Shown: positions 1-64,000 of the stretch, piece by piece | How the letters are laid out: every line of letters starts with the position of its first letter | Numbering within the stretch: the first letter of the stretch is position 1 | Virus record (IMG/VR): IMGVR_UViG_3300044797_000318 | Span: 32,001-96,000 of that record | Length of the DNA: 64,000 nt | From: a virus | Direction: 5' to 3' (one strand) | The notes under the pieces: generated by a model | Told to the model about the DNA's origin: nothing | Seen by the model: only the letters and a program-made list of their open reading frames with translations | Database searches by the model: none | Program-made: the position numbers and the translations under genes

Positions 1-1
1 A

Positions 2-307
2 AATAAAGCCGCTACGCAAAATATCGTGATTGCCAATAATGATATGAACATTGATGTCATACACTTGACATTTTTTGAGCCACGACATAAACATAGCAAT
101 AAGCGCTGGATGCGGTTTGGGGTCTTCAAACACGTCCCCAGTAATAATAATATGATCGGCATGATACTCTATGGCGCGATCAAGCGTCCAGTCCAACAAT
201 GTAAGCTGATCAGCGATACGACTATTGAGAGTGGCACCTATACCAGCTTTGCCGATATTGGTTCCTTTTCCAAGGTGCGGATCGCCTAAAAATATGGCGA
301 TTGTCAT
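2..307 (-). CDS. SbcD/Mre11/gp47-like recombination nuclease, N-terminal part (runs off window)
   Basis: Manual translation from ATG 307: MTIAIFLGDPHLG...IIITGDVFE...IIIGNHD, i.e. calcineurin-like phosphoesterase motifs DxH, GD, GNHD. Confidence 0.85.
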   Translation of the reverse strand, partial: MTIAIFLGDPHLGKGTNIGKAGIGATLNSRIADQLTLLDWTLDRAIEYHADHIIITGDVFEDPKPHPALIAMFMSWLKKCQVYDINVHIIIGNHDILRSGFI

Positions 308-377
308 GTAACCCTATCTTATATAAAATCTTGTTATAAAAATGTCTAATATTTAGATCGTATTGGCGTGAATATTT

Positions 378-665
378 TTACTTTTTGACAGGTACAGATT
401 GTACAACATCAAGTTCTTTAATGGTGTAAGACATGACATTGTAGACCCCGGCGTACATACCATCTTCGGGATCATCCATCGGTGGATCGGACTCTGAATT
501 CATCATGTCGCATTGCTGTAATGCGCGAGTTGGATCAGAATAACATCCAAAAACGTCAAAATCATCTGGAAATTTAAGCGTATCAGGCCCGGAACCAGTA
601 TCCGTATAGCCAAGAACAAGGTAAATTTTCTGAATTGTTTCCATGAAATAAATATTTCCCTTCAA
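378..665 (-). CDS. hypothetical protein
   Basis: ORF on the dominant strand; no motif recognised. Confidence 0.55.
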   Translation of the reverse strand: MKGNIYFMETIQKIYLVLGYTDTGSGPDTLKFPDDFDVFGCYSDPTRALQQCDMMNSESDPPMDDPEDGMYAGVYNVMSYTIKELDVVQSVPVKK

Positions 666-749
666 GTTGAAAATTGTTTAGTATAATCCGTCTCTATCTA
701 ATCAATATCTTTTAGAATATATAAAAATATTCCCAATGTTGAACATTTT

Positions 750-1007
750 TTATATTTCACACTTAGAGTATAAAAGTTCTATTTCCTCGGGCGATAAATC
801 ATCCTCCGAGTTTTTACCTACTTTTCGTAGATATTTATTGAGTTCTCTGATATATTGATTGCCATTGATAGCAACTATCTTACCAATAGTCCAACCTTTG
901 GCGGGCGACAAATTATCACCATAAAGCACTTCCAAGTCCGTACGAATTGGAAAAGCGCCCACATATGTTGGCTCCGAAACTGAATAATAACCGTCTTCTA
1001 TTGTCAT
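750..1007 (-). CDS. hypothetical protein
   Basis: ORF with ATGA overlap to upstream gene. Confidence 0.6.
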   Translation of the reverse strand: MTIEDGYYSVSEPTYVGAFPIRTDLEVLYGDNLSPAKGWTIGKIVAINGNQYIRELNKYLRKVGKNSEDDLSPEEIELLYSKCEI

Positions 1008-1642
1008 GGCTTATAGTGATTGATATAATCTTTCAGTTGTTCGACCGTGCGAAATAACGCTTCGTTATCAAGGCTCTTGTGTCTCAAATTAATTTGATCG
1101 TAAGCCTCACACGCTCGCTCCACATATACCCGCGCTTCTTCGGTAGAGTAAGTTTGATAAAAATCTCGGACAGTATTGGAAAAATCCATCATAATTTTGA
1201 GGCGTCCATCGGCATCCACAGGAGACAGGTAGTTATCGTCATCCACATCACCTACGTTATCCTTGAATAGATCTAATACTTTGACGGCCGCTTTAACAAG
1301 ACTAATACCATCCATAGCTGCCACAAAATGTGGGGCGTGAGCAAAGGGACCACCTATGCGACAACCGAAACAACAAAAACTGTTAGTCTCACTATAATAC
1401 TTGAATGAGGCTGTACTCTCACGACCACCCTTGTGCGATTTGAAAGGGCATGTAATTTTGTAATGCATATCATTACAATGAATGGCGTAATGCTTAAATA
1501 TTTTAAGCAGAGGAACCGTACTAGCCAGATCGATTAAGTTCTGATAATGATCTTTTCCTGTAAAAGCAGCTGCAATATCTCCAGCTTCGCTTGGTGTTTG
1601 GCTATGGCCATCGGATCTGGCTGTATTTGATAACGGGCACAT
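1004..1642 (-). CDS. CHC2 zinc-finger (primase zinc-binding domain) protein
   Basis: CPFKSHKGGRESTASF...FCCFGC...FVAAMDGISLVKAA matches the DnaG CHC2 domain; no TOPRIM domain follows. Confidence 0.8.
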   Translation of the reverse strand: MCPLSNTARSDGHSQTPSEAGDIAAAFTGKDHYQNLIDLASTVPLLKIFKHYAIHCNDMHYKITCPFKSHKGGRESTASFKYYSETNSFCCFGCRIGGPFAHAPHFVAAMDGISLVKAAVKVLDLFKDNVGDVDDDNYLSPVDADGRLKIMMDFSNTVRDFYQTYSTEEARVYVERACEAYDQINLRHKSLDNEALFRTVEQLKDYINHYKP

Positions 1643-1713
1643 AATTGTGAATACTCCCCAAAAAGTTCTTTTTCCTCAGAAATTAGTGAAAGAAGTAGCT
1701 CTTTGGGCGTCAT
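1534..1713 (-). CDS. hypothetical small protein
   Basis: ATG 1713 overlaps upstream TGA (ATGA). Confidence 0.55.
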   Translation of the reverse strand: MTPKELLLSLISEEKELFGEYSQLCARYQIQPDPMAIAKHQAKLEILQLLLQEKIIIRT

Positions 1714-1772
1714 TTGACTTCCCAAACTCTTTTTCCATTTATTGTATTGGTTACCTTATACATAGAGTGCAT
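1710..1772 (-). pseudogene. 20-codon remnant of a GIY-YIG endonuclease N-terminus
   Basis: MHSMYKVTNTINGKRVWEVK* resembles the Y-x-x-x-N-x-(I/V)-NGK starts of the GIY-YIG genes at 22446 and 33192. Confidence 0.45.
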
Positions 1773-1810
1773 ACTGTGATGCGCTATAATGGCTGTTTGT
1801 CCGAATAATA

Positions 1811-2311
1811 TTAAACATCGATTTTTTTCTTGTCAAGCGCTTTGGTAATTTCTTTGTTTATATAATCAGTGAGAGACTGGGAATCTAATTTCTTTTGGAG
1901 GACGCCCGTAGCATATTCCAATTCATTGATACGATCTCTCTGAGCCAGAGAGGTCTTGAATAAACAAGTGATGACAGTCAAAGACCCCATACCCTCTTGC
2001 TCATTAGGATCATTGTTGATTTCAATAGCCAGTTGAATCATATTTTGCAGCATCTCTTTTTCTGATTCTGCCAGAAAAATATTACGATTCTGAGGGAGTG
2101 TCTTATCCATAATGGCCTTATTGAACCGAATAAAAAGATCGGCAGCACGAGACTTGTAGGAAGATTTTTTCTCTTCTACAGCTTGTACTTTCTGCTGAAA
2201 CTCTTGTGGGCTGGGAGCTTTAGGCTTCCCTTCAAACATAGATTTCTGCCCAATCTTCTTGAGACCAACTTTGGGCGCATAATCCTTGGGGTCTTTTTCC
2301 TCAAATGGCAT
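1811..2311 (-). CDS. hypothetical protein
   Basis: 166-aa ORF in operon-like array. Confidence 0.7.
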   Translation of the reverse strand: MPFEEKDPKDYAPKVGLKKIGQKSMFEGKPKAPSPQEFQQKVQAVEEKKSSYKSRAADLFIRFNKAIMDKTLPQNRNIFLAESEKEMLQNMIQLAIEINNDPNEQEGMGSLTVITCLFKTSLAQRDRINELEYATGVLQKKLDSQSLTDYINKEITKALDKKKIDV

Positions 2312-2318
2312 TTAGACC

Positions 2319-2753
2319 TTACTTCTTGTTTGGAACCAAAGGTTGTGGAGCGCGGGCTACGATCACAAATCTGTCAGCTAACTCTACAATAAACTTGCTT
2401 CCTAATGCCGACTCCAAAGATGGCAAAGTGGCAGAGGAACGGATAGTACAATAAAGCTTACTTGGCTCTACCGTGACGGGGGTAACGTGCATACGAACGG
2501 TTTGATCTGGCAAACCAAACATTTGGATTGGAAGATTTTCAATTTCAGCCCAAATTAGTTCAGCCTGAGTTTTTGCTGGGGGAGTTGGACGAGGTGCGGG
2601 GGCTACTGGAGGAGTAGCAACTGGCGGCTTGGGCTTACTGGCTGCCAACACTTTCTTAGGATCGACTTTCTTAGCCGACTTTAAAATTACTTTTTTGGCT
2701 GTGGGTGATTTCTTGACAGTAACTCTGACGACTTGTTTAGCTTGCTTGGGCAT
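2319..2753 (-). CDS. hypothetical protein with Lys/Pro-rich N-terminus
   Basis: GGAG RBS before ATG 2753; basic, Pro-rich N-terminal half. Confidence 0.65.
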   Translation of the reverse strand: MPKQAKQVVRVTVKKSPTAKKVILKSAKKVDPKKVLAASKPKPPVATPPVAPAPRPTPPAKTQAELIWAEIENLPIQMFGLPDQTVRMHVTPVTVEPSKLYCTIRSSATLPSLESALGSKFIVELADRFVIVARAPQPLVPNKK

Positions 2754-2773
2754 GATTATCTCCGATAATGGTT

Positions 2774-3079
2774 TCAAGAAATACATATATCAGCAAATAC
2801 GTCTTTCAAAACGCCAGTTAAAACACAACCGCAAATTCTTTTAACTTCTCGACCCTCTCGCAAAACCAAGAGAGTTGGAACGGAATCGATAAAAAATCTT
2901 TTACACTGATTACTGAACTGATCAACATCTATTGCATAGAAGGGGACTTGATACTTTTCTTTGATCTTATCAATCATAACAAGATATTTTTTATGATAAG
3001 GCATCCAAGAAGTATAAAAATACATAGATTGTAAAGGCAAATCTATTTGTAGGTCTTCTTCTCGTGTAATGAAAATCAT
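2774..3079 (-). CDS. thioredoxin-fold protein lacking CxxC
   Basis: FYTSWMPYHK at the WCGPC position; IDVD, SVPTL (cis-Pro) and GREVKR..G motifs. Confidence 0.7.
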   Translation of the reverse strand: MIFITREEDLQIDLPLQSMYFYTSWMPYHKKYLVMIDKIKEKYQVPFYAIDVDQFSNQCKRFFIDSVPTLLVLREGREVKRICGCVLTGVLKDVFADICIS

Positions 3080-3080
3080 T

Positions 3081-3341
3081 TCAATTCTTGAGGTCCTTCT
3101 TATCTTTAGCAGTATTTTCCAATTTAGAAATAAAATCTTTGATATTTTTAGATGATTGTGCTTTTTCTAAAACTACTTGAGCCACTCTTTTAGCAATCTC
3201 TTCAGTAGCTACGGTCAATTCTTCTTGAGTAAAAAGACCCTTTTCAAGGAGTAATTTCTCTAAAGCAGTTATTCGCAACATAGCGTCAGCCATTAGAATA
3301 TCGCTAGTTATTTCTTGCTTGTCTATTTTTTTATCGATCAT
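3081..3341 (-). CDS. hypothetical protein
   Basis: ORF with AAGGA RBS. Confidence 0.65.
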   Translation of the reverse strand: MIDKKIDKQEITSDILMADAMLRITALEKLLLEKGLFTQEELTVATEEIAKRVAQVVLEKAQSSKNIKDFISKLENTAKDKKDLKN

Positions 3342-3362
3342 AATTACAATCCTTTTAATATA

Positions 3363-3890
3363 TCAATGACATGAGCACTTTTTATATTTCTTCCCAGAAC
3401 CACAAGAACACGGTTCATTGGGACCAACCTTAGCGGCTTTGACGACCGTAACAGGGGTGGGCACTTTTCGATCCATGAATAAAGTAGAGTTGAGGTGATC
3501 TAACTCGTGTTGACAAACCACAGCCACCAATCCGGTCGCCACAAAACTATGAGGCTCTACTAAATTATTAGAAACATGTATTTCTTGAAATCGAATAGTA
3601 TTTTCTAAACGACCAGGAAAAGATAAACAACCTTCCTCTTCAAAAAGGGCTGGGTCGAATCCTGATAGGAGCTTAGCATTAATTAAATTTAAACTAATCT
3701 TAGGTAATCTAACAATGGCAATATTCTTGGCAAGACCTATTTGTGGCGCTGCCAAACCAATTCCGGCACGACCAATCCTATTACCGTACTCTAATTCTTT
3801 TTCCAAAGCTTCAATAAGTGCTCCCGCTTCTTCTAAGAGAACGGGCTCACAAATTACTCGAAGGGCCGCTTCATTGTTAGTAATAATCAT
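3363..3890 (-). CDS. def: peptide deformylase with C-terminal SEC-C motif
   Basis: GIGLAAPQIG, EGCLS and QHELDHL motifs; C-terminal KVGPNEPCSCGSGKKYKKC. Confidence 0.93.
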   Translation of the reverse strand: MIITNNEAALRVICEPVLLEEAGALIEALEKELEYGNRIGRAGIGLAAPQIGLAKNIAIVRLPKISLNLINAKLLSGFDPALFEEEGCLSFPGRLENTIRFQEIHVSNNLVEPHSFVATGLVAVVCQHELDHLNSTLFMDRKVPTPVTVVKAAKVGPNEPCSCGSGKKYKKCSCH

Positions 3891-3910
3891 CTCTTACCTA
3901 TATCAAACAA

Positions 3911-4108
3911 TTATTTTTTGCCGCAACCACAGCCCTTAGTACGGGGAGGGGAATTCTGTATTCTTTTCAAACAAACAGTGCAAATATGGTCCTTAGCGGA
4001 ACATAATTCACAGATAACCGCAATATTAACTACCACGGCTCCCTGACAGCGATGACAAGTTTTTTTAGTATATACAAAAGCTAATTTACTACAACCGCTG
4101 CACATCAT
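3911..4108 (-). CDS. small Cys-rich (zinc-binding) protein
   Basis: four CxxC pairs. Confidence 0.6.
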   Translation of the reverse strand: MMCSGCSKLAFVYTKKTCHRCQGAVVVNIAVICELCSAKDHICTVCLKRIQNSPPRTKGCGCGKK

Positions 4109-4109
4109 A

Positions 4110-4370
4110 TTATTTTATATTCTTGGCAGAGTTGACATCTTCTAATATATCAGAAGCTTCTTTGAGAAGATTTTTGGTTTCGGCAAACCACAAATAATTG
4201 CTAATAATTTCGCGTGCTTGATGATAGTCTTCGGCCGGATCGCAGGCATCAAGGCAGGACTGACAAATCTTGAAACGAGTGACATTGATTTTAGACGAGG
4301 CTATGCTTTGCAGATCATCCGAATTGAACTCCTGAGCACATATCACACAATTTGTTGATTTGTCCGTCAT
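4110..4370 (-). CDS. small zinc-finger protein
   Basis: CVIC...CQSC. Confidence 0.6.
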   Translation of the reverse strand: MTDKSTNCVICAQEFNSDDLQSIASSKINVTRFKICQSCLDACDPAEDYHQAREIISNYLWFAETKNLLKEASDILEDVNSAKNIK

Positions 4371-4449
4371 AACAACATCCTATATCCTGAGGTTGTTATT
4401 TATACCACATTATTACACAAAACAAATGTTTTACTACCATCCTAATCTT

Positions 4450-4962
4450 TTAATAACTTAAAAAGTCGTCCCACCCCTCAAACCAGTGTTCCTGCGGATC
4501 CGCCACATAATAATGAGCAGAAAAAGAGGGATGAGTAGGCTTTCTCAACAATTTCATACCGGCTTGTTCTGGTGTGAAAGCCGCTTTCTTATTATTACAG
4601 TCTTGACAAGAAACTACACAATTGACAAAAGAAGTAATGCCGCCTTGTGCCCTAGGTAGAACGTGGTCGATGGTAATCTGAGAGGCAGTTAGCTTTCTAC
4701 CACAGTACTGACAAGTGTTCCTATCTCTCTTGACAAGAGCCTTGCGACTAAAATTGGAATTGAAATAGTTCCTGCGTACGTGATTTTTCAATCTTAAAAT
4801 AGCGGGGTGTTTCACTTTTCCAGCGCCCCAGGTGACATAGTCATCCCACGAGGAAATAACTTCTACTTTGTCTTTGAAGAGTAGTTTAAAAACTTTTCTC
4901 TCAGGTATGAAAGATAATACCTCATAAGACGCATTTAATAAAAGTGTCTTTTTGGACATCAC
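4450..4962 (-). CDS. HNH endonuclease (McrA-like family)
   Basis: LLLNASYE...RDRNTCQYCG...TIDHVLPRAQGG...NCVVSCQDCNNKK. Confidence 0.9.
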   Translation of the reverse strand: MMSKKTLLLNASYEVLSFIPERKVFKLLFKDKVEVISSWDDYVTWGAGKVKHPAILRLKNHVRRNYFNSNFSRKALVKRDRNTCQYCGRKLTASQITIDHVLPRAQGGITSFVNCVVSCQDCNNKKAAFTPEQAGMKLLRKPTHPSFSAHYYVADPQEHWFEGWDDFLSY

Positions 4963-5024
4963 ATAAGCCTTTAATAAAAATGTTAATATATTGTTCTAAC
5001 TTTGAATTCATTTGCTAACCAATT

Positions 5025-5705
5025 TCACAAATCGGAAAGGGCATCTCGAATGTCTTTCCCATCAATCTCGTTACCTAGACAAGTCCAACCAGGACGGATA
5101 CGCCTAGCAAACAATTCTAGTTTATGGGCTGTTGGAAACATTATTTCCAAAGAGTTTTGCAAGCATTCTGGTTTAGCAGAGTGTTTTAGGTTTTCAGCAA
5201 AGGAAACAGAACGTTGTGATTTATTGTTTAATTGCTTATAAATCTTATTGCTGCTTATTCCAATTAAACAAATTTCGTGGGTTTGTCGGAAAAGACGCCC
5301 CATACCAAAAGCTAAAATAGAAGACATGTTGACATTTCTTATCGTATTAAGAAATATTGTAATGTAGCTCTTATAATTTACGTCAGTTACCTTTTTAGGT
5401 TTAGCAAGGCGAATGAAATCGGCAAGTGGTATTTTCTTAGTCTTGACCCAGACATAAGTTTGCTTGTGTTGAAAGCCCCAAGCTTTCATAGTATCCAAGC
5501 CATCTTGCAGCAAGGAGCTGGGCACCCATAAACATAAGACAGCCCCGTCAGAATGGCAATAGTCCTTTACGGGCAGCTCACGAATTTCCTGCATTGTCAT
5601 GGTATCGTAGTTGGCCTGAGCCCCACGTTTGACATCGGACATTTTTAAAGAATCTTTGAAATTCCAGGGTGGGTCACAAACAATACAGGTAAATTTTTTA
5701 CTCAT
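5025..5705 (-). CDS. MT-A70 family N6-adenine methyltransferase
   Basis: DPPW catalytic motif; LCLWV, AWGF, HSAKP, LELFAR motifs. Confidence 0.9.
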   Translation of the reverse strand: MSKKFTCIVCDPPWNFKDSLKMSDVKRGAQANYDTMTMQEIRELPVKDYCHSDGAVLCLWVPSSLLQDGLDTMKAWGFQHKQTYVWVKTKKIPLADFIRLAKPKKVTDVNYKSYITIFLNTIRNVNMSSILAFGMGRLFRQTHEICLIGISSNKIYKQLNNKSQRSVSFAENLKHSAKPECLQNSLEIMFPTAHKLELFARRIRPGWTCLGNEIDGKDIRDALSDL

Positions 5706-6649
5706 TTCTTGTTCCTCAACAATGCTTTTGCTAATAAAAACATCCTATCATCATCGCCATCTTGTTTAAACACATTTATTTGGTTTAATATAAATCTAAC
5801 ATTAGACTTTACATAACCATTGCTTGGTATAATTTTATCTATCGATATGGAGTTCCATTGAAAACCCGTTCCACAATGTTTTAGATTATCTCGTCGTTTT
5901 TGCATTGGTATTCCAGTCAATTCGCACTTCCACTCAATTTTATTAAGTCTATCAAGAATCCACTCTTTATCTAAATCAAACGGTATAGATTCTTTTTTAC
6001 TTATATATTTTGTTCGTCTTGTGATTTCCGCAGCAATACCCTTATCAGTTAATCGATAATCTTTTACTGTTTTACTTTCGCATTTTTGGCAAACATTATT
6101 TTCCCAATATCCTTTTTGATTATTACCGCGTAATCTGAATTGTTTCAAATCTAGCCATTCATCACAAATTTTACACAATTTTTGCTTACCATCTTCGCTA
6201 TAAATGTTTTCACGCTCTCTCAAAATATACCCATACTCACATTCAGTGCATTTGGTACCATTTACCCTATCACCAATCCAAGCCCTCCATTCGTGATTAT
6301 TTATACATTTCCACCATACTTTTTTCTTTGTATTAGGTAATACTTTTTCTGGTATTAATTCATTTCTATCATAGTTCCATTCTTTTGCGACACCAGGAAA
6401 TAAAGTTAGTAAGCAATTATCTATGCACGCCAATTTATTGGCGCAATATGGGCACCCATTTTTCATAAAAACGCGAGCGTGTATAGAGGCTTCCCATTCG
6501 TGATTTTTAAAACAAATCCACCACACTTTGGCAGAACTGCTCTTATAATAAGCTTCTGGCGACAAAGCATTTTTTGTATAATTCCATTCCAAACATAAAG
6601 CGGGAGCGTCAATTTTCAGATTATAACTGTCAAGATTTCTTTTTACCAT
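5702..6649 (-). CDS. zinc-ribbon repeat (DUF4379-like) putative endonuclease
   Basis: two EW..N....KVWW.C..NHEW...C..C repeats; C-terminal CELTG...SIDKIIPSNGYVKSNVRF HNH-like domain. Confidence 0.75.
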   Translation of the reverse strand: MVKRNLDSYNLKIDAPALCLEWNYTKNALSPEAYYKSSSAKVWWICFKNHEWEASIHARVFMKNGCPYCANKLACIDNCLLTLFPGVAKEWNYDRNELIPEKVLPNTKKKVWWKCINNHEWRAWIGDRVNGTKCTECEYGYILRERENIYSEDGKQKLCKICDEWLDLKQFRLRGNNQKGYWENNVCQKCESKTVKDYRLTDKGIAAEITRRTKYISKKESIPFDLDKEWILDRLNKIEWKCELTGIPMQKRRDNLKHCGTGFQWNSISIDKIIPSNGYVKSNVRFILNQINVFKQDGDDDRMFLLAKALLRNKK

Positions 6650-6697
6650 ATCAACATATATAACTATTGATAGGCGGGTCTGAAATAATTACTTGAA

Positions 6698-6979
6698 TTA
6701 TAAAAATATCTTCAATTTTAACATTTTCAATGCGGCAGCTTCATCATTAAAATGCTTGCCAAATGGATAAATCCAATCATCATCTTGTAATTCTTGATGA
6801 TCAGCTCGTAAAATTTCATTAGGATTTCCGCCTAATGTTTTGAACGCCGAAAACTTTAAAGCAATAACAAAATAATCACCAATATTATTTCTCATCTCAT
6901 AAAGAAGTCCATTTTCATTAATGATTACCTCTTCTCCTTCATAAAATTTCTCCCAATATTTTTTAATTTCCGGATGCAT
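6698..6979 (-). CDS. hypothetical protein, KAF(W/L)-like C-terminal family
   Basis: ends ...ALKMLKLKIFL. Confidence 0.65.
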   Translation of the reverse strand: MHPEIKKYWEKFYEGEEVIINENGLLYEMRNNIGDYFVIALKFSAFKTLGGNPNEILRADHQELQDDDWIYPFGKHFNDEAAALKMLKLKIFL

Positions 6980-6983
6980 TGTT

Positions 6984-7823
6984 TCACTTAATAATTAACA
7001 TCGGCAATTCCATTCTGCTAGAAGAGCCATCTATCTGAATATCTTGCACCGCTTCCATTTTCTCTTTGGTCACGGATTCTAATTTGCGAATGGTTACTCG
7101 ATAAGATCCGGTATTTAATGAGGCCATCCACTTACCGTTTCCAATTGTTCTTGTCTTGAATACTATCTGCATAGTATTGATATCGATAATTTCTACATTG
7201 GCTAAGAAAATAGCTTTCCCATTTTTATCTACACAGCGCTGCATAATAGCAACTTGATTGGGAGCTGTATCTGTTGTTGGCTGAGATTTTGTTGTCTTGG
7301 CTGGGGGCGCCATTACTGCACCAGCTCCCTTTTTAGAGGAAGCTTGTGGCGGCACTATAATTTCAGAACCAGCAGTACGCCCTGGTGGCGGCGGAACTGC
7401 CTGTTGCCCCGGAGGAGCAGACGGCATAGTTGGAAGCTGCATAGGTAGTTTTATCTCTTGCTGTGGAGGCTGCTGCTTATCCTTTACATAAGTTTCTGGT
7501 CTGGAATTACGTCGAAACCCATGTGGAGAATTTTCTTGTGGCAAACTAGATTCCACCACAAATGGAATATTTCTCTCTGGATCATTTCCGGGAAGATTAA
7601 CTACTCCCTTAGGAATCATTGGCAGCGGAGGGGTCTGCACCGTCTCTACAATAATCTTGGGGGGTGGCCCTTGCTGCTTGTCAAGACGCGTAATTACTTC
7701 ATTTAATTTATTAGACAGTATCTTATTATTTAAGTCTGATGCGCGAAAGAGTCCTATCAAAGTATCAACTTTAGCTTCTAAATCTAATAATACATCTGTT
7801 GCTTTTCTTGGTTCCTGTCCCAT
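6984..7823 (-). CDS. hypothetical protein: coiled-coil, Pro-rich linker, C-terminal prealbumin-like beta-sandwich
   Basis: C-terminal VDKNGKAIFLANVEI...TRTIGNGKW...LNTGSYRVTI resembles carboxypeptidase-regulatory-like domains. Confidence 0.65.
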   Translation of the reverse strand: MGQEPRKATDVLLDLEAKVDTLIGLFRASDLNNKILSNKLNEVITRLDKQQGPPPKIIVETVQTPPLPMIPKGVVNLPGNDPERNIPFVVESSLPQENSPHGFRRNSRPETYVKDKQQPPQQEIKLPMQLPTMPSAPPGQQAVPPPPGRTAGSEIIVPPQASSKKGAGAVMAPPAKTTKSQPTTDTAPNQVAIMQRCVDKNGKAIFLANVEIIDINTMQIVFKTRTIGNGKWMASLNTGSYRVTIRKLESVTKEKMEAVQDIQIDGSSSRMELPMLIIK

Positions 7824-7832
7824 TGTACCCTT

Positions 7833-8561
7833 TTATTCTAAGAAAAGGCCAACTTTCACCTTTATTCTCTTGATAATAATTATATCATCAATTGGGATAG
7901 GATTTCCATCGCACATCTCATGTTCTCCAAAAACTAAGGCCCTAGCTTGGTCTTCAATCTCTTCCTTGGGACCAGAACAAACCGGTATACCAGTAACAAT
8001 GAGTAAGAATAAATTATCTTCTAAATCAGATACTACTGATAACAAATCATCATCACCAACTGATTGGTGAGGAGGGGCGGCAAACTGTTCCGGCAACCCC
8101 TCAATCACCACTTGACCCTGATTGAATTGAGGTTGAATATCATCAGCATTAATTCCATTTTGGAAACCAAATGCTTGGTCACTTACAAAATCATTATTAT
8201 CAATCATTTCTTTGTTAGGATCGATTGGTGTTGAGTTTAATTCACCTGTTAAATCATCCACAATTTCACCATCCACACTAGACCATGTATGCTCCATATT
8301 ATTACCTACATTAGGAACTGGGCCTCTACCCCTACCGATTGGAGAAATGGTAGTCTCAGCATAGGGCTGACGAAGAGGTGCACGTTTAAGACGTGGATTA
8401 TCGGGACTGGGCCCGGCAATTTTTACATTACCAGGCAGTATAGCCCCTTTATATTCTTGCGGTTCTATACCATGAACCTGATGCTGCGGCACATACGGCT
8501 TATAGTCCACAGGTCTATTCCTATTAGGGTTAGTATATATTTTTGTTTTTCCATCAGTCAT
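7833..8561 (-). CDS. hypothetical protein
   Basis: 242-aa ORF in array. Confidence 0.7.
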   Translation of the reverse strand: MTDGKTKIYTNPNRNRPVDYKPYVPQHQVHGIEPQEYKGAILPGNVKIAGPSPDNPRLKRAPLRQPYAETTISPIGRGRGPVPNVGNNMEHTWSSVDGEIVDDLTGELNSTPIDPNKEMIDNNDFVSDQAFGFQNGINADDIQPQFNQGQVVIEGLPEQFAAPPHQSVGDDDLLSVVSDLEDNLFLLIVTGIPVCSGPKEEIEDQARALVFGEHEMCDGNPIPIDDIIIIKRIKVKVGLFLE

Positions 8562-8573
8562 GTTAGTTCCAAA

Positions 8574-8960
8574 TTATTCTGAATAACGATTGCGCTTAGT
8601 AGTTCGCTCTCTACGATTCTTGGCGTGTTCCGAATGTCGGCACTCACCTTTACTACACATTTCCATTTGCTTGCGCTTGGATTCGTTAATCTTTCTCCTA
8701 CGTTTGTCGGAGGGCTTCTCGTACGATTGCTTTTCTTTATATGCGGAAAGAACTCTTTCCTTTTGCACGAGGGCTCGGAAAGCTCTGAGAGCTTTATCGA
8801 AATTGTTGCCGTAGACTTTGACTTCAAGCGGTTGAGCTTGAATAGCCTCTCCTGGGCCTACTCTATGGTCGTTGACTGCGACTGGCTGCGTTTCACCTCC
8901 CCTCGGTGCCTTTTTGAAGTTTCTTCTATTTCTTTTATTTCTTTTATTTTGGTCTTTCAT
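8574..8960 (-). CDS. rpsU: ribosomal protein bS21 with extensions
   Basis: VKVYGNNFDKALRAFRALVQKERVLSAYKEKQSYEKPSDKRRRK matches the bS21 core. Confidence 0.88.
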   Translation of the reverse strand: MKDQNKRNKRNRRNFKKAPRGGETQPVAVNDHRVGPGEAIQAQPLEVKVYGNNFDKALRAFRALVQKERVLSAYKEKQSYEKPSDKRRRKINESKRKQMEMCSKGECRHSEHAKNRRERTTKRNRYSE

Positions 8961-8975
8961 AATCGAAAACCCGTT

Positions 8976-10337
8976 TTAACCTTTAAAATATTTGTCCATG
9001 TTCATTGCGCCGGTATTCAATAGATTTTTATCCTTGACTAGTCGGTTAAGTGCGTTTTGTATATCCTTTTCTGTTGGAGCCTTCCTATCATTAGCTAAGG
9101 CTTCAAACATAGAAGAGATATACAATTCCTTTAAGTAAGCATAAGAAAACTCGTACTTAGCAGCATATTTGGCAAGTTCCTTTCCTTTTTTAAGAGAAAT
9201 AAGATTGCCAAACCATCTTTTAAGATATATATGAGCCATTTCTGCGTTTGGTAGAGGAATCTCAAATTTTCTATCAAATCTAGACGGTCTATCAGTAATA
9301 TTAGACTTTAATTTTTTAACTTCATTAGCAGTAGCTATAACCAGCAAACCATTCTTTGCCGAAATACCATCCATTAAATTAAGGAAAGAAGAGGGGTCCA
9401 CACTCTTTTCGAGTAGAGAATCCAAATCCTCAAAATAAAGTAAAGAAGGGCTTTGTTCTTCTGCATAAGCAAAAGCCTCACGCACTGCTTCGTCATTAGC
9501 ACCTGCCACAATGGTGACTGGCTTAAAATTGTAAGCCGACATAATTGTTCTAATAATGGAAGTTTTGCCATTGCCCGGTTTTCCATACAAAAGAATACCA
9601 CGCTTCCAAGGAATTTTGTTTTCCAAATAGAAATCCTGGGAGGCTAAGAAATTCTCAACTAAGTTTTTAAGTTCTGTCTTGATTTCTTCTGGTAGAAATA
9701 AATCGGCCCAAGTATGATCCTTGGTGTAGGGCAAATCTTCTCCTTCCACTACACGAATATGCAGATTACTACGATCTCTTTCCACTACCCATTTATCAAA
9801 ATCATTACGAAGTTTAACATATCCTTCATAGTTCTTGCTAGAACATATAATGAAAAAACTAATTTCATCTTCGTTCTGATTTCCCTTATGAAATAAAGCG
9901 GCATGTAGAAATTCCACTCCTCTCGCCTTAATCAAAAACACACCCTGAGCAAAAAACTTCTCAAAATCGTGCTCGGTCTTCCAAGAGATAAGCGAATCTT
10001 TATATAGGCATTTAATGGCAATCTTACGCTCTTCGCAGAACTGTAAGAATTGTCCATCTATAATAATTCTATTATGAACGAATTTATTAAGATCATGATG
10101 ATCATTTAACGCATTTTTATATTGTCTCAATGTCCAATCCATTAAATCAATAAAATTAGCGGGTGGACGATTTTCAGTTAGTGAATGTGGATCGTGCTCT
10201 AAACCAGTCAATCTAGCCAAGGATAAATTTTCTTGGGTTTCCATGTCTTCGGGGGCTAAATATTGTTCTTTTTGTGTGGTCATGCTTTGATAACTCGTTC
10301 TTTCAATAAAATTAGGTACGTCGATTATCGACTCCAC
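8976..10337 (-). CDS. AAA+ ATPase (BCS1/FtsH-like AAA domain)
   Basis: RGILLYGKPGNGKT Walker A, LYFEDLD Walker B, RPSRFD second region of homology. Confidence 0.9.
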   Translation of the reverse strand: MESIIDVPNFIERTSYQSMTTQKEQYLAPEDMETQENLSLARLTGLEHDPHSLTENRPPANFIDLMDWTLRQYKNALNDHHDLNKFVHNRIIIDGQFLQFCEERKIAIKCLYKDSLISWKTEHDFEKFFAQGVFLIKARGVEFLHAALFHKGNQNEDEISFFIICSSKNYEGYVKLRNDFDKWVVERDRSNLHIRVVEGEDLPYTKDHTWADLFLPEEIKTELKNLVENFLASQDFYLENKIPWKRGILLYGKPGNGKTSIIRTIMSAYNFKPVTIVAGANDEAVREAFAYAEEQSPSLLYFEDLDSLLEKSVDPSSFLNLMDGISAKNGLLVIATANEVKKLKSNITDRPSRFDRKFEIPLPNAEMAHIYLKRWFGNLISLKKGKELAKYAAKYEFSYAYLKELYISSMFEALANDRKAPTEKDIQNALNRLVKDKNLLNTGAMNMDKYFKG

Positions 10338-10432
10338 TTAGAAATTCCATAAGTCTTACTACTAGCAAAAACGGGATAATTGAAATAACTAATAGTGCCA
10401 TACAAATAGACTCGAACACATAATATAGAAAT

Positions 10433-12232
10433 TTACGCATTCGCGACCCGTAAGGGCAGAGCCCCGAGATTAACAGTATTTCTGCACTTTGGAAATCCAG
10501 AACATCCTAAAAACTTATCACCTGTTTTAGTCGTGCGAACTGACATTGGGCTTCCACACTTGGTGCACATCTCGGCACCACGACCTAAATATGCCTTGTC
10601 CAATTCCTTCTTGAATTCTGGGAAAAACTTTTTTAGCATATCGATATGATTTATTTTACCACATTCAATTTCATCCAGTTGATTTTCCATCTTGGCGGTG
10701 TAATTATAATCCATAAAAGTGAAGAATTGAACTAATTCATCGGTAATTTTTTTACCTAAATCAGTAGCATGGAAAACGCTACCCTTCTTCTCCACATAGT
10801 TACGAGTCGTAATTTTGCTAAGAAGCTCGGCATAAGTAGCGGGACGACCAATATTTTTATTAACTAGTTCTTTGATTAACTTATCTTCGGAGTATCTTGG
10901 AGGGGGTTGGGTTTGTTTCTTTTCCATCTGGACAGGAATTTGTCCAAAGAGTTGACAAACATCACCCATCTGTAAAAGCGGTATTTCGATCTTAGAGTTA
11001 TCTTCAATACCCAAGATTTCCAAAAATCCTTTTGTCTTGATAGCTTTACCCGAAGTCTGGACTTTGGTTTTTTTGTCGTTCTGAACATGTGCAGTCACCC
11101 TAAGTGTATCATAAATGGCTGGCGACATCTGGCTAGCCACAAAATGTTTCCAAATGGTTTCATATACCATTTTTTCATCTGGATCAATAATTGCAAAATT
11201 ATCTTTGGGCAGCAGTGTTAGATCGGAGGGGCGGATGCATTCATGAGCATCCTGGGCCGCATCTTTGTTCTTGTAGACTGGCGGTTTCGTTGGAATAGCG
11301 TACCTATTAGCAGTCAGCCAAGCACGAACTTCTTGCACTGCCTCTTCACCTACTCTGACAGAATCTGTTCTAATATAAGTACAATAGCCTGCCTCATACA
11401 AACTTTGAGCAGCTTTCATAGTACGGTCTGCCGACATACCATGTTCTTTGGACATGATGCGTTGAAGTGTAGAAGTTACCAATGGCGGTTGAGGGTACTT
11501 AGCTTCTGCATCAGAGGAAACTTCAGAGATAATATATGATTTTCCGCTCAGGGCAGCCTGAGCGGCCATAGCAGTTTTCTCGTCAGTGGGACGACCAACA
11601 TATTTAGTGTTGAACCCCATCTTACCATCTTTTGACAAGACAACCTGAATAGTCCAAAACTCTTCTGGAATAAATGCTTCGATTTCTCGTTCACGATCAA
11701 TAACCATACGAGTAACTACCGATTGAACACGGCCGGCCGACAACTTGGGACCAAAAAAGTTCATCAAAAATGGGGATGCCATAAATCCGACCAGACGATC
11801 CAATATACGACGAGCTTCCTGAGAATGAAAGAGGTTCATATCAATGTCCCTCACGTCTTTCACGGCTTGTTGCAATTTAGCCTTTTTAATCTCGTTAAAG
11901 ACCATGCGCTTAATAGGCTTACCCGTATCGGCCAAACGTTGAGCAAGGTGCCAAGCAATAGCTTCTCCTTCACGATCAGGGTCGCTTGCTACAAAAATTT
12001 GATCAACTTTTTTAGCAGCAGCCAATAAAGCATCTAGGGTATCTATCTTATCTTCCATTAGAACATAGTGTGGTCGAAAGTCTTTTTCGACATCAACCCC
12101 TAAACCAAATCGTCCACCTTTAGCCAAATCTGTAATATGGCCCTTGCTGGCTAATACGCTAAAATCCTTACCCAGATAAGCTTGAATTTTTTCTGCCTTG
12201 GCTGGCGATTCTACAATCACGAGAGTTTTCAT
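10433..12232 (-). CDS. topA: DNA topoisomerase I (type IA)
   Basis: LVIVESPAKA, ASDPDREGEAI, SAGRVQS, TYIRTDS catalytic Tyr, GRPATYA; C-terminal C4 zinc ribbon. Confidence 0.97.
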   Translation of the reverse strand: MKTLVIVESPAKAEKIQAYLGKDFSVLASKGHITDLAKGGRFGLGVDVEKDFRPHYVLMEDKIDTLDALLAAAKKVDQIFVASDPDREGEAIAWHLAQRLADTGKPIKRMVFNEIKKAKLQQAVKDVRDIDMNLFHSQEARRILDRLVGFMASPFLMNFFGPKLSAGRVQSVVTRMVIDREREIEAFIPEEFWTIQVVLSKDGKMGFNTKYVGRPTDEKTAMAAQAALSGKSYIISEVSSDAEAKYPQPPLVTSTLQRIMSKEHGMSADRTMKAAQSLYEAGYCTYIRTDSVRVGEEAVQEVRAWLTANRYAIPTKPPVYKNKDAAQDAHECIRPSDLTLLPKDNFAIIDPDEKMVYETIWKHFVASQMSPAIYDTLRVTAHVQNDKKTKVQTSGKAIKTKGFLEILGIEDNSKIEIPLLQMGDVCQLFGQIPVQMEKKQTQPPPRYSEDKLIKELVNKNIGRPATYAELLSKITTRNYVEKKGSVFHATDLGKKITDELVQFFTFMDYNYTAKMENQLDEIECGKINHIDMLKKFFPEFKKELDKAYLGRGAEMCTKCGSPMSVRTTKTGDKFLGCSGFPKCRNTVNLGALPLRVANA

Positions 12233-12244
12233 ATTGCTAAACCT

Positions 12245-13260
12245 TTATAAATCACAACAGTACCATCCACCACAATTCTTACATTCAGAAACAAAACAAT
12301 CTTCACAAACATCTTCTACGCATTTGTGTTTTGGACAAACTACATCAGGATTATTGCAACATTTACCAGAACATGGGCAGAATGTTGTTTCATTAACTAA
12401 ATTCTCATTTTCGCACGCATCCTTATCAAAATCTAATTTTTCTCTATTACTGTCTAATAAATTTTGCTTCGATGAATAAGGGCGCAAATTACTTAATTCC
12501 CAGCAATCTCGAAATGACCGATCTACCATTGAAGTGTAATTAAAACTACTGTGTGGAATGATATGGTCTATCTGCCATGTCCAAGTAGATGGAACATTGT
12601 CGTTCCAAGTTTTGATCTTATAAGAACCATAGTTATTCCAGTTCATCCATGGTTCGAATTGCTTTTCGAGATGATCTTTCAATTCTTGAATAGTGTATGG
12701 AAGGTATTGAGAAACTGATTTATTATTCTTACTTAAACCACTTTTAAATAGGAAATACCAAACTTGACTTGATACCCTTCTTCTAATTTTGAATAATAAA
12801 TCGCTTTGACTGCGATTTTTGTAATATTCCCTACGGTAATTATCTACTTTTCTTTGTTGTTTTTATAATACTCTTTTTGAACTGCGACTACTTTGTCTTT
12901 ATTGTTTTCGTAAAACTTTTTGTGCTGGATATTAATATCCGACTTGTTTTCTTTATAAAAAAGAGAATTTCGGGCAGCTATTTCATCTTTATTATTTTCT
13001 CTGTATTCTTTTTGAATACTAACAATACTTTCTCTATTTGTCTTGTAATATTCTTTTTGATACTCCAAAATATCATCTTTGTTATTTTCATAATAAATCT
13101 TCTTACCATTTGCAATGACAGATTTGTTATTCTCTCGGTAATCTTTGGCACAATCTTTACACATTGATTGTAGCCCGTCTTTAAATCTTTTGCCCTTTGA
13201 AAAGCAGCCTTTATCCTTCTCAACCCCGCATTTACTACATATTTTTGTATTATTATTCAT
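12245..13260 (-). pseudogene. HNH-like homing endonuclease with -1 frame break near 12847
   Basis: ATG 13260 (KICSKCG...) ends AAA GAA AAG TAG at 12844; the -1 frame continues KVDNYRREYY...LPYTIQELKDHLEKQFEPWMNW...IDHIIP. Confidence 0.8.
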
Positions 13261-13705
13261 GATACATATCCAAACGAATATTAATAGCTTTTTTGAGGAA
13301 CTATTAGCTGACATTGAGTGCCAACCCACTACTCGTATATATATCACCAGCATTTACGGAAAATACAAGACCGCCCAATTCGATCTATCCAAAGATAGTG
13401 TCACTTTGCTGTTTGCGCAAGCCCGCAATAAACAAGATTTTTTGACTTACCAAAATTTGGGGGACTGGATTTTTTTCGCCAATACGATCGCGCCCCAACA
13501 TCTTCGGTTTGCAAGTAAAGATTATTATGATACAATAGCTCGACTTTCTTATTACTCTTGCTATAAATTAATTAATTGTCAGTGGCAACTTTTTGAGGAA
13601 TTGGCGGACGACTTCATCATCCTAGAAGAAGAAGTTAAAAAGCGACTACCAGCTCTTAGTACTCAAATCGTTCAGGGTACTTATATCGACCCTTACGGTT
13701 CGTAA
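13259..13705 (+). CDS. conserved hypothetical protein
   Basis: ATG 13259; helical protein with LGDWIFF...YYDTIARLSY...LFEELADDF. Confidence 0.65.
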   Translation: MIHIQTNINSFFEELLADIECQPTTRIYITSIYGKYKTAQFDLSKDSVTLLFAQARNKQDFLTYQNLGDWIFFANTIAPQHLRFASKDYYDTIARLSYYSCYKLINCQWQLFEELADDFIILEEEVKKRLPALSTQIVQGTYIDPYGS

Positions 13706-14159
13706 TTTCAGGTCGTTTTTTAGTTGATTTTTGATTAAAACTCCACATAGTAGCTCCGCACGGACATCCCACCATTTCCGTTACATTTTTTTCTGTTTTG
13801 GGATCTAAATCACGAACTCTGTGTACTGTGGGACGATATTGTTTATCGCCTAAAATAAAAGAAAAGTCTTCAATAGTTTGGAAAAACTTAGGCTCACTAT
13901 CTAAATACCAATCATCCGTCAATCGTTGAACCCAGCCCCTCATCCATTTTGAGACAGTAAGTCGGGATCGCGGGTCTTTCCACAAATAGGGATTTCTAAT
14001 ATAGTAATAATAAATAGGTGGCTCTCCACACTGTATGCAGCGAGCACCTCGCGGCATAAAAGTAGAAGAAATGTTCACCTGTATCACTTCCGCTTTATAC
14101 ATGGGATTAAACCTTCTTAACAAAGCAGTTATCTCTTTGTCCTTAATTTGTATTTTCAT
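13656..14159 (-). CDS. hypothetical zinc-binding protein
   Basis: CIQC and CPCG. Confidence 0.65.
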   Translation of the reverse strand: MKIQIKDKEITALLRRFNPMYKAEVIQVNISSTFMPRGARCIQCGEPPIYYYYIRNPYLWKDPRSRLTVSKWMRGWVQRLTDDWYLDSEPKFFQTIEDFSFILGDKQYRPTVHRVRDLDPKTEKNVTEMVGCPCGATMWSFNQKSTKKRPEITNRKGRYKYPERFEY

Positions 14160-15520
14160 TGCATTGCTATCTTAGCACGTTCCACTATTTTTTTACGAAT
14201 TCGATTGACGTAGGCCATACCCCCCATTTGGTAATGGGGCGGCACCCTCAAATGAGTAACAGTAACGGGTGTCCCCGGTTCTATATCTCGCATATGGATT
14301 TTACAAAAACTATAATTTATAACCGAAGACATTAATGATATTTTGGATTTACGATGAATGATATTCAATAGTTTACCAATGTAAAATGGTTTTGTGTAGG
14401 ACGCTTTTCTTCCACCAATATAAAATTCTTTGGTTTCATTTTTAATACTAAATCTATCGGTAATAACGCTATCATACTCAGATATACCATCAAACAAACA
14501 TAAAGTATCATCTAGTAAGTTATCTATTTTATAACGCTTCTTATTTTTGATAACAAAAAATGGGAGAGAGGCCTCTAACAACTTAATATATTCTTGAAAA
14601 ACTCTGTGTTGAAACCCCATATGGTTATCATTAGTGTTTAGCAAATAGGCAGTCATTTCCACCGGAGAAGATTTCAGAAGATTGGAAAACGCTTTGTAAA
14701 CATGTTGCTTGTGCTTGACCGTAGCATCTGAGCTACTATACGGTACATTATTGCTTTGCGTCTCAATAATCTCTTGAAGAAATTTCAGTTTGTCTTGCAA
14801 ATCTTTTGCCACTTCAAGTTGCGTGTAAATGTCAATTTCTTGGGATGGTATATTGTCCTTTAAGATAAATCCACCATCCTGAGGAACATCTAAAATTAAC
14901 TTTTCTGGATTAGATTTAGAAGTAGGATGATGCATTTTGCGTAAGCCATTAATATCACCTACGAAAAAACAATCAAAATAAGGACATGAAACTTTGGAAA
15001 AATTATCTAGTGGATGCGGAATAAATCTTTGACAATCTGCGCAGTGATACCCCTGCTTATTGTGAGTGGCAAAAGTATTAAAAAAGAAAATCTTCTTTGG
15101 GTCGATAGTTTGTTGCAACTCAAATTTACACTCATCGCACTTAAACACCTTATCAGAAACGAGGGCAGAATACTCTTTACCTAAAAAAAGACACCCAGGA
15201 CAAATGTATTCTATTTTTTGTTTAACTACAAATGGCTTAGATAGTTTTTTACAAAATGCATTGGCTATATAAAAAAGATAGCTATCCATCTCCTCCATAG
15301 AAGAATTTTTATTAATGAAAGAAACGCAACCAGTACGCAGCTCTTCAATCAACTCTTCTTTCAAGGCGCGCAAAGAGAGCTGACTATCATTCTTGAAAAA
15401 GATGCGATGTAAAGTAGTAATTCCTTGTTCGTGTTTTTTAATAAACTCTTCTACTAAAAAATCTACGTCTATTAAATTGAGTGGGCGGACAGATTGCATT
15501 ATTCTCCAAAATAACTGCAC
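14156..15520 (-). CDS. hypothetical zinc-finger protein, possibly a divergent sigma-factor-like protein
   Basis: four Cys pairs; flanking segments resemble sigma region 2 and region 3.2 (see findings). Confidence 0.5.
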   Translation of the reverse strand: MQLFWRIMQSVRPLNLIDVDFLVEEFIKKHEQGITTLHRIFFKNDSQLSLRALKEELIEELRTGCVSFINKNSSMEEMDSYLFYIANAFCKKLSKPFVVKQKIEYICPGCLFLGKEYSALVSDKVFKCDECKFELQQTIDPKKIFFFNTFATHNKQGYHCADCQRFIPHPLDNFSKVSCPYFDCFFVGDINGLRKMHHPTSKSNPEKLILDVPQDGGFILKDNIPSQEIDIYTQLEVAKDLQDKLKFLQEIIETQSNNVPYSSSDATVKHKQHVYKAFSNLLKSSPVEMTAYLLNTNDNHMGFQHRVFQEYIKLLEASLPFFVIKNKKRYKIDNLLDDTLCLFDGISEYDSVITDRFSIKNETKEFYIGGRKASYTKPFYIGKLLNIIHRKSKISLMSSVINYSFCKIHMRDIEPGTPVTVTHLRVPPHYQMGGMAYVNRIRKKIVERAKIAMQ

Positions 15521-16485
15521 ACTTCTGTTGCGGTAGTATATGCCACTTGAAATCGTTCTAGGTGTCGAAAATTATCTCTCAACAAAGCATCTCCCTTGCC
15601 TAATAAATCTTCTGCCCCGGAGGCATCCAATATTACTTTGGAATCCACATGGCTAGCTACTTTACAAGCAATCCTGGCGGGAAAGTTGGCTTTGATAGCG
15701 CCATTAACAATATTAACAGAGGGTCTCTGAGTAGATAAAACAATGGACATTTGTGCGGCTCGGCATTTTTGTGCCAAACGACATAACTTATTAAAAAAGA
15801 TATTTTCTTTGTCTTGCATAATAAGATCGGCAAACTCATCGATAATAATAAGAATTGGTTTGAGATCTTGGGTTTGCCAACCAACTCTAAGTTTATTATA
15901 CCTATCTTCCATAATTTCAATCATATTAGATAGAAGTTCTAACGTATCATCATATGTGAAATACACCTGAGTATTTTTCAGCTTGTCATATGGGGCAAAT
16001 TCGATCCGCTTTGGATCAATAAGAAATAGTTCAGCGTCATCGTAATTAAGCACATTAGCAACAATGTTGTGCAGTAAAACACTTTTACCAGAACCAGTAG
16101 TACCAGCAATAAGCATATGTGGATTTTGCAGTAAATCTATCCACACTTTTTTACCATCCACACTTTGTCCCAATAAAGCTATCAGCCCGCCATTTGGTAT
16201 ATCATCATTATTAAAATAATCAAATAGTTTAAGTGTCTTACCAGTAGGGGTAATAAACTCTAATCTGACCAAACCCAATTCGCGCATGATTTTAATACTA
16301 GGTTTGCATGGCTTTCTAAGGGCTAACGAGATTTCATCACTATATCTTTGGATATCTTTCACCTTAGTATTAGGGTGAAGTTTAAGATCGTAGTAAGTAT
16401 AGTTATCGATCTGATTAGCTGCCGAACAAGTAGCTTGAATATGAAATGAGTTTAATATTTGATTGAACTGACTTATAGTTTCCAT
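15499..16485 (-). CDS. FtsK/SpoIIIE family ATPase
   Basis: PHMLIAGTTGSGKS, LIDPK, IIIDEFADL, LSTQRPS, NFPARIA, GAEDLLGKGD. Confidence 0.93.
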   Translation of the reverse strand: METISQFNQILNSFHIQATCSAANQIDNYTYYDLKLHPNTKVKDIQRYSDEISLALRKPCKPSIKIMRELGLVRLEFITPTGKTLKLFDYFNNDDIPNGGLIALLGQSVDGKKVWIDLLQNPHMLIAGTTGSGKSVLLHNIVANVLNYDDAELFLIDPKRIEFAPYDKLKNTQVYFTYDDTLELLSNMIEIMEDRYNKLRVGWQTQDLKPILIIIDEFADLIMQDKENIFFNKLCRLAQKCRAAQMSIVLSTQRPSVNIVNGAIKANFPARIACKVASHVDSKVILDASGAEDLLGKGDALLRDNFRHLERFQVAYTTATEVCSYFGE

Positions 16486-16532
16486 TTTATACCCTACAAC
16501 ATAACCATATAAATTAGAAGGGCAAGGGGATC

Positions 16533-16937
16533 TTATTTTACAAAAACGTAGTATTTTTCCGCAATTATTTTATATAATTCTTCGGAAGTTGGTTTTATCA
16601 AACCAGCGGAATGACCAATTTTAATATCATTGGCACGAACCATACCATGTGGCAATTCAATAACTAAATCACTAAATAAATTATCACCAATCATACGAGT
16701 GGAGTGAGGTTCCCCGTAGCAAATCTCTGAAACTTTACCAGCATGACAAAAAACAATATCTAGTGGGCTGGGAGTATTGTGCATCCAAAATTTGTTAATA
16801 CGAGGAGAGCTATAGATAAAAGACATAACTGGTGGCGGCCAAGCTTGATGCATGAGCCCTCGGCCTTGCTCTTCGGCAGAAATAGCTAGCAAACTTGGAA
16901 AGATATTATTATGAATAAAGATATACCCGTTTTCCAT
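16533..16937 (-). CDS. DUF192 family protein
   Basis: QGRGLM...MSFIY...FWMHNTPSPLDIVF...VIELPHG. Confidence 0.85.
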   Translation of the reverse strand: MENGYIFIHNNIFPSLLAISAEEQGRGLMHQAWPPPVMSFIYSSPRINKFWMHNTPSPLDIVFCHAGKVSEICYGEPHSTRMIGDNLFSDLVIELPHGMVRANDIKIGHSAGLIKPTSEELYKIIAEKYYVFVK

Positions 16938-16944
16938 AATAACC

Positions 16945-18345
16945 TTAAAACAAGAAAGTGGAGGCTTCTTCCGGCTTTTCGGAATGATAGAGTGATCTTA
17001 GCATAATACGAAGTGAAGACATCTCGCGATTGACCTGGCCAAGGGCCGCTACAAGTTTTTCTTGATCGAACCCACTTTCTAATAGGTTCATTACTTCATT
17101 TAAGTCTTTCCTGATTTGAGTAATAAATTGATAGATTTCCAGTCTTTGACCGGAGGTGGCGCCAGGGAGGACTTGATGTCTAAACTTACCTAATTGTCTC
17201 TGGGCTTCCTTAGCTGGCAACTTAGCCTTTAACTGCGCTACCACTTGCACAAAATTATTTCCGTTGGTGCCTAATTGAGTATTGGTTTCTTGTAGGGCTT
17301 TATCATAAACAGCATCTATATTAGATTTTTGGAAGACATCAAACATCTTATCTTTGGGGGCGGCCAAGATACCGTCAATAACGGAACCCAACTCACGAAA
17401 AGCTGGATTGCTAGCTACCACTCCTAAACTGGCAGAGGCAGCTCTATAATCTGTAATTTTAGCAAGAGAGGGGCTGCTGGGCGTAGCAGTAGGTTTTATT
17501 TCCTGATTTTCATCTGCCTCTCGTCCCTCCTCGATAGCTTTCTCTTTCTTTAATTCTGGATCGGTTTCTATTTGACCACCTTGATCTTTAATTAGATCGC
17601 TCGGTCTAATAGCTTTGTAAGTAGAGAAAAGACGATTAACGGCATTCCAATAATTCCAAATTTGCGTCATCATCTTGTGAGAGACAACAATACTATTCTT
17701 AGAAGACTTAACAATTTCTTTATGGAGTTTCTTTAATTCCTTATAAGATTTGACACAGTTGTCCAACATAGCCATTCGCAAACGACGAATGCGAGCCCCT
17801 TCACCAAACCCAAACTTAGGATTGAATAGTCTAGTGATAAAACGAGAAAATGGGTTGGAAGCCAAAGTTTCCAGCTCGTATTTACTTTCCAGACGAAAAG
17901 CTACCTTAATTAATTCCGAGTCGTTTAAGGAAGCGGCTAACTGCTTTCCCATTTGTTGGGATAAGTCTGAATTACCAGGAGCTGCGGGAGCGGCAGTATC
18001 ATTAGCTGGTGGCGGAGTTTGCCCTGGTGCTACCACTGGCTTCTGTGGCTTTTGACGACGGTTCTTAGCATAATCCAATTGTTCTTGAATAATACCATTG
18101 CCTCGATTAACAATTTCTTGAAAATCACCAGCCAAAGCCCCAATGACAGTCCCAGGATCGGCCGGAATAGGCTGCGTAATACGGGAGCGTTCCTTGAAAA
18201 ATTTGGAAGGCCAACCATTTATTGTTTTTTTAATATGAATAAGATCGTTGATAAATGTAGACACGTCTTTGTTCCAAGTAGCTTTATTGGCTCTTAGTCT
18301 CTCTTGGACGGGGTCGGCGGATGGTTTTCGGGCAATCTTTTCCAT
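16945..18345 (-). CDS. hypothetical helical protein
   Basis: 466-aa ORF, no motif recognised. Confidence 0.75.
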   Translation of the reverse strand: MEKIARKPSADPVQERLRANKATWNKDVSTFINDLIHIKKTINGWPSKFFKERSRITQPIPADPGTVIGALAGDFQEIVNRGNGIIQEQLDYAKNRRQKPQKPVVAPGQTPPPANDTAAPAAPGNSDLSQQMGKQLAASLNDSELIKVAFRLESKYELETLASNPFSRFITRLFNPKFGFGEGARIRRLRMAMLDNCVKSYKELKKLHKEIVKSSKNSIVVSHKMMTQIWNYWNAVNRLFSTYKAIRPSDLIKDQGGQIETDPELKKEKAIEEGREADENQEIKPTATPSSPSLAKITDYRAASASLGVVASNPAFRELGSVIDGILAAPKDKMFDVFQKSNIDAVYDKALQETNTQLGTNGNNFVQVVAQLKAKLPAKEAQRQLGKFRHQVLPGATSGQRLEIYQFITQIRKDLNEVMNLLESGFDQEKLVAALGQVNREMSSLRIMLRSLYHSEKPEEASTFLF

Positions 18346-18432
18346 TAGTAAAGATATGGAATTATTGCCACTTATAATAAAAACGCTGGTATCCTACTTC
18401 GATAAGATACCAGCGATCCCACAACAGGACAT

Positions 18433-19071
18433 TTAGATAATATGGTCAATAATACCATAAGCTTGGGCTGCCTTGGCATCCATCCAATGCTCGGTTTGAC
18501 AATCGGCTTTTACCTTTTCGAAAGTTTGTCCAGTATGTTTAGCCATTACTTTCAACATGGTATCATTTTCCTCATCAACAAATTCTAGATAGTTTTTACT
18601 ATTAGTAAAATCAAACCCAGGTATTGGAAAAACAAACTGGGTGCCATGGATCATTACCTTAGAACTACGAAGGGCATAACGTTTTCCCTTCGAGCCAGCC
18701 GCCAAAATCCAGGCGCCCGCAGAATAAGCTTTACCGAGGAGAATGGTTTTGATGGGGGCGCGAACCATTTGCATAACATCATAGATATTAGCCATACCGG
18801 TAGCAGCCCCGCCATTAGTATGAATGTAAATATCGATCTCAGCTTCGTGATCTTGGTTATCATAATACAATAACATAGAAGATAATTCAGCCCCTAACCT
18901 ATCAGAAACATTCTCGTAAATGAAAATGGCACGACTTTTAGTTAGTTTGACATAACTTTCTGCATAGCCCATCGGCATTTGCATACGAAAATGATCTTTA
19001 TGATCGTGTTGGTCTTTGGTATTCTCTCGCTCTTTATGGTGTCGAGCAACCTTTACTACTTGATCATTCAT
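18433..19071 (-). CDS. clpP: ClpP protease subunit (Ser and His retained)
   Basis: IYIHTNGG, AYSAG catalytic Ser, VMIH catalytic His, YGIIDHI. Confidence 0.88.
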   Translation of the reverse strand: MNDQVVKVARHHKERENTKDQHDHKDHFRMQMPMGYAESYVKLTKSRAIFIYENVSDRLGAELSSMLLYYDNQDHEAEIDIYIHTNGGAATGMANIYDVMQMVRAPIKTILLGKAYSAGAWILAAGSKGKRYALRSSKVMIHGTQFVFPIPGFDFTNSKNYLEFVDEENDTMLKVMAKHTGQTFEKVKADCQTEHWMDAKAAQAYGIIDHII

Positions 19072-19079
19072 GGCTTGCC

Positions 19080-19664
19080 TTACTTATTGAAAGTGACGAT
19101 CTGATCGATAAACCCATACTTCATCGCATTTTTAGCATTAAAGAAAACTCGACGATCAAAATCTTTTTTGACCTGACCCACAGTTTTCTTAGTGGTCTTA
19201 GCCAAAATTTCCATTAGGCGTTGATTGTCCAATTTTTCTTGTTCGAACAGGGCATGAGCACCCGGCAAATCAGTATGCATATGAAAATTATGCACTAGCT
19301 GTGTTGCCGCAATGATAGCATGAGGAGTAGCTAATCTCATTTTAGGTTTGCCGCCTGCTAATATTATTAGTGCCTCATCGAAGGCCGCACCAATACATAC
19401 AGTTTCAATAGGGGCTCGAACCATCGACATAACATCATAAATCATAAAAGCGTTTCTAATATCTCCGCCAGAACAATTAATGAATAAGGTAATCTTTTTT
19501 TCTGGATCCTCATGATCTTTTAGTAGTAATGTCGCCACAATATCTGATGCTAAATCATCATCTAGATGATTAGCAAGAAACAAAATGCGGTCGCTAGATA
19601 ATTTTTGATAGACATCAACGGGAACTTCACCGTGTTCAGTTTGCTCTAAAACTAATGTATTCAT
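19080..19664 (-). CDS. ClpP-like subunit lacking catalytic residues (ClpR-like)
   Basis: DVYQKLSSDRILFL, LFINCSGG, YGFIDQI; nucleophile position reads AFDEA and the His position reads AATQ. Confidence 0.82.
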   Translation of the reverse strand: MNTLVLEQTEHGEVPVDVYQKLSSDRILFLANHLDDDLASDIVATLLLKDHEDPEKKITLFINCSGGDIRNAFMIYDVMSMVRAPIETVCIGAAFDEALIILAGGKPKMRLATPHAIIAATQLVHNFHMHTDLPGAHALFEQEKLDNQRLMEILAKTTKKTVGQVKKDFDRRVFFNAKNAMKYGFIDQIVTFNK

Positions 19665-19666
19665 AA

Positions 19667-20020
19667 TTATTTCTTTCGTTGTTTAGCTTCGGCTTCACGT
19701 TCTTCTGCACAGGCCACACACGTTTGGAAATGCGGATTATGCAAAAGTCTTTTTTCAGGGATAGGTTCCTCACAATCTTGGCATAAGCCATATGTTTTGT
19801 CATCAATACGTTTCAGGGCCGCCTCTATTTGCGCTAACTTGGCGGAATTTCGAGTATTAAGTTGATTGGTTAATTCAATCAATATATTGGCCTGAATAAT
19901 ATCTGTCTCATCTCCTTCTGTATCCACGTCAATATCTTGATTTACTTGCCTCAATATTTCTTGTTTTTCAGCAAGCAATAGCTCTTTTACCTTAAATAAA
20001 AACGTTTTATTCATAATCAA
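19667..20020 (-). CDS. dksA: DksA/TraR C4 zinc-finger protein
   Basis: coiled-coil tip GDETD; IEAALKRIDDKTYGLCQDCEEPIPEKRL...TCVAC. Confidence 0.88.
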   Translation of the reverse strand: MIMNKTFLFKVKELLLAEKQEILRQVNQDIDVDTEGDETDIIQANILIELTNQLNTRNSAKLAQIEAALKRIDDKTYGLCQDCEEPIPEKRLLHNPHFQTCVACAEEREAEAKQRKK

Positions 20021-20400
20021 AACCTCAAATCAGAAATTGGCACAACGATGGTACCCAAAGGGGCTTGTTGCTTTTTACCATCTACTCTTTTTATAAAAAC
20101 TATAAATGCGTGATTTTCCGGCTCTTTAAGAAAAAATGCATTAACTTCCCAGCCATTATACAGGGCCGACCTTTGTTCATTGGCAAATTTTAGAGTGCGT
20201 GTGTTTTCCATCACCTGCGCTCTTTTGAGACGAAACGGACCGTGAATTATTTTAGCCTTAACACCAGCTTGCTCGAAAAAAAGAGAAGCTGCCTCATCTT
20301 GTGAAACGGCTTGTATTACCTCGGAGACAATTTCATTAGTTTGATTGGGCTTAATCGCTACACAGACAAACACAACGGGGCGGGGGCCTCTTTTATTCAT
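20017..20400 (-). CDS. hypothetical protein
   Basis: ORF overlapping neighbours. Confidence 0.65.
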   Translation of the reverse strand: MNKRGPRPVVFVCVAIKPNQTNEIVSEVIQAVSQDEAASLFFEQAGVKAKIIHGPFRLKRAQVMENTRTLKFANEQRSALYNGWEVNAFFLKEPENHAFIVFIKRVDGKKQQAPLGTIVVPISDLRF

Positions 20401-20731
20401 GGTAATTATCTTTCAACGTACTGTCAAGATCTAAAGATGCCACTAATTTTTTATGAATTGGCTTGGCTAAAAAAATTCTCATAATTCGATACCCAGGTGA
20501 TTCCATCATTTGCTGAAATCTAACATCGTGATATCTACGAGGTGGAGTATCTTTTAGAATTATGGTTCCAAGATTAGTAATTTTTATTTCTTTGCCATCT
20601 CGTAAGTCTTTGAGCATTTCCTCAAACAAAATACTGATGACGCTAAAAACATGATAATGATGTATTAATCTTTTAATTTTGCGATTAACATAGTGCCACA
20701 AATCTCTTTTACTAATATTGAGTGGGATCAT
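20393..20731 (-). CDS. HU/IHF-like DNA-binding protein
   Basis: ISKRDL...LFEEMLKDLRDGKEIKITNLGTI...PPRR. Confidence 0.75.
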   Translation of the reverse strand: MIPLNISKRDLWHYVNRKIKRLIHHYHVFSVISILFEEMLKDLRDGKEIKITNLGTIILKDTPPRRYHDVRFQQMMESPGYRIMRIFLAKPIHKKLVASLDLDSTLKDNYHE

Positions 20732-21207
20732 TTATCCTCGTGCAAAACAAACTTCATATACTCATCAAATCGAGGACCTTGGAAAATACAATCTGCCGAA
20801 CGTTCTATTTTACGAGATAAAACTTGACACTCTAATAGCTGTTTGATTATAAAATTAGTATTGTTATCAAAAGTTTCTTGATCGCGATCTATTTCCGTCA
20901 TAGTTTTAACCCTCTCACAAATGCTCTTACAAAGATCAGGATATTTCAGATCAAAAAATGGAAGCAATTTGGCTTCTTCCGTCTTATCTTTTACTGGTTT
21001 CTGAAAAGAAGAAATAACATCCAACAATTTAGAACGTGTTTTCTTTGCTACTTCAACTGCTTTGATTTCCTCATCAATCTCTGCGATTTTCTTTTTAGCC
21101 CTAGCAACGATTTCGTCAGGCGTTTCTAAACCAGCTTGCACACACTCGCTAATAAAAAATGAGATAAAACTAGGATCACTCTTCTTGCCCTTCATTATTG
21201 ACCTCAA
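20728..21207 (-). CDS. hypothetical protein
   Basis: ORF in array. Confidence 0.65.
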   Translation of the reverse strand: MRSIMKGKKSDPSFISFFISECVQAGLETPDEIVARAKKKIAEIDEEIKAVEVAKKTRSKLLDVISSFQKPVKDKTEEAKLLPFFDLKYPDLCKSICERVKTMTEIDRDQETFDNNTNFIIKQLLECQVLSRKIERSADCIFQGPRFDEYMKFVLHEDK

Positions 21208-21736
21208 AATAGTTGTTATGAAATTTAATGAATGTTAATAGCTGCGCATACAACTCTTGATAAGCTACACATTTAACCCATCCAAAACCTAAATCTCGGA
21301 GTTGTTCCATGCCAGCTAAAAAAGTGCCCTGTAAATAAGTAGTGCAGGGTATCCAATGTTTTTTGTCGGTATTAACCGCAATCATAGCTTCTGGATCTAT
21401 CTCTTCCTCAATTATTTGATTGAAGATAAAATAAATACCAAAAGCAGGGGCTCCCTTCAACTGCACAACTACACCATATTCTGGTACGTTTTTTTCTTGT
21501 GTGCAATCAGCTAAAAGTAACTTGAAGTCCTGAGAATTGGCAACTGGAATCTGGCAACCATATACGTTTTTACGAAGGGGATCGGATCCTTCAATTTCCA
21601 AAGTAATTTTCTCTGGTAGTAAAAACTGCTTACTAATTACTGCTTTAGTCTGTTCTTGATTAACAAAGGGGGCAGGAAGCACCCCCAAATTGGCCAATAT
21701 ATGATAAGAGATTTCTTCCGTTAGTTTTTGGTTCAT
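21176..21736 (-). CDS. hypothetical protein
   Basis: ORF in array. Confidence 0.7.
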   Translation of the reverse strand: MNQKLTEEISYHILANLGVLPAPFVNQEQTKAVISKQFLLPEKITLEIEGSDPLRKNVYGCQIPVANSQDFKLLLADCTQEKNVPEYGVVVQLKGAPAFGIYFIFNQIIEEEIDPEAMIAVNTDKKHWIPCTTYLQGTFLAGMEQLRDLGFGWVKCVAYQELYAQLLTFIKFHNNYFEVNNEGQEE

Positions 21737-22059
21737 TTCTTGGCCTTCATAGCAATAGCTTGGGCTAGGACAGTTCGGAGATCTGGCATAGTAAAGTTCA
21801 ACACCGGAAGTGATTTATGCGCTTGTTCAATATAAGTCTCGAAATTGAAGGGGTCTCCTGCCATTCTACGCTTGGCTAATTCTTCCATACAAATGGGAGA
21901 TATTTTTTCTCCCATTCCAAAATAACGATCACAGACAATCATCTCACACAATTTTTCACTGCTAAATTGTGGGACATTGGCCTTGACTTTTTCTAAGTCC
22001 AATTTTACTTCTTCCAAGGGGCCGTCTGAGGCGAAATCGTCGAGTATGTTATTTTTCAT
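21733..22059 (-). CDS. hypothetical protein
   Basis: ORF in array. Confidence 0.7.
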   Translation of the reverse strand: MKNNILDDFASDGPLEEVKLDLEKVKANVPQFSSEKLCEMIVCDRYFGMGEKISPICMEELAKRRMAGDPFNFETYIEQAHKSLPVLNFTMPDLRTVLAQAIAMKAKK

Positions 22060-22399
22060 GTTTCCTTAGTTTGGGCGGGGTAGAGATACGAACTTTCAGA
22101 GAAGGTAATATATGACCGTCTCGACGATGCTCAAAAAAATGTAATTTGGTATCGAAAAAAAGATTATTGAAATTGAGGATTTTTCCCAGCACCAGTAGAT
22201 CGCGAAAGCTAGCAAATACTGCCTTGATAATAATACCAACCTCAGACTTATCTAGTAAGGGATATCGAGCATGAACTCGATTTACTAAATCTTCATTATG
22301 TTTCAGGCTAATTGGATAATCATCATTTAGTTCATCTACCATTTGTTGATGGGTTTGATCCTTGAAGGTGAATGGAACGATCGTATTGAGCTTCTTCAT
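22049..22399 (-). CDS. divergent HU/IHF-like protein
   Basis: EDLVNRVHARYPLLDKSEVGIIIKAVFASFRDLLVLGKIL resembles IHF helices 1-2. Confidence 0.65.
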   Translation of the reverse strand: MKKLNTIVPFTFKDQTHQQMVDELNDDYPISLKHNEDLVNRVHARYPLLDKSEVGIIIKAVFASFRDLLVLGKILNFNNLFFDTKLHFFEHRRDGHILPSLKVRISTPPKLRKHEK

Positions 22400-22445
22400 A
22401 ATATTAACATATAACGAAACATTATCGGCAGGTATATACTTTGGT

Positions 22446-23025
22446 ATGATTTATATTTATGCCTACCAAAACAAAATCAATGGAAAAATTTACATTGGGC
22501 AAACTATCGATTTGTTCGAGCGAGACAGGGCCCATATTTACGGTAACAAATCGATGCCAATCGACCGAGCTATAAAAAAGTATGGTAGAAATACTTTTGA
22601 CTTTTGGACAATAGATATAGTCAATTCCCAAGAGGATGCAGATCATTGTGAAATTTATTTCATCGAAAAAATGCGTAATGAATTTGGTAAAGAAAATGTA
22701 TATAATATTACTAATGGTGGTAGTAAATCACCAACTACCGGAAGAAAACTTTCCAAAGAAACAAGAGAAAAAATATCCTTGGCGCGACAAGGCCAAAAAC
22801 CATCATTGGGTATGAAACATACTGAACAAGCTAAAAAGAAAATAAGTAAAGCCAATAAGGGTAAGAAGCGCTCAACATTACAAATCAAAACTAAATAATG
22901 ATCAAAAAGAGACAATTGTATCTCTTTATAAAGATGGTAAGGTACTAGTAAAAGATTTAGCTCGTATCTATAAAGTAGATAGAAAAACTATCTATACGGT
23001 AGTGCAGAAATTTACTAAAATATAA
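22446..23025 (+). pseudogene. GIY-YIG homing endonuclease with frameshift before its C-terminal HTH
   Basis: IYAYQNKINGKIYIGQT and NUMOD3-like repeats; frame stops at 22898 but the +1 frame reads HYKSKLNNDQKETIVSLY...KDLARIYKVDRKTIY to TAA 23025. Confidence 0.8.
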
Positions 23026-23118
23026 TCTAGACACATATACTATACACCCCCTATTAGATCCCCCAAACTTTTGTCGAGATCCAGTTCGTTTTCAGAACAT
23101 TCCGATATAAAGATCAAT

Positions 23119-23727
23119 ATGCCAGGATTGATCCTACCAAAAGTTAAAAAATTGTTAGTCGTTGGGCCGTGCTACGATAAAATAGAAAAATTAGCTCGTG
23201 CAGAAGTTCTCATTCCGCAATACGATTGGGTGATATTCAATAGTGGATTATGTCAGCCACCTGATAATTTATATGAAATAAATCGGCGTATTGACAAAAT
23301 GAAACAGTTGATTTCAACGGGTAAAGTCATTTATGTGGCTGGACGTTCCGATTACTTATTGCTAAATAACTTACAAATTGATTTATCATTAGAAAAATGG
23401 ATTAGAAGCCTTTACAATTTAGTTATTGCAGAGTTTTCTACTCGTAATGTTATTATCACAGATGGGGGCATTCCGGACACTGCTACTATTCGTACAGATT
23501 TATTAGATAACTTAGAAGTTAGCTTTATCTCTCGTTTGAAAGATAAGCCTTGGCAACGCAGCTACAATGGGAGTTTGGGATACGTCATTTCTAATAATCC
23601 ACTGACTAATCAGCCCCCGCAGTATTACAAACACTCTATGCAGTTGGGCAATTTATATGCAGCCAACAATTCGGTTTACGCCCAAGAAGTAGATGAAATT
23701 AGCTTGAAAAAGAGTATTTCTCTGTAA
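23119..23727 (+). CDS. degenerate metallophosphoesterase-like protein
   Basis: LLVVGPCYD, VIFNSGL and YVAGRSDY at the positions of DxH, GD and GNHE; ATG 23119 follows GATATAAA-N7. Confidence 0.55.
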   Translation: MPGLILPKVKKLLVVGPCYDKIEKLARAEVLIPQYDWVIFNSGLCQPPDNLYEINRRIDKMKQLISTGKVIYVAGRSDYLLLNNLQIDLSLEKWIRSLYNLVIAEFSTRNVIITDGGIPDTATIRTDLLDNLEVSFISRLKDKPWQRSYNGSLGYVISNNPLTNQPPQYYKHSMQLGNLYAANNSVYAQEVDEISLKKSISL

Positions 23728-23788
23728 CTTATCAATAAAAACATATGTTTGTGCAATTTACTCAAACTGGTTAGTGTGGAGCTCATCA

Positions 23789-24235
23789 ATGGATAAGTGT
23801 ATAAAAATAGCTGCATTATATGTGGCGTCTCTCAAAGCTATTGCTTTAATCCATCAACACCAACATTGGACAACCAAGGGTGAAGCTTTTTATGGTGATC
23901 ATTTGCTATTTGAGAGACTTTACAATTCGGCATTGGAAGATTTAGATTTAGCAGCCGAAAAGTTTATCGGGCTCTTTGGGGACGCGTGCCTCGACTATGA
24001 TATGCAGGCTGACCTATTGCACAAGGTTCTTGTAAAGTATAAGAATCTGGAAGGCTCCCCAGTTCAGATGTCCTTGACGGTGGAGAAAGAATTTCTACAA
24101 TTCTCCAAGGAAGCTTATCACGCCTTCGAGGATAATGATAAATTGACATTGGGATTAGATGACGCCATTATGGCAATTGCCTCAAAAAGAGAAGAGGCGG
24201 TATATTTATTACAACAAACACTAAAAGATGATTAA
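23789..24235 (+). CDS. Dps/ferritin-like protein
   Basis: HWTTKGEAFYGDHLLFERLY...DLAAEK; GGAG RBS. Confidence 0.82.
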   Translation: MDKCIKIAALYVASLKAIALIHQHQHWTTKGEAFYGDHLLFERLYNSALEDLDLAAEKFIGLFGDACLDYDMQADLLHKVLVKYKNLEGSPVQMSLTVEKEFLQFSKEAYHAFEDNDKLTLGLDDAIMAIASKREEAVYLLQQTLKDD

Positions 24236-24314
24236 ATAAATCACAAGAAGATACTAGGAAAATTAGCACAATTTGACTAATAATCAGACATTACCTCATA
24301 CCAGGAGAAAACAC

Positions 24315-24698
24315 ATGGATTCCAAGAAGGTCATCGCTACACTATATAAAATCGCCCGTAATCAACAAAAGATTATCGAGAAGTTGGCACAAGTGCAAAC
24401 CGGAGAACTTGCCGTTCCCAATCAACAGCCCTTGGTAACCCCAGCAGCTCCTACTGCTCCAACATCTTTCGAGCCTAATCGACCCGTCTTCAATAATGGT
24501 CAAGCTGTTATCAATGCGTTGCCTGCCGGTGTTAAACCAGCAGTGGCCAATGTGGACGTTCGTGGTTCCGATGTTTTGGTGCAATTCAAGCCAGGCAAAG
24601 CTACCCAAGCTACTTATGATGCTGTCAAGGCCGCAGTAACTGCCCTTCAAGAAAGAGGCGTGTTGCCACTACCAAACTACAACGTCAAAATAGTTTAA
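24315..24698 (+). CDS. hypothetical protein
   Basis: AGGAG RBS before ATG 24315. Confidence 0.7.
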   Translation: MDSKKVIATLYKIARNQQKIIEKLAQVQTGELAVPNQQPLVTPAAPTAPTSFEPNRPVFNNGQAVINALPAGVKPAVANVDVRGSDVLVQFKPGKATQATYDAVKAAVTALQERGVLPLPNYNVKIV

Positions 24699-25003
24699 GT
24701 TGAGTGTTTGATATTGTAGTGTTGAACACTGCGATATTGTAGCGCAATACTAAGTGCCTCATAGGTATTGATATTATCTTTTAATGACAAACAAGTAAGG
24801 GTTAGTAGGATTTCTCCCAAAGTACGGGATTTAACTCTCTGACGCTCTTCTTCTGGTATGTCTGTCGTTTTAGAATCAACTGCCCTATACAAGCTAATCT
24901 TCATTAGCAATTCATCGAGAATGTGTTGCACATCCGCACCCGTGCTAGCATCTTTCTGGAAATTTTCGCATTTCTCCCACAATTCCTCAAAGTGCATGGT
25001 CAT
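24695..25003 (-). CDS. MazG-like helical protein
   Basis: LDEL...LGEILLTLTCLS...INTYEAL pattern. Confidence 0.5.
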   Translation of the reverse strand: MTMHFEELWEKCENFQKDASTGADVQHILDELLMKISLYRAVDSKTTDIPEEERQRVKSRTLGEILLTLTCLSLKDNINTYEALSIALQYRSVQHYNIKHST

Positions 25004-25006
25004 TGT

Positions 25007-25201
25007 TCAATCATCCTGATTTTTATTGTCCATTGGGGCAATCTGCAACTGCTCCCCTCCCACATCCGAGACAAAGACCAAAAACACAGCGCCCTTTTCA
25101 CAATCAATGGAAAATGGGCCTTTTAGTTTTCCAACATAGAAAACTGCACCATCCTTGTCTCTACGAGCTTTGAGATCAAGAGTAAGATTATTATTCGACA
25201 T
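25007..25201 (-). CDS. hypothetical protein
   Basis: GGAG RBS, ORF in array. Confidence 0.6.
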   Translation of the reverse strand: MSNNNLTLDLKARRDKDGAVFYVGKLKGPFSIDCEKGAVFLVFVSDVGGEQLQIAPMDNKNQDD

Positions 25202-26096
25202 TATTTCTCCGCATATTTTTGACGTAGTTAGCCATACATTTGGCCAGGGCCTTTTCGGAGTCAGTCATTTCAAAACCGGCTGCCGACAACTTCTTCGTAG
25301 AAAGAAGACAGTTGGAACGCTTAGCTACTGTTAGTTGATCCAGTTGTTGTTCGCTGATAAGCTCGAACTGATGTTCTGGAACATATTTCTGGAATTCATT
25401 CATGATGCGAGCGGCCGTGAGGGGCTGTGGATTAGCAACATGAAAAGTTCCGCCAGGCCTGTTAGTGGCCGCCCAAGCAATGCAGCGGACTAAATCATCC
25501 ATGAACGTCATGGAATTAGGGATATCGATGACCTGAGTGTATCCCCTAAGTTTATTGATAAGGTTGCGAGGGTGGTCTTTTTCAGACAGAGGCATCCTCA
25601 AACGCAAAGTGGTGACGTGGGGCATTTCTCCCAACATTAGGTCGCAAGCATACTTACTTTTGGAATAATAAGACTGTGGGTTAGCTACATCTGTTTCTTG
25701 CCAACCATCATCAACTGTAATCCAGTCACCCTCCGCCTCTTCACTCTTTTTAGTGTGTCGTTTGCCCTGTTCGGTTTGTTGTCGGTGGGTGTTGGGAGAA
25801 GTTCCTGAAAATATGCACCCCGATCCTAAATGGATGAGGTGAGCACCATTCTTGGCACACCAGTCAGCGATAATCATTGGAATGATAACGTTGGATTCGT
25901 AAGTGGCAGATTTATTTGTTTCGCACCAATCGATATTAGGACGACCTGTTTTACCAACACAATTGACAACTACGTTTGGTTTTCTGCTGGACAATATGTA
26001 GTCCATATGTTCGGGGTTGACATATAGTTGTGAATTTCTAATTTCATAGGGTAAATGTTCAGCGACAAAACCGCCACCTAACGTTAAAACTCTCAT
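25191..26096 (-). CDS. NDP-4-keto-6-deoxyglucose epimerase/reductase (RmlD / NRS-ER-like SDR)
   Basis: GGGFVA, NCVGKTGRPNIDWCE, SGCIF, YSKSK, LRLRMP. Confidence 0.85.
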   Translation of the reverse strand: MRVLTLGGGFVAEHLPYEIRNSQLYVNPEHMDYILSSRKPNVVVNCVGKTGRPNIDWCETNKSATYESNVIIPMIIADWCAKNGAHLIHLGSGCIFSGTSPNTHRQQTEQGKRHTKKSEEAEGDWITVDDGWQETDVANPQSYYSKSKYACDLMLGEMPHVTTLRLRMPLSEKDHPRNLINKLRGYTQVIDIPNSMTFMDDLVRCIAWAATNRPGGTFHVANPQPLTAARIMNEFQKYVPEHQFELISEQQLDQLTVAKRSNCLLSTKKLSAAGFEMTDSEKALAKCMANYVKNMRRNNVE

Positions 26097-26144
26097 GGAA
26101 CCTCAAATCATAAATAAACAATTCGTAATAACTATATCACGCGC

Positions 26145-26900
26145 TTACAGTTTGTTGCGGAAATAATAGTCATTGAGATAGGCAATGGACTCGTGTGTGC
26201 CTGCGTCTGACCATAAACCTTCGGTAAAAGAAAAGGTTAGTTTACCTTCTCTATGATAAGCTTGCAGAATATCGGTAATTTCATATTCACCTCGAGCACT
26301 GGGCTTGAGGTCTTGGAAAAATCTGAAAAATTGACTATCGAACATATAGCAACCAGTAATAGCATAGTTATCATTATTAATATCTAACACTTGTGGCTTT
26401 TCTTCAATCTTGATAATTTGTCGCGCTTGATTGAGAGTAGCTACCCCAAATCTTTTGAGCTCAGGATGTCGATGCAAAACAACGGAAGCACACGTATTCC
26501 ACTTATAATCGTCTCCATATTCTTTTTCTTTATCATAAAAGAAAGAAACCGGTCTTTCAAATATATTGTCTCCCAACACAACTGCAAATTGGTCATTGGG
26601 CCAATCTACAAATCTTTTGCATAGATTGATAGCCTGCGCAATCCCTTTGGCCTCTCCTTGATACACATAATTGACGTTCATTCCAAAGGCGTGTCCGTCC
26701 TTCAAGTGATCCACTACTTGTGAGAAGTGGCTGCCCCCGAGAACAACCGTTAAATTTTCTACACCCATTTGTTTGAGCGTCTGGATAGGGTAATCGAGAA
26801 TGAACTTTCCATCCACTCCCAAGAGATGTTTATTGACCACATGAGTCAGTGGATATAATCTGGTACCGTTGCCACCTGCCAAAATGATGCCGTTCTTCAT
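26145..26900 (-). CDS. rmlA: glucose-1-phosphate thymidylyltransferase-like sugar nucleotidyltransferase
   Basis: GIILAGGNGTRLYPLT, LGDNIF, EEKP, PSARGEYEITD, WSDAGT. Confidence 0.9.
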   Translation of the reverse strand: MKNGIILAGGNGTRLYPLTHVVNKHLLGVDGKFILDYPIQTLKQMGVENLTVVLGGSHFSQVVDHLKDGHAFGMNVNYVYQGEAKGIAQAINLCKRFVDWPNDQFAVVLGDNIFERPVSFFYDKEKEYGDDYKWNTCASVVLHRHPELKRFGVATLNQARQIIKIEEKPQVLDINNDNYAITGCYMFDSQFFRFFQDLKPSARGEYEITDILQAYHREGKLTFSFTEGLWSDAGTHESIAYLNDYYFRNKL

Positions 26901-26906
26901 AATACC

Positions 26907-27371
26907 TTATTTATTAAAATTGGAAATTTCTAGCTTAATGTATTTCAGCTTTTCCAAATGATGTCCTAAGAGAATTTGGTATTGTGTGTTTAGCATTTCG
27001 GAGACGGCAGGTGGATTGAAATGAACTCCTTCGTCTTTGATCATAAATTCTCGACCACGCTCCAATAGTGCCTGGGAGGATAGTGCGTACAGAACAGCGC
27101 CTTCTACCAACACCTCGGCAAAACAATCGACAAAACGACTATTCTCCAAAGTAAAATTTGTGAATTTTGGAATAGCGTTGAATTCGGAAACCGCTAAATC
27201 TATAAAAGACTCCAAAGTTTCTTTGCTATAAATATCGCAATCCACATAAATAACATTGCCGAGCTGATCGCTCGACTTAGCCTTACCTGAACTATTGAGC
27301 CTGGTTTTTACCGAAGCGATTAGACTATCTAAATTACGTTGGCCTTCACTTGAAATATTTTTGTTTTTCAT
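26907..27371 (-). CDS. hypothetical protein
   Basis: ATG preceded by GATATATA-N7. Confidence 0.7.
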   Translation of the reverse strand: MKNKNISSEGQRNLDSLIASVKTRLNSSGKAKSSDQLGNVIYVDCDIYSKETLESFIDLAVSEFNAIPKFTNFTLENSRFVDCFAEVLVEGAVLYALSSQALLERGREFMIKDEGVHFNPPAVSEMLNTQYQILLGHHLEKLKYIKLEISNFNK

Positions 27372-27388
27372 GCCAACTTATATATCAC

Positions 27389-27463
27389 TGGTATCTCTGG
27401 CAGGACTCGAACCTGCATAAAACTCGTTAGGAACAAGGTGCCCTTCCATTAGACCACAGAGAC
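27389..27463 (-). tRNA. tRNA-Arg(CCT)
   Basis: GTCTCTG/CAGAGAT acceptor, anticodon loop TT-CCT-AA, T-loop TTCGAGT, encoded CCA. Confidence 0.85.
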
Positions 27464-27472
27464 ATCTGCCTA

Positions 27473-28012
27473 TTATGCCTGTTTTTTAGTAGGAGAAACG
27501 ACCACGCTCATAAATTTGCCTTCCATATTAATTTGTGGATTGGGAGCAATCATCCCATCTAAACGCTGTAAAATCCACTCAATCTTTTCACGACCCACAT
27601 TAAGATGAACCACTTCTCTGCCACGAAAGCGCACGGTAAGTTTCGTCCTATTACCTTCTTCTAAAAATTCCTTAGCTTTAACTAATTTATGTTCAAGGTC
27701 TCCAATATCAGTATTCGGTCTAAATGTAATTTCTTTTAGCTCTTGCACTTGCTGATTTTTCTTTTGTTCTTGTGCTTTTTTCTTCTCTTCATATTTCATC
27801 TTGCCATAATTTATAATTCTTACAACTGGTGGCAATGCGCGAGGATTTATTTCTACTAAATCCAAATTTTCATCCTTAGCTAATTTAATAGCGTCTATGG
27901 TATTCATTATACCACCATTATCGCCATTAGACAAAATTACCCTAACTTGTGGAACTCTAATGTTTCCATTAACACGTTGCCTATATTGTTGCTGATTATT
28001 TTGTTGAGCCAA
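27473..28012 (-). CDS. infC: translation initiation factor IF3
   Basis: RVNGNIRVPQVRVI, LDLVEI, KEITFRPNTDIGDLEHK, RFRGRE; TTG start after AGGAG. Confidence 0.95.
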   Translation of the reverse strand: MAQQNNQQQYRQRVNGNIRVPQVRVILSNGDNGGIMNTIDAIKLAKDENLDLVEINPRALPPVVRIINYGKMKYEEKKKAQEQKKNQQVQELKEITFRPNTDIGDLEHKLVKAKEFLEEGNRTKLTVRFRGREVVHLNVGREKIEWILQRLDGMIAPNPQINMEGKFMSVVVSPTKKQA

Positions 28013-28937
28013 TTTTCAATCTCCTATTATTCCATTCTTGTTCCCAGATAGAAATTATCTGGTATCCGTGTTTTCTAATCATCTCTTCACGATCTATTGT
28101 TTCTTTGTAAAGATCGCCGTATAATCTTTTATTGGAAGGATTAGTATCTGATGATTTGAAAATCTGTGGATTACCGTGCCAATAATCGCCGTAAAACTCA
28201 TAAACAGTGTTAGTGTCTGGATCAAATGCATCCACTATTATGTATGATGAGCCCAATACTATCTTTACTTGCCTGTGCTTATCATCATTTACAATACCCA
28301 AACTATTTAACCATTCTTCTTCTTTTTCAGAAAAGAGCGGGCGGCAAATAGAACATCCACTTCCTTGGAGATGGGCGCGAGCCATTTGCCAAAATGACCC
28401 GTGTTTTGGGCATATAATTTTTACTTTATCATTAGATAATTTATATTCAACTTTTGAATAATCATAATAATTATTATGAATTAAGTTTGCTCTAAATATA
28501 AACTCACCCGTATATGATTTTTTGGATTCTGAAATGGCTACAAACCCACATTTATGACATCCACTTCCACGCAAATGTTTATTGGGCATTTGTAAAAATA
28601 CACCATGTATTGGACATATAATTTTAACTTTTTCATTAGTTCTTGTGTAGATTACGGCAGAATAGTCGTATTTAAAATTATGAATTTCATTAGCCTTATC
28701 TACAAACTCCTCTTTTATTGAGGAATTAAGTTTTGAAAAATGTTCATTGCGACACAAACGGCATCCTTGCCCTTGCAAATGATTGGTCGCTAATTGCCAA
28801 AAAGATCCGTGCTCTGGACAAATAATCTCTATTTTTTCTAAGGAGCCCTTGTATTCACTCTTCGAATAATCATATGCTATAATATGTTTTGAAGTCGCTT
28901 TGCGCACAAAGTCTTCGGTAGATAGCTTAGTTCTCAA
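27996..28937 (-). CDS. DUF723-repeat endonuclease with C-terminal PD-(D/E)xK/Vsr-like domain
   Basis: three YDYS...IICP.HG.F.Q....HL.G.GC..C repeats; VDAF...YEFYGDYWHG...IWE. Confidence 0.8.
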   Translation of the reverse strand: MRTKLSTEDFVRKATSKHIIAYDYSKSEYKGSLEKIEIICPEHGSFWQLATNHLQGQGCRLCRNEHFSKLNSSIKEEFVDKANEIHNFKYDYSAVIYTRTNEKVKIICPIHGVFLQMPNKHLRGSGCHKCGFVAISESKKSYTGEFIFRANLIHNNYYDYSKVEYKLSNDKVKIICPKHGSFWQMARAHLQGSGCSICRPLFSEKEEEWLNSLGIVNDDKHRQVKIVLGSSYIIVDAFDPDTNTVYEFYGDYWHGNPQIFKSSDTNPSNKRLYGDLYKETIDREEMIRKHGYQIISIWEQEWNNRRLKIGSTK

Positions 28938-28955
28938 TGTTCCACTCGTTCAATT

Positions 28956-29399
28956 TTATTTAACATCAATACCATAATCACTCAAAATAGAAATGTCAAG
29001 CGTCCATTGTTTTTTAGAACGTTTCGCCCAAATCTTAAAAGATTGTTGAATATGTTGCTCGGCTTGTTTATTAGTCCAACCATTGACTTTCATCAAATGT
29101 TGTTGCGCCCGTTTCTCTTTGCCCTGCACCCGTGCCAAACCAAAATGACATACCTGATGACAACTTTTGCATAGAGCTATTAGCCCAACTAATTTTTGAA
29201 TTGACTTGCCTTCATCATAAGACCAGCGCTCATGACAATCGTGCGCCTCGCCTTGGCAAATTTGACAAATATCATAGGCTTGTGAGCGAACTTGTTTTGA
29301 GAGAGAAGCCCATTGGGCACGAGTCAAAATAGCCCTGACATTGGAGCCGAATGCAGTGGCTGGCACTAAATCTAATGAAAGAAGAATATTGTTATTCAA
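28956..29399 (-). CDS. HNH endonuclease-like protein
   Basis: CQIC...CHERWSY...LIALCKSCHQVCHFG. Confidence 0.8.
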   Translation of the reverse strand: MNNNILLSLDLVPATAFGSNVRAILTRAQWASLSKQVRSQAYDICQICQGEAHDCHERWSYDEGKSIQKLVGLIALCKSCHQVCHFGLARVQGKEKRAQQHLMKVNGWTNKQAEQHIQQSFKIWAKRSKKQWTLDISILSDYGIDVK

Positions 29400-29562
29400 A
29401 TTTGCTTAGCTTATAGGAAAGAGAATACAGTTCATTTTGCAAGACAACGGTAGAAATGGTCTTGCCATTGGCATCTGCCATTTTGGATAGGCCGGTCTTG
29501 TGCCTATTTTCTAACTCCTCTCGGAGTTCTTTCATTCTTGCTTGAATTTCGGATCGAGTCAT
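29392..29562 (-). CDS. hypothetical 56-aa protein
   Basis: Manual ORF MTRSEIQARMKELREELEN...; GATATATA-N6-ATG. Confidence 0.6.
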   Translation of the reverse strand: MTRSEIQARMKELREELENRHKTGLSKMADANGKTISTVVLQNELYSLSYKLSKFE

Positions 29563-29583
29563 CTTGCCTATATATCGTTTTAT

Positions 29584-29658
29584 TGGTGGGTTGTATGGGG
29601 GTCGAACCCATGACGTAGGATTTTAGAGATCCCCGCTCTACCACTGAGCTAACAACCC
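29584..29658 (-). tRNA. amber-suppressor tRNA(CTA), tRNA-Lys-like body
   Basis: GGGTTGT TA GCTC AGTGGTA GAGC G GGGAT CT-CTA-AA ATCCT ACGTC ATGGG TTCGACC CCCAT ACAACCC A CCA. Confidence 0.9.
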
Positions 29659-29665
29659 ACTCTTC

Positions 29666-29821
29666 TTATTCTGTTTTATCGGCAGACTCAGGAACAAGAG
29701 GAGTAACGGACTCCATCAATTCCTTCTTTCGTTTTTCCATCATTTCATCCCAGGCTCGGATACCAAAACCAACAACAGTACCACACACTAATGACAATAA
29801 AAATAACTCAAATAACCACAT
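29666..29821 (-). CDS. small membrane protein
   Basis: MWLFELFLLSLVCGTVVGFGI hydrophobic N-terminus; GGAG RBS. Confidence 0.6.
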   Translation of the reverse strand: MWLFELFLLSLVCGTVVGFGIRAWDEMMEKRKKELMESVTPLVPESADKTE

Positions 29822-29833
29822 ATTAATTCTCCA

Positions 29834-30802
29834 TTATGAAAGTTGCATCATTCGATCAATAGAAACACGAGCCCTGTTCATCAAATCTTTCGACATAATG
29901 ATCTGGGGCGACAGATCCCTCAAAGAAAGATATACCTTTTCCAAGGTATTCTTCCTCATAAACGGACACTCATTACAAGCGCAGCTGGCTTCGGGAGGGG
30001 CCGGTATGAAAGTTTTATGCGGAGCTGCTTTCTGCATCTGGTGCAAAATACCCGACTCGGTAGCCACAATAAATTCGTTGAATGGGCTTTCCACAGCAAA
30101 TTTGAGAATGCCCGTAGTGGAAGAGATATGATCCGCCATTTTGAGAATAGGTTCTTCACATTCGGGGTGGGCCAAAATCTTAGCGTTGGGATATCTTGTC
30201 TTCAAGCCAATCAGTTTGCGTTCGCTGAAAGTCTCATGAACAATACAGCTTCCTTGCCACAGGGTCATGGGTCGACCCGTTTTCTTGACCAAGTAATTTC
30301 CTAAGTTCTTATCCGGGGCAAAGAGAATGTTCTTGTCACCCGGAATGGCATTGACAATCTTCTCGGCATTGGAAGAGGTGCAAATGTAATCGGAGAGGGC
30401 CTTGACTTCCGCTGAGCAATTGATGTAGCTAATGACCACCGAATTGGGATGCAGACTTTTCCAAGCGGCAAATTTATCGGCAGGACAACCATCCGCCAAA
30501 GAACAACCAGCTTCCAAATCAGGTAGCACTACTGTTTTTTGTGGGCTGAGGATTTTAGCTGTCTCGGCCATAAAATGGACACCGGCAAAACATATGACAT
30601 CGGCATTGGTCTTGGCAGCTTGTTGAGAAAGTTGCAAGCTATCCCCAATGAAATCGGCCACATCTTGGATTTCGGATTCTTGGTAATAATGGGCTAAGAT
30701 AACGGCATTGCGTTCTTTTTTGAGCTTAGCAATCTCTTTTTCTAAATCGAGAGAAGGATCGATATGTTTATCATTCTTCATCAGCGATAAGTGTGTTGTC
30801 AT
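29834..30802 (-). CDS. nadA: quinolinate synthase
   Basis: [46 protein letters not shown]. Confidence 0.97.
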
Positions 30803-30955
30803 CGTACTTCTCCAAGAATTGCTCTATTGCTGCTTGTAAATCTTCTTCTGATTTATAATATTCTTCATTAGACACATTTGCCCCATCAGACCAACAAGCC
30901 CCCAAATATCCGGCCCGATATGCCTGAATGACAAGTATCGCAAGTTCTTTTTCAT
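30771..30955 (-). pseudogene. small ORF apparently requiring a -1 shift at ATG AAA AAG
   Basis: The -1 frame reads KELAILVIQAYRAGYLGACWSDG...[17 protein letters not shown]; the zero frame from ATG 30955 stops earlier at TAG. Confidence 0.45.
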
Positions 30956-31272
30956 TATTCTTTTTCTTTCAACAACTTTTTGATATCGTTGGACAGGATA
31001 TTATGAGCTGCCGCATCTTCCCAGCGGGCCATTTCCCAAGCAATGCATTGATCCAAGTTCAATCTGATTTCTACTTTGACTTCGGAAAGAACTAAATGCA
31101 GCAGCTTGAACTGCTTCGATTTTTCCAACAGATTGTCATAGGTCAGTCTTTCGTTGAGATATTCTCGGGGCAGCTCTCCGAAGAATGCTACATACTTCTC
31201 CTGCGAGATTTTCCAGGGGTGCTTCTTGCGAACATTATCCGCAATGACGTGTAGGAGTTCGTGCTTATTCAT
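30955..31272 (-). CDS. hypothetical protein
   Basis: ORF in array. Confidence 0.65.
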   Translation of the reverse strand: MNKHELLHVIADNVRKKHPWKISQEKYVAFFGELPREYLNERLTYDNLLEKSKQFKLLHLVLSEVKVEIRLNLDQCIAWEMARWEDAAAHNILSNDIKKLLKEKE

Positions 31273-31275
31273 AAA

Positions 31276-31500
31276 TTACCAGAAAGCCTTATTGCGTTTA
31301 TATCTCTCCGCTTGCTCATTAGTATAATAAACATCATCAATGGCCCAGGTTTGAGAAGGTATATCCAAAATAACATTACAATTATCGCAACCCAACTGTG
31401 AGGCAAATGTAGTAATTTTATCTTCATCATATCGATATGTAATCACAAACATAAGGCCATTACATTTCGGACAATATCTGGGACAATCGGAAATTTTCAT
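31276..31500 (-). CDS. small zinc-ribbon protein, KAFW C-terminal family
   Basis: CPKC...CDNC; ends AERYKRNKAFW. Confidence 0.7.
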   Translation of the reverse strand: MKISDCPRYCPKCNGLMFVITYRYDEDKITTFASQLGCDNCNVILDIPSQTWAIDDVYYTNEQAERYKRNKAFW

Positions 31501-31501
31501 T

Positions 31502-31575
31502 TGGCGCCTCCAGCGAATTCTGACATCGCACGGTCCTTTTTAGAGAAGGATGCTCTTCCTTTGAGCTATGGAGGC
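31502..31575 (-). tRNA. amber-suppressor tRNA(CTA) with non-canonical T-arm
   Basis: GCCTCCA TA GCTC AAAGGAA GAGC A TCCTT CT-CTA-AA AAGGA CCGT GCGAT GTCAGAA TTCGC TGGAGGC G CCA. Confidence 0.85.
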
Positions 31576-31579
31576 ATTA

Positions 31580-31930
31580 TTATTTAATATTTCTGAGTGC
31601 CAATTGCAATTTGCTACACAACTTTTTGGACTTGGGGCCCGGGGACAAAGCAATGGCAGTAATCTGATCCTCTATATCCGGCTCCCTAAAAATAGAGAAA
31701 TGAATATCATTGGCAGCCGCTTGTTCAATTAATTTAGTTAGTTCCTGCTCATCAGCCACTGACAAGAGGCCTAAATAATTAGATTGCTTATACCAATGCT
31801 CGGCATACTCTGGATGCTCGAACACAAATTGGATACCTGCGTGTAGTGATTGGACGGCCTGATAACCCTCTTCCAAGTCTTGGCGAGTAATAACATAAAG
31901 TTTATCGCCTTCTTTGATCTATAAACTCAT
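31580..31930 (-). CDS. PTH2-family peptidyl-tRNA hydrolase with in-frame TAG at codon 4 (31919-31921)
   Basis: GGAG RBS then ATG AGT TTA TAG ATC AAA GAA GGC GAT AAA CTT TAT GTT ATT ACT CGC CAA GAC TTG; motifs KLYVITRQDL, GYQAVQSLHA, FREPDI...TAIALSP. Confidence 0.85.
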
Positions 31931-32511
31931 TTTTTATCTCCAAATAATTTTTGGCAGATCGCTCTGCCTCGTTTGTCGATTTGCTTCCACTTGATCTTGA
32001 AAGAAGTGGATTCCAAACCTCCGAAAAGTTTTGAATTGCTATGCACCTCGGCCAATCCCGCCAACAATAAAGTGACGGCCTCGGGATGTTGAATGAACTC
32101 TTCAATCTCGTCAGCTTTGATAGTATGAATTTTCATATCCCAACGAATGAGGTTGGCTACCGTTTGATTGGTGCTGACTGTTTGCCAAGTCTGATGAGAC
32201 ATCTCGGAATGATTAGGAAAATGTCTGCGGCCCATTTCATCAATGGTCAGACAATAAGGTTTTCCGCAATCGTGAAAAATAGTATATTCCTCGATAATAT
32301 CTTCGGGGAGTAATGCGGCTAATAATTGTTCTCGATACTCCGACATCCAGGTGGGCAATCTCCAACCCTGGCCAATGTGGTTCGTCTTCAAGAAAGAAAT
32401 CAAATCGAAAATGTGCTCCTTGACGGAGAGACCGTGCTGATACACGGATTGGGTGTCCGTTTGAGGGCAGGCTTGCATATCAAGAATTAGTTGGTTCTAT
32501 AAATGGCTCAT
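31927..32511 (-). CDS. HD-domain phosphohydrolase with in-frame TAG at codon 5 (32497-32499)
   Basis: ATG AGC CAT TTA TAG AAC CAA CTA ATT CTT GAT ATG CAA; SVYQHG...FHDCGKP...HFPNHSEMS resembles the HD domain of CCA-adding enzymes. Confidence 0.78.
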
Positions 32512-32518
32512 GACAGTG

Positions 32519-32526
32519 TATATATC
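32519..32526 (-). promoter_or_regulatory. GATATATA promoter-like motif 7 nt upstream of ATG 32511
   Basis: Same motif and spacing occur before ATGs at 6649, 22446, 23119, 27371, 35682, 36830 and 56675. Confidence 0.65.
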
Positions 32527-32553
32527 CTTTTATTGGTTGATTATATTCTCTAC

Positions 32554-33192
32554 TCATTTCTGAGTCCAAGTTTTATAATTTACGATATGACTTATATTTG
32601 ATCTATGTGTATTGAACAGTATTGCTAACTCTGCTTGGTTTGCTTCATCATTTTCATACATAGATCTAATCTTCTCTACATCAGCCCAAGTTAAAACTGA
32701 ATTGGCATGTTTCTCACCTAATTGTTTCCCCTTTTGGGCGGCGCTCATATTTTTACGAATTTTATCGGAAAACTTTTGACCAAAATTTTGGTTTCTTTCA
32801 CCCAAATGACTTTCCCTTAATTTGATTATTGTCTCTGGCTTTCGTTTTAAGCCATAATTTGCACTATTAATTCCTGAACCACTACCAAGCCCACCAACAG
32901 TTTCATTATATCCAAATTTTACATTTTTACTATTATAATAGGTAATCCAATAAGTTTCCGCCAAATAAGCTTCATCTTCATTGGAAAATGATTGGATTAA
33001 ACAAAAATCGAATTTATCAGCGCCATATTTTACTATAGCCGAATGTATAGCGTGAAATACTGTGGGATATTTTTCTTTTCCACCCTTGGCAACTCTTTTG
33101 TGCGTGATCCACCTATTGTGTAGATCATTAGTTTTACCAATGTAAAGTTTCCCATTAACAGTATTGAAAATCATATAAATATGAAATATCAT
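32554..33192 (-). CDS. GIY-YIG homing endonuclease with C-terminal HTH
   Basis: HIYMIFNTVNGKLYIGKT, GYNETVGG, GEKHANSVLT...ELAILFN. Confidence 0.88.
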   Translation of the reverse strand: MIFHIYMIFNTVNGKLYIGKTNDLHNRWITHKRVAKGGKEKYPTVFHAIHSAIVKYGADKFDFCLIQSFSNEDEAYLAETYWITYYNSKNVKFGYNETVGGLGSGSGINSANYGLKRKPETIIKLRESHLGERNQNFGQKFSDKIRKNMSAAQKGKQLGEKHANSVLTWADVEKIRSMYENDEANQAELAILFNTHRSNISHIVNYKTWTQK

Positions 33193-33195
33193 AAT

Positions 33196-33545
33196 TGGTG
33201 GACGGCAGGGGAGTCGAACCCCTGTCCAAAATGCGAAAAATCAAAAGTCGTTACAGGTTTGGTTGATTAATGTAACCAACAACATTTGTAAATATCGCTT
33301 TACTAGCTATCTACTGTTTATTTAGTCGCTAATTCCGTAGCCAAATTAGAAACGAGCTTTTGTGGGTTTATGCCTCTACCAACTACCAAAACAATCTTAT
33401 TGGAGAGACACCAATTAGGCTGCTAGAGCCATTGGGGCTGCGTTATCGTTTGCAGTTACGTTTGATTGTTTTTTTTATAGGGATACAATCATCCCTAACC
33501 TGCGTTTTAATCTTTCTTACACCTTGTCGAAACCGGGAGCCGCCC
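33196..33545 (-). ncRNA. ssrA: tmRNA, tag peptide (A)ANDNAAPMALAA
   Basis: 5' GGGCGGC pairs with 3' GCCGTCC-ACCA giving G3:U70; T-arm CAGGGGTTCGACTCCCCTG; resume codon GCA at 33453, TAA at 33415. Confidence 0.95.
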
Positions 33546-33585
33546 ATAAACTAAAACATCCAACTACATGGGAAGTAATCGGATA

Positions 33586-33659
33586 TGGAGCTAATGATGA
33601 GAATCGAACTCAGGTGACTGCGTTACGAATGCAGCGTAATACCACTATACGACATTAGC
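33586..33659 (-). tRNA. tRNA-Thr(CGT)
   Basis: GCTAATG/CATTAGC acceptor, loop TT-CGT-AA, TTCGATT, CCA. Confidence 0.85.
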
Positions 33660-33662
33660 CTA

Positions 33663-33875
33663 TTATTTTAGGCAATTTGTAGGATAACCCTTACAGTTTT
33701 TGATTATACTAATTGCCTCTAATCCTGCCCTTGGATTATCCCAAATCAATTTATCTACACTGTTATAAATGTTAATTCGCGCCTCTTCCCAAGAAGATGC
33801 ATAAGCTCTCATGTTCAAGGTACAAGGATTACCAACTTTATCTGTAAAATTATAAGAAAATTCATATAAATGCAT
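33663..33875 (-). CDS. hypothetical protein between tRNAs
   Basis: ATG 33875 immediately after the tRNA CCA. Confidence 0.55.
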   Translation of the reverse strand: MHLYEFSYNFTDKVGNPCTLNMRAYASSWEEARINIYNSVDKLIWDNPRAGLEAISIIKNCKGYPTNCLK

Positions 33876-33950
33876 TGGAGCTTTTTTCGGGAATCGAACC
33901 CGAGTCATTGTCGTACCAGGACAATATAATAACCATTATACTAAAAAAGC
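33876..33950 (-). tRNA. tRNA-Thr(GGT)
   Basis: GCTTTTT/AAAAAGC acceptor, TTGTC CT-GGT-AC GACAA, TTCGATT, CCA. Confidence 0.88.
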
Positions 33951-33951
33951 G

Positions 33952-34018
33952 TGGTAGCGGTCTCTCCCGCTTTGTCACGCCAATCTTGACGTTTAGCTAG
34001 TCTATTTCACCTAGTGAA
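33952..34018 (-). ncRNA. candidate small structured RNA ending in CCA
   Basis: hairpins ACGTCA-AGAT-TGGCGT and AGCGG-GAGAGA-CCGCT followed by ACCA; fills the gap between two tRNAs. Confidence 0.5.
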
Positions 34019-34093
34019 TGGAGCCCGCAGTTGGACTTGCACCAACAATCTTCTGTTTACAAGGCAGAGGCATTGCTCTTATGCTATACGGGC
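34019..34093 (-). tRNA. tRNA-Thr(TGT)
   Basis: GCCCGTA/TGCGGGC acceptor, loop CT-TGT-AA, T-loop TGCAAGT, CCA. Confidence 0.85.
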
Positions 34094-34129
34094 ACGGAGA
34101 CAGGGCTGAAAATGAACCCTATCACATAC

Positions 34130-34157
34130 AATATAACCCTTTATTAGTAGGTGTCAA
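34130..34157 (-). promoter_or_regulatory. sigma70-like promoter for tRNA/tmRNA cluster
   Basis: TTGACA-N16-TATATT. Confidence 0.6.
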
Positions 34158-34170
34158 GGGGCACTAATTT

Positions 34171-34895
34171 TTATTTTTCGGGCGTATGGTTAGCGGCAAC
34201 TGCCCTACAAAACTCAAATACTTGTTCATCTGTAAAATTATTTCTTGCATAATTAGCCATCAAACTAACAAATCTCACATTGCCCTGCATATATCCTATT
34301 GCATTATCAATTCGATCTAAACTAGCATTACGAGGATCAGTTGAGTCGAAACATACGTGGGCATTTTTAGGGAGTATTAATTGCCATCCAGTGATTGGGC
34401 ATATTCCTAATTGAGTCTCCCATATTTTTTTTAGATAAACGGGTGTAATATTCGGAATCTCTTTTCTATTTTTCTCTAAATCTCTTCGTTTTACTTGTTG
34501 CACAAATAATTTAAAAGAAGAGTATTCATCTTTTCTATTATCTGGCACTAAATTTTTACTATTATCTCTTGGATAATCTTTATTATTCTGAATACTGGCG
34601 CAAGAAAGATTACAAAAGAATTTTGTTTGACCTTTCTTTACAAGCCAATTATAATCTTTTGTTGATTTCTGAAAAAGAGATTTACAATAATCACAAATAA
34701 GATTTACCTTAGAATAATTGTTATTTTTACCTTTATTATTTTCATAATAAATTTTATCATAATTATGCTTAATTCCATACTGTTTGCGATATTCTTTATT
34801 ACAAGCCTTACACCAGCCACCTTTTATTTTAAATTGCGATGGAGAATATTCTAATTCTTCTTTTCAGATTTACATCTAGAACAATATTTTTTCAT
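34171..34895 (-). pseudogene. putative endonuclease with -1 frame break near 34861
   Basis: ATG 34895 MKKYCSRCKSE-AAG AAG AAT TAG; the -1 frame reads EELEYSPSQFKIKGGWCKAC... open through CPITG...SLDRIDNAIGYMQGNVRF to 34171. Confidence 0.75.
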
Positions 34896-35682
34896 CACTC
34901 AAACCATCTTGTCGAAAAATATCTACCCCACCATTTTTTAAAATATTGCTCAAAAAACTTGTATCCTTGGTAAAGATAGGTAAATCTGTATTGAGATGCC
35001 ATTTGTTCTTCATCACGCCATCTACTACTTTGGGGACTTTATAACAAGCTGTGCCGCGCCTAAAAGAAGAAGGGTAGTCTGCATATTTGATATTACATTC
35101 TTGATCCAATAAATCAATTTTCTCATCTACATTCAATCCAGTCAGCATCTCTTTGATATTATTCTTATCATACTTATTGAGTAAGTTATAGAGACAAGCT
35201 GATTGAATAGAAGTATGAAAGTTTTGTTGTTGCTTATAGATAAAAGTATTGGTGGCCTCCCCTAAGGAAGGGACTACAAAAACTTGTGAAGTAAAAACAG
35301 GAGCTCCTGCTAAATTGAGCCCCATAGCAGTAGCACACTCATTGAAGTGCATAGAGGCAATGGCCGAGGTAATGGAACAAATCTTTTGCAATTTGTTATC
35401 ATACCAAGGGGCAGTATCATTGCTTTGATCATTGCGGGTGACAATGACAATCTCATCATTGTGTTGATAAGCAAACATAGCGCCTTCAATGTCCGCGCAC
35501 AAACGCAGCATCGTAGAAAGCAGGCACTCGGCAAATTTGTGGCAGTATGGCTTGTCCAGGAGCTGCGTTACTTTGGCAAAAGCTCGCCCATTGATGCAGA
35601 TGATAATCGGCACTCGCGCCAGCAGTTTGTAATCAGTATTGTTCTGATAGGAATTGATCCTGTCAGCTAATTTATTTCCCAT
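34876..35682 (-). CDS. Thg1-like (tRNA-His guanylyltransferase family) protein
   Basis: PIIICINGRAFAKVT, YQHNDEI, WYDNKLQKICSITSAIAS, RRGT. Confidence 0.85.
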   Translation of the reverse strand: MGNKLADRINSYQNNTDYKLLARVPIIICINGRAFAKVTQLLDKPYCHKFAECLLSTMLRLCADIEGAMFAYQHNDEIVIVTRNDQSNDTAPWYDNKLQKICSITSAIASMHFNECATAMGLNLAGAPVFTSQVFVVPSLGEATNTFIYKQQQNFHTSIQSACLYNLLNKYDKNNIKEMLTGLNVDEKIDLLDQECNIKYADYPSSFRRGTACYKVPKVVDGVMKNKWHLNTDLPIFTKDTSFLSNILKNGGVDIFRQDGLSDEKILF

Positions 35683-35711
35683 AATGATGAATATAACTTC
35701 TATATATTGTA

Positions 35712-35990
35712 TTAGATATCACATGGCTTGCGCAGCATTTCTACGGGAACCACAGATTGTGGTTCAATTTGCTGACGGAGCTTAGCAGCTTCTATGGCAA
35801 GCTTTTGCAAGGCAGCTTTACCTTCCGGGCTGCCCAACCAAATCTTCAATTTCATAATTTTATTTTCCTTAGTCATCGACCCTTGATCTCCAACCATCCC
35901 ATTCGTGTTTTCGACGATAAGCTCGTCGGGCTTCTTGTTGTCTTTCATATTCATTTTCCATTTCACAAAAATATTTATAGGACTGGGCAT
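35712..35990 (-). CDS. hypothetical protein
   Basis: ORF; start uncertain. Confidence 0.5.
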   Translation of the reverse strand: MPSPINIFVKWKMNMKDNKKPDELIVENTNGMVGDQGSMTKENKIMKLKIWLGSPEGKAALQKLAIEAAKLRQQIEPQSVVPVEMLRKPCDI

Positions 35991-36171
35991 CCATAGTCAT
36001 TTCGGTCATTTCGGTTATCTCGCCCGTCTCACCATCCAATACTTGAAAAATTACCATATCTTCTTCAAGGAAATCGAGCGCCTCTTGATCTTGTCGATAA
36101 TTTTCTTCTATTCCTGATTTCAGGCGATCTTGTTCTTCTTGCTCGGCTTTTTCTCCGTCTTCAATATTCAT
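35869..36171 (-). CDS. hypothetical acidic protein
   Basis: AGGAG RBS. Confidence 0.6.
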   Translation of the reverse strand: MNIEDGEKAEQEEQDRLKSGIEENYRQDQEALDFLEEDMVIFQVLDGETGEITEMTEMTMDAQSYKYFCEMENEYERQQEARRAYRRKHEWDGWRSRVDD

Positions 36172-36181
36172 AAATCACTCC

Positions 36182-36370
36182 TTACCAAAACGCTTTTAGT
36201 TTGAGATATCTCTCAAACTCTTCTTGTGAATATTTTTTGCCATAGTGGAACCAATGAGAAGGGCCGGTGATAGGAATTACAAACCACAAATAACCAGGGC
36301 ATTTTTCACAAAGATGCCAACTACTATTGTTGAAAGTCCTCATTTCATCTTTACACAACAGGCATTGCAT
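36182..36370 (-). CDS. small zinc-ribbon protein, KAFW C-terminal family
   Basis: CLLC...CEKC; ends EFERYLKLKAFW. Confidence 0.7.
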   Translation of the reverse strand: MQCLLCKDEMRTFNNSSWHLCEKCPGYLWFVIPITGPSHWFHYGKKYSQEEFERYLKLKAFW

Positions 36371-36785
36371 TTTTAGCTAACTCTTGTTGTAATGCCTTTT
36401 TTCTTCTATAATCGGCAATAGCTGATTTAATCGTTTCCTCAGCAAGCAAACTACAATGTGCCTTAATTGGCGGGAGTTCTAGTGCCTCATAAATCTCTAC
36501 ATTTTTAATATTTTCCGCTTCTTCAAGTAGTTTCCCTTTAATTAATTCAGTAGTAAGTGACATAGATGCAATAAGACTTCCGCAACCAAATCCCTTAAAT
36601 ACCGCCTCCTCTATGATACCAGTTTCTGGATTTACTCTAATAGAGAGTTTAGAGACATCTCCGCAGGCCGGAGCACCTTCTAAACCAATACCTACATTTG
36701 GATCGTTCTTATCTAATGATCCTACATTACGGGGGTTCTCTGTGTGATCTAAAACGGCATCTGAATACGGCATGTTTTTATCCAA
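36351..36785 (-). CDS. iscU: Fe-S cluster scaffold IscU
   Basis: YSDAVLDHTENPRNVG, GAPACGD, FGCGS, LPPIKAHCSLLAE. Confidence 0.95.
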   Translation of the reverse strand: MDKNMPYSDAVLDHTENPRNVGSLDKNDPNVGIGLEGAPACGDVSKLSIRVNPETGIIEEAVFKGFGCGSLIASMSLTTELIKGKLLEEAENIKNVEIYEALELPPIKAHCSLLAEETIKSAIADYRRKKALQQELAKNAMPVV

Positions 36786-36829
36786 TCTTTACATTATACC
36801 AAAATATACGCCAGGTTATATAACTTGCC

Positions 36830-37582
36830 ATGACACCCGCAATTTCTATAATGATGGTTACCTACAATCGCCTCGACCTTACAAAAAAAATGATGCAAAG
36901 TCTGCAAGATACCGTGGGCCTATCGTTTCGACTAATTGTTGTTGATAATGGTTCCAAAGACGGAACGGTAGATTGGCTCAAACAACTTAGCCCTGACCCA
37001 CGATTTTGTCAAGGGGTGCATACACATTTTTTTGAAGAAAACCAAGGTATTGCCATTGGCAGAAACCAAGGACTACTAATTGCCAATAAATACAAAGATC
37101 CTTATCTTTGCACCGTAGATAATGATGTAGAGTTTCCACATCATTGGGACTTCCAATGTATAGCAATTATGCAAGCTAACCCCAAATATTCCATTGGTGT
37201 TTGCTTTGAGGAACCACCTCATTATTTACACCCACTTACCAGAAATGGTCAAACGTTTCAATATAAAAGCAAGGGTAATTTAGGGACCGCCTGTATGATG
37301 TTTGATCGAGAATTGCACGATAAAATTGGATATTTTACTACTGAGTATGAGCGCTATGGAGAGGAAGACGCCAACTGGGGATTTAGGGCAAGGTTAGCTG
37401 GCTATAACCTTGGTTACATAACACAGCCCGGAAAACATCTTGGAGTATCAGAATTAGATACGGGGGAGTATCGAACCTTCAAGGATGAGTGTCGTAAAAA
37501 AAATGTTGCTAAGTTTCAGCAGGATTGTTATGCTTATAGTTCTGGCAAAAAACCTATTTATATTCCATACATTGGAAAGTAA
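36830..37582 (+). CDS. glycosyltransferase family 2
   Basis: TYNR, VVDNGSKDGT, NQGIAIGRN, DND, YGEED. Confidence 0.9.
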   Translation: MTPAISIMMVTYNRLDLTKKMMQSLQDTVGLSFRLIVVDNGSKDGTVDWLKQLSPDPRFCQGVHTHFFEENQGIAIGRNQGLLIANKYKDPYLCTVDNDVEFPHHWDFQCIAIMQANPKYSIGVCFEEPPHYLHPLTRNGQTFQYKSKGNLGTACMMFDRELHDKIGYFTTEYERYGEEDANWGFRARLAGYNLGYITQPGKHLGVSELDTGEYRTFKDECRKKNVAKFQQDCYAYSSGKKPIYIPYIGK

Positions 37583-37609
37583 TATTCTTACATTAGGGGT
37601 AGGGAAGTT

Positions 37610-38248
37610 ATGAAAAAATGCTCAAACTGTGGGGTAGAAAAAAATGATGATTGTTTCTACCCCAAAGAAAACCAGTGTAAAAAATGTAAATCTGATAAGA
37701 GAAAACAGTATTTACAAAAATTGGGTGAAGTAGGACAAAAGCAAAGGGCGGAATATTTTCGCACATATTGGCAACAGCATCCAGATGATATTAGGGCAAA
37801 TAATAGAAAATACAAAAAGAGTAAGAAAGCGAAAATTACAGCTAAAAATTTAAGAAAAAATCCGGCAATAAAATTACGACAAAATATATCAACTAACATT
37901 GGCTATCATTTACGAGTGAAAAACAGCTCAAAATACAATAAATCTATACTTCAAGCATTACCCTATACTATTCAAGAATTAAAAAAATATATCGAACAGC
38001 AATTTGAGCCTTGGATGACCTGGGAAAATTACGGATTATATGATGCTAAAACTTGGAAAGATGATGATCAATCAACCTGGACTTGGCAATTAGATCATAT
38101 TGTTCCACATTCTACTTTTGATTATACTTCAATGGAAGATCAGTCATTCCAAGACTGTTGGGCATTTAATAATTTGCGCCCGCTATCTGCTAAACAAAAT
38201 TTATTAGATGGTGTCAAAAGAATAAGACATGGCGGGTTAAATGTTTGA
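37610..38248 (+). CDS. HNH-like homing endonuclease (paralog of 12245 and 63465 genes)
   Basis: LPYTIQELKKYIEQQFEPWMTWENYG...WQLDHIVP...NLRPLSAKQN. Confidence 0.8.
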   Translation: MKKCSNCGVEKNDDCFYPKENQCKKCKSDKRKQYLQKLGEVGQKQRAEYFRTYWQQHPDDIRANNRKYKKSKKAKITAKNLRKNPAIKLRQNISTNIGYHLRVKNSSKYNKSILQALPYTIQELKKYIEQQFEPWMTWENYGLYDAKTWKDDDQSTWTWQLDHIVPHSTFDYTSMEDQSFQDCWAFNNLRPLSAKQNLLDGVKRIRHGGLNV

Positions 38249-40055
38249 TGGACACTACTTCCAGTGGAACTCCAAACGCATTAAAGGTATAATTGAGTTT
38301 TACGGATACAAGTTTTTCTATTTTAAAAGGCTTCTTGATTTAGGTTGCGGCCACGGTGATTTGGGTGGAGTATTATATCGCTTAGGTGCCAATGTTACTT
38401 GCGTGGATGCTCGTCAAGAACATCTCAAAGTGGTCAATAAAAAATATAATGGCATCAAAACGGTGCAAACCAACTTAGATGCTATGTGGCCTTTTCACGG
38501 ACAGAAGTTTGACGTTATCCTAGATTTAGGTTTGTTATGTCATTTATCCGATTTTGAAACTCATTTGAAAACGGTATGCAATGCTACCACTCATTTGATT
38601 TTAGAAACAGCGGTTTGCGATTCGGATGATCCTCAAAAAGTCGTTCTAATTGATGAGGATCGAGACTACGATCTCTCTTACAATGGTAAGGGTTGCCGCC
38701 CTAGCCCCGCTGCTGTTGAAAGAGTCTTGCGTGAATGCGGGATGAATATCAAGCGTTTGGATAATAGTAAATTCAATGCTGGCGATTATGTCTATGATTG
38801 GTATCCCAAAAACGATAACAGCACCAATTTATCCAAGCGTAGAATTTGGTTTGCCGTCAAAGAGAGTAGCCCTCTACAATTTGCTAACCCCGCTTCTGAA
38901 TTGGCTACCCCACCCATTATTATCCCTTCTGCTCCTTCCGGCCCCATTACTCCTATTCAGAATAGTGGAATAGCTGTCACGGCTAGCCCTAAACCTCCTA
39001 TGAGTTCTCGTATGGAGGCAGAGGCCCGAGCCAAAGCTAATTTTGTTTCTATAGCTCCGCCAGTCCCAGAACCAACTAAACCTGGTTCTCATTCTGGTCC
39101 TTACACAGCTCCCGAACCAAGTCCTATTCGCACTTATCAAAAAATACCCACCCTCAATGATAAGATCAGACGCGACAGCAAAGAATTCTCTCTGATAGAA
39201 GTAGATAATTTTGTTCCACCCGCTATCTCTCAACTTGGTGGCGTCATTTCGCCTAATACTTTTAGTTCTAGAATGTGGTATAAAAAGATTTGCCCACTTT
39301 TTCCTAATTTGAGACTGGCTAAAAATGTCATCTCTATGCCCGGTTTTGCCAAGAGCGATAAAATAGTAGATGTTGTTATGTGCTCTTTAGACAACTTGCA
39401 GCCCTATAAGAAAGTATGGATAGACGAATGGTTTGGCCCTGGCTTATCCACCGAGCATGTCAATGTCTTGAAGAGGTGTACTAGTATCATTACACCGTCT
39501 CTTATCAACGCACAAGAAATCTGGAAACATATTCCCCACGCGGCTATCACCCGAGTAGCTAAGCCATGGCCCTTACTTAGTGTTCCGCCAGCAGAAGGCA
39601 AATATTATTTGTATTTTGAGAAATCTACCCAGCTAACTCCGTTATTGTTCGAGGCTTGGGATCCTCAGTTTGGCAATTTAGTAGTTGTAGGAGCCAGCAC
39701 CAAGGCGCCAAGCTTCGTCACCTTCATCTCAGATACCGAGTCGTATGTACAAATTATGAAATTGATTATCGGGGCGCAAGCCATCCTTGATATTTCAGAA
39801 AATAATTATTATGCCTCCGGTATCAACAAATTAGCTACGGCCATTGGCGTGCCACTCATTACTAATAACCATATCAAGTTAGTTCCCAACAATACTTTGA
39901 TCCAACAAGATAAAGAAGTTTCTATTTATCCAAGGAAGGCTGATATCCATCAAGCCATCCAAAAGTTTATCGATAGCAAACCTCCTAGAACGGCCAGCAC
40001 TGAAAATTATAATAATTCCGTTATAGATAACTTCAAGAAGATTATGGGGCTATAA
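38241..40055 (+). CDS. SAM methyltransferase fused via Pro-rich linker to a glycosyltransferase-like domain
   Basis: LLDLGCGHG motif I, GLLCHL; C-terminal IITPS...ATAIGVPLIT resembles GT-B. Confidence 0.7.
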   Translation: MFDGHYFQWNSKRIKGIIEFYGYKFFYFKRLLDLGCGHGDLGGVLYRLGANVTCVDARQEHLKVVNKKYNGIKTVQTNLDAMWPFHGQKFDVILDLGLLCHLSDFETHLKTVCNATTHLILETAVCDSDDPQKVVLIDEDRDYDLSYNGKGCRPSPAAVERVLRECGMNIKRLDNSKFNAGDYVYDWYPKNDNSTNLSKRRIWFAVKESSPLQFANPASELATPPIIIPSAPSGPITPIQNSGIAVTASPKPPMSSRMEAEARAKANFVSIAPPVPEPTKPGSHSGPYTAPEPSPIRTYQKIPTLNDKIRRDSKEFSLIEVDNFVPPAISQLGGVISPNTFSSRMWYKKICPLFPNLRLAKNVISMPGFAKSDKIVDVVMCSLDNLQPYKKVWIDEWFGPGLSTEHVNVLKRCTSIITPSLINAQEIWKHIPHAAITRVAKPWPLLSVPPAEGKYYLYFEKSTQLTPLLFEAWDPQFGNLVVVGASTKAPSFVTFISDTESYVQIMKLIIGAQAILDISENNYYASGINKLATAIGVPLITNNHIKLVPNNTLIQQDKEVSIYPRKADIHQAIQKFIDSKPPRTASTENYNNSVIDNFKKIMGL

Positions 40056-41008
40056 TGTTGAAAGTGCTTTATTTACCATTGGGAGACCAACCGGGGACAG
40101 AAGACGGTTTCCGAAATGTGGGAGCGGAATTAGAAGTTTGTCATTTTTGGAAAATCTGGGAACAAACCAAAAATAAGGCAACTATCGAAAACGATTTTTT
40201 GACTAAGGTAAGGCGTTTTCAGCCCCACCTCATTCATATGCAACTACAATTCACGGGAGTAGTGGAGGCACATACTTTGCACATGGCTCGTGCCGCCTGT
40301 CCCAGTGCCGTGATAACTAATTGGTCGGGTGATTGTCGAACCAGCGCCATTGGCGATTATACCAAAGTAGCCAATGCGGTAGATTTTTCCTTGATTTCCA
40401 GCACCGGGCAACTAGATATGTATCGAGGAGCCGGTTGCAAAAATATTACTTATTGGCAAATTGGATATGATCCCAAGAGTAATTTCCCAATGAACTTATC
40501 GGAATTTCAATACGATGCTGTTTTTATTGGTAATCACTATGGATTCACTTTTCCCGATGGAAATATTAGATTAGAAGCGACCAAATTTTTGTCTAGAACA
40601 CTTCCTAAGTTCAAAACTTTTGGAACTGGATATGGAGGGGGCATCCAACCCGTGCCATTCAAACAAATGAATGAAGTTTATAATAAAACCCTCTGTCCCA
40701 TTAGCATTAGCAATTTCAATAATGTTTCTCATTACTTTTCGGATAGATTACTTTATTGTTTAGCCTCTGGGCGTCCCACTATCTCTTGGTATTTCCCTGG
40801 CTGTGAGAGTTATTTTGTGGAGGGCAGTGAAATTTTTTACGCTCGTTCCAATCAGGACATTCTGGACATCGTCAATTATTGCAAGGCTAACCCCGACATA
40901 GCGAAACAAGTGGGCATCAATGGACATAAAAGAGTGCTCAAAGAACACACTTTTACCTCCCGAATTATTGAGCTCCTCAACATAACTAACTTGGCGCATT
41001 TGGTGTAA
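40055..41008 (+). CDS. CgeB-like GT-B glycosyltransferase
   Basis: YDAVFIG, YFSDRL...LASG, HTFTSRI. Confidence 0.8.
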   Translation: MLKVLYLPLGDQPGTEDGFRNVGAELEVCHFWKIWEQTKNKATIENDFLTKVRRFQPHLIHMQLQFTGVVEAHTLHMARAACPSAVITNWSGDCRTSAIGDYTKVANAVDFSLISSTGQLDMYRGAGCKNITYWQIGYDPKSNFPMNLSEFQYDAVFIGNHYGFTFPDGNIRLEATKFLSRTLPKFKTFGTGYGGGIQPVPFKQMNEVYNKTLCPISISNFNNVSHYFSDRLLYCLASGRPTISWYFPGCESYFVEGSEIFYARSNQDILDIVNYCKANPDIAKQVGINGHKRVLKEHTFTSRIIELLNITNLAHLV

Positions 41009-41009
41009 A

Positions 41010-41573
41010 ATGATCAGACTTCTTTACAACTATTACGAAGACAAGAACCCCGCCAGAAAAAAAGAAATAGATTTCTGTCTTCAAAAGAATTTGGAAAATA
41101 ACCACCTTAATATGGTTATTATTGAAAGTGCGGAAAAACTTACCTATGATTTCTTTTTCAACCGCATCAATGAACTAACTGGGCCGGATGACATCAATAT
41201 TATTTGTAATTCAGATATCTTTTTTGACGATACCATTAGATTGGCTAGCCATCTCAAACACAATGCTTCCTTTGTCCTTAGCCGCTGGGACTATATCAAC
41301 GAACATAATATTAAATTGTTTGAGCGATGTGATAGTCAAGACACCTGGATTATAAGAGGATTTATCAAACATGTCAAAGGAGATTTTACTTTGGGTAAAA
41401 AGGGCTGCGACAATAGGATAGCTTATGAACTTTTAGACGCAGGATATAAACCTTCTAATCCTGCCCGATCCATCAAAACGTATCACGTCCATAATTCTAA
41501 TGTTAGGAACTATTCGCACAACGATACAGTTCACGGGAAATATCACCAAGTTCAGATAGGGAGTTTAACATGA
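41010..41573 (+). CDS. glycosyltransferase-like protein
   Basis: CNSDIFFD, LSRWD, SQDTWI, GCDNRIA. Confidence 0.65.
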   Translation: MIRLLYNYYEDKNPARKKEIDFCLQKNLENNHLNMVIIESAEKLTYDFFFNRINELTGPDDINIICNSDIFFDDTIRLASHLKHNASFVLSRWDYINEHNIKLFERCDSQDTWIIRGFIKHVKGDFTLGKKGCDNRIAYELLDAGYKPSNPARSIKTYHVHNSNVRNYSHNDTVHGKYHQVQIGSLT

Positions 41574-42487
41574 CGCCTAAGAGAGTTGTTTTTTTCAATT
41601 ATTTTCATAATGGAGACGTTCATTTGTCTCGTGGACTTGTACGTCAAATTATAAGCAAAGTGCATCAAACAGATCCAACTGTACAATTTGCATATGGACA
41701 TAAAAATGATCCAACATTACTTTCCGATATTCCTAATTTAGGTTTCGATCCAAATGCCTTATCTATTATTAATAATGAGCACGCCAACCTACATGTCGTA
41801 GGCGAAACTGTTTACATAAATACTTGGTATGGGCAACAACATCACAAATATATGAATAGGTACGGTGGTCTCACCATGGATACATTATATGATGCCCTGA
41901 GTGAGTCGTGTCAATCTTTGTGGAATTTTTCTTTATCAGATATTTCTGCCGATCCAACTATATTTTTCCCCATCATTGATTATAGTAAATATAATATTGA
42001 GCCAGTCCAAAAATGGTTAGATCAACATTCTGGTAAAAAAATATTAATTGAAAATGGGCCAGCTCTTTCTGATCAAGCAACCAATTTTTCGATGGCCCCA
42101 ATTATTACTCAAATTGCTACTAAACACCCAAATGTGTCTTTCATACTAACAAGTCGAGAAAACATAGATATGCCAAGCAATATTTTTCAATCCTCTAATA
42201 TCACTAACAGATCGACAAAAACTGATCTTAATGAAATATCTTTTCTAAGTACATACTGCGATATGGTTATTGGGCGATCGTCTGGCGTCTTTGCTTTTAC
42301 AATGACACAGCAAAATTTATTTGAGAGAAAAATTACATTTCTAAGTTTTTCTAATTTTTCTTTTCAACCCGGTAAATACTGGTTGGGAGATTTATTAAAA
42401 AATAAGATCACTTATAATTCGCCTATTTTATTTCATAATGAATCTAATCCAAATGAAGTATTAAAAATAATAGAAAGAAATTTATGA
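41570..42487 (+). CDS. GT9/GT11-like hypothetical protein
   Basis: HNGDVH N-terminus; CDMVIGRSSG. Confidence 0.55.
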   Translation: MTPKRVVFFNYFHNGDVHLSRGLVRQIISKVHQTDPTVQFAYGHKNDPTLLSDIPNLGFDPNALSIINNEHANLHVVGETVYINTWYGQQHHKYMNRYGGLTMDTLYDALSESCQSLWNFSLSDISADPTIFFPIIDYSKYNIEPVQKWLDQHSGKKILIENGPALSDQATNFSMAPIITQIATKHPNVSFILTSRENIDMPSNIFQSSNITNRSTKTDLNEISFLSTYCDMVIGRSSGVFAFTMTQQNLFERKITFLSFSNFSFQPGKYWLGDLLKNKITYNSPILFHNESNPNEVLKIIERNL

Positions 42488-43137
42488 TGCTATATAATAT
42501 TACTCACAAATTTACTAAATTTATTGATCCTCCTTCTCAAGAAGACATTTATAATTGCCCACATTATTTTGCGATGAGCTATGAACAAATAAAAGGCTCT
42601 GATGCTCCCGAGTTTCTTATTAAACTTTTAGATCAATTTCCATTTGATGGGAGGAAAAATATTCTTCAAATCCGACCCCAAGATTTTAGAAAAGAAAACA
42701 TTAACATTGATGGTAAACACTGGCATACAGATTATAATGTAAGGTTATTAGATAAAAAAGTTTATGCTAATGATCACGATGATTTTCATTTAATGGTTAT
42801 TTCGTGGGGCGCCGGTTGTTCTACGGAGTTTATTGAAACACCCATGGACCTTCCTAATAATTTAGAATTGAAAGATTCTAAAGAGAAATGGGAATTGTGG
42901 GATAGTGCACTTTCTAAAAAATTAGGAGAACCACATAAAGTAATTAAAGCTCAGAAGAATCAAATGGCTGAATATACTGCTAGAGATTTACACAGAGCCG
43001 ATGGTATCGTGCACTCTCACGGATTACGATTAATGATTGTGGCGTTTGATTGCGATAGTATTGATGGTAATGTTCGAATTTTGCCCAGTATTAGAGATAT
43101 AGATAACGGAATCCCAACGCCAATTTATTCAAGGTAA
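42484..43137 (+). CDS. putative 2OG-Fe(II) dioxygenase-like protein
   Basis: WHTD (HxD) ... TEF ... LHRA ... RLMI. Confidence 0.6.
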   Translation: MMLYNITHKFTKFIDPPSQEDIYNCPHYFAMSYEQIKGSDAPEFLIKLLDQFPFDGRKNILQIRPQDFRKENINIDGKHWHTDYNVRLLDKKVYANDHDDFHLMVISWGAGCSTEFIETPMDLPNNLELKDSKEKWELWDSALSKKLGEPHKVIKAQKNQMAEYTARDLHRADGIVHSHGLRLMIVAFDCDSIDGNVRILPSIRDIDNGIPTPIYSR

Positions 43138-43770
43138 TAGGATACCATTATTTTTCTTTAAAATTACATTTAAAGATAATGGAATAGAATTTTTCCCCAA
43201 CTCATTAGGTGGAAAAGCGTCGATGTTTTGAATAGAAAATAGATCACCAAACAGCGCCTTATAACCATACTCAGAAAACCTCCAACAATCTGGAATAGGT
43301 CCATGAATTTTAAACATATAAGGCGTATTAACAAATAATAATGAGTTGTCATTGGTTATTTTATATAATTCTTGTGGAACAAGAAAAACTTTTGGTACGT
43401 GCTCTATAATACCTATTAAAATAACTATATCAAATGTTTCAGTCATAAAAGATAAATCTTCTATACTGCCAATATAATCCGCCTTCGATGATTGATCAAT
43501 ATCTAAAGTTCGATAATATATGTTATTTCTTGCGCATGTTTCTTCTATGATAGAGGTGGAAAATTGAGGAAACTCTTCCTCAACATATAATTTTGAGGAA
43601 GGGCCAACCTCCAACACTTTGAGCGTGTTATTGTTTTTCAGAAAACAGCATATATTTTCCGCAAACTCAAACATGTGTTTTCTATAAACGTAATAATCGT
43701 CATCTTGACTGAAAAATTTTTGCTTGCGACCAGGTGCAATTTCCCTGTCGAATTTGAAGTCTGTATTCAT
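43129..43770 (-). CDS. class I SAM-dependent methyltransferase
   Basis: VLEVG, LDID, FDIV...IEHV, HGPIPDCWRFS. Confidence 0.8.
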   Translation of the reverse strand: MNTDFKFDREIAPGRKQKFFSQDDDYYVYRKHMFEFAENICCFLKNNNTLKVLEVGPSSKLYVEEEFPQFSTSIIEETCARNNIYYRTLDIDQSSKADYIGSIEDLSFMTETFDIVILIGIIEHVPKVFLVPQELYKITNDNSLLFVNTPYMFKIHGPIPDCWRFSEYGYKALFGDLFSIQNIDAFPPNELGKNSIPLSLNVILKKNNGILLP

Positions 43771-43813
43771 ATTTCACCGTTCTTATTGGATATATATCTT
43801 GCAAGGAAGTAAG

Positions 43814-44437
43814 ATGAAAAAAATTTGTATCTATGGGGCGGGTGGCTTTGCCCACGAGGTGTTCTGGCTTGCTCATCAATGTGGCTGTGAAGTTGATGCC
43901 TTCATTGACATTCATTCGGGCGAAGATTATCATGGAGCACCAGTCAAAAATGAAAGTTATTTCAATAAAGAAAAGCACTTAGCGGTGGTGGCCGTAGGCA
44001 ATCCAAAAATTCGAGAAAAGATTGTTAAGCAGATTATTGATCGCCACGGTATGACGGCTTTCACAACACTAGTTTCGCCTACAGCCAATCTTATGGGCCC
44101 TAATATTGAAGTTGGTCACGGCTCAGTTGTGTGTGCCAACTGTATCTTGACTTGCGATATTCAACTAGGTTCTTTCTCGCAACTAAATTTATCTACCACT
44201 ATTGGCCATGACACGACAACTGGTGATTTTTTTACCACGGCCCCTGGCGTGCATGTTAGCGGTAAAGTAACAGTTGGCCAAAGGGTTTATTTGGGCACTA
44301 ATGCCTCTACGGTAGAGGGCATTACCATTTGTGATGATGTGACGATTGGGGCGGCAGCCTGCGTATCAAAAGACATACTAGAGGGCGGAGTATACGTGGG
44401 TGTACCCGCTAAGAAATTGGAGAAGAAAAATGGCTGA
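43814..44437 (+). CDS. NeuD/PglD-family sugar acetyltransferase
   Basis: IYGAGGFAHEV, AVGNP, IGHD, hexapeptide repeats, YVGVPAK. Confidence 0.9.
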   Translation: MKKICIYGAGGFAHEVFWLAHQCGCEVDAFIDIHSGEDYHGAPVKNESYFNKEKHLAVVAVGNPKIREKIVKQIIDRHGMTAFTTLVSPTANLMGPNIEVGHGSVVCANCILTCDIQLGSFSQLNLSTTIGHDTTTGDFFTTAPGVHVSGKVTVGQRVYLGTNASTVEGITICDDVTIGAAACVSKDILEGGVYVGVPAKKLEKKNG

Positions 44438-44735
44438 CACAATTGGTTCACTCATAGATAAACTAGCAACAGTAAACCAGAAGATGTTTCTGGCACAAGA
44501 AGAGTTATACGTTATTCGCAAGATGACCTTTGAACAATTCAAAAAATCTTACGGCACTGAAGAAGGGCTTCATAAACTTTATACTGCTTTTAAGAAATCA
44601 ACTGACCTCAACGTTCAAAGGCAGGCTATGATTCTAGAAGTTGATAAAAAAATTGCAGAGGTAGTAGTAGCTACCATAAAAGGCGAAGACCTTAACAACG
44701 GAACTTTTATTCAAGACCAACACAAGACTTACTAA
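44430..44735 (+). CDS. DUF4254-like small helical protein
   Basis: DTIGSLIDKL...LNVQR. Confidence 0.6.
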   Translation: MADTIGSLIDKLATVNQKMFLAQEELYVIRKMTFEQFKKSYGTEEGLHKLYTAFKKSTDLNVQRQAMILEVDKKIAEVVVATIKGEDLNNGTFIQDQHKTY

Positions 44736-44736
44736 A

Positions 44737-45555
44737 ATGATAATTTCAACAACTATACCTGTGGGCCTAGGAGACCTTATTTATGTTAAGGCTATGCTGG
44801 ATCCTATTAAAAATAAATGTAGTGAAATTAAAATTGCCTATCATAGGGAACTGGTAAATGTGTTTCGAAACAAAAGCACATCTTATAATAAACTATTAGA
44901 TGACTTTGGGCAGCTATTTTTTTCTGAATCACCATATGTTTTGACAGAACAAGGAGGGGAATTTAGAGGGGTAATGCGATTATCGACTGATTATGGTATC
45001 CAGCTTCAAAAACCCGAATTATCACACCTACTGTGCAAGGGGGCTCCTCTTAATATAGCTGATGAATATATAGTCTTAACTACAAAAGTCAGGTATGTAC
45101 CAAGAACAATATTCAATGAAAAATCTACTGAATTTTGGAATATGATCAATCAACTATCTAATAAGTATAAAATTATACTATTAGGTGAAAGAGTTGTGGA
45201 AATGAATGCAGAATATCTACATCATACCGCCGAACATATATATGGCATATATGACGATATCATGTGTCATGTTCCATCAGAAAAATTAATAGATCTCACT
45301 ATTCCAGCTCTTGGAATTGTTAATTCTGATATAGAACAAATTCAACAAGACTGTTTGATTATGAAAAATGCTAAATTCGTTATCACTTTGGGAGTTGGTG
45401 GAAATTTTTGTATGGCAACTGCCGTAGCCAACACCATAGGTTTTAGGGCTGATAAACATGATATATTTGAAGTTATATTTAACAGAGATTACAATGGCGC
45501 CATAATCACTAAGGAATGGCCGCGATTCATTGCAATTTTAAAACAATATTTGTAA
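44737..45555 (+). CDS. glycosyltransferase-like protein (paralog 1)
   Basis: GLGDL N-terminus; strongly similar to next gene. Confidence 0.6.
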   Translation: MIISTTIPVGLGDLIYVKAMLDPIKNKCSEIKIAYHRELVNVFRNKSTSYNKLLDDFGQLFFSESPYVLTEQGGEFRGVMRLSTDYGIQLQKPELSHLLCKGAPLNIADEYIVLTTKVRYVPRTIFNEKSTEFWNMINQLSNKYKIILLGERVVEMNAEYLHHTAEHIYGIYDDIMCHVPSEKLIDLTIPALGIVNSDIEQIQQDCLIMKNAKFVITLGVGGNFCMATAVANTIGFRADKHDIFEVIFNRDYNGAIITKEWPRFIAILKQYL

Positions 45556-45570
45556 TTTGCCAGGAGTAAG

Positions 45571-46401
45571 ATGAGAATTTATAAAGCAAATATTGCACAA
45601 GGGATTGGAGATAACATTATGGCAAAATGTTATGCCGATCAAGTCAAAGACCAGTATGATCAAATCTACTTCACTCATCACGCGCCCATCGTTCAGAGAG
45701 AAAAAAATAATTCACCACAATACTGGAATTTTTTACATGAAGTAGGGCAGTTATTTTTCACTGAACCTCCTTATGTATACAATCAGGGTGAACACCCGTT
45801 TCGTGATGCAGAGGGATTAATATCAGATTTTAATATCGTTCCACAAAAACCTCAGGTATCACAATACAAACATTTACTATGCAAGGGGACATCTCTAAAT
45901 TTACCAGAAGAGTATATAGTATTAACTACTAAAATTAGATATGTTGAAAGATCATTTTTCAATCAAATAGAACCTCAACTATGGCAAACAATTAAAGAAC
46001 TTTCCAATAAATATAAAATAGTAATATTAGGCGAACGACAAGTAGAAATGTGCCAAGATTATTTATATCATGGGATAAATCAGATATATGGTATTTATCC
46101 AGAAATAATCAAAAATGTTTCAGCCGATCGAGTGTTAGATTTAACTATACCTGCGCTTGGTATTACTAGTCCAACCTTATCTCAAATACAACAAGATTGT
46201 CTTATTATGAGTGAGGCAAAATTGGTTATTACATTGGGCCTTGGTGGTAATGTTTGTATGGCCATTGCAACATCTAATGTAGTTGGTTATAGAAGAGATA
46301 ATATCAAATGTGCTAATGATATCTACGATCAAAAATATTCAGATGCTATGGTTAGTAAAGATTGGAACGAATTTATTACAGCGATAAAGAGTTATCTATG
46401 A
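45571..46401 (+). CDS. glycosyltransferase-like protein (paralog 2)
   Basis: GIGDN; shares HLLCKG..LN...EYIVLTTK.RYV, DLTIPALGI, QIQQDCLIM, ITLG.GGN.CMA with previous gene. Confidence 0.6.
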   Translation: MRIYKANIAQGIGDNIMAKCYADQVKDQYDQIYFTHHAPIVQREKNNSPQYWNFLHEVGQLFFTEPPYVYNQGEHPFRDAEGLISDFNIVPQKPQVSQYKHLLCKGTSLNLPEEYIVLTTKIRYVERSFFNQIEPQLWQTIKELSNKYKIVILGERQVEMCQDYLYHGINQIYGIYPEIIKNVSADRVLDLTIPALGITSPTLSQIQQDCLIMSEAKLVITLGLGGNVCMAIATSNVVGYRRDNIKCANDIYDQKYSDAMVSKDWNEFITAIKSYL

Positions 46402-47618
46402 TAAAAAATCTTTTTAGTTTAGGCAGCTTATATGTATCTGATTTTGTCAGGAATGACGAGTCTCCCAGGGGAGATAAAACTGAATTAAAATTGATGATGA
46501 CAAATGGCGGTAATGTTCGCCTAGAAAAAAGTGCGCCACTGGATACTATGTATGGTAAATATTGGTATCGATCTGGCATCAATAACTCAATGAAACAGGA
46601 GTTAAAAAACATTGTTGATTCAATTTTAGCCGTCAAGCAACTCAAAGAAAATGATATTTGGCTAGACATTGCCTGTAATGATGGAACCCTCTTTACTTTT
46701 TTACCCAAAGAACTAATTAAAATAGGTATCGATCCTGTGGATGATTCTTTTAAAAAAGAATCTGAGAAACACGCAGATATTATTGTGCAAGATTATTTCA
46801 CTGCCAACGCTTTTAAATCTACTAAATTTGGACATTTGAAAGCAAAAGTGATTACTTCTATTGCTATGTTTTATGATTTGGAAGAACCAGAGCCTTTTAT
46901 TAAAGATGTGTATGAGGTGTTGGACGACAATGGTTTGTGGGTTTTGCAATTAAGCTATACCCCCTTAATGTTAGAGCAACTTGCTTTTGATAATATCTGT
47001 CATGAACATATTTTTTATTATTCTCTTTTTAACTTGAAAAATCTATTGGAAATAAATGGCTTTCAAATCGTAGATTGTCAACTCAACGATACCAATGGGG
47101 GATCATTCAGAGTATATGCTATGAAAGATAGTGCTAATGTAAAAACTTTTGCCACACAACCTTATAGAGATATTGGGCGTTTCAGAGTTGCCTCTATTTT
47201 ATCACATGAAAAAACATTACACTTATCCGATGTAGAAACCTGGCAGCACTTCTATGACAGAATTAATCGGTTAAAAGAACGAACAGTGTCATTCATTAAA
47301 CAAGAAAAAGCTAACGGCAAAAAAATATGGGGTTATGGCGCTTCTACCAAAGGTAACACGCTACTACAATATTTTGGACTTGATTATACTTTGATAGATG
47401 GAATTGCCGAAAGAAGTGTTCATAAATTTGGGCTCAAAACAGTAGGGACTAATATACCAATTTACTCGGAAGATGAAATGAGAAAAGCCAAACCAGATTA
47501 TCTTTTGGTTTTGCCCTGGCATTTCATCAATGAGTTTTGCGAAAGAGAAAGAGAATTTCTTTCCAAGGGCGGAAAGTTTATTGTTCCTTGCCCCAAATTT
47601 GAAATAATAGGATTATAA
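46398..47618 (+). CDS. NDP-hexose C-methyltransferase
   Basis: YWYRSG, LDIACNDGTL, AFDNICHEH, NGGSFR, GYGASTKGNTLL, LVLPWHF. Confidence 0.9.
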   Translation: MIKNLFSLGSLYVSDFVRNDESPRGDKTELKLMMTNGGNVRLEKSAPLDTMYGKYWYRSGINNSMKQELKNIVDSILAVKQLKENDIWLDIACNDGTLFTFLPKELIKIGIDPVDDSFKKESEKHADIIVQDYFTANAFKSTKFGHLKAKVITSIAMFYDLEEPEPFIKDVYEVLDDNGLWVLQLSYTPLMLEQLAFDNICHEHIFYYSLFNLKNLLEINGFQIVDCQLNDTNGGSFRVYAMKDSANVKTFATQPYRDIGRFRVASILSHEKTLHLSDVETWQHFYDRINRLKERTVSFIKQEKANGKKIWGYGASTKGNTLLQYFGLDYTLIDGIAERSVHKFGLKTVGTNIPIYSEDEMRKAKPDYLLVLPWHFINEFCEREREFLSKGGKFIVPCPKFEIIGL

Positions 47619-47887
47619 TGGAAACCATAGGTAATTTAATTGATAAACTAACAATTGCTAACATACGAATTTGGATGGCAGAAAATATCAAGAGAGATAG
47701 CCGGGCCACCGATGAAGAGGTAGCTAAGGCCGCTCGAACAACAAACACAGTAAACCAACTACGCAATGATCTCATTCAAGAAATTGATGAAAAAATAAAT
47801 CACATGGTTGAGACGGGTGAGTTACAAAAATTATACAAACAGGGCTCAACTAAAATGTATGGAAAAAGTAATGAAAGTAAATCATGA
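47618..47887 (+). CDS. DUF4254-like small helical protein
   Basis: ETIGNLIDKLTIANIRIW...NQLRNDLIQEID. Confidence 0.65.
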   Translation: METIGNLIDKLTIANIRIWMAENIKRDSRATDEEVAKAARTTNTVNQLRNDLIQEIDEKINHMVETGELQKLYKQGSTKMYGKSNESKS

Positions 47888-48996
47888 TTCCTATCTATAA
47901 GCCATACCTTCCATCAGGTTCTCTCAAATACGCACATGAAGCGCTAGATTCCACTTGGTTGTCTTCACAGGGTAAATATTTGCCCATGGTTCAGGAAAAA
48001 TTACAGGAATTGTTAGCTACCAAATATGTGCTTCCACTCAATAATGGAACTAGTGCTTGCCATTTAGTTGCTAAATGTTTATCTAAATTACGTGAAAAAG
48101 CATATGTAATTGTTCCCGATAACGTTTATGTGGCAGCTTGGAATGCTTTTCTTTTTGATGGTACCTTCGATCTAATTACTATCAAAACAGATTTACTTAC
48201 TTGGAATTATGATATGAACGAGTTAGATCAAGCCATTACGGATCGCCCTGATGCTGCTGTTCTCATCGTTCACAATGTTGGTAATATCATCAACGTCCCA
48301 GAACTACAAAGAAAATATCCGACCACGCTTTTTGTAGAAGATAATTGTGAAGGGTTTTTAGGAACCTATGAGGGCGCTTATTCTGGTGCAGCCAGCTATG
48401 CCTCCGCTATTTCTTTCTTTGGAAACAAACTTGTAACTTCGGGGGAAGGTGGTTGTTTTATTACTAATGATGAAGAGGCGTATCTTTTTGCTAAATGCGT
48501 GCAAGGACAAGGGCAGTCCGCCAAACGTTTTGTTCACAATGAATTAGGCTACAATTATCGTATGACCAATATCCAAGCCGCCATTTTATACGGTCAGCTA
48601 GAAATATTACCACAGATCATGGAGATGAAAGAAGAAATTTTCTACGATTATCGTTTGGCTTTGGAACACCGAGAAGATATATTGTTCCAAGCCGTAGATC
48701 CAAACACCAAACATTCTAACTGGATGTTTGGCATTAGGGTGCTTGGCAATCGTAATTACGAAGAAGCAGAGGCTTATTTCAAACAGGCGGGCATTGAAAT
48801 ACGCCCTATGTTTTATCCAATCGATACTCACCAACACTTAAATAACAATTACACCACTCACATAGGTGACACCACCAACGCCCGACTACTCAACCAAGAA
48901 TGTTTTATCTTGCCGAGCTACCCCGAACTAACCGTAGCAGAACAAGCCTATATCCTTGATACCCTCAATCATTATGTCAAAAGCATCGCTATATAA
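47884..48996 (+). CDS. DegT/DnrJ/EryC1/StrS aminotransferase (perosamine synthetase-like)
   Basis: NNGTSACH, VEDNCE, SFFGNKLVTSGEGG, GYNYRMTNIQAA, LPSYP. Confidence 0.92.
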   Translation: MIPIYKPYLPSGSLKYAHEALDSTWLSSQGKYLPMVQEKLQELLATKYVLPLNNGTSACHLVAKCLSKLREKAYVIVPDNVYVAAWNAFLFDGTFDLITIKTDLLTWNYDMNELDQAITDRPDAAVLIVHNVGNIINVPELQRKYPTTLFVEDNCEGFLGTYEGAYSGAASYASAISFFGNKLVTSGEGGCFITNDEEAYLFAKCVQGQGQSAKRFVHNELGYNYRMTNIQAAILYGQLEILPQIMEMKEEIFYDYRLALEHREDILFQAVDPNTKHSNWMFGIRVLGNRNYEEAEAYFKQAGIEIRPMFYPIDTHQHLNNNYTTHIGDTTNARLLNQECFILPSYPELTVAEQAYILDTLNHYVKSIAI

Positions 48997-49002
48997 ACAG
49001 TT

Positions 49003-50001
49003 ATGAACACCGCTTGCATCACCGGAATTACAGGACAAACCGGCTCCTATTTATGCGATTTATTACTCAGCAAGGGATACAAAGTCTACGGCTTGAAACG
49101 TCGTAGTAGCTCGCTTAATACAGAACGCGTAGATCATGTGTATACCGATCTGCACCATGAGCACAACTTCGAGATGATGTATGGCGATCTAGCCGATTAC
49201 TCTTCATTGTCTAGTTGGATTGGCGATCTCAAACCAGATTTGTTTTTCAATATGGGGGCGCAAAGCCATGTTCGTGTCAGCTTCGACATTCCCGAGTACA
49301 CCATGGATGTAACTGGCACAGGAGTGGTTAGAGTGTTAGAGGCGCTACGCAAAAACAGTCCCAAGACCAAATTCCTGACCGCTTCCAGCTCAGAGATGTT
49401 TGGCTCCAGTCCTCCTCCGCAAAACGAACAAACGCCCTTTCATCCTCGTAGCCCATATGGCGTAGCCAAGGTGGCTGGCTATTTCACTACACTCAACTAT
49501 CGTGAAGCTTATGATATGCATGCTTGCAATGCTATTTCTTTCAACCACGAAAGTCCAAGACGTGGTGAAACTTTCGTCACTCGAAAAATTACTCGTGCCG
49601 CTACCCGTATCAAACTCGGTTTGCAGGACAAGCTGTATCTTGGAAATTTGAGCGCACAGCGCGACTGGTCTCACGCTGCTGACGTGGCCCAAGCAATGTA
49701 TAAAATTATCACAGCGCCTACACCAGATGATTATGTGATAGCTAGCGGGCAAATGCATTCAGTGGAAGAGTTTGCCCAATTAGTTTTTAGTAAACTGGAT
49801 TTAGATTACTCTCAATATGTAGAGTTTGATCCACGTTATCTGCGCCCTTCCGAAGTTGATGCACTATGTGGCGATCCATCCAAGATCAAAAACCAATTAG
49901 GATGGGAGCCAATTTATAGTTTTGAGAATTTAATTGATGAAATGATTGCGTCCGATATGGAATTAGCTAAACGAGAAAAAATATTGAAGGAACACCAATG
50001 A
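49003..50001 (+). CDS. gmd: GDP-mannose 4,6-dehydratase
   Basis: ITGITGQTGSYL, AQSHVRVSF, PRSPYGVAK, FNHESPRRGETFVTRKI, RPSEV. Confidence 0.96.
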   Translation: MNTACITGITGQTGSYLCDLLLSKGYKVYGLKRRSSSLNTERVDHVYTDLHHEHNFEMMYGDLADYSSLSSWIGDLKPDLFFNMGAQSHVRVSFDIPEYTMDVTGTGVVRVLEALRKNSPKTKFLTASSSEMFGSSPPPQNEQTPFHPRSPYGVAKVAGYFTTLNYREAYDMHACNAISFNHESPRRGETFVTRKITRAATRIKLGLQDKLYLGNLSAQRDWSHAADVAQAMYKIITAPTPDDYVIASGQMHSVEEFAQLVFSKLDLDYSQYVEFDPRYLRPSEVDALCGDPSKIKNQLGWEPIYSFENLIDEMIASDMELAKREKILKEHQ

Positions 50002-50918
50002 AGTTATTGATAACAGGAGGTGGTGGTTTTTTAGGCAAACATGTCTTAAAAGAATTTAATAATCAAAACATTGATTACCTAGCTCCTAAATCATCTGAAC
50101 TAAACTTATTAGATTTCAATACTTTATGTGATTACTTACAATTACATCATCCCACCACTATTTTACATATGGCCGCTATCTGTGGTGGTATAGTTAAAAA
50201 CTTACATATTCCCGCTGATTTTCTTCGAGAAAATACTCAATTAGCCCTCAACATTTACGAAGGGGCTCGTCAGTGCAATATTACCAATATCTATTCACTT
50301 GGTAGTGTGTGCATGTATCCGCTACACTGTCCAACACCATTTAAGGAGGACGATATTTGGAATGGGGCAGCGGAGCCCACTAACTTCCCGTATGGTCAAG
50401 CTAAAAGAACCTTAATGATGTTGGGGCAAACATATCGCACGCAATATGGTTTCACTGGGGCTCATTTAATTCCCGTTAATATGTATGGACCTCACGACTC
50501 GTTTGACGATCAAAAAAGTCATGTCATTCCTGCCCTAATCAAAAAATTTCTTCACGCCAAAGAAAACGAACTGCCGCAAGTTGAATGCCTGGGCACTGGA
50601 AAAGCCACTCGTGAATTTCTTTATGCGGGTGATGCTGCCCAAGCTATTGTTAAGGCAGTAAATACTAATCTCAATTATGATTTACCTATTAATTTGGGGG
50701 TGGGTAAAGATATCACTATTAAAAACTTGGCACACCTAATTAGCGATTTAATTGGTTATCAAGGCAACATTATTTTCAATGATGATGGTTTAGATGGGCA
50801 ACCAAAAAGATTGTTGGATGTGTCGCGAGCCAAAGAAGTATTAGGTTGGACAGCACATACCTCTTTAACAGACGGTCTTCATAAAACTATTAAGTGGTAT
50901 CACCAAAACAAATCTTAA
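49998..50918 (+). CDS. fcl: GDP-L-fucose synthase
   Basis: TGGGGFLG, AAICGGI, GSVCMYP, EPTNFPYGQAK, SHVIPALI, GTGKATREFLY, DGQP. Confidence 0.93.
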   Translation: MKLLITGGGGFLGKHVLKEFNNQNIDYLAPKSSELNLLDFNTLCDYLQLHHPTTILHMAAICGGIVKNLHIPADFLRENTQLALNIYEGARQCNITNIYSLGSVCMYPLHCPTPFKEDDIWNGAAEPTNFPYGQAKRTLMMLGQTYRTQYGFTGAHLIPVNMYGPHDSFDDQKSHVIPALIKKFLHAKENELPQVECLGTGKATREFLYAGDAAQAIVKAVNTNLNYDLPINLGVGKDITIKNLAHLISDLIGYQGNIIFNDDGLDGQPKRLLDVSRAKEVLGWTAHTSLTDGLHKTIKWYHQNKS

Positions 50919-51097
50919 TCAAGTGCCACTAATGGTCGTCTTCTAATGACCACTACTTCTGGCTCAGCTTTGGCTTCCACTTCTATGCCAGCGGAAGTAT
51001 GTCCGCATTTTTGGCATTTGGTTTTCTTGTTGATGGCATGATCGTTTCCGATAACATCCACCTCTCCCTGACAGAGGGAACATTTTAACAACTTCAT
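50915..51097 (-). CDS. small zinc-ribbon protein
   Basis: CSLC...CQKC. Confidence 0.6.
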   Translation of the reverse strand: MKLLKCSLCQGEVDVIGNDHAINKKTKCQKCGHTSAGIEVEAKAEPEVVVIRRRPLVALD

Positions 51098-51099
51098 AT

Positions 51100-51624
51100 T
51101 TACCTTAATTCATCATTTTCTTGACAACAAATAATGAACCTGTCGTCAAGTATTTTTTCCACTACGGGCTTAACATCGCGATACCAATCTAGCCCACCGA
51201 TACCGCTACCAAAACGAACTCCGGCCACTCCCATCAACTGAAAACGGTCTGCGAAGATTTTCATTTCTTCGGCAGACCGTTGGATAAGTTCTATTTTGGC
51301 TCCGTCCATCAAATCATCAATGGTGGGGAAACTGAAAATTAGACATTTGAATTTTCTTTCTTTAATCTTTTTGAGATTGGGTTCTAAATATTCACCCCGT
51401 TCATTTAACATCCCAATAATAAATGGAACGTTTGTTTGAAAGTTTTTGAGGCATTTACCGAGCCTGAAGGCAGTTTCGGGCCACCTATCTGCACATTGAC
51501 GGGCGGAACCGCCACCCATACATGCTCTACCATCTTCGGTATATTGGGAGTTGGTGGTTATGCAGATCGCATTAACCATAGGATCAGATATGCAGTCAAA
51601 TAAGTCTCTTTTAATTTCCTTCAT
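51100..51624 (-). CDS. macro domain (ADP-ribose processing) protein
   Basis: DLF, ITTN, MGGGSA, IFSFPT, GSGIGGLDW. Confidence 0.8.
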   Translation of the reverse strand: MKEIKRDLFDCISDPMVNAICITTNSQYTEDGRACMGGGSARQCADRWPETAFRLGKCLKNFQTNVPFIIGMLNERGEYLEPNLKKIKERKFKCLIFSFPTIDDLMDGAKIELIQRSAEEMKIFADRFQLMGVAGVRFGSGIGGLDWYRDVKPVVEKILDDRFIICCQENDELR

Positions 51625-51649
51625 TCATCGACCTCACTTATCGTATGTT

Positions 51650-52456
51650 TTATGTATATGTATATTTACATACATAATCGTTATGACATATACTATATGC
51701 TTGACCAATAGTAATATTATACTTTTTAATAATTTCTGAATATGTCATTCCATTATTTCTGTCACTTTTAATTAGTGCCTGCCATTCTCGCTTACGAATT
51801 ATTTCCATAATTTTTACTATTTTTTCGCTAAAAGCAATATGTTTACGATTTAAATATAAATCTGAATTATCATATAAATAATGATAGAGCTTAATTAATC
51901 TTGGGCCATCACTTACGCAAATACTATATAATGTATTTTTACGATTATTTTCATTCTTCTTATGAGTATGCAATTCAATATTTATACCCACCTCTTCATT
52001 AAGAATTTGTTTTATCCTATTTAAAAAATCTCTTGATCCACTTACTATACCCCATTGATCTTTAATAAACCAACCATCTCCATCATAAACTCCCCTAATA
52101 AAATCTCTATTAAAATTGGCGTCAATATTTGGATATTTTAATATCAAACTTTTTCTAGACGGGCAACCTAAAAGACTTAATTGATCGCATAGTGATTTAG
52201 AACATATACGAAAAGTAGCATCTTCACCATATAAATATATATTATGATCTGCTGCCATTGATGTTTTAAATTTATCTAAAATTTCTCTATCTTTTGCACG
52301 TATTTTAATTTTAAACTGATATTTATCATGCGTCCCATCGGCACAAATAAATCCAAAATAATACGCCTTTTCTTTCGAATCTATTTTAGAAAAATAGTTT
52401 TTATCAAATTTTAAATTATTCGTATAAGGCATGATCTTATGGCACAATATTACCAA
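51650..52456 (-). CDS. LAGLIDADG homing endonuclease
   Basis: YYFGFICADG and FIRGVYDGDG. Confidence 0.88.
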   Translation of the reverse strand: MVILCHKIMPYTNNLKFDKNYFSKIDSKEKAYYFGFICADGTHDKYQFKIKIRAKDREILDKFKTSMAADHNIYLYGEDATFRICSKSLCDQLSLLGCPSRKSLILKYPNIDANFNRDFIRGVYDGDGWFIKDQWGIVSGSRDFLNRIKQILNEEVGINIELHTHKKNENNRKNTLYSICVSDGPRLIKLYHYLYDNSDLYLNRKHIAFSEKIVKIMEIIRKREWQALIKSDRNNGMTYSEIIKKYNITIGQAYSICHNDYVCKYTYT

Positions 52457-53157
52457 TTAGCAAAATTAGATTTAAAATAAACTTCTTTGGCTAGAACCTG
52501 CACTATTTCCTCGGTTTCCAATACAAATGCAGTTAATTTATTTCCAAATACGCAGCCCGTATCAATTCCTATACACATACTACCATCATCAAATCGATCT
52601 ATTCTGGGCTCATTCCATACTTGATGACCATATACGATACGGTCATATCCAAAAGGCCCAAACTCTGTCCAAAAGATAGCGCCCAAGGCTTCCTTGCCAA
52701 ACTTGTTGAGCTGTCTCAAAGAAATGAATTTGCGGTTAGCATCCGTATAACGAAGATACAAGAGATCATCATCTCGTTGTTTGGAAACGGGAATGCCTGG
52801 CTTCAACCCAGCGTGAACAATAATGGTTTTGTCCAACTCGATATAGCTGGGCATATTGGCAATGTAAGTGACATCCGCGTCCGATAACTGACCGTAATAA
52901 TCCTTACGATCATAGACGTCCACTCGGGTGCCTTGACTGCGATACCATTTGAGGATTTTTCGATCATGATTTCCGCAGGTAGATAACAGATTTAGTTCTC
53001 TTGCCCTTCTAATAACTCCAAGACTTTCGGGACCGCGATCTGACAAATCACCCACCAAAATAATCTTGACAAGAGGTGATTTGTAATCTACTAATGTCAG
53101 TAATTCATTGAATTCGTCCAAACAACCATGAATATCACCTATTATGACTGTTCTCAT
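52450..53157 (-). CDS. Ser/Thr phosphatase / ApaH-like metallophosphoesterase
   Basis: GDIHG, GDLSDRG, GNHD, VHAG, VYGH, IDTGCVFG. Confidence 0.92.
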   Translation of the reverse strand: MRTVIIGDIHGCLDEFNELLTLVDYKSPLVKIILVGDLSDRGPESLGVIRRARELNLLSTCGNHDRKILKWYRSQGTRVDVYDRKDYYGQLSDADVTYIANMPSYIELDKTIIVHAGLKPGIPVSKQRDDDLLYLRYTDANRKFISLRQLNKFGKEALGAIFWTEFGPFGYDRIVYGHQVWNEPRIDRFDDGSMCIGIDTGCVFGNKLTAFVLETEEIVQVLAKEVYFKSNFANW

Positions 53158-54011
53158 ATAAAATACCTAATATCATATAACTTTTCTTGGGAATCAATAC
53201 CTCTTTTTAGAAGATATTTTAGACGATTATAAACAGTTTGTTTACTTCTATTTGTAAGAGTAGGAATAACTGATATTTTAGGAGTTTTAAATGTTTTAAG
53301 TGCTTTTTTCTCTCTAAAAAACAATAATATTTGAGAATCTTCTTCTCTGGTAAATTGGAGGTGCTTTTGTTCAGCTAAAAAACTGGAACTGATTATTAGC
53401 GTAGCTTCTTTCATTTTTCTATCTAATGATAAGCATTCTGGATAATATAAAATATTTGCCATATGAACCGCATAACATCCAGCAATCGTTATGTTGAATT
53501 GCTCATCTCTTTTATTTCTATTACTATGATTTTTCGAATAAGATTGAAGAAACAAAAAATTTTCAAACACTCTGGCAATATATTCGCTACTTGTCGCTAT
53601 ACTAATAAATGGTTCTGGCTTATGTTTACCCTCTCTAAAACCTATGCTACCGTCCCCATCTATAAAACCGCGCCAATAATCTATTTCTAAATATATAACA
53701 TCTGAGGGTGGACGAACTGTTTCTGATTTTTTGCCGAATGGAATAAAATCAATTATATTAACAATGGAAGATTTATGAATTGCTAACGAACAGGAAGCGT
53801 AATCATCCTTAAAGTTGGTATCCCTAGTTCTTGTACGGACATTATTTATAACTGAAAATTCTATTCTGATCTTATCAAGAATATCCCTATCTTTAATAGA
53901 TAACTCTATTTGAATTCCATTTGGATGTGTTAGTGATCTATGCCCATCTGATTGTAAAAATCCCAACAAATACGATTGGTTTTTATCAATAAAAGCCGTT
54001 CTTTCAATCAT
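53154..54011 (-). CDS. LAGLIDADG homing endonuclease
   Basis: YLLGFLQSDG and YWRGFIDGDG. Confidence 0.88.
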   Translation of the reverse strand: MIERTAFIDKNQSYLLGFLQSDGHRSLTHPNGIQIELSIKDRDILDKIRIEFSVINNVRTRTRDTNFKDDYASCSLAIHKSSIVNIIDFIPFGKKSETVRPPSDVIYLEIDYWRGFIDGDGSIGFREGKHKPEPFISIATSSEYIARVFENFLFLQSYSKNHSNRNKRDEQFNITIAGCYAVHMANILYYPECLSLDRKMKEATLIISSSFLAEQKHLQFTREEDSQILLFFREKKALKTFKTPKISVIPTLTNRSKQTVYNRLKYLLKRGIDSQEKLYDIRYFI

Positions 54012-54030
54012 TAATTACACCATACCAATT

Positions 54031-54246
54031 TCATTTTGGATCGTCCCAAACAATCTTTGTTGCTCCTTCATGTCCATGAATGAATAGCAAGTCATCGATT
54101 GATCGGTAGATATTAATACTGGGGTGATCGCTTTCCCAATGTAAGGCAATTTGTCCGTCATCAAACAAAACCCCCGTTGCCACAACTCCACAACCACTTA
54201 CGCCAGATACGTCCATATTTCTTTCGAAATGAAAACGCTTTAACAT
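54031..54246 (-). CDS. conserved phage hypothetical protein
   Basis: DVSGVSGCGVVATGVLFDDG...HGHEGATKIVW. Confidence 0.75.
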   Translation of the reverse strand: MLKRFHFERNMDVSGVSGCGVVATGVLFDDGQIALHWESDHPSINIYRSIDDLLFIHGHEGATKIVWDDPK

Positions 54247-54305
54247 ACAATTCCTTTTGTTCAGTTTATCTTCCTAACTTCACGCTCATATGTCTTGTTA
54301 TTACC

Positions 54306-54334
54306 ACTATAAGGCGTGTTGTGAAAATCGTCAA
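54306..54334 (-). promoter_or_regulatory. sigma70-like promoter
   Basis: TTGACG-N17-TATAGT. Confidence 0.55.
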
Positions 54335-54987
54335 GCATCCGTTTTAAGTTTATTTTTAATAATTTTATTATGTGTCCAATGTTGATTTGTGTTAACGTGA
54401 TTTTTTCTCACATTTTTTAATACACAATATTGAAACTCATCATCATTAAAACCACTCGCTACGCGAGCCACGACACCCTCTCTTATACCGCCGCATGCTG
54501 ATTGTTGCCCCATAAATGATTGTATAAGTTGTTGTAACTCATTTTTGGACTTTACCACGCCCTCCCATAAAACGGGCACCGTAGGGACGCCTATCTCCTC
54601 GGCCCACATTTTTACTTCTTCCCAACTCAACCACTGATTACCAGTTCGAACCCCAAATAACAAAAAATAACCCGGTAATTCGGAATATTCAATAGAATGC
54701 TTTGCATAACAATTCTCACCAAACAACTGATAGTCCATAGGTATTTTATGCTTGATAGTGGCATGCAAAACTTTGATAAGATCAAAAGACGCATGCGTAG
54801 GTATGGACACGTGTGTGCGCGCATATACTCCGTTAGTTTCTAGGCTACAATTTCCTCCATCGAGTTTCTCGCTGCAAATGATAGGTACGCCAATTAACTT
54901 CTCTACAGACGTAGCTATCTTATCATCCGAAGAGGCTCCGGGCGAAAACGGAAAATGGAAGGTGCGATTATATTTAGGGGTGTCCAT
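54331..54987 (-). CDS. RNA ligase family protein (Rnl2-like nucleotidyltransferase domain)
   Basis: KYNRTFH, EKLDGGN, FGEN.YAKHSI, FLLFGV, EGVVAR. Confidence 0.88.
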   Translation of the reverse strand: MDTPKYNRTFHFPFSPGASSDDKIATSVEKLIGVPIICSEKLDGGNCSLETNGVYARTHVSIPTHASFDLIKVLHATIKHKIPMDYQLFGENCYAKHSIEYSELPGYFLLFGVRTGNQWLSWEEVKMWAEEIGVPTVPVLWEGVVKSKNELQQLIQSFMGQQSACGGIREGVVARVASGFNDDEFQYCVLKNVRKNHVNTNQHWTHNKIIKNKLKTDA

Positions 54988-55567
54988 GGAACTTGCTCGA
55001 ATTGCAATGATATAACTTACAAAAATAAAGAAGATCAATATCGGTAATGTGGGCGGAACCTAACTCCACCGAAGGAGACATCAGAGTAAAGAAACCATCG
55101 TCTCCTGTCAGGTGCTCCAATCCCAAAGCGTGCCCTATTTCGTGCATCACCACTTCGGTAGTCTCATCATTGGATAAACGCGACTTGACCACACCGATAT
55201 AAGGGATGCCCCGCTTACCTTGAAAGAAGGCTAAGGTGTTGTAATGATTAGTATTATCTAGCATAATAACTTCTGGATAATCAGGAGTGACATTGAGAAT
55301 GATGACAGCATCCGAGGGCATAACATCGGGTTGCGGCATCATTTTGATATCAAGTACTACTTGCCCGTTGGTGACTTCATTCCATTCCAAAGCTGCCGCC
55401 ATAATATGCGACATTTCTTCATTGTCTATGCCTCGACCCAGATACAAAGTTTTATGCACTGGTAGAGTATAATACATTTCTGGTGGCCGTATAATTGGCA
55501 TAACTATTCTAGCAAAACCAATCAAAAAGATAATGGTAAATGCAAGAGGCCACAGAAATAATCGCAT
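54974..55567 (-). CDS. matrixin-like zinc metalloprotease with N-terminal TM/signal
   Basis: HEIGHALGLEH and Met-turn LMSP. Confidence 0.88.
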   Translation of the reverse strand: MRLFLWPLAFTIIFLIGFARIVMPIIRPPEMYYTLPVHKTLYLGRGIDNEEMSHIMAAALEWNEVTNGQVVLDIKMMPQPDVMPSDAVIILNVTPDYPEVIMLDNTNHYNTLAFFQGKRGIPYIGVVKSRLSNDETTEVVMHEIGHALGLEHLTGDDGFFTLMSPSVELGSAHITDIDLLYFCKLYHCNSSKFHGHP

Positions 55568-55575
55568 CTTATTCC

Positions 55576-55965
55576 TTAATTAACTAATCTATTAGCGAGG
55601 GCAATTTTGACAAGTTGGTCAAATTTATCAGGGTGAGCCAAAGCTTCTGCCGCATATTTCCTAACATCAGGACAGTATTGCTTGAAAGAACCGCCATGAC
55701 CCAGATGTAAATGACACTCTTTGGTATCCATACACAAAGTAATAAGATTATTAGGAGCTAATTCTAATTCAGGAGTGAGGTGGAAGGGCCGCACGTGATG
55801 AACATTAAGTCTGTTTTTACTACCACAAGCGGCACAGCTAGGATGAGCTTCCCGAAAATGTTTTTCTACTGTGGGCCATTTAGAAGAACGTTTGGCACCA
55901 ATTCCAACATCTCGGAGGGCGTGCCTGGCTAAATTATATCCGTGTTGAATGGTCTTTATGATCAT
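55576..55965 (-). CDS. HNH endonuclease
   Basis: CAACG...VHHVRP...NLITLC...CHL..GH. Confidence 0.85.
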   Translation of the reverse strand: MIIKTIQHGYNLARHALRDVGIGAKRSSKWPTVEKHFREAHPSCAACGSKNRLNVHHVRPFHLTPELELAPNNLITLCMDTKECHLHLGHGGSFKQYCPDVRKYAAEALAHPDKFDQLVKIALANRLVN

Positions 55966-55979
55966 TCAATAATGCATAA

Positions 55980-56675
55980 TTATACCATTAGTAAGAACTT
56001 CTTCATAGTAGACTTACGCACATATTTGGCAAACTTTTTTATCTCTTCACTATTATCACTATCTAATACAGATTGTTCAATCTTATCAACATTAGCAAGT
56101 TTAATTTTCTCAGCAAATAATCTCATATAAGTAAATGATTTAGATTGAATGATTAGATTTTCTATTTGTTCTATTTCAGATTTAGAAGTAAGATGTTTGG
56201 CTAACTCAAAAAGATAACGCGGCTTTCCCGAGGCAATAATAATATCCTTAAACTTACTAATGTTAGTTCCCTTAACGTGTTTGACATACATATGAATGTA
56301 TTTAACATTTTTAGATTTACTAATGAAATCTTCTAATGGTTTTTGGTCAGCTTTGGAAACGAAACAGGCAAACCGGGTAATGTATTTGATTTTTTTAGAA
56401 CCTAATACAATACCCTGCAATGCTTTAATATCAGCACCAGCGATATTCTGTGCGAAGAGATAAGCATACTTGGCATCTTTCTTATCAAGAATAACCTTCT
56501 GCATCAAATATGTTTTATATTGGAAATCAATAGCAAAGAAATAAGCAAAGGCTGCATCCGCCTTTTTGATTATTTCCTCTTGTAAACTTTCCATCTCTGA
56601 AACAAAAGATATTTCACTACGCCCTAGCCATCTGACTAAGTCAGCAGAAATATCACTATTGGAATACAATACCAT
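55980..56675 (-). CDS. helical-repeat hypothetical protein
   Basis: repeated Y..FA..I..A.I..L...I..S units. Confidence 0.7.
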   Translation of the reverse strand: MVLYSNSDISADLVRWLGRSEISFVSEMESLQEEIIKKADAAFAYFFAIDFQYKTYLMQKVILDKKDAKYAYLFAQNIAGADIKALQGIVLGSKKIKYITRFACFVSKADQKPLEDFISKSKNVKYIHMYVKHVKGTNISKFKDIIIASGKPRYLFELAKHLTSKSEIEQIENLIIQSKSFTYMRLFAEKIKLANVDKIEQSVLDSDNSEEIKKFAKYVRKSTMKKFLLMV

Positions 56676-56697
56676 ACCTAAGTATATATCGTATACA

Positions 56698-57951
56698 CTA
56701 GTAATAAAACTTGGCTATCTCCAATATTTTATCAAGAAAGGAATTGCCCCAAGTACCATCTTTACGGTTCTTTTGGATGAAATCCTTCATGTCGACAGAT
56801 TTACCATCGAACATATTGAAAAATGGAGCTGTCCATAGCTTACCATTTCGCAATTTAGCGACACCTTGAACCGCGATGGCAAAGATCTTCTTGTCGCCAG
56901 CCTTGATGATTTGACATTCATTATAAATTGTTCGGAAAGCTAGATCATGATCTTGAATAGCTTTCACTAGTCCCACCTTGATCTTTTGCAGGTTCTTGAC
57001 GATTTCCTCTGGTAGCATCGGGATAACATCGTCATCCTTCTCTGCCAAAATAATTTCAACAATATTGCGTTCCGAAGAAGCCAAAGCATCACGCACCTTA
57101 TTGTAAGCTACATAAGATGGGTTTTTGAGTTTGATACGATTGAACTTAGCATCTCGAACCACTACACCTTCGTGTTCCATTGGATTGAGCGAAGAAACCC
57201 ATTCTACTAAGGCTGGAATGGTGGTGTAGCTATGTGCTTGCACTTTGGGTATTCTGCCGTCCAAAGGAAGTCCCTCGAGCTCTGACTCGCTGAGAGTAAG
57301 CAAATTACGAGCAGATAATAGGGTTATACCATTATTTGGATAATAGACCACAATACGGTTGTAAGGAGTAGTTAGCTCAAAGCAATAAGTAAAATACTTA
57401 TCCAAACCAGCAGTTAGTTCATCGAAGGTCATCCCGGTCGTTTCTTGGGCGGCCTTCTCGAATAAAGTTCGGAAGGTAAATAGATTATTATCCATAATCA
57501 GATCAGCCTCTGGCACAGATCGGGTTGCCACGCACCACTGTTCAGTAAATGGATCAAAATAGACAATGCATAGAGTGCCGTCCAACTTTTCTAACACTTT
57601 GAGCTGAGGATCGCTCCAATTGATTTCAGCAGCTGATCCCTGACCGTGATTGAAAAACCTCTTCATTGGGTAAGCTAAGATGCGGGTTTTGCCTGGGGAC
57701 AAATGATCATAGGAAGCTTTCTTACCAGGAACAGTAATGGACTGCGATGCCAATGAAGTTCCGTTCTCGCAAGCCAAGACTAGACCACGGCATTCTTGTG
57801 CCAAAGGATCGTGTTCCTTAGCTTCAATCTGATCATAATTGAGAGAGAACTTATGACCTGACTTGGAGAAGGATACATAGACCCCGTGATCGCGGGCCAA
57901 ATCACCAAAGGTGTGGTTGGTCAAATAGTCTTGCACTAATAGCATAATCAA
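56698..57951 (-). CDS. T4 Rnl1-like RNA ligase
   Basis: ECRGLV, RFFNHG, EKLDGT, VATR, FELTTPYNRIVV, EGVVV, IKLKNPSY. Confidence 0.9.
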   Translation of the reverse strand: MIMLLVQDYLTNHTFGDLARDHGVYVSFSKSGHKFSLNYDQIEAKEHDPLAQECRGLVLACENGTSLASQSITVPGKKASYDHLSPGKTRILAYPMKRFFNHGQGSAAEINWSDPQLKVLEKLDGTLCIVYFDPFTEQWCVATRSVPEADLIMDNNLFTFRTLFEKAAQETTGMTFDELTAGLDKYFTYCFELTTPYNRIVVYYPNNGITLLSARNLLTLSESELEGLPLDGRIPKVQAHSYTTIPALVEWVSSLNPMEHEGVVVRDAKFNRIKLKNPSYVAYNKVRDALASSERNIVEIILAEKDDDVIPMLPEEIVKNLQKIKVGLVKAIQDHDLAFRTIYNECQIIKAGDKKIFAIAVQGVAKLRNGKLWTAPFFNMFDGKSVDMKDFIQKNRKDGTWGNSFLDKILEIAKFYY

Positions 57952-57954
57952 ACC

Positions 57955-58386
57955 TTACTTCTTGTAATATATTTTTGGAATACTAAAACTCACTTGCTGG
58001 CGGAGAAAGTCCTCCGCATTTTTACGTCCTTCCTCCATAGCTGCCTCCAATTCTTCTTTTGAGATAGGTTTGACCCTATCTAACTCTTCTGGCGTGCAGG
58101 CCTCAAACTCCCAATGCTCACCATATTTATTTTTCATATAGGCCTCGAACTCTTCATCCGTCAAAGACGATAAATAGCTGGCCGATTGTTTTTTATCTAA
58201 TGCTATTTCTGAGATCAAATCTCCCACCAGTTGGCTAAGATGACTTTTCAATATCAGCAACTGATTGTGTGTCAAGGCTCGCACTTCGGGAGATGCTATT
58301 TTTTCCGACAAAGTATAATGTAATTGCTCAAATACTTTTTTGCCATAAAGAGAGAGGGTGCCGTCTTCCTTGAAGATTTTATACAT
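57955..58386 (-). CDS. hypothetical protein
   Basis: ATG 58386. Confidence 0.6.
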   Translation of the reverse strand: MYKIFKEDGTLSLYGKKVFEQLHYTLSEKIASPEVRALTHNQLLILKSHLSQLVGDLISEIALDKKQSASYLSSLTDEEFEAYMKNKYGEHWEFEACTPEELDRVKPISKEELEAAMEEGRKNAEDFLRQQVSFSIPKIYYKK

Positions 58387-58387
58387 G

Positions 58388-58630
58388 CTAATCCTTTGTA
58401 ATAAGTAGACATAGAGCACATATAACGAGTGGTATGATGGTCGCCCAACTGATGGTAGTGTTGGTTCCCAGCGTCATAGCAATATGTCTGGTGTCTGGGA
58501 CATTTTCCCATAACCACCAATGTGATAAGAAGGCAAAACCACAGAAGATAACGGCTCGAATCATCCACCCAAAAAACATATGGACAAAGACAATAGCGCA
58601 TAACAAAATGATAGCTAAGGTAATGGTCAT
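58388..58630 (-). CDS. small membrane protein
   Basis: three hydrophobic segments. Confidence 0.65.
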   Translation of the reverse strand: MTITLAIILLCAIVFVHMFFGWMIRAVIFCGFAFLSHWWLWENVPDTRHIAMTLGTNTTISWATIIPLVICALCLLITKD

Positions 58631-58809
58631 AATAATTCCTCCGCCTCATTTTGTTTGAGTTGTCCTGAGATTTCATTCAACCCAGCTTCAAGGCATAGGT
58701 TGATTATTTCTGATAAGGAAACCATATCCCCATCTATTTTGATTAGAGGTTGCACTTCTTCCAATTGCGAAAGAAGTTGTTCATCTAATGATATTTGATA
58801 TTGTTTCAT
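58627..58809 (-). CDS. small ribbon-helix-helix-like protein
   Basis: QISLDEQLLSQLEE...SLSEIINLCL. Confidence 0.5.
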   Translation of the reverse strand: MKQYQISLDEQLLSQLEEVQPLIKIDGDMVSLSEIINLCLEAGLNEISGQLKQNEAEELL

Positions 58810-58832
58810 AGGGTGCCTATCCAGATACCTCT

Positions 58833-58860
58833 ATTATAATTTTTACAAATAGCCTGTCAA
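58833..58860 (-). promoter_or_regulatory. consensus sigma70 promoter
   Basis: TTGACA-N16-TATAAT. Confidence 0.7.
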
Positions 58861-58864
58861 GGGT

Positions 58865-59113
58865 TTATCCTGAAAAATTAGGTGGCAGGATAAAATCAAT
58901 GATAGCCACGCTATCCAAGGCACGCAAGCTATCGTAGGCTTCTTGCTGACGGTCGTCAGGAAACTCTACAATTATTTGGGCCTTGGGCTCGAGGGTAGCG
59001 AGGATGACGATGAACGGCAATTTCTTGATTTCTCCTTGGAAGGCCGCGATAGCCTTAGCTCGGGAGGCAGGAGAATAATCGTAGTTGAGTTGAAGAAAAA
59101 TCGTTCTTCTCAT
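58865..59113 (-). CDS. hypothetical protein
   Basis: ATGA overlap. Confidence 0.6.
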   Translation of the reverse strand: MRRTIFLQLNYDYSPASRAKAIAAFQGEIKKLPFIVILATLEPKAQIIVEFPDDRQQEAYDSLRALDSVAIIDFILPPNFSG

Positions 59114-59352
59114 TTAGTTTTCTTGATCTGCAAGTGGTGCCCCAACTGACGCAATGTCTTAGCTGTCGTATCAGAGGCTTTGACCACCACTCGATCAATG
59201 AGATTGAGCTCTTCCACGATGACTAACTCTTGCCCAACCAGTTTTCTGATGGGTAGAAAAAGATATTCCTCTACTAATTGGGCATGCTGTTCTGCGGTCA
59301 GGGGTGGACAGAAGTCCGTCTCAAAACCTAATTGAATGACATAAGTTTTCAT
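59110..59352 (-). CDS. hypothetical protein
   Basis: AGGA RBS before ATG 59352. Confidence 0.6.
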   Translation of the reverse strand: MKTYVIQLGFETDFCPPLTAEQHAQLVEEYLFLPIRKLVGQELVIVEELNLIDRVVVKASDTTAKTLRQLGHHLQIKKTK

Positions 59353-59363
59353 ATTAGTTCCTA

Positions 59364-60329
59364 TCAAAAGTTTCCAGGAGCAACTTGAAAACAAGTTAAC
59401 CCTTTGGAACGCCAATACTCAACCACCTGATCGCGATCGTCCAAAACGCAGAGTACGTTGTACTTACCTTCGATATGCTCTTGATAAATCTCTTCCTTGA
59501 TAATGGCATCCTTACGAAAGTCATCCGTCTTGCGCATATACAACTGATACTGAATAGGATAAATAGTACCACTATTGGCGACCATACAATACTTCTCAAT
59601 AAACCTAATGGTCTCTGGTCGATACTTATCTTCACGGCCAGAACAAAAAATGATCTGACGACCAGCATTATAGTGAGCTTTGATGGTCTCAATAACTGGA
59701 GCATTCGGCAAATCTTTCAGATCGCAATCGGTAGCATCGTAAGGGCTACGATTGTGGATCAAAGCTAAGGTGCCGTCTAAATCGCACAAGACTGCTTCGG
59801 GAGCTCCCGGAATTTCTTCTGGGCCATCAATAGTATTATTGACGTTGCCCTTTTGCTCTTGAAAGATTTCCACACGCGGCTTATAGAATTTGTGCTGGGT
59901 TTTGCCAGACTCTTTCCACCACTTCTTGATGACATCATCCGGCACTCGGGCCGCACCTTCTCGCTTAGAGTTGCGTTCCAAAGCTTCTTCCAATTCCACA
60001 TAGAAAGACTTTTCCATTACTTGAATGTCAGCATTGATAGACTTAGCAATCTTGCAGACATCATCGAAGTGGCGTCGGTTCAAGTTCAAGTTGTCTATAA
60101 CAATATTCTTGCCTCTTTTTAGGCTATCTCGGATCAAATAATTACGAACGTCCGTAATGATCTTCTCGTAGTCTTGCGACCAAACGGAACCATTCATCAT
60201 AGCTCGCAAATCATCATTGTTGATGCGAACCCAACTGTTCGGATCTTTGGCGACTAATTGTTTGGCATAAGTTGATTTGCCGCTGGCCGGTAAGCCAACT
60301 AATATTTCTACTCTAATCATTTGTTTCAC
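59364..60329 (-). CDS. pseT: polynucleotide 5'-kinase/3'-phosphatase (T4 PseT-like)
   Basis: GLPASGKST P-loop; DLDGTL HAD motif; SGR; DDRDQVV. Confidence 0.93.
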   Translation of the reverse strand: MKQMIRVEILVGLPASGKSTYAKQLVAKDPNSWVRINNDDLRAMMNGSVWSQDYEKIITDVRNYLIRDSLKRGKNIVIDNLNLNRRHFDDVCKIAKSINADIQVMEKSFYVELEEALERNSKREGAARVPDDVIKKWWKESGKTQHKFYKPRVEIFQEQKGNVNNTIDGPEEIPGAPEAVLCDLDGTLALIHNRSPYDATDCDLKDLPNAPVIETIKAHYNAGRQIIFCSGREDKYRPETIRFIEKYCMVANSGTIYPIQYQLYMRKTDDFRKDAIIKEEIYQEHIEGKYNVLCVLDDRDQVVEYWRSKGLTCFQVAPGNF

Positions 60330-60335
60330 CTATTA

Positions 60336-60665
60336 CTAAAGGAACGCTTTATTGTTAATGGCCTTTTCCACTTCATCCAAAGTCTCAAATCGATGTCCAT
60401 CTAAAAGAAAACCATTCTCATCATAACTCAAAGTTTTTTGGAACTGGGTCAACAAAAACTCATACCTCTTACGCAAAACAAGATAATCAAAATCTTGATC
60501 AATCGCCTCTCTAAAATATGAGATATCCATATAATACCAAATATCATTGCTGATATTTGTATACAATGCATAGAACGCAGAACCAATTTTAGATAGACTT
60601 CTATTCTGTGCGTAATGGTCTAAAACTTTATATTCTTCTTTGGGAAGAAGGGCTATCTTTTTCAT
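60336..60665 (-). CDS. hypothetical protein, KAF(W/L) C-terminal family
   Basis: ends FETLDEVEKAINNKAFL. Confidence 0.65.
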   Translation of the reverse strand: MKKIALLPKEEYKVLDHYAQNRSLSKIGSAFYALYTNISNDIWYYMDISYFREAIDQDFDYLVLRKRYEFLLTQFQKTLSYDENGFLLDGHRFETLDEVEKAINNKAFL

Positions 60666-60938
60666 TTAGTGAGGCCTTTTACCTTGTAAAAACTCTTCAT
60701 AAGTAATAGCGGTGCCTGTCGGCCCAATACCAGTGGCTATAAAACTACCATTAGACAATCTTACCGTGTCTATTCCAAAACGCTTTTTGAGCCCGGTAAA
60801 AGGGACATACTCAATTTCACGATGACCATTGCCCTTACAATTGAGACAGACAACACCCACTCCCTTAGGTTCCGCAAAACCACAGTAGATACCGGTGCCA
60901 CCACAAGAAGAACATTCTGCTTTGACTACACTTTTCAT
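60666..60938 (-). CDS. DnaJ-type zinc-finger small protein
   Basis: CSSCGGTG and CLNCKGNG. Confidence 0.7.
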   Translation of the reverse strand: MKSVVKAECSSCGGTGIYCGFAEPKGVGVVCLNCKGNGHREIEYVPFTGLKKRFGIDTVRLSNGSFIATGIGPTGTAITYEEFLQGKRPH

Positions 60939-61162
60939 TGAAATTTGACCTTGTCTTTAACTGAGAAATCAAAAATACGAGCTATATGAGCTTTAAATTC
61001 GTCGTATGACATATTACCCTTCATCCTATTACAGAGCCAACAACACGGAACCACATTATTTTTGTTGTGCGGAAAATTGTTATTTACCCTATCAAGTCCA
61101 TTATAAGTAAAATAACCATCTCTTATTCTCTCCTCTTTATAGAATTCAAAATTGACGACAAA
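60935..61162 (-). pseudogene. 5'-truncated HNH endonuclease remnant
   Basis: Open frame with no start upstream of the nuclease motif: YNGLDRVNNNFPHNKNNVVPCCWLCNRMKG... Confidence 0.7.
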
Positions 61163-61165
61163 TTA

Positions 61166-62272
61166 TTATTTATTGAATGTGACGCCTACACTCAAAGTTG
61201 TGAATAAGTCAAAAAATAATTTACATTGATAAAGTTTATGAATTTTTATTTGCTCAAAATCAAAGCTATTATGGAGCCCCATCACTTGCATCTCCGTCTC
61301 TACTTTGTATTGATTGAAAAAATTGCACAAGTGTTCTAAATAAATAAATCTATTCTTGGACTTATCCGCGAACACTTTCAGCTTGGCATGATAGCAAGCC
61401 GCTATCACGAAGACAATTTTTTCAGTAGGCACTAAGTCATCGAAGTTGAGGGACATCTGCCCGCGTTCAATTAGGGAATGAACAAACGGCTCAAACTTAC
61501 GATAGAACTCGTACCATAACTTGAACCTCAAACCAGCTTCGCTACCTACATAACCAGAAATAATTTGAGTGACTGATTCGATATCAGGTATTTTGAGCTC
61601 TTTGGATTTGACCAAAGCCTGCGAGGCCCAAGTCCAACTACGAGGTGAGGGGGAGGCATAAGCGGTATCTTCTATGGAAGCGCAAGCAAATTGTGGATCG
61701 CTACGCAAAAATCCGATGATAAGATCGTGGACATTATTAGCTTTCGCCCAGTCAACCCAGCGTTCAAAATTGAAAGACAAAATATACTTAGCGCCCCTAT
61801 CCAGTAAGGCAGAACTAAGTTGATTAGAGAAGGCTCCCTCATTGGGAAGGTTACCAGTCAGAATACAAGAGATAGCATTGATAGGAACGCCATTGATTTT
61901 CTTGAATAATAAAATCTCCAATAGAGGGGCGGTCACTTCTGGCTGCACCTTATCTACTTCATCGAAAAGAATGATGCTATCAGGTTTAGCATCACCTATT
62001 AGTTTGGGTAGAAAATGAGGAGACTTGAAATTGATAACATCCCCAGGAGAACTCATATCTGGATAGCCAGCCAAGTCGGGGCGTTCGATGACACTTAGAT
62101 TTATATAATTGATTTTGAGCCTGCACTCTTTAGCGGCCTGAATTGCAATCTCTGTTTTACCCACACCTCTTTGCCCAAAAAGAAAACAGTTGTGCCCAGA
62201 ACGAATGAAAAACTTAGTTAGATTGAGGGCTTGTTCTTGGTCGATCTCAGTTAAATTGAGGGCGTTGGGCAT
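61166..62272 (-). CDS. MoxR-like AAA+ ATPase
   Basis: GQRGVGKT, ERPDLAGYP, ILFDEVDK, TGN, ALLDR, PSPRSW. Confidence 0.88.
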   Translation of the reverse strand: MPNALNLTEIDQEQALNLTKFFIRSGHNCFLFGQRGVGKTEIAIQAAKECRLKINYINLSVIERPDLAGYPDMSSPGDVINFKSPHFLPKLIGDAKPDSIILFDEVDKVQPEVTAPLLEILLFKKINGVPINAISCILTGNLPNEGAFSNQLSSALLDRGAKYILSFNFERWVDWAKANNVHDLIIGFLRSDPQFACASIEDTAYASPSPRSWTWASQALVKSKELKIPDIESVTQIISGYVGSEAGLRFKLWYEFYRKFEPFVHSLIERGQMSLNFDDLVPTEKIVFVIAACYHAKLKVFADKSKNRFIYLEHLCNFFNQYKVETEMQVMGLHNSFDFEQIKIHKLYQCKLFFDLFTTLSVGVTFNK

Positions 62273-62315
62273 ATTTCCTTTGATATATCAAAAGGATATA
62301 TATCCCAACTAACCA

Positions 62316-62543
62316 TTAGTTGAATAACGGTTTTTGCTCTTTTATCTCATTGACATATTCAGGAATATAAAAAACTGTCTCAAAAATCTGAATGGCAAAC
62401 TGCGCTTCTTCGTTTCCGTCCAGTAGGGCTTGCTTTTTACATTCGCCCACTTCGTGATTGGCAGCCTCGGGAGAAATAGCTAATGATATGAGATGCCATT
62501 TGTTTTTTGGTCTGCTCTTGGTATAAATTCCATGAATCGTCAT
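62316..62543 (-). CDS. hypothetical protein
   Basis: AAGGA RBS. Confidence 0.6.
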   Translation of the reverse strand: MTIHGIYTKSRPKNKWHLISLAISPEAANHEVGECKKQALLDGNEEAQFAIQIFETVFYIPEYVNEIKEQKPLFN

Positions 62544-62555
62544 ATAGTTCCTTTG

Positions 62556-62906
62556 TCAGACCGCGAAAGATTTACCGCAGCCACAGGATGATTTTTCATT
62601 GGGATTGAGAAACTTGAAACCTCTTTTCAGGAGAGTTTGCTCCCAATCTAATGTGCACCCACTGAGATACAATAAACTTTTGGGGTCTACAACAACATTG
62701 ATGTCGTGGTATGAAAAGACTTTATCTGTCTCTTTGGGAGGCGCATCCTCAAACTGAATAACATAAGTAAAGCCTGAACATCCCCCACCTTTGAGACCCA
62801 ATCTCAGATAAGCATAAGGAGTACCACGTTTTTCCAATTGTAGCTTAGCCTGCCCGGCCGCTTTGGGAGACACAAACACTTGTAATGTCTTTTCAGTTTC
62901 CATCAT
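62556..62906 (-). CDS. iscA: Fe-S cluster A-type carrier IscA/HesB
   Basis: LRLGLKGGGCSGFTY, VVDPKS, NPN...CGCGKSF. Confidence 0.95.
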   Translation of the reverse strand: MMETEKTLQVFVSPKAAGQAKLQLEKRGTPYAYLRLGLKGGGCSGFTYVIQFEDAPPKETDKVFSYHDINVVVDPKSLLYLSGCTLDWEQTLLKRGFKFLNPNEKSSCGCGKSFAV

Positions 62907-63487
62907 CAGTATGCGTCTTTATTGGTATTCTCTCGTAGCATATTGATGAATAGCTGCCCTTGTTCTATAGCATCATCAAGAGCAATATGTGTATGCGGTG
63001 TGGCAGGGAACCAACGCTTAGGCATATTCTTTTTAGTAGATTGTCGATACTCCGTTCCCATCATAGCCATGGCATAAGTTTTGATATCAAGAGCAGAAAA
63101 AGAAAATGGACTATCATATCCGAAGTGAATAATATAATTATATACAAACATAAAATCGAAAGTAGCAGGATACCCCACAAATACCGGTTTGCCCTCTATT
63201 TTATTCACCCATGAAACAAACTGACCAATTGCTTGTCCAGCTTCTACTATATTTTGGCGAGTGGCTTCGTAAGCTGCTTTATTTTTATCCCACCATTCCA
63301 TCGTATCTTTATTAGGTTTAGTTCCCACCACCTCTTCCAGATTGATAGAAAAAGTATCAATCAATTCACCATTAGATGAAAAAGCCGCAGCGCCTAAACT
63401 AAGCATAGAGTTATCGCGTGGAATTGGCCCATTTACTTCAACATCTACGCTACAATACCATTCATTATTTTTCATTTGATCTATCAC
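62906..63487 (-). CDS. DEDDh 3'-5' exoribonuclease (Rv2179c-like)
   Basis: SVDVE..GP, FDFMF, LDIKT, HTHIALDDA. Confidence 0.85.
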   Translation of the reverse strand: MIDQMKNNEWYCSVDVEVNGPIPRDNSMLSLGAAAFSSNGELIDTFSINLEEVVGTKPNKDTMEWWDKNKAAYEATRQNIVEAGQAIGQFVSWVNKIEGKPVFVGYPATFDFMFVYNYIIHFGYDSPFSFSALDIKTYAMAMMGTEYRQSTKKNMPKRWFPATPHTHIALDDAIEQGQLFINMLRENTNKDAY

Positions 63488-63998
63488 TATCTAATAAGTT
63501 TTGTTTTGCTGATAATGGTCGTAAATTAGATAACGACCAACATTTTTGGAAACTCTCTTCTGCCATCGAAGAATAAAGCAATTCAGATTGTGGAATGATG
63601 TGATCTATATTCCATGTCCAAGTAGTAGGATCATTATCTATCCAAGTTTTTCGATTATATTTTCCATGATTGGTCCAATTCATCCAAGGCTCAAACTGAG
63701 CTTGTAAATGAATTCGTAGTTCTTCCATAGTATATGGAAGAAACTTCAATATTGAACCATTTTTGGTAGCACCAGCTCTTTTTACTGCTTTGGCAACTGA
63801 TTGTGATATTGAGCCACGCAACTTACGTTCTGGCTTAGTATTTCTCTTTGTTTTGGCCCACGCATTTTGTTGCGCCCTTATTACATCTTTGTTGTCTTCC
63901 CTGTATTGAAGATAATAATCTTTATTATTTTCGCGCCACTTTTTAGTGTATGAATTACATTTTTCTTTATTATTTTTGCGCCACTTCTTACGATATTC
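63465..63998 (-). CDS. HNH-like homing endonuclease, C-terminal part (start outside window)
   Basis: Frame open to window end; LPYTMEELRIHLQAQFEPWMNW...IDHIIP...NLRPLSAKQN. Confidence 0.8.
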   Translation of the reverse strand, partial: EYRKKWRKNNKEKCNSYTKKWRENNKDYYLQYREDNKDVIRAQQNAWAKTKRNTKPERKLRGSISQSVAKAVKRAGATKNGSILKFLPYTMEELRIHLQAQFEPWMNWTNHGKYNRKTWIDNDPTTWTWNIDHIIPQSELLYSSMAEESFQKCWSLSNLRPLSAKQNLLDSDRSNEK

Positions 63999-64000
63999 GC

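What the first reader, a model, noticed from the sequence alone, without database searches (positions are those of the whole stretch)
31502..32526. Amber-gated module: HD phosphohydrolase and PTH2 genes, each with an N-terminal TTA-TAG, followed by their own tRNA(CUA)
Seen in the sequence: two adjacent genes, coupled by an ATGA overlap, each carry an in-frame TAG right after a TTA Leu codon near the start. The HD gene begins ATG AGC CAT TTA TAG (TAG at 32497-32499) and the PTH2 gene begins ATG AGT TTA TAG (TAG at 31919-31921). An amber-anticodon tRNA begins 4 nt after the PTH2 stop. The upstream ATGs look real. PTH2 has a GGAG RBS, and the conserved first strand KLYVITRQDL lies between the TAG and the next possible start (TTG), so readthrough gives a normal-sized 116-aa PTH2. 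The HD ATG sits exactly 7 nt after the GATATATA motif, the same spacing as other genes here. Established: PTH2 recycles peptidyl-tRNA, and HD domains of CCA enzymes heal tRNA 3' ends. Inference: this is a self-contained switch in which two tRNA-recycling enzymes are made only when UAG is read through, in a genome that otherwise uses code 11. I know of no described system like it.
Basis: partly seen in the sequence, partly recalled or inferred. Interest (0 to 1): 0.95.

Follow-up and report, generated by a model that had tools for sequence, protein, structure and literature searches.

The report
Suppressor-tRNA-gated HD and Pth2 genes
A giant soil phage that otherwise uses the normal genetic code starts two neighbouring tRNA-end-cleaning genes with a UAG stop codon and puts its own UAG-reading tRNA right behind them, a lock-and-key layout shared by dozens of other large phages, so the enzymes are probably made only when that tRNA overrides the stop.

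Summary
On the minus strand, an HD-fold gene (32511..31927, TAG at codon 5) overlaps by ATGA a Pth2-fold gene (31930..31580, TAG at codon 4). A tRNA(CUA) starts 4 nt after it, and a second tRNA(CUA) lies at 29584-29658. The contig is a 138,671-nt fragment of a huge phage and reads as code 11. A complete 448-kb relative also reads as code 11. Of 143 frames conserved between the two, only these two genes need a TAG read through.

The design is conserved. Of 73 distinct Pth2-like genes from large-phage contigs, 64 have a stop 1-8 codons after ATG, with no canonical start before the first beta-strand. The stop type matches the suppressor tRNA in all 52 loci where one was found nearby (49 TAG/CUA, 1 TAA/UUA, 2 TGA/UCA). 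HD and Pth2 are fused in either order in some phages.

Best reading: both genes are translated only when the phage's suppressor tRNA reads the stop. Why they are gated is inferred, not shown, and nothing here is experimental. Eight literature searches found no description of this. The XacN1 authors wrote that they could not find targets for its CUA tRNAs. This scan has noted the same design before on other DNA (e1-933198, e1-5392212 and others).

The parts
31927..32511 (-). HD-fold gene, 194 codons with TAG at codon 5 (P0001). A stand-alone relative of the HD domain of class II tRNA nucleotidyltransferases.
   Evidence: Translation. AlphaFold model with pLDDT 95.8, and residues 2-9 after the TAG form helix 1. 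VIA-align: 3wfo_A Z 15.1, rmsd 3.1, 155 residues aligned, next best Z 10.0. Profile against PDB: E 1.2e-3, aligned over FHDxGKP. Invariant H21, H75-D76, H96, D120, H124, E150, H152. PHROG 14850, unknown function.
32497..32499 (-). In-frame TAG, codon 5 of the HD gene
   Evidence: The same place holds a TAG in 17 of 29 loci with an HD-like gene, and 7 more loci are fused behind a gated Pth2. Identical in run X5 and kept in run X4.
32519..32526 (-). GATATATA motif 7 nt before the HD ATG (promoter-like or start-site-linked element)
   Evidence: 6 of 17 GATATAT instances with an ATG within 20 nt have a spacing of exactly 7. Four of them are at starts of ORFs of 84-306 aa. The motif is also present at 7 nt in L003, L004 and L011.
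31580..31930 (-). Pth2-fold gene, 116 codons with TAG at codon 4 (P0002)
   Evidence: Pfam PF01981 at 35.7 bits against a cut-off of 23, residues 10-102. Profile against PDB Pth2 2zv3: E 1.5e-9, with strand 1 aligned to residue 2. Model pLDDT 95.5. Foldseek TM 0.71-0.79 to archaeal and human Pth2. Below the NCBIfam Pth2 equivalog cut-off, 30 against 126 bits.
31919..31921 (-). In-frame TAG, codon 4 of the Pth2 gene. No ATG, GTG or TTG lies between it and beta-strand 1.
   Evidence: Invariant in 11 of 11 close relatives. The six codons after it vary mostly at third positions: 6 third, 2 first, 1 second.
31938..31941 (-). GGAG ribosome-binding site 7 nt before the Pth2 ATG
   Evidence: Read
31502..31575 (-). 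tRNA(CUA) with encoded CCA and an unusual T-loop, 4 nt after the Pth2 stop
   Evidence: Rfam RF00005 at 42.3 bits, gathering score 29. Not called by ARAGORN. The ortholog in L004/L063 has a compensatory U-A to G-C change in the anticodon stem.
29584..29658 (-). Second, canonical tRNA(CUA)
   Evidence: ARAGORN. Rfam 66.3 bits. Its nearest tRNA is the second tRNA(CUA) of the complete relative G001.
33196..33545 (-). Phage tmRNA (tag ANDNAAPMALAA), upstream in the same tRNA island. Context, not shown to be part of the gate.
   Evidence: ARAGORN. Rfam 126.8 bits. The order Thr-tRNAs, tmRNA, HD, Pth2, tRNA(CUA) recurs in L002, L003, L004 and L011.
32554..33192 (-). GIY-YIG/NUMOD3 homing-endonuclease-like gene inserted between the tmRNA and the HD gene (context)
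   Evidence: Pfam GIY-YIG 5e-14

Best explanation
The two genes are a translationally gated pair.

Proposed sequence of events:
1. Ribosomes start at the upstream ATGs.
2. After 3-4 codons they meet UAG.
3. With only host release factor 1 present, translation ends in a tri- or tetrapeptide.
4. Once the phage's own tRNA(CUA) is made and charged, UAG is read as an amino acid, and the full HD-fold and Pth2-fold proteins are made.

Pth2 is coupled to HD by the ATGA overlap, and each gene carries its own UAG. Pth2 output should therefore depend steeply on suppressor activity (inferred).

Both proteins are predicted to act on tRNA 3' ends. The Pth2 fold would cleave the ester of peptidyl- or N-blocked aminoacyl-tRNA. 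The HD domain of the CCA-enzyme type would remove phosphate or cyclic phosphate. They are fused in other phages, so they probably work on one substrate (inferred).

My preferred purpose is that the gate ties the supply of these tRNA-cleaning enzymes to the moment and degree of UAG readthrough in the infected cell. This is inferred, at about 40% given that gating is real.

Shown: the sequence anatomy, its conservation, the match between stop type and anticodon, and the folds.

Not shown: expression and charging of the tRNAs, the inserted amino acid, the enzyme activities and the purpose.
For: 1. The early stop is conserved. Of 73 distinct Pth2-like sequences from 86 large-phage loci, 64 have a stop 1-8 codons (mode 2) after ATG, with no ATG, GTG or TTG before strand 1. 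Four more are gate-like with a possible alternative start, and 5 are ungated (raw rows).
2. The stop matches the tRNA. All 52 gated loci with a suppressor tRNA within 3 kb agree: 49 TAG/CUA, 1 TAA/UUA (L020, where the tRNA overlaps the gene's end) and 2 TGA/UCA (L127 and L129, one lineage). Four of the 5 ungated genes have no suppressor nearby.
3. The sequence right after the stop is coding. Strand 1 aligns to residue 2 of solved Pth2. Third-position variation dominates in the six codons after the TAG, and TAG is invariant in 11 of 11 close relatives. In the HD model, the residues after the TAG form helix 1 at pLDDT of about 96. They are translated in ungated homologs (L008, L010, L015).
4. 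The gate is specific to these genes. The window and the whole contig show no TAG-specific gain in coding density. The complete relative G001 gives 0.807 under code 11, 0.832 with TAG as sense and 0.846 with TGA as sense. Of 143 frames conserved between G000 and G001, only HD and Pth2 have a TAG directly before the conserved region in both genomes.
5. HD and Pth2 are fused. The order is Pth2-HD in 7 of 29 HD-bearing loci, behind a single gate that in L127 and L129 is TGA. The order is HD-Pth2 in the cultured Xanthomonas phages XacN1 and Xoo-sp13, which begin ATG AAG TAG and ATG AAG AAG TAG.
6. G001 also encodes an RF2-type release factor with SPF and GGQ motifs, which does not read UAG.
7. The base after the stop is A in 46, G in 17 and C in 1 of 64 gated genes. 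From recall, a 3' purine favours amber suppression in E. coli.
8. TAG is a rare terminator: 10 of 185 ORFs here and 29 of 647 in G001.
9. The TAGs are not assembly errors.
Against: - There is no experimental evidence. The only RNA hint is one 238-nt metatranscriptome contig inside the HD gene, and it could be DNA carry-over.
- For HD, the invariant ATG 7 codons after the TAG could start a protein that lacks only part of helix 1.
- ATT follows the stop in 38 of 64 gated Pth2-like genes. The same genes use ATT for 57% of their Ile codons. AUU is a weak start codon, so reinitiation after a mini-ORF is not excluded.
- In Bxz1-like mycobacteriophages the stop is followed by GTG, and GenBank annotators start the gene there.
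- 12 of 61 TAG-gated loci show no tRNA(CUA) within 3 kb. One ungated locus has a tRNA(UUA).
- The adjacent tRNA has G where T54 and A58 normally sit. It may work poorly.
- The amino-acid identity of both tRNAs is unresolved.
- TAG still ends 10 ORFs on this contig, so strong suppression would have a cost.
- The non-TAG cases are only two lineages, and the sequences counted are related to each other.
Confidence: 0.75

Rival explanations
1. Mini-ORF with reinitiation. ATG-x-x-TAG is a real 2-9-codon upstream ORF, a 'minigene' that ends at the stop. The enzyme is then made by ribosomes that restart at the next codon (AUU, AUC, GUN) or at the next ATG, without any suppressor tRNA. The mini-ORF could sense termination or peptidyl-tRNA stress.
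For: - The codon after the stop is ATT in 38 of 64 gated genes, far above Ile frequency (7.9%) and the ATT share of Ile codons (57%) in the same genes.
- Catera has ATG TAG GTG, and L125 has TAG ATG.
- HD has an invariant ATG 7 codons downstream of its TAG.
- The scan note e1-6152133 raised the minigene idea for this same stretch.
Against: - A uORF stop has no reason to match the phage's suppressor anticodon, yet it does in 52 of 52 loci, including TAA/UUA and TGA/UCA.
- GTT, GTA, GGC, AAC and others follow the stop in 23 of 64 gated genes and are not start codons.
- In HD, the next codon is mostly AAC or AAT.
- If restarting were selected, canonical starts after the stop should be common. They occur in at most 4 of 73 sequences.
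Confidence: 0.12
2. Ordinary genome-wide TAG recoding (code 15). The two genes are merely the recoded genes that happen to lie in this fragment, and many more lie in the unsequenced two-thirds of the genome.
For: - The contig is only 32% complete by CheckV.
- Relatives carry the typical code-change kit of suppressor tRNAs and RF2.
- TAG is depleted as a terminator, as described for relatives of recoded phages (Borges preprint, passages read).
- A few Pth2-like genes carry a second internal TAG: L006, L008, L076/77, L114, L128, L133.
Against: - The complete 447,763-nt relative G001 gains no more coding density from TAG as sense (0.832) than from TGA as sense (0.846), against 0.807 for code 11.
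- Only HD and Pth2 of 143 conserved frames need a TAG read.
- The stops sit at codons 2-9, not scattered along the gene.
Confidence: 0.06
3. Decay or artefact. The genes are pseudogenes, or the TAGs are assembly errors.
For: GenBank annotators left the gene uncalled in Serratia phage BF and in several related phages.
Against: - The stop is kept at the same place across sequences only 29-78% identical, with intact frames downstream.
- The two folds are predicted with high confidence.
- Contigs in independent runs are identical over the TAGs.
Confidence: 0.01

Closest known systems
Stop-codon recoding in phages with phage-encoded suppressor tRNAs, proposed as a regulator of late and lysis genes (Borges et al., bioRxiv 10.1101/2021.08.26.457843; passages read)
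   Same: The phage brings a suppressor tRNA, and its relatives also bring RF2. In-frame stops keep a gene silent until the infected cell reads that stop. TAG is depleted as a terminator.
   Different: The genome here is code 11. Only two genes are affected, and they are tRNA-end enzymes, not structural or lysis genes. The stop sits 1-8 codons after the start. The genes abut the tRNA. The same gene family is gated by TAG, TAA or TGA according to the tRNA carried. The paper's text has no occurrence of 'hydrolase' or 'N-terminal'.
Jumbo phage XacN1 and its two tRNA(CUA) genes of unknown target (PMC5852040; passages read)
   Same: A cultured, standard-code jumbo phage with two CUA suppressor tRNAs.
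   Different: The authors read through the 18 terminal amber stops, found nothing, and wrote that they could not identify target genes. Here its ORF364 turns out to be an HD-Pth2 fusion preceded in frame by ATG AAG TAG.
prfB (RF2) autoregulation through an early in-frame UGA (recalled, not looked up)
   Same: An early in-frame stop in a translation-factor gene makes its output report how well that stop is being terminated.
   Different: prfB escapes by a +1 frameshift and senses its own product. Here escape is by a dedicated tRNA, and no feedback of the products on readthrough is shown.
Lambda bar and other minigenes, whose 2-5-codon ORFs cause peptidyl-tRNA drop-off that Pth must clear (recalled)
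   Same: Without readthrough, both 5' ends are minigenes (MSL-stop and MSHL-stop), and the downstream gene is a peptidyl-tRNA-hydrolase relative.
   Different: The minigene is in frame with a conserved long ORF and is paired with a matching suppressor tRNA.
HD domain of bacterial class II CC- and CCA-adding enzymes (PDB 3wfo-3wfs). That this entry is the Aquifex aeolicus CC-adding enzyme, and that the E. coli HD domain has phosphatase and 2',3'-cyclic phosphodiesterase activities, are both recalled.
   Same: Best structural match (Z 15.1 against 10.0 for the next). The profile match covers the FHDxGKP metal-binding motif.
   Different: Here it is a stand-alone protein of 190 aa without the nucleotidyltransferase head. 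No HD model of Pfam or NCBIfam reaches threshold.

Membership tests
Pth2 (PF01981, archaeal/eukaryotic-type peptidyl-tRNA hydrolase) | Sequence match to the family model above the curated threshold | tested here: met
   Pfam PTH2 at 35.7 bits against a cut-off of 23, residues 10-102. Profile A2 against PDB 2zv3: E 1.5e-9 over the full length.
Pth2 (PF01981, archaeal/eukaryotic-type peptidyl-tRNA hydrolase) | Pth2 alpha/beta fold | tested here: met
   Model pLDDT 95.5. Foldseek E 4.6e-7 to 1.7e-6, TM 0.71-0.79 to 2zv3, 1wn2, 1q7s, 1xty and 3erj.
Pth2 (PF01981, archaeal/eukaryotic-type peptidyl-tRNA hydrolase) | Orthology to cellular Pth2 (NCBIfam equivalog models) | tested here: not met
   NF003314 at 30.2 bits against a cut-off of 126. 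TIGR00283 at 20.6 bits against 82. So it is Pth2-like, not an ortholog.
Pth2 (PF01981, archaeal/eukaryotic-type peptidyl-tRNA hydrolase) | Catalytic residues and hydrolase activity on peptidyl-tRNA | not testable with these tools
   In the alignment, the phage family has EPD where Pth2 has DAG. It also lacks two residues of the GKGK loop. Q23, H26, A27, E79, P80 and D81 are invariant. Which residues are catalytic in Pth2 I only recall vaguely, and activity has not been measured.
HD-domain metal-dependent phosphohydrolase superfamily | H...HD...D metal-binding motif | tested here: met
   Invariant H21, H75-D76, H96, D120, H124, E150 and H152 in 17 of 17 sequences.
HD-domain metal-dependent phosphohydrolase superfamily | All-helical HD fold | tested here: met
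   VIA-align Z 8-10 to PgpH, PhnZ, PPX/GppA, OxsA, YfbR and others, and Z 15.1 to 3wfo_A residues 253-448. The tool warns that helical models often reach a Z of about 13 by chance, so only the top match stands out.
HD-domain metal-dependent phosphohydrolase superfamily | Match to a curated HD or HDIG sequence model | tested here: not met
   No Pfam HD hit up to E 10. TIGR00277 HDIG at E 0.075, 12.9 bits against a cut-off of 27.6. Only PHROG 14850, unknown function, matches.
Stop-codon-recoded phage (genetic code 15) | Low coding density in code 11 that is restored by reading TAG as sense, with many genes carrying in-frame TAG | tested here: not met
   Window: 0.863 (code 11), 0.912 (TAG as sense), 0.910 (TGA as sense). 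G001: 0.807, 0.832, 0.846. Only 2 of 143 conserved frames need TAG read.
Stop-codon-recoded phage (genetic code 15) | Phage-encoded suppressor tRNA, often with RF2 | tested here: met
   Two tRNA(CUA) genes in the window. G001 has two tRNA(CUA) genes and an RF2-type factor. No RF-1-domain gene on this fragment.
Functional tRNA (for 31502-31575) | Cloverleaf with canonical T-loop, plus conservation with covariation | tested here: inconclusive
   Rfam 42.3 bits, above the gathering score of 29. One ortholog has a compensatory pair change. However, the T-loop is GUCAGAA, ARAGORN rejects it even at a lowered threshold, and only one ortholog was found.

The most novel reading that the evidence does not exclude
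The suppressor tRNA and the stop-gated Pth2-like and HD enzymes form an autonomous feedback circuit, a tRNA-based analogue of prfB. It would measure and set the level of stop-codon readthrough in the infected cell. The two enzymes would act on the suppressor tRNA's own 3' end, by deacylation or by editing of the CCA end. On this reading, regulating these genes is the main reason why standard-code large phages carry suppressor tRNAs at all.
Probability: 0.15. Interest if true: 0.9.

Novelty: new variant of a known kind. Interest (0 to 1): 0.75.

Why it matters
Many large phages that use the standard code carry suppressor tRNAs whose targets are unknown. The XacN1 authors said so explicitly. A conserved gene pair that cannot be read without the matching suppressor gives those tRNAs a concrete target.

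It would also be a minimal natural 'orthogonal tRNA plus gated gene' switch, and three versions exist: UAG, UAA and UGA.

The design links the phage's control of translation termination to tRNA 3'-end maintenance.

It can be tested in cultured phages that share the design: Serratia phage BF, XacN1 and Bxz1-like mycobacteriophages.

There is a practical consequence for annotation. Gene callers miss or truncate these genes. In Serratia phage BF and related records the gene is unannotated.

Tried and rejected
- Megablast of 29000-34000 against the phage collection: no match.
- Pfam up to E 10, NCBIfam and PADLOC for the HD-like protein gave nothing above threshold. phmmer against PDB gave nothing meaningful.
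- Foldseek against PDB for the HD model gave only E of about 1e-2. The VIA wide search was needed to get a clear match.
- Complex prediction of HD with Pth2 returned 'no answer' (score 0.00). This is no evidence either way.
- I tried to assign the suppressors' amino acid by similarity to the 51 tRNAs of G000 and G001. No isoacceptor is close. The 'Lys-like' note e1-6152135 is therefore neither confirmed nor refuted.
- Internal TAGs in other Pth2-like genes fall in variable Q/D/E, E, A/D and E/K columns. This is compatible with Gln, Glu or Lys but not decisive.
- I looked for back-up stops after TAG terminators. There is no enrichment: 0.30-0.34 have TAA or TGA within 5 codons, as after TAA and TGA terminators. 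In the window, 3 of 4 TAG-ended ORFs have TAA within 2 codons, but the sample is too small.
- GlnRS/GluRS family PF00749: 0 of 5 phage records.
- Other N-terminal TAG candidates on the contig (11627-12187, 87980-88675, 123630-125501 in contig coordinates) were rejected. The conserved region starts 8-21 codons after the TAG, next to a normal ATG.
- The GTDB genome scan found only 3 MAG contigs, and one is the same 425,361-nt contig as an IMG/VR phage record. I therefore treat the family as phage-borne.
- The RNA run X13 holds only one 238-nt contig. Parts without cover say nothing.
- Literature searches, plus the 3WFO look-up, found no description of a stop-gated Pth2 or HD gene. Supplements were closed, so a mention in supplementary tables cannot be excluded. 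The library also lacks most subscription journals.
Full report
**What is there**

The window is positions 32001-96000 of a 138,671-nt viral contig that CheckV rates 32% complete. It is a fragment of a very large phage. All features below are on the minus strand.

- A GATATATA motif lies at 32526-32519, and 7 nt later comes ATG AGC CAT TTA TAG. This opens a 194-codon frame (P0001).
- The TGA stop of P0001 overlaps the ATG of a second frame, as ATGA. The second frame reads ATG AGT TTA TAG and is 116 codons long (P0002). A GGAG precedes it at 7 nt.
- Four nt after its TAA stop begins a 71-nt tRNA with anticodon CUA and an encoded CCA.
- ARAGORN does not call this tRNA, even at a lowered threshold. 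Rfam's tRNA model scores it 42.3 bits against a gathering score of 29. Its T-loop is unusual.
- A second, canonical tRNA(CUA) lies at 29584-29658 (66.3 bits).
- The same island holds three tRNA-Thr genes, a tmRNA, a Thg1-like gene and NadA.

**Is it more than chance?**

Not on this window alone. Among the contig's ORFs, an ATG within 8 codons upstream of the first in-frame upstream stop is about equally common for TAG (6 of 48), TAA (11 of 106) and TGA (6 of 51). Three further observations lift the finding above chance.

1. The Pfam PTH2 match covers residues 10-102. A profile aligns the first beta-strand, KLYVITRQDL, to residue 2 of solved archaeal Pth2. No ATG, GTG or TTG lies between the TAG and that strand.

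2. The contig is otherwise code 11.
   - ORF coverage of the window is 0.863 in code 11, 0.912 with TAG as sense and 0.910 with TGA as sense. No 8-kb bin of the contig stands out.
   - I fetched a complete 447,763-nt relative, G001. Its coverage is 0.807, 0.832 and 0.846 for the same three readings.
   - I compared all stop-to-stop frames of the two phages with TAG read as X. Of 143 frames of this contig with an alignment of at least 60 residues, only these two genes have a TAG directly before the conserved region in both genomes.
   - Three other flagged frames have a normal ATG beside the start of the alignment.

3. The pattern is conserved across phages, as described next.

**Comparative evidence**

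HD-like relatives:
- There are 17 loci from contigs of up to 447 kb, 42-78% identical to the window's protein.
- 8 of 17 have a TAG at the same place, 1-5 codons after an ATG. One more has the TAG with a more distant ATG.
- 5 of the remaining 8 are fused behind a Pth2-like domain. 3 are ungated, and in those the same residues (xLIxDM) are translated.

Pth2-like relatives in the first 17 loci:
- 16 carry a stop shortly after an ATG. 15 are TAG and 1 is TAA.

A profile scan returned the best 80 of 143 confirmed viral loci. After removing identical proteins, 73 distinct Pth2-like sequences from 86 loci fall into these classes:

| Class | Count |
|---|---|
| TAG-gated | 61 |
| TAA-gated | 1 |
| TGA-gated (one lineage) | 2 |
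| Gate-like with a possible alternative start | 4 |
| Ungated | 5 |

- The ATG-to-stop distance is 1-8 codons, most often 2.
- Wherever ARAGORN finds a suppressor tRNA within 3 kb of a gated gene, its anticodon matches the stop: 49 TAG/CUA, 1 TAA/UUA and 2 TGA/UCA, that is 52 of 52.
- 12 TAG-gated loci show no suppressor in the 3-kb flanks. Four of the 5 ungated genes have none, and one has a tRNA(UUA).
- In 11 close relatives the TAG is invariant. The leader keeps Leu through TTA, CTA and CTT. The six codons after the TAG vary at 6 third, 2 first and 1 second positions, which is a coding pattern.
- Of 90 loci examined for HD, 29 have it: 17 separately TAG-gated, 2 with a possible alternative start, 7 fused as Pth2-HD behind one gate, and 3 ungated.

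**Cultured phages**

A tblastn search of the GenBank phage collection found 243 records.

- In Mycobacterium phage Catera (Bxz1-like) the gene reads ATG TAG GTG. A tRNA(CUA) lies 250 nt downstream. The annotated start is the GTG.
- In Serratia phage BF the gene reads ATG ACG CAC TAG and is not annotated at all. A tRNA(CUA) lies 3.3 kb away.
- In Xanthomonas phages XacN1 and Xoo-sp13 the two domains are fused in the other order, HD-Pth2. The fused frame is preceded by ATG AAG TAG in XacN1 and ATG AAG AAG TAG in Xoo-sp13, each behind a Shine-Dalgarno sequence.
- The XacN1 paper (passages read) reports two tRNA(CUA) genes. The authors read through the 18 terminal amber stops and found nothing. 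They state that they could not identify target genes.
- Aeromonas phage phiAS5 has an ungated copy and no suppressor tRNA annotated within 3 kb.

**What the proteins are**

P0002:
- It folds with pLDDT 95.5 and matches Pth2 structures at TM 0.71-0.79.
- It scores far below NCBI's Pth2 equivalog cut-offs.
- It differs from Pth2 in two active-site segments.
- I therefore call it Pth2-like.

P0001:
- It has no Pfam or NCBIfam assignment. It belongs to PHROG 14850, which has unknown function.
- Its model has pLDDT 95.8, and the residues between the TAG and the internal ATG form the first helix.
- The best structural match is residues 253-448 of PDB 3wfo, titled 'tRNA processing enzyme' with the molecule named 'Poly A polymerase'. 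From recall this is a class II CC-adding enzyme. The match has Z 15.1, rmsd 3.1 and 155 residues aligned. It stands clear of the next matches, HD phosphohydrolases at Z 10 and below.
- A profile of the family hits the same entries at E 1.2e-3 across the FHDxGKP motif.
- The H...HD...H...D residues are invariant.
Activity is unknown.

Fusion in both orders argues that the two proteins act together. A complex prediction gave no answer (see Tried and rejected).

**Other context**

- G001 and another complete relative, G003, each encode a full-length class I release factor. G001's carries SPF and GGQ, so it is RF2-type and does not read UAG.
- No GlnRS/GluRS-family gene was found in 5 records.
- TAG ends only 10 of 185 ORFs here and 29 of 647 in G001.
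- The base after the gating stop is a purine in 63 of 64 gated genes.
- ATT follows the stop in 38 of 64, wherever the stop lies relative to strand 1. The same genes use ATT for 57% of Ile codons, and Ile makes up 7.9% of residues. I cannot explain this preference.
- Contigs from independent soil and peat runs carry the region. Run X5 is identical over both TAGs, and run X4 keeps the HD TAG among 4 differences. One metatranscriptome contig of 238 nt lies in the HD gene.

**Mechanism**

The best-supported reading is suppressor-dependent translation. Termination at codon 4 or 5 aborts synthesis unless the phage's tRNA(CUA) decodes UAG. The match between stop type and anticodon is the key argument for this reading and against a plain upstream mini-ORF.

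The early position fits a switch that wastes little when it is off. From recall, release factors act slowly on very short peptidyl-tRNAs, which would give the tRNA a kinetic advantage.

Two gates in series on coupled genes should sharpen the response (inferred).

Why these enzymes are gated is not shown. I favour coupling tRNA 3'-end cleaning capacity to the readthrough state of the cell. A feedback homeostat acting on the suppressor itself is the bolder alternative.

For HD, a shorter product from the invariant internal ATG cannot be excluded.

**Novelty**

The concept of recoded stops as a regulator, together with phage suppressor tRNAs, is published. A dedicated N-terminal gate on Pth2-like and HD genes in standard-code phages was not found in eight full-text searches.

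Within this scan the same design has been reported repeatedly on other genomes. One earlier case was re-checked later, with the observation holding and the bold reading priced low. I reached the main results before reading those notes.

Noticed in passing
L020 and the G002 record (G002:C1:412067-412672): The phage whose Pth2-like gene is gated by TAA, with a tRNA(UUA), also encodes a 201-aa release-factor-like protein. It has GGQ and an RF1-like recognition segment that reads SPT instead of PxT, and it lacks the N-terminal domain. It may be a termination factor with altered specificity.
   Followed up: partly
G001:C1:330781-331506 (+): An HNH-endonuclease-like frame has a TAG aligned to a Trp that is conserved in four paralogs of this contig. 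It is either a pseudogene or another suppressed codon.
   Followed up: no
window 27386, 29576, 32526, 34295, 56690, 73706 (off window: contig 121208), minus strand: GATATAT followed after 6-7 nt by ATG recurs at gene starts, twice directly behind tRNA genes. It looks like a -10-type promoter producing leaderless or very short-leader mRNAs. The instance at 34295 precedes ATG TGA.
   Followed up: partly
64 gated Pth2-like genes in L019-L138: The codon after the gating stop is ATT in 38 of 64 and Ile or Val in 56 of 64, wherever the stop lies relative to strand 1. The TGA-gated lineage also has TGA ATT. This context preference is unexplained.
   Followed up: partly
L014 about 1752-1790 and L015 about 1764-1800: Directly after the Pth2-like stop, both loci share a short frame reading ATG-AAA-(CAC/AAG)-TTA-TAG-...-CGA-CCT-CCA-TAA. 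It could be another TAG-bearing mini-frame or part of an unrecognised RNA. No tRNA was called in either locus.
   Followed up: no
L018 3862-3963: A third tRNA(CUA) in one locus carries an extra arm or insert of about 30 nt in the variable region. Rfam scores it 62.1 bits, and ARAGORN does not report it.
   Followed up: no
window 31930/31934: Diverged relatives in two soil runs (X2, X4) carry other sequence between the HD and Pth2 genes, 310 nt in X4 (tables 5 and 7). The ATGA coupling is therefore not universal.
   Followed up: no
window 34876-35682, 58388-58630, 60336-60665 (minus strand): Three of the four TAG-terminated ORFs in the window have a TAA 0-2 codons further on. The Thg1-like gene ends TAG ATG TAA. 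The sample is too small to call a back-up against readthrough.
   Followed up: partly
L143 (Serratia phage BF, KY630187.1, 286,0xx-286,4xx) and the records listed with 'none': The Pth2-like gene is not annotated in several cultured Rak2-like jumbo phage records. The likely cause is the TAG at codon 4.
   Followed up: partly
window 31276-31500 (-): A 74-aa CxxC...CxxC zinc-ribbon-like ORF starts 1 nt after the CCA of the tRNA(CUA). It has no Pfam match.
   Followed up: no
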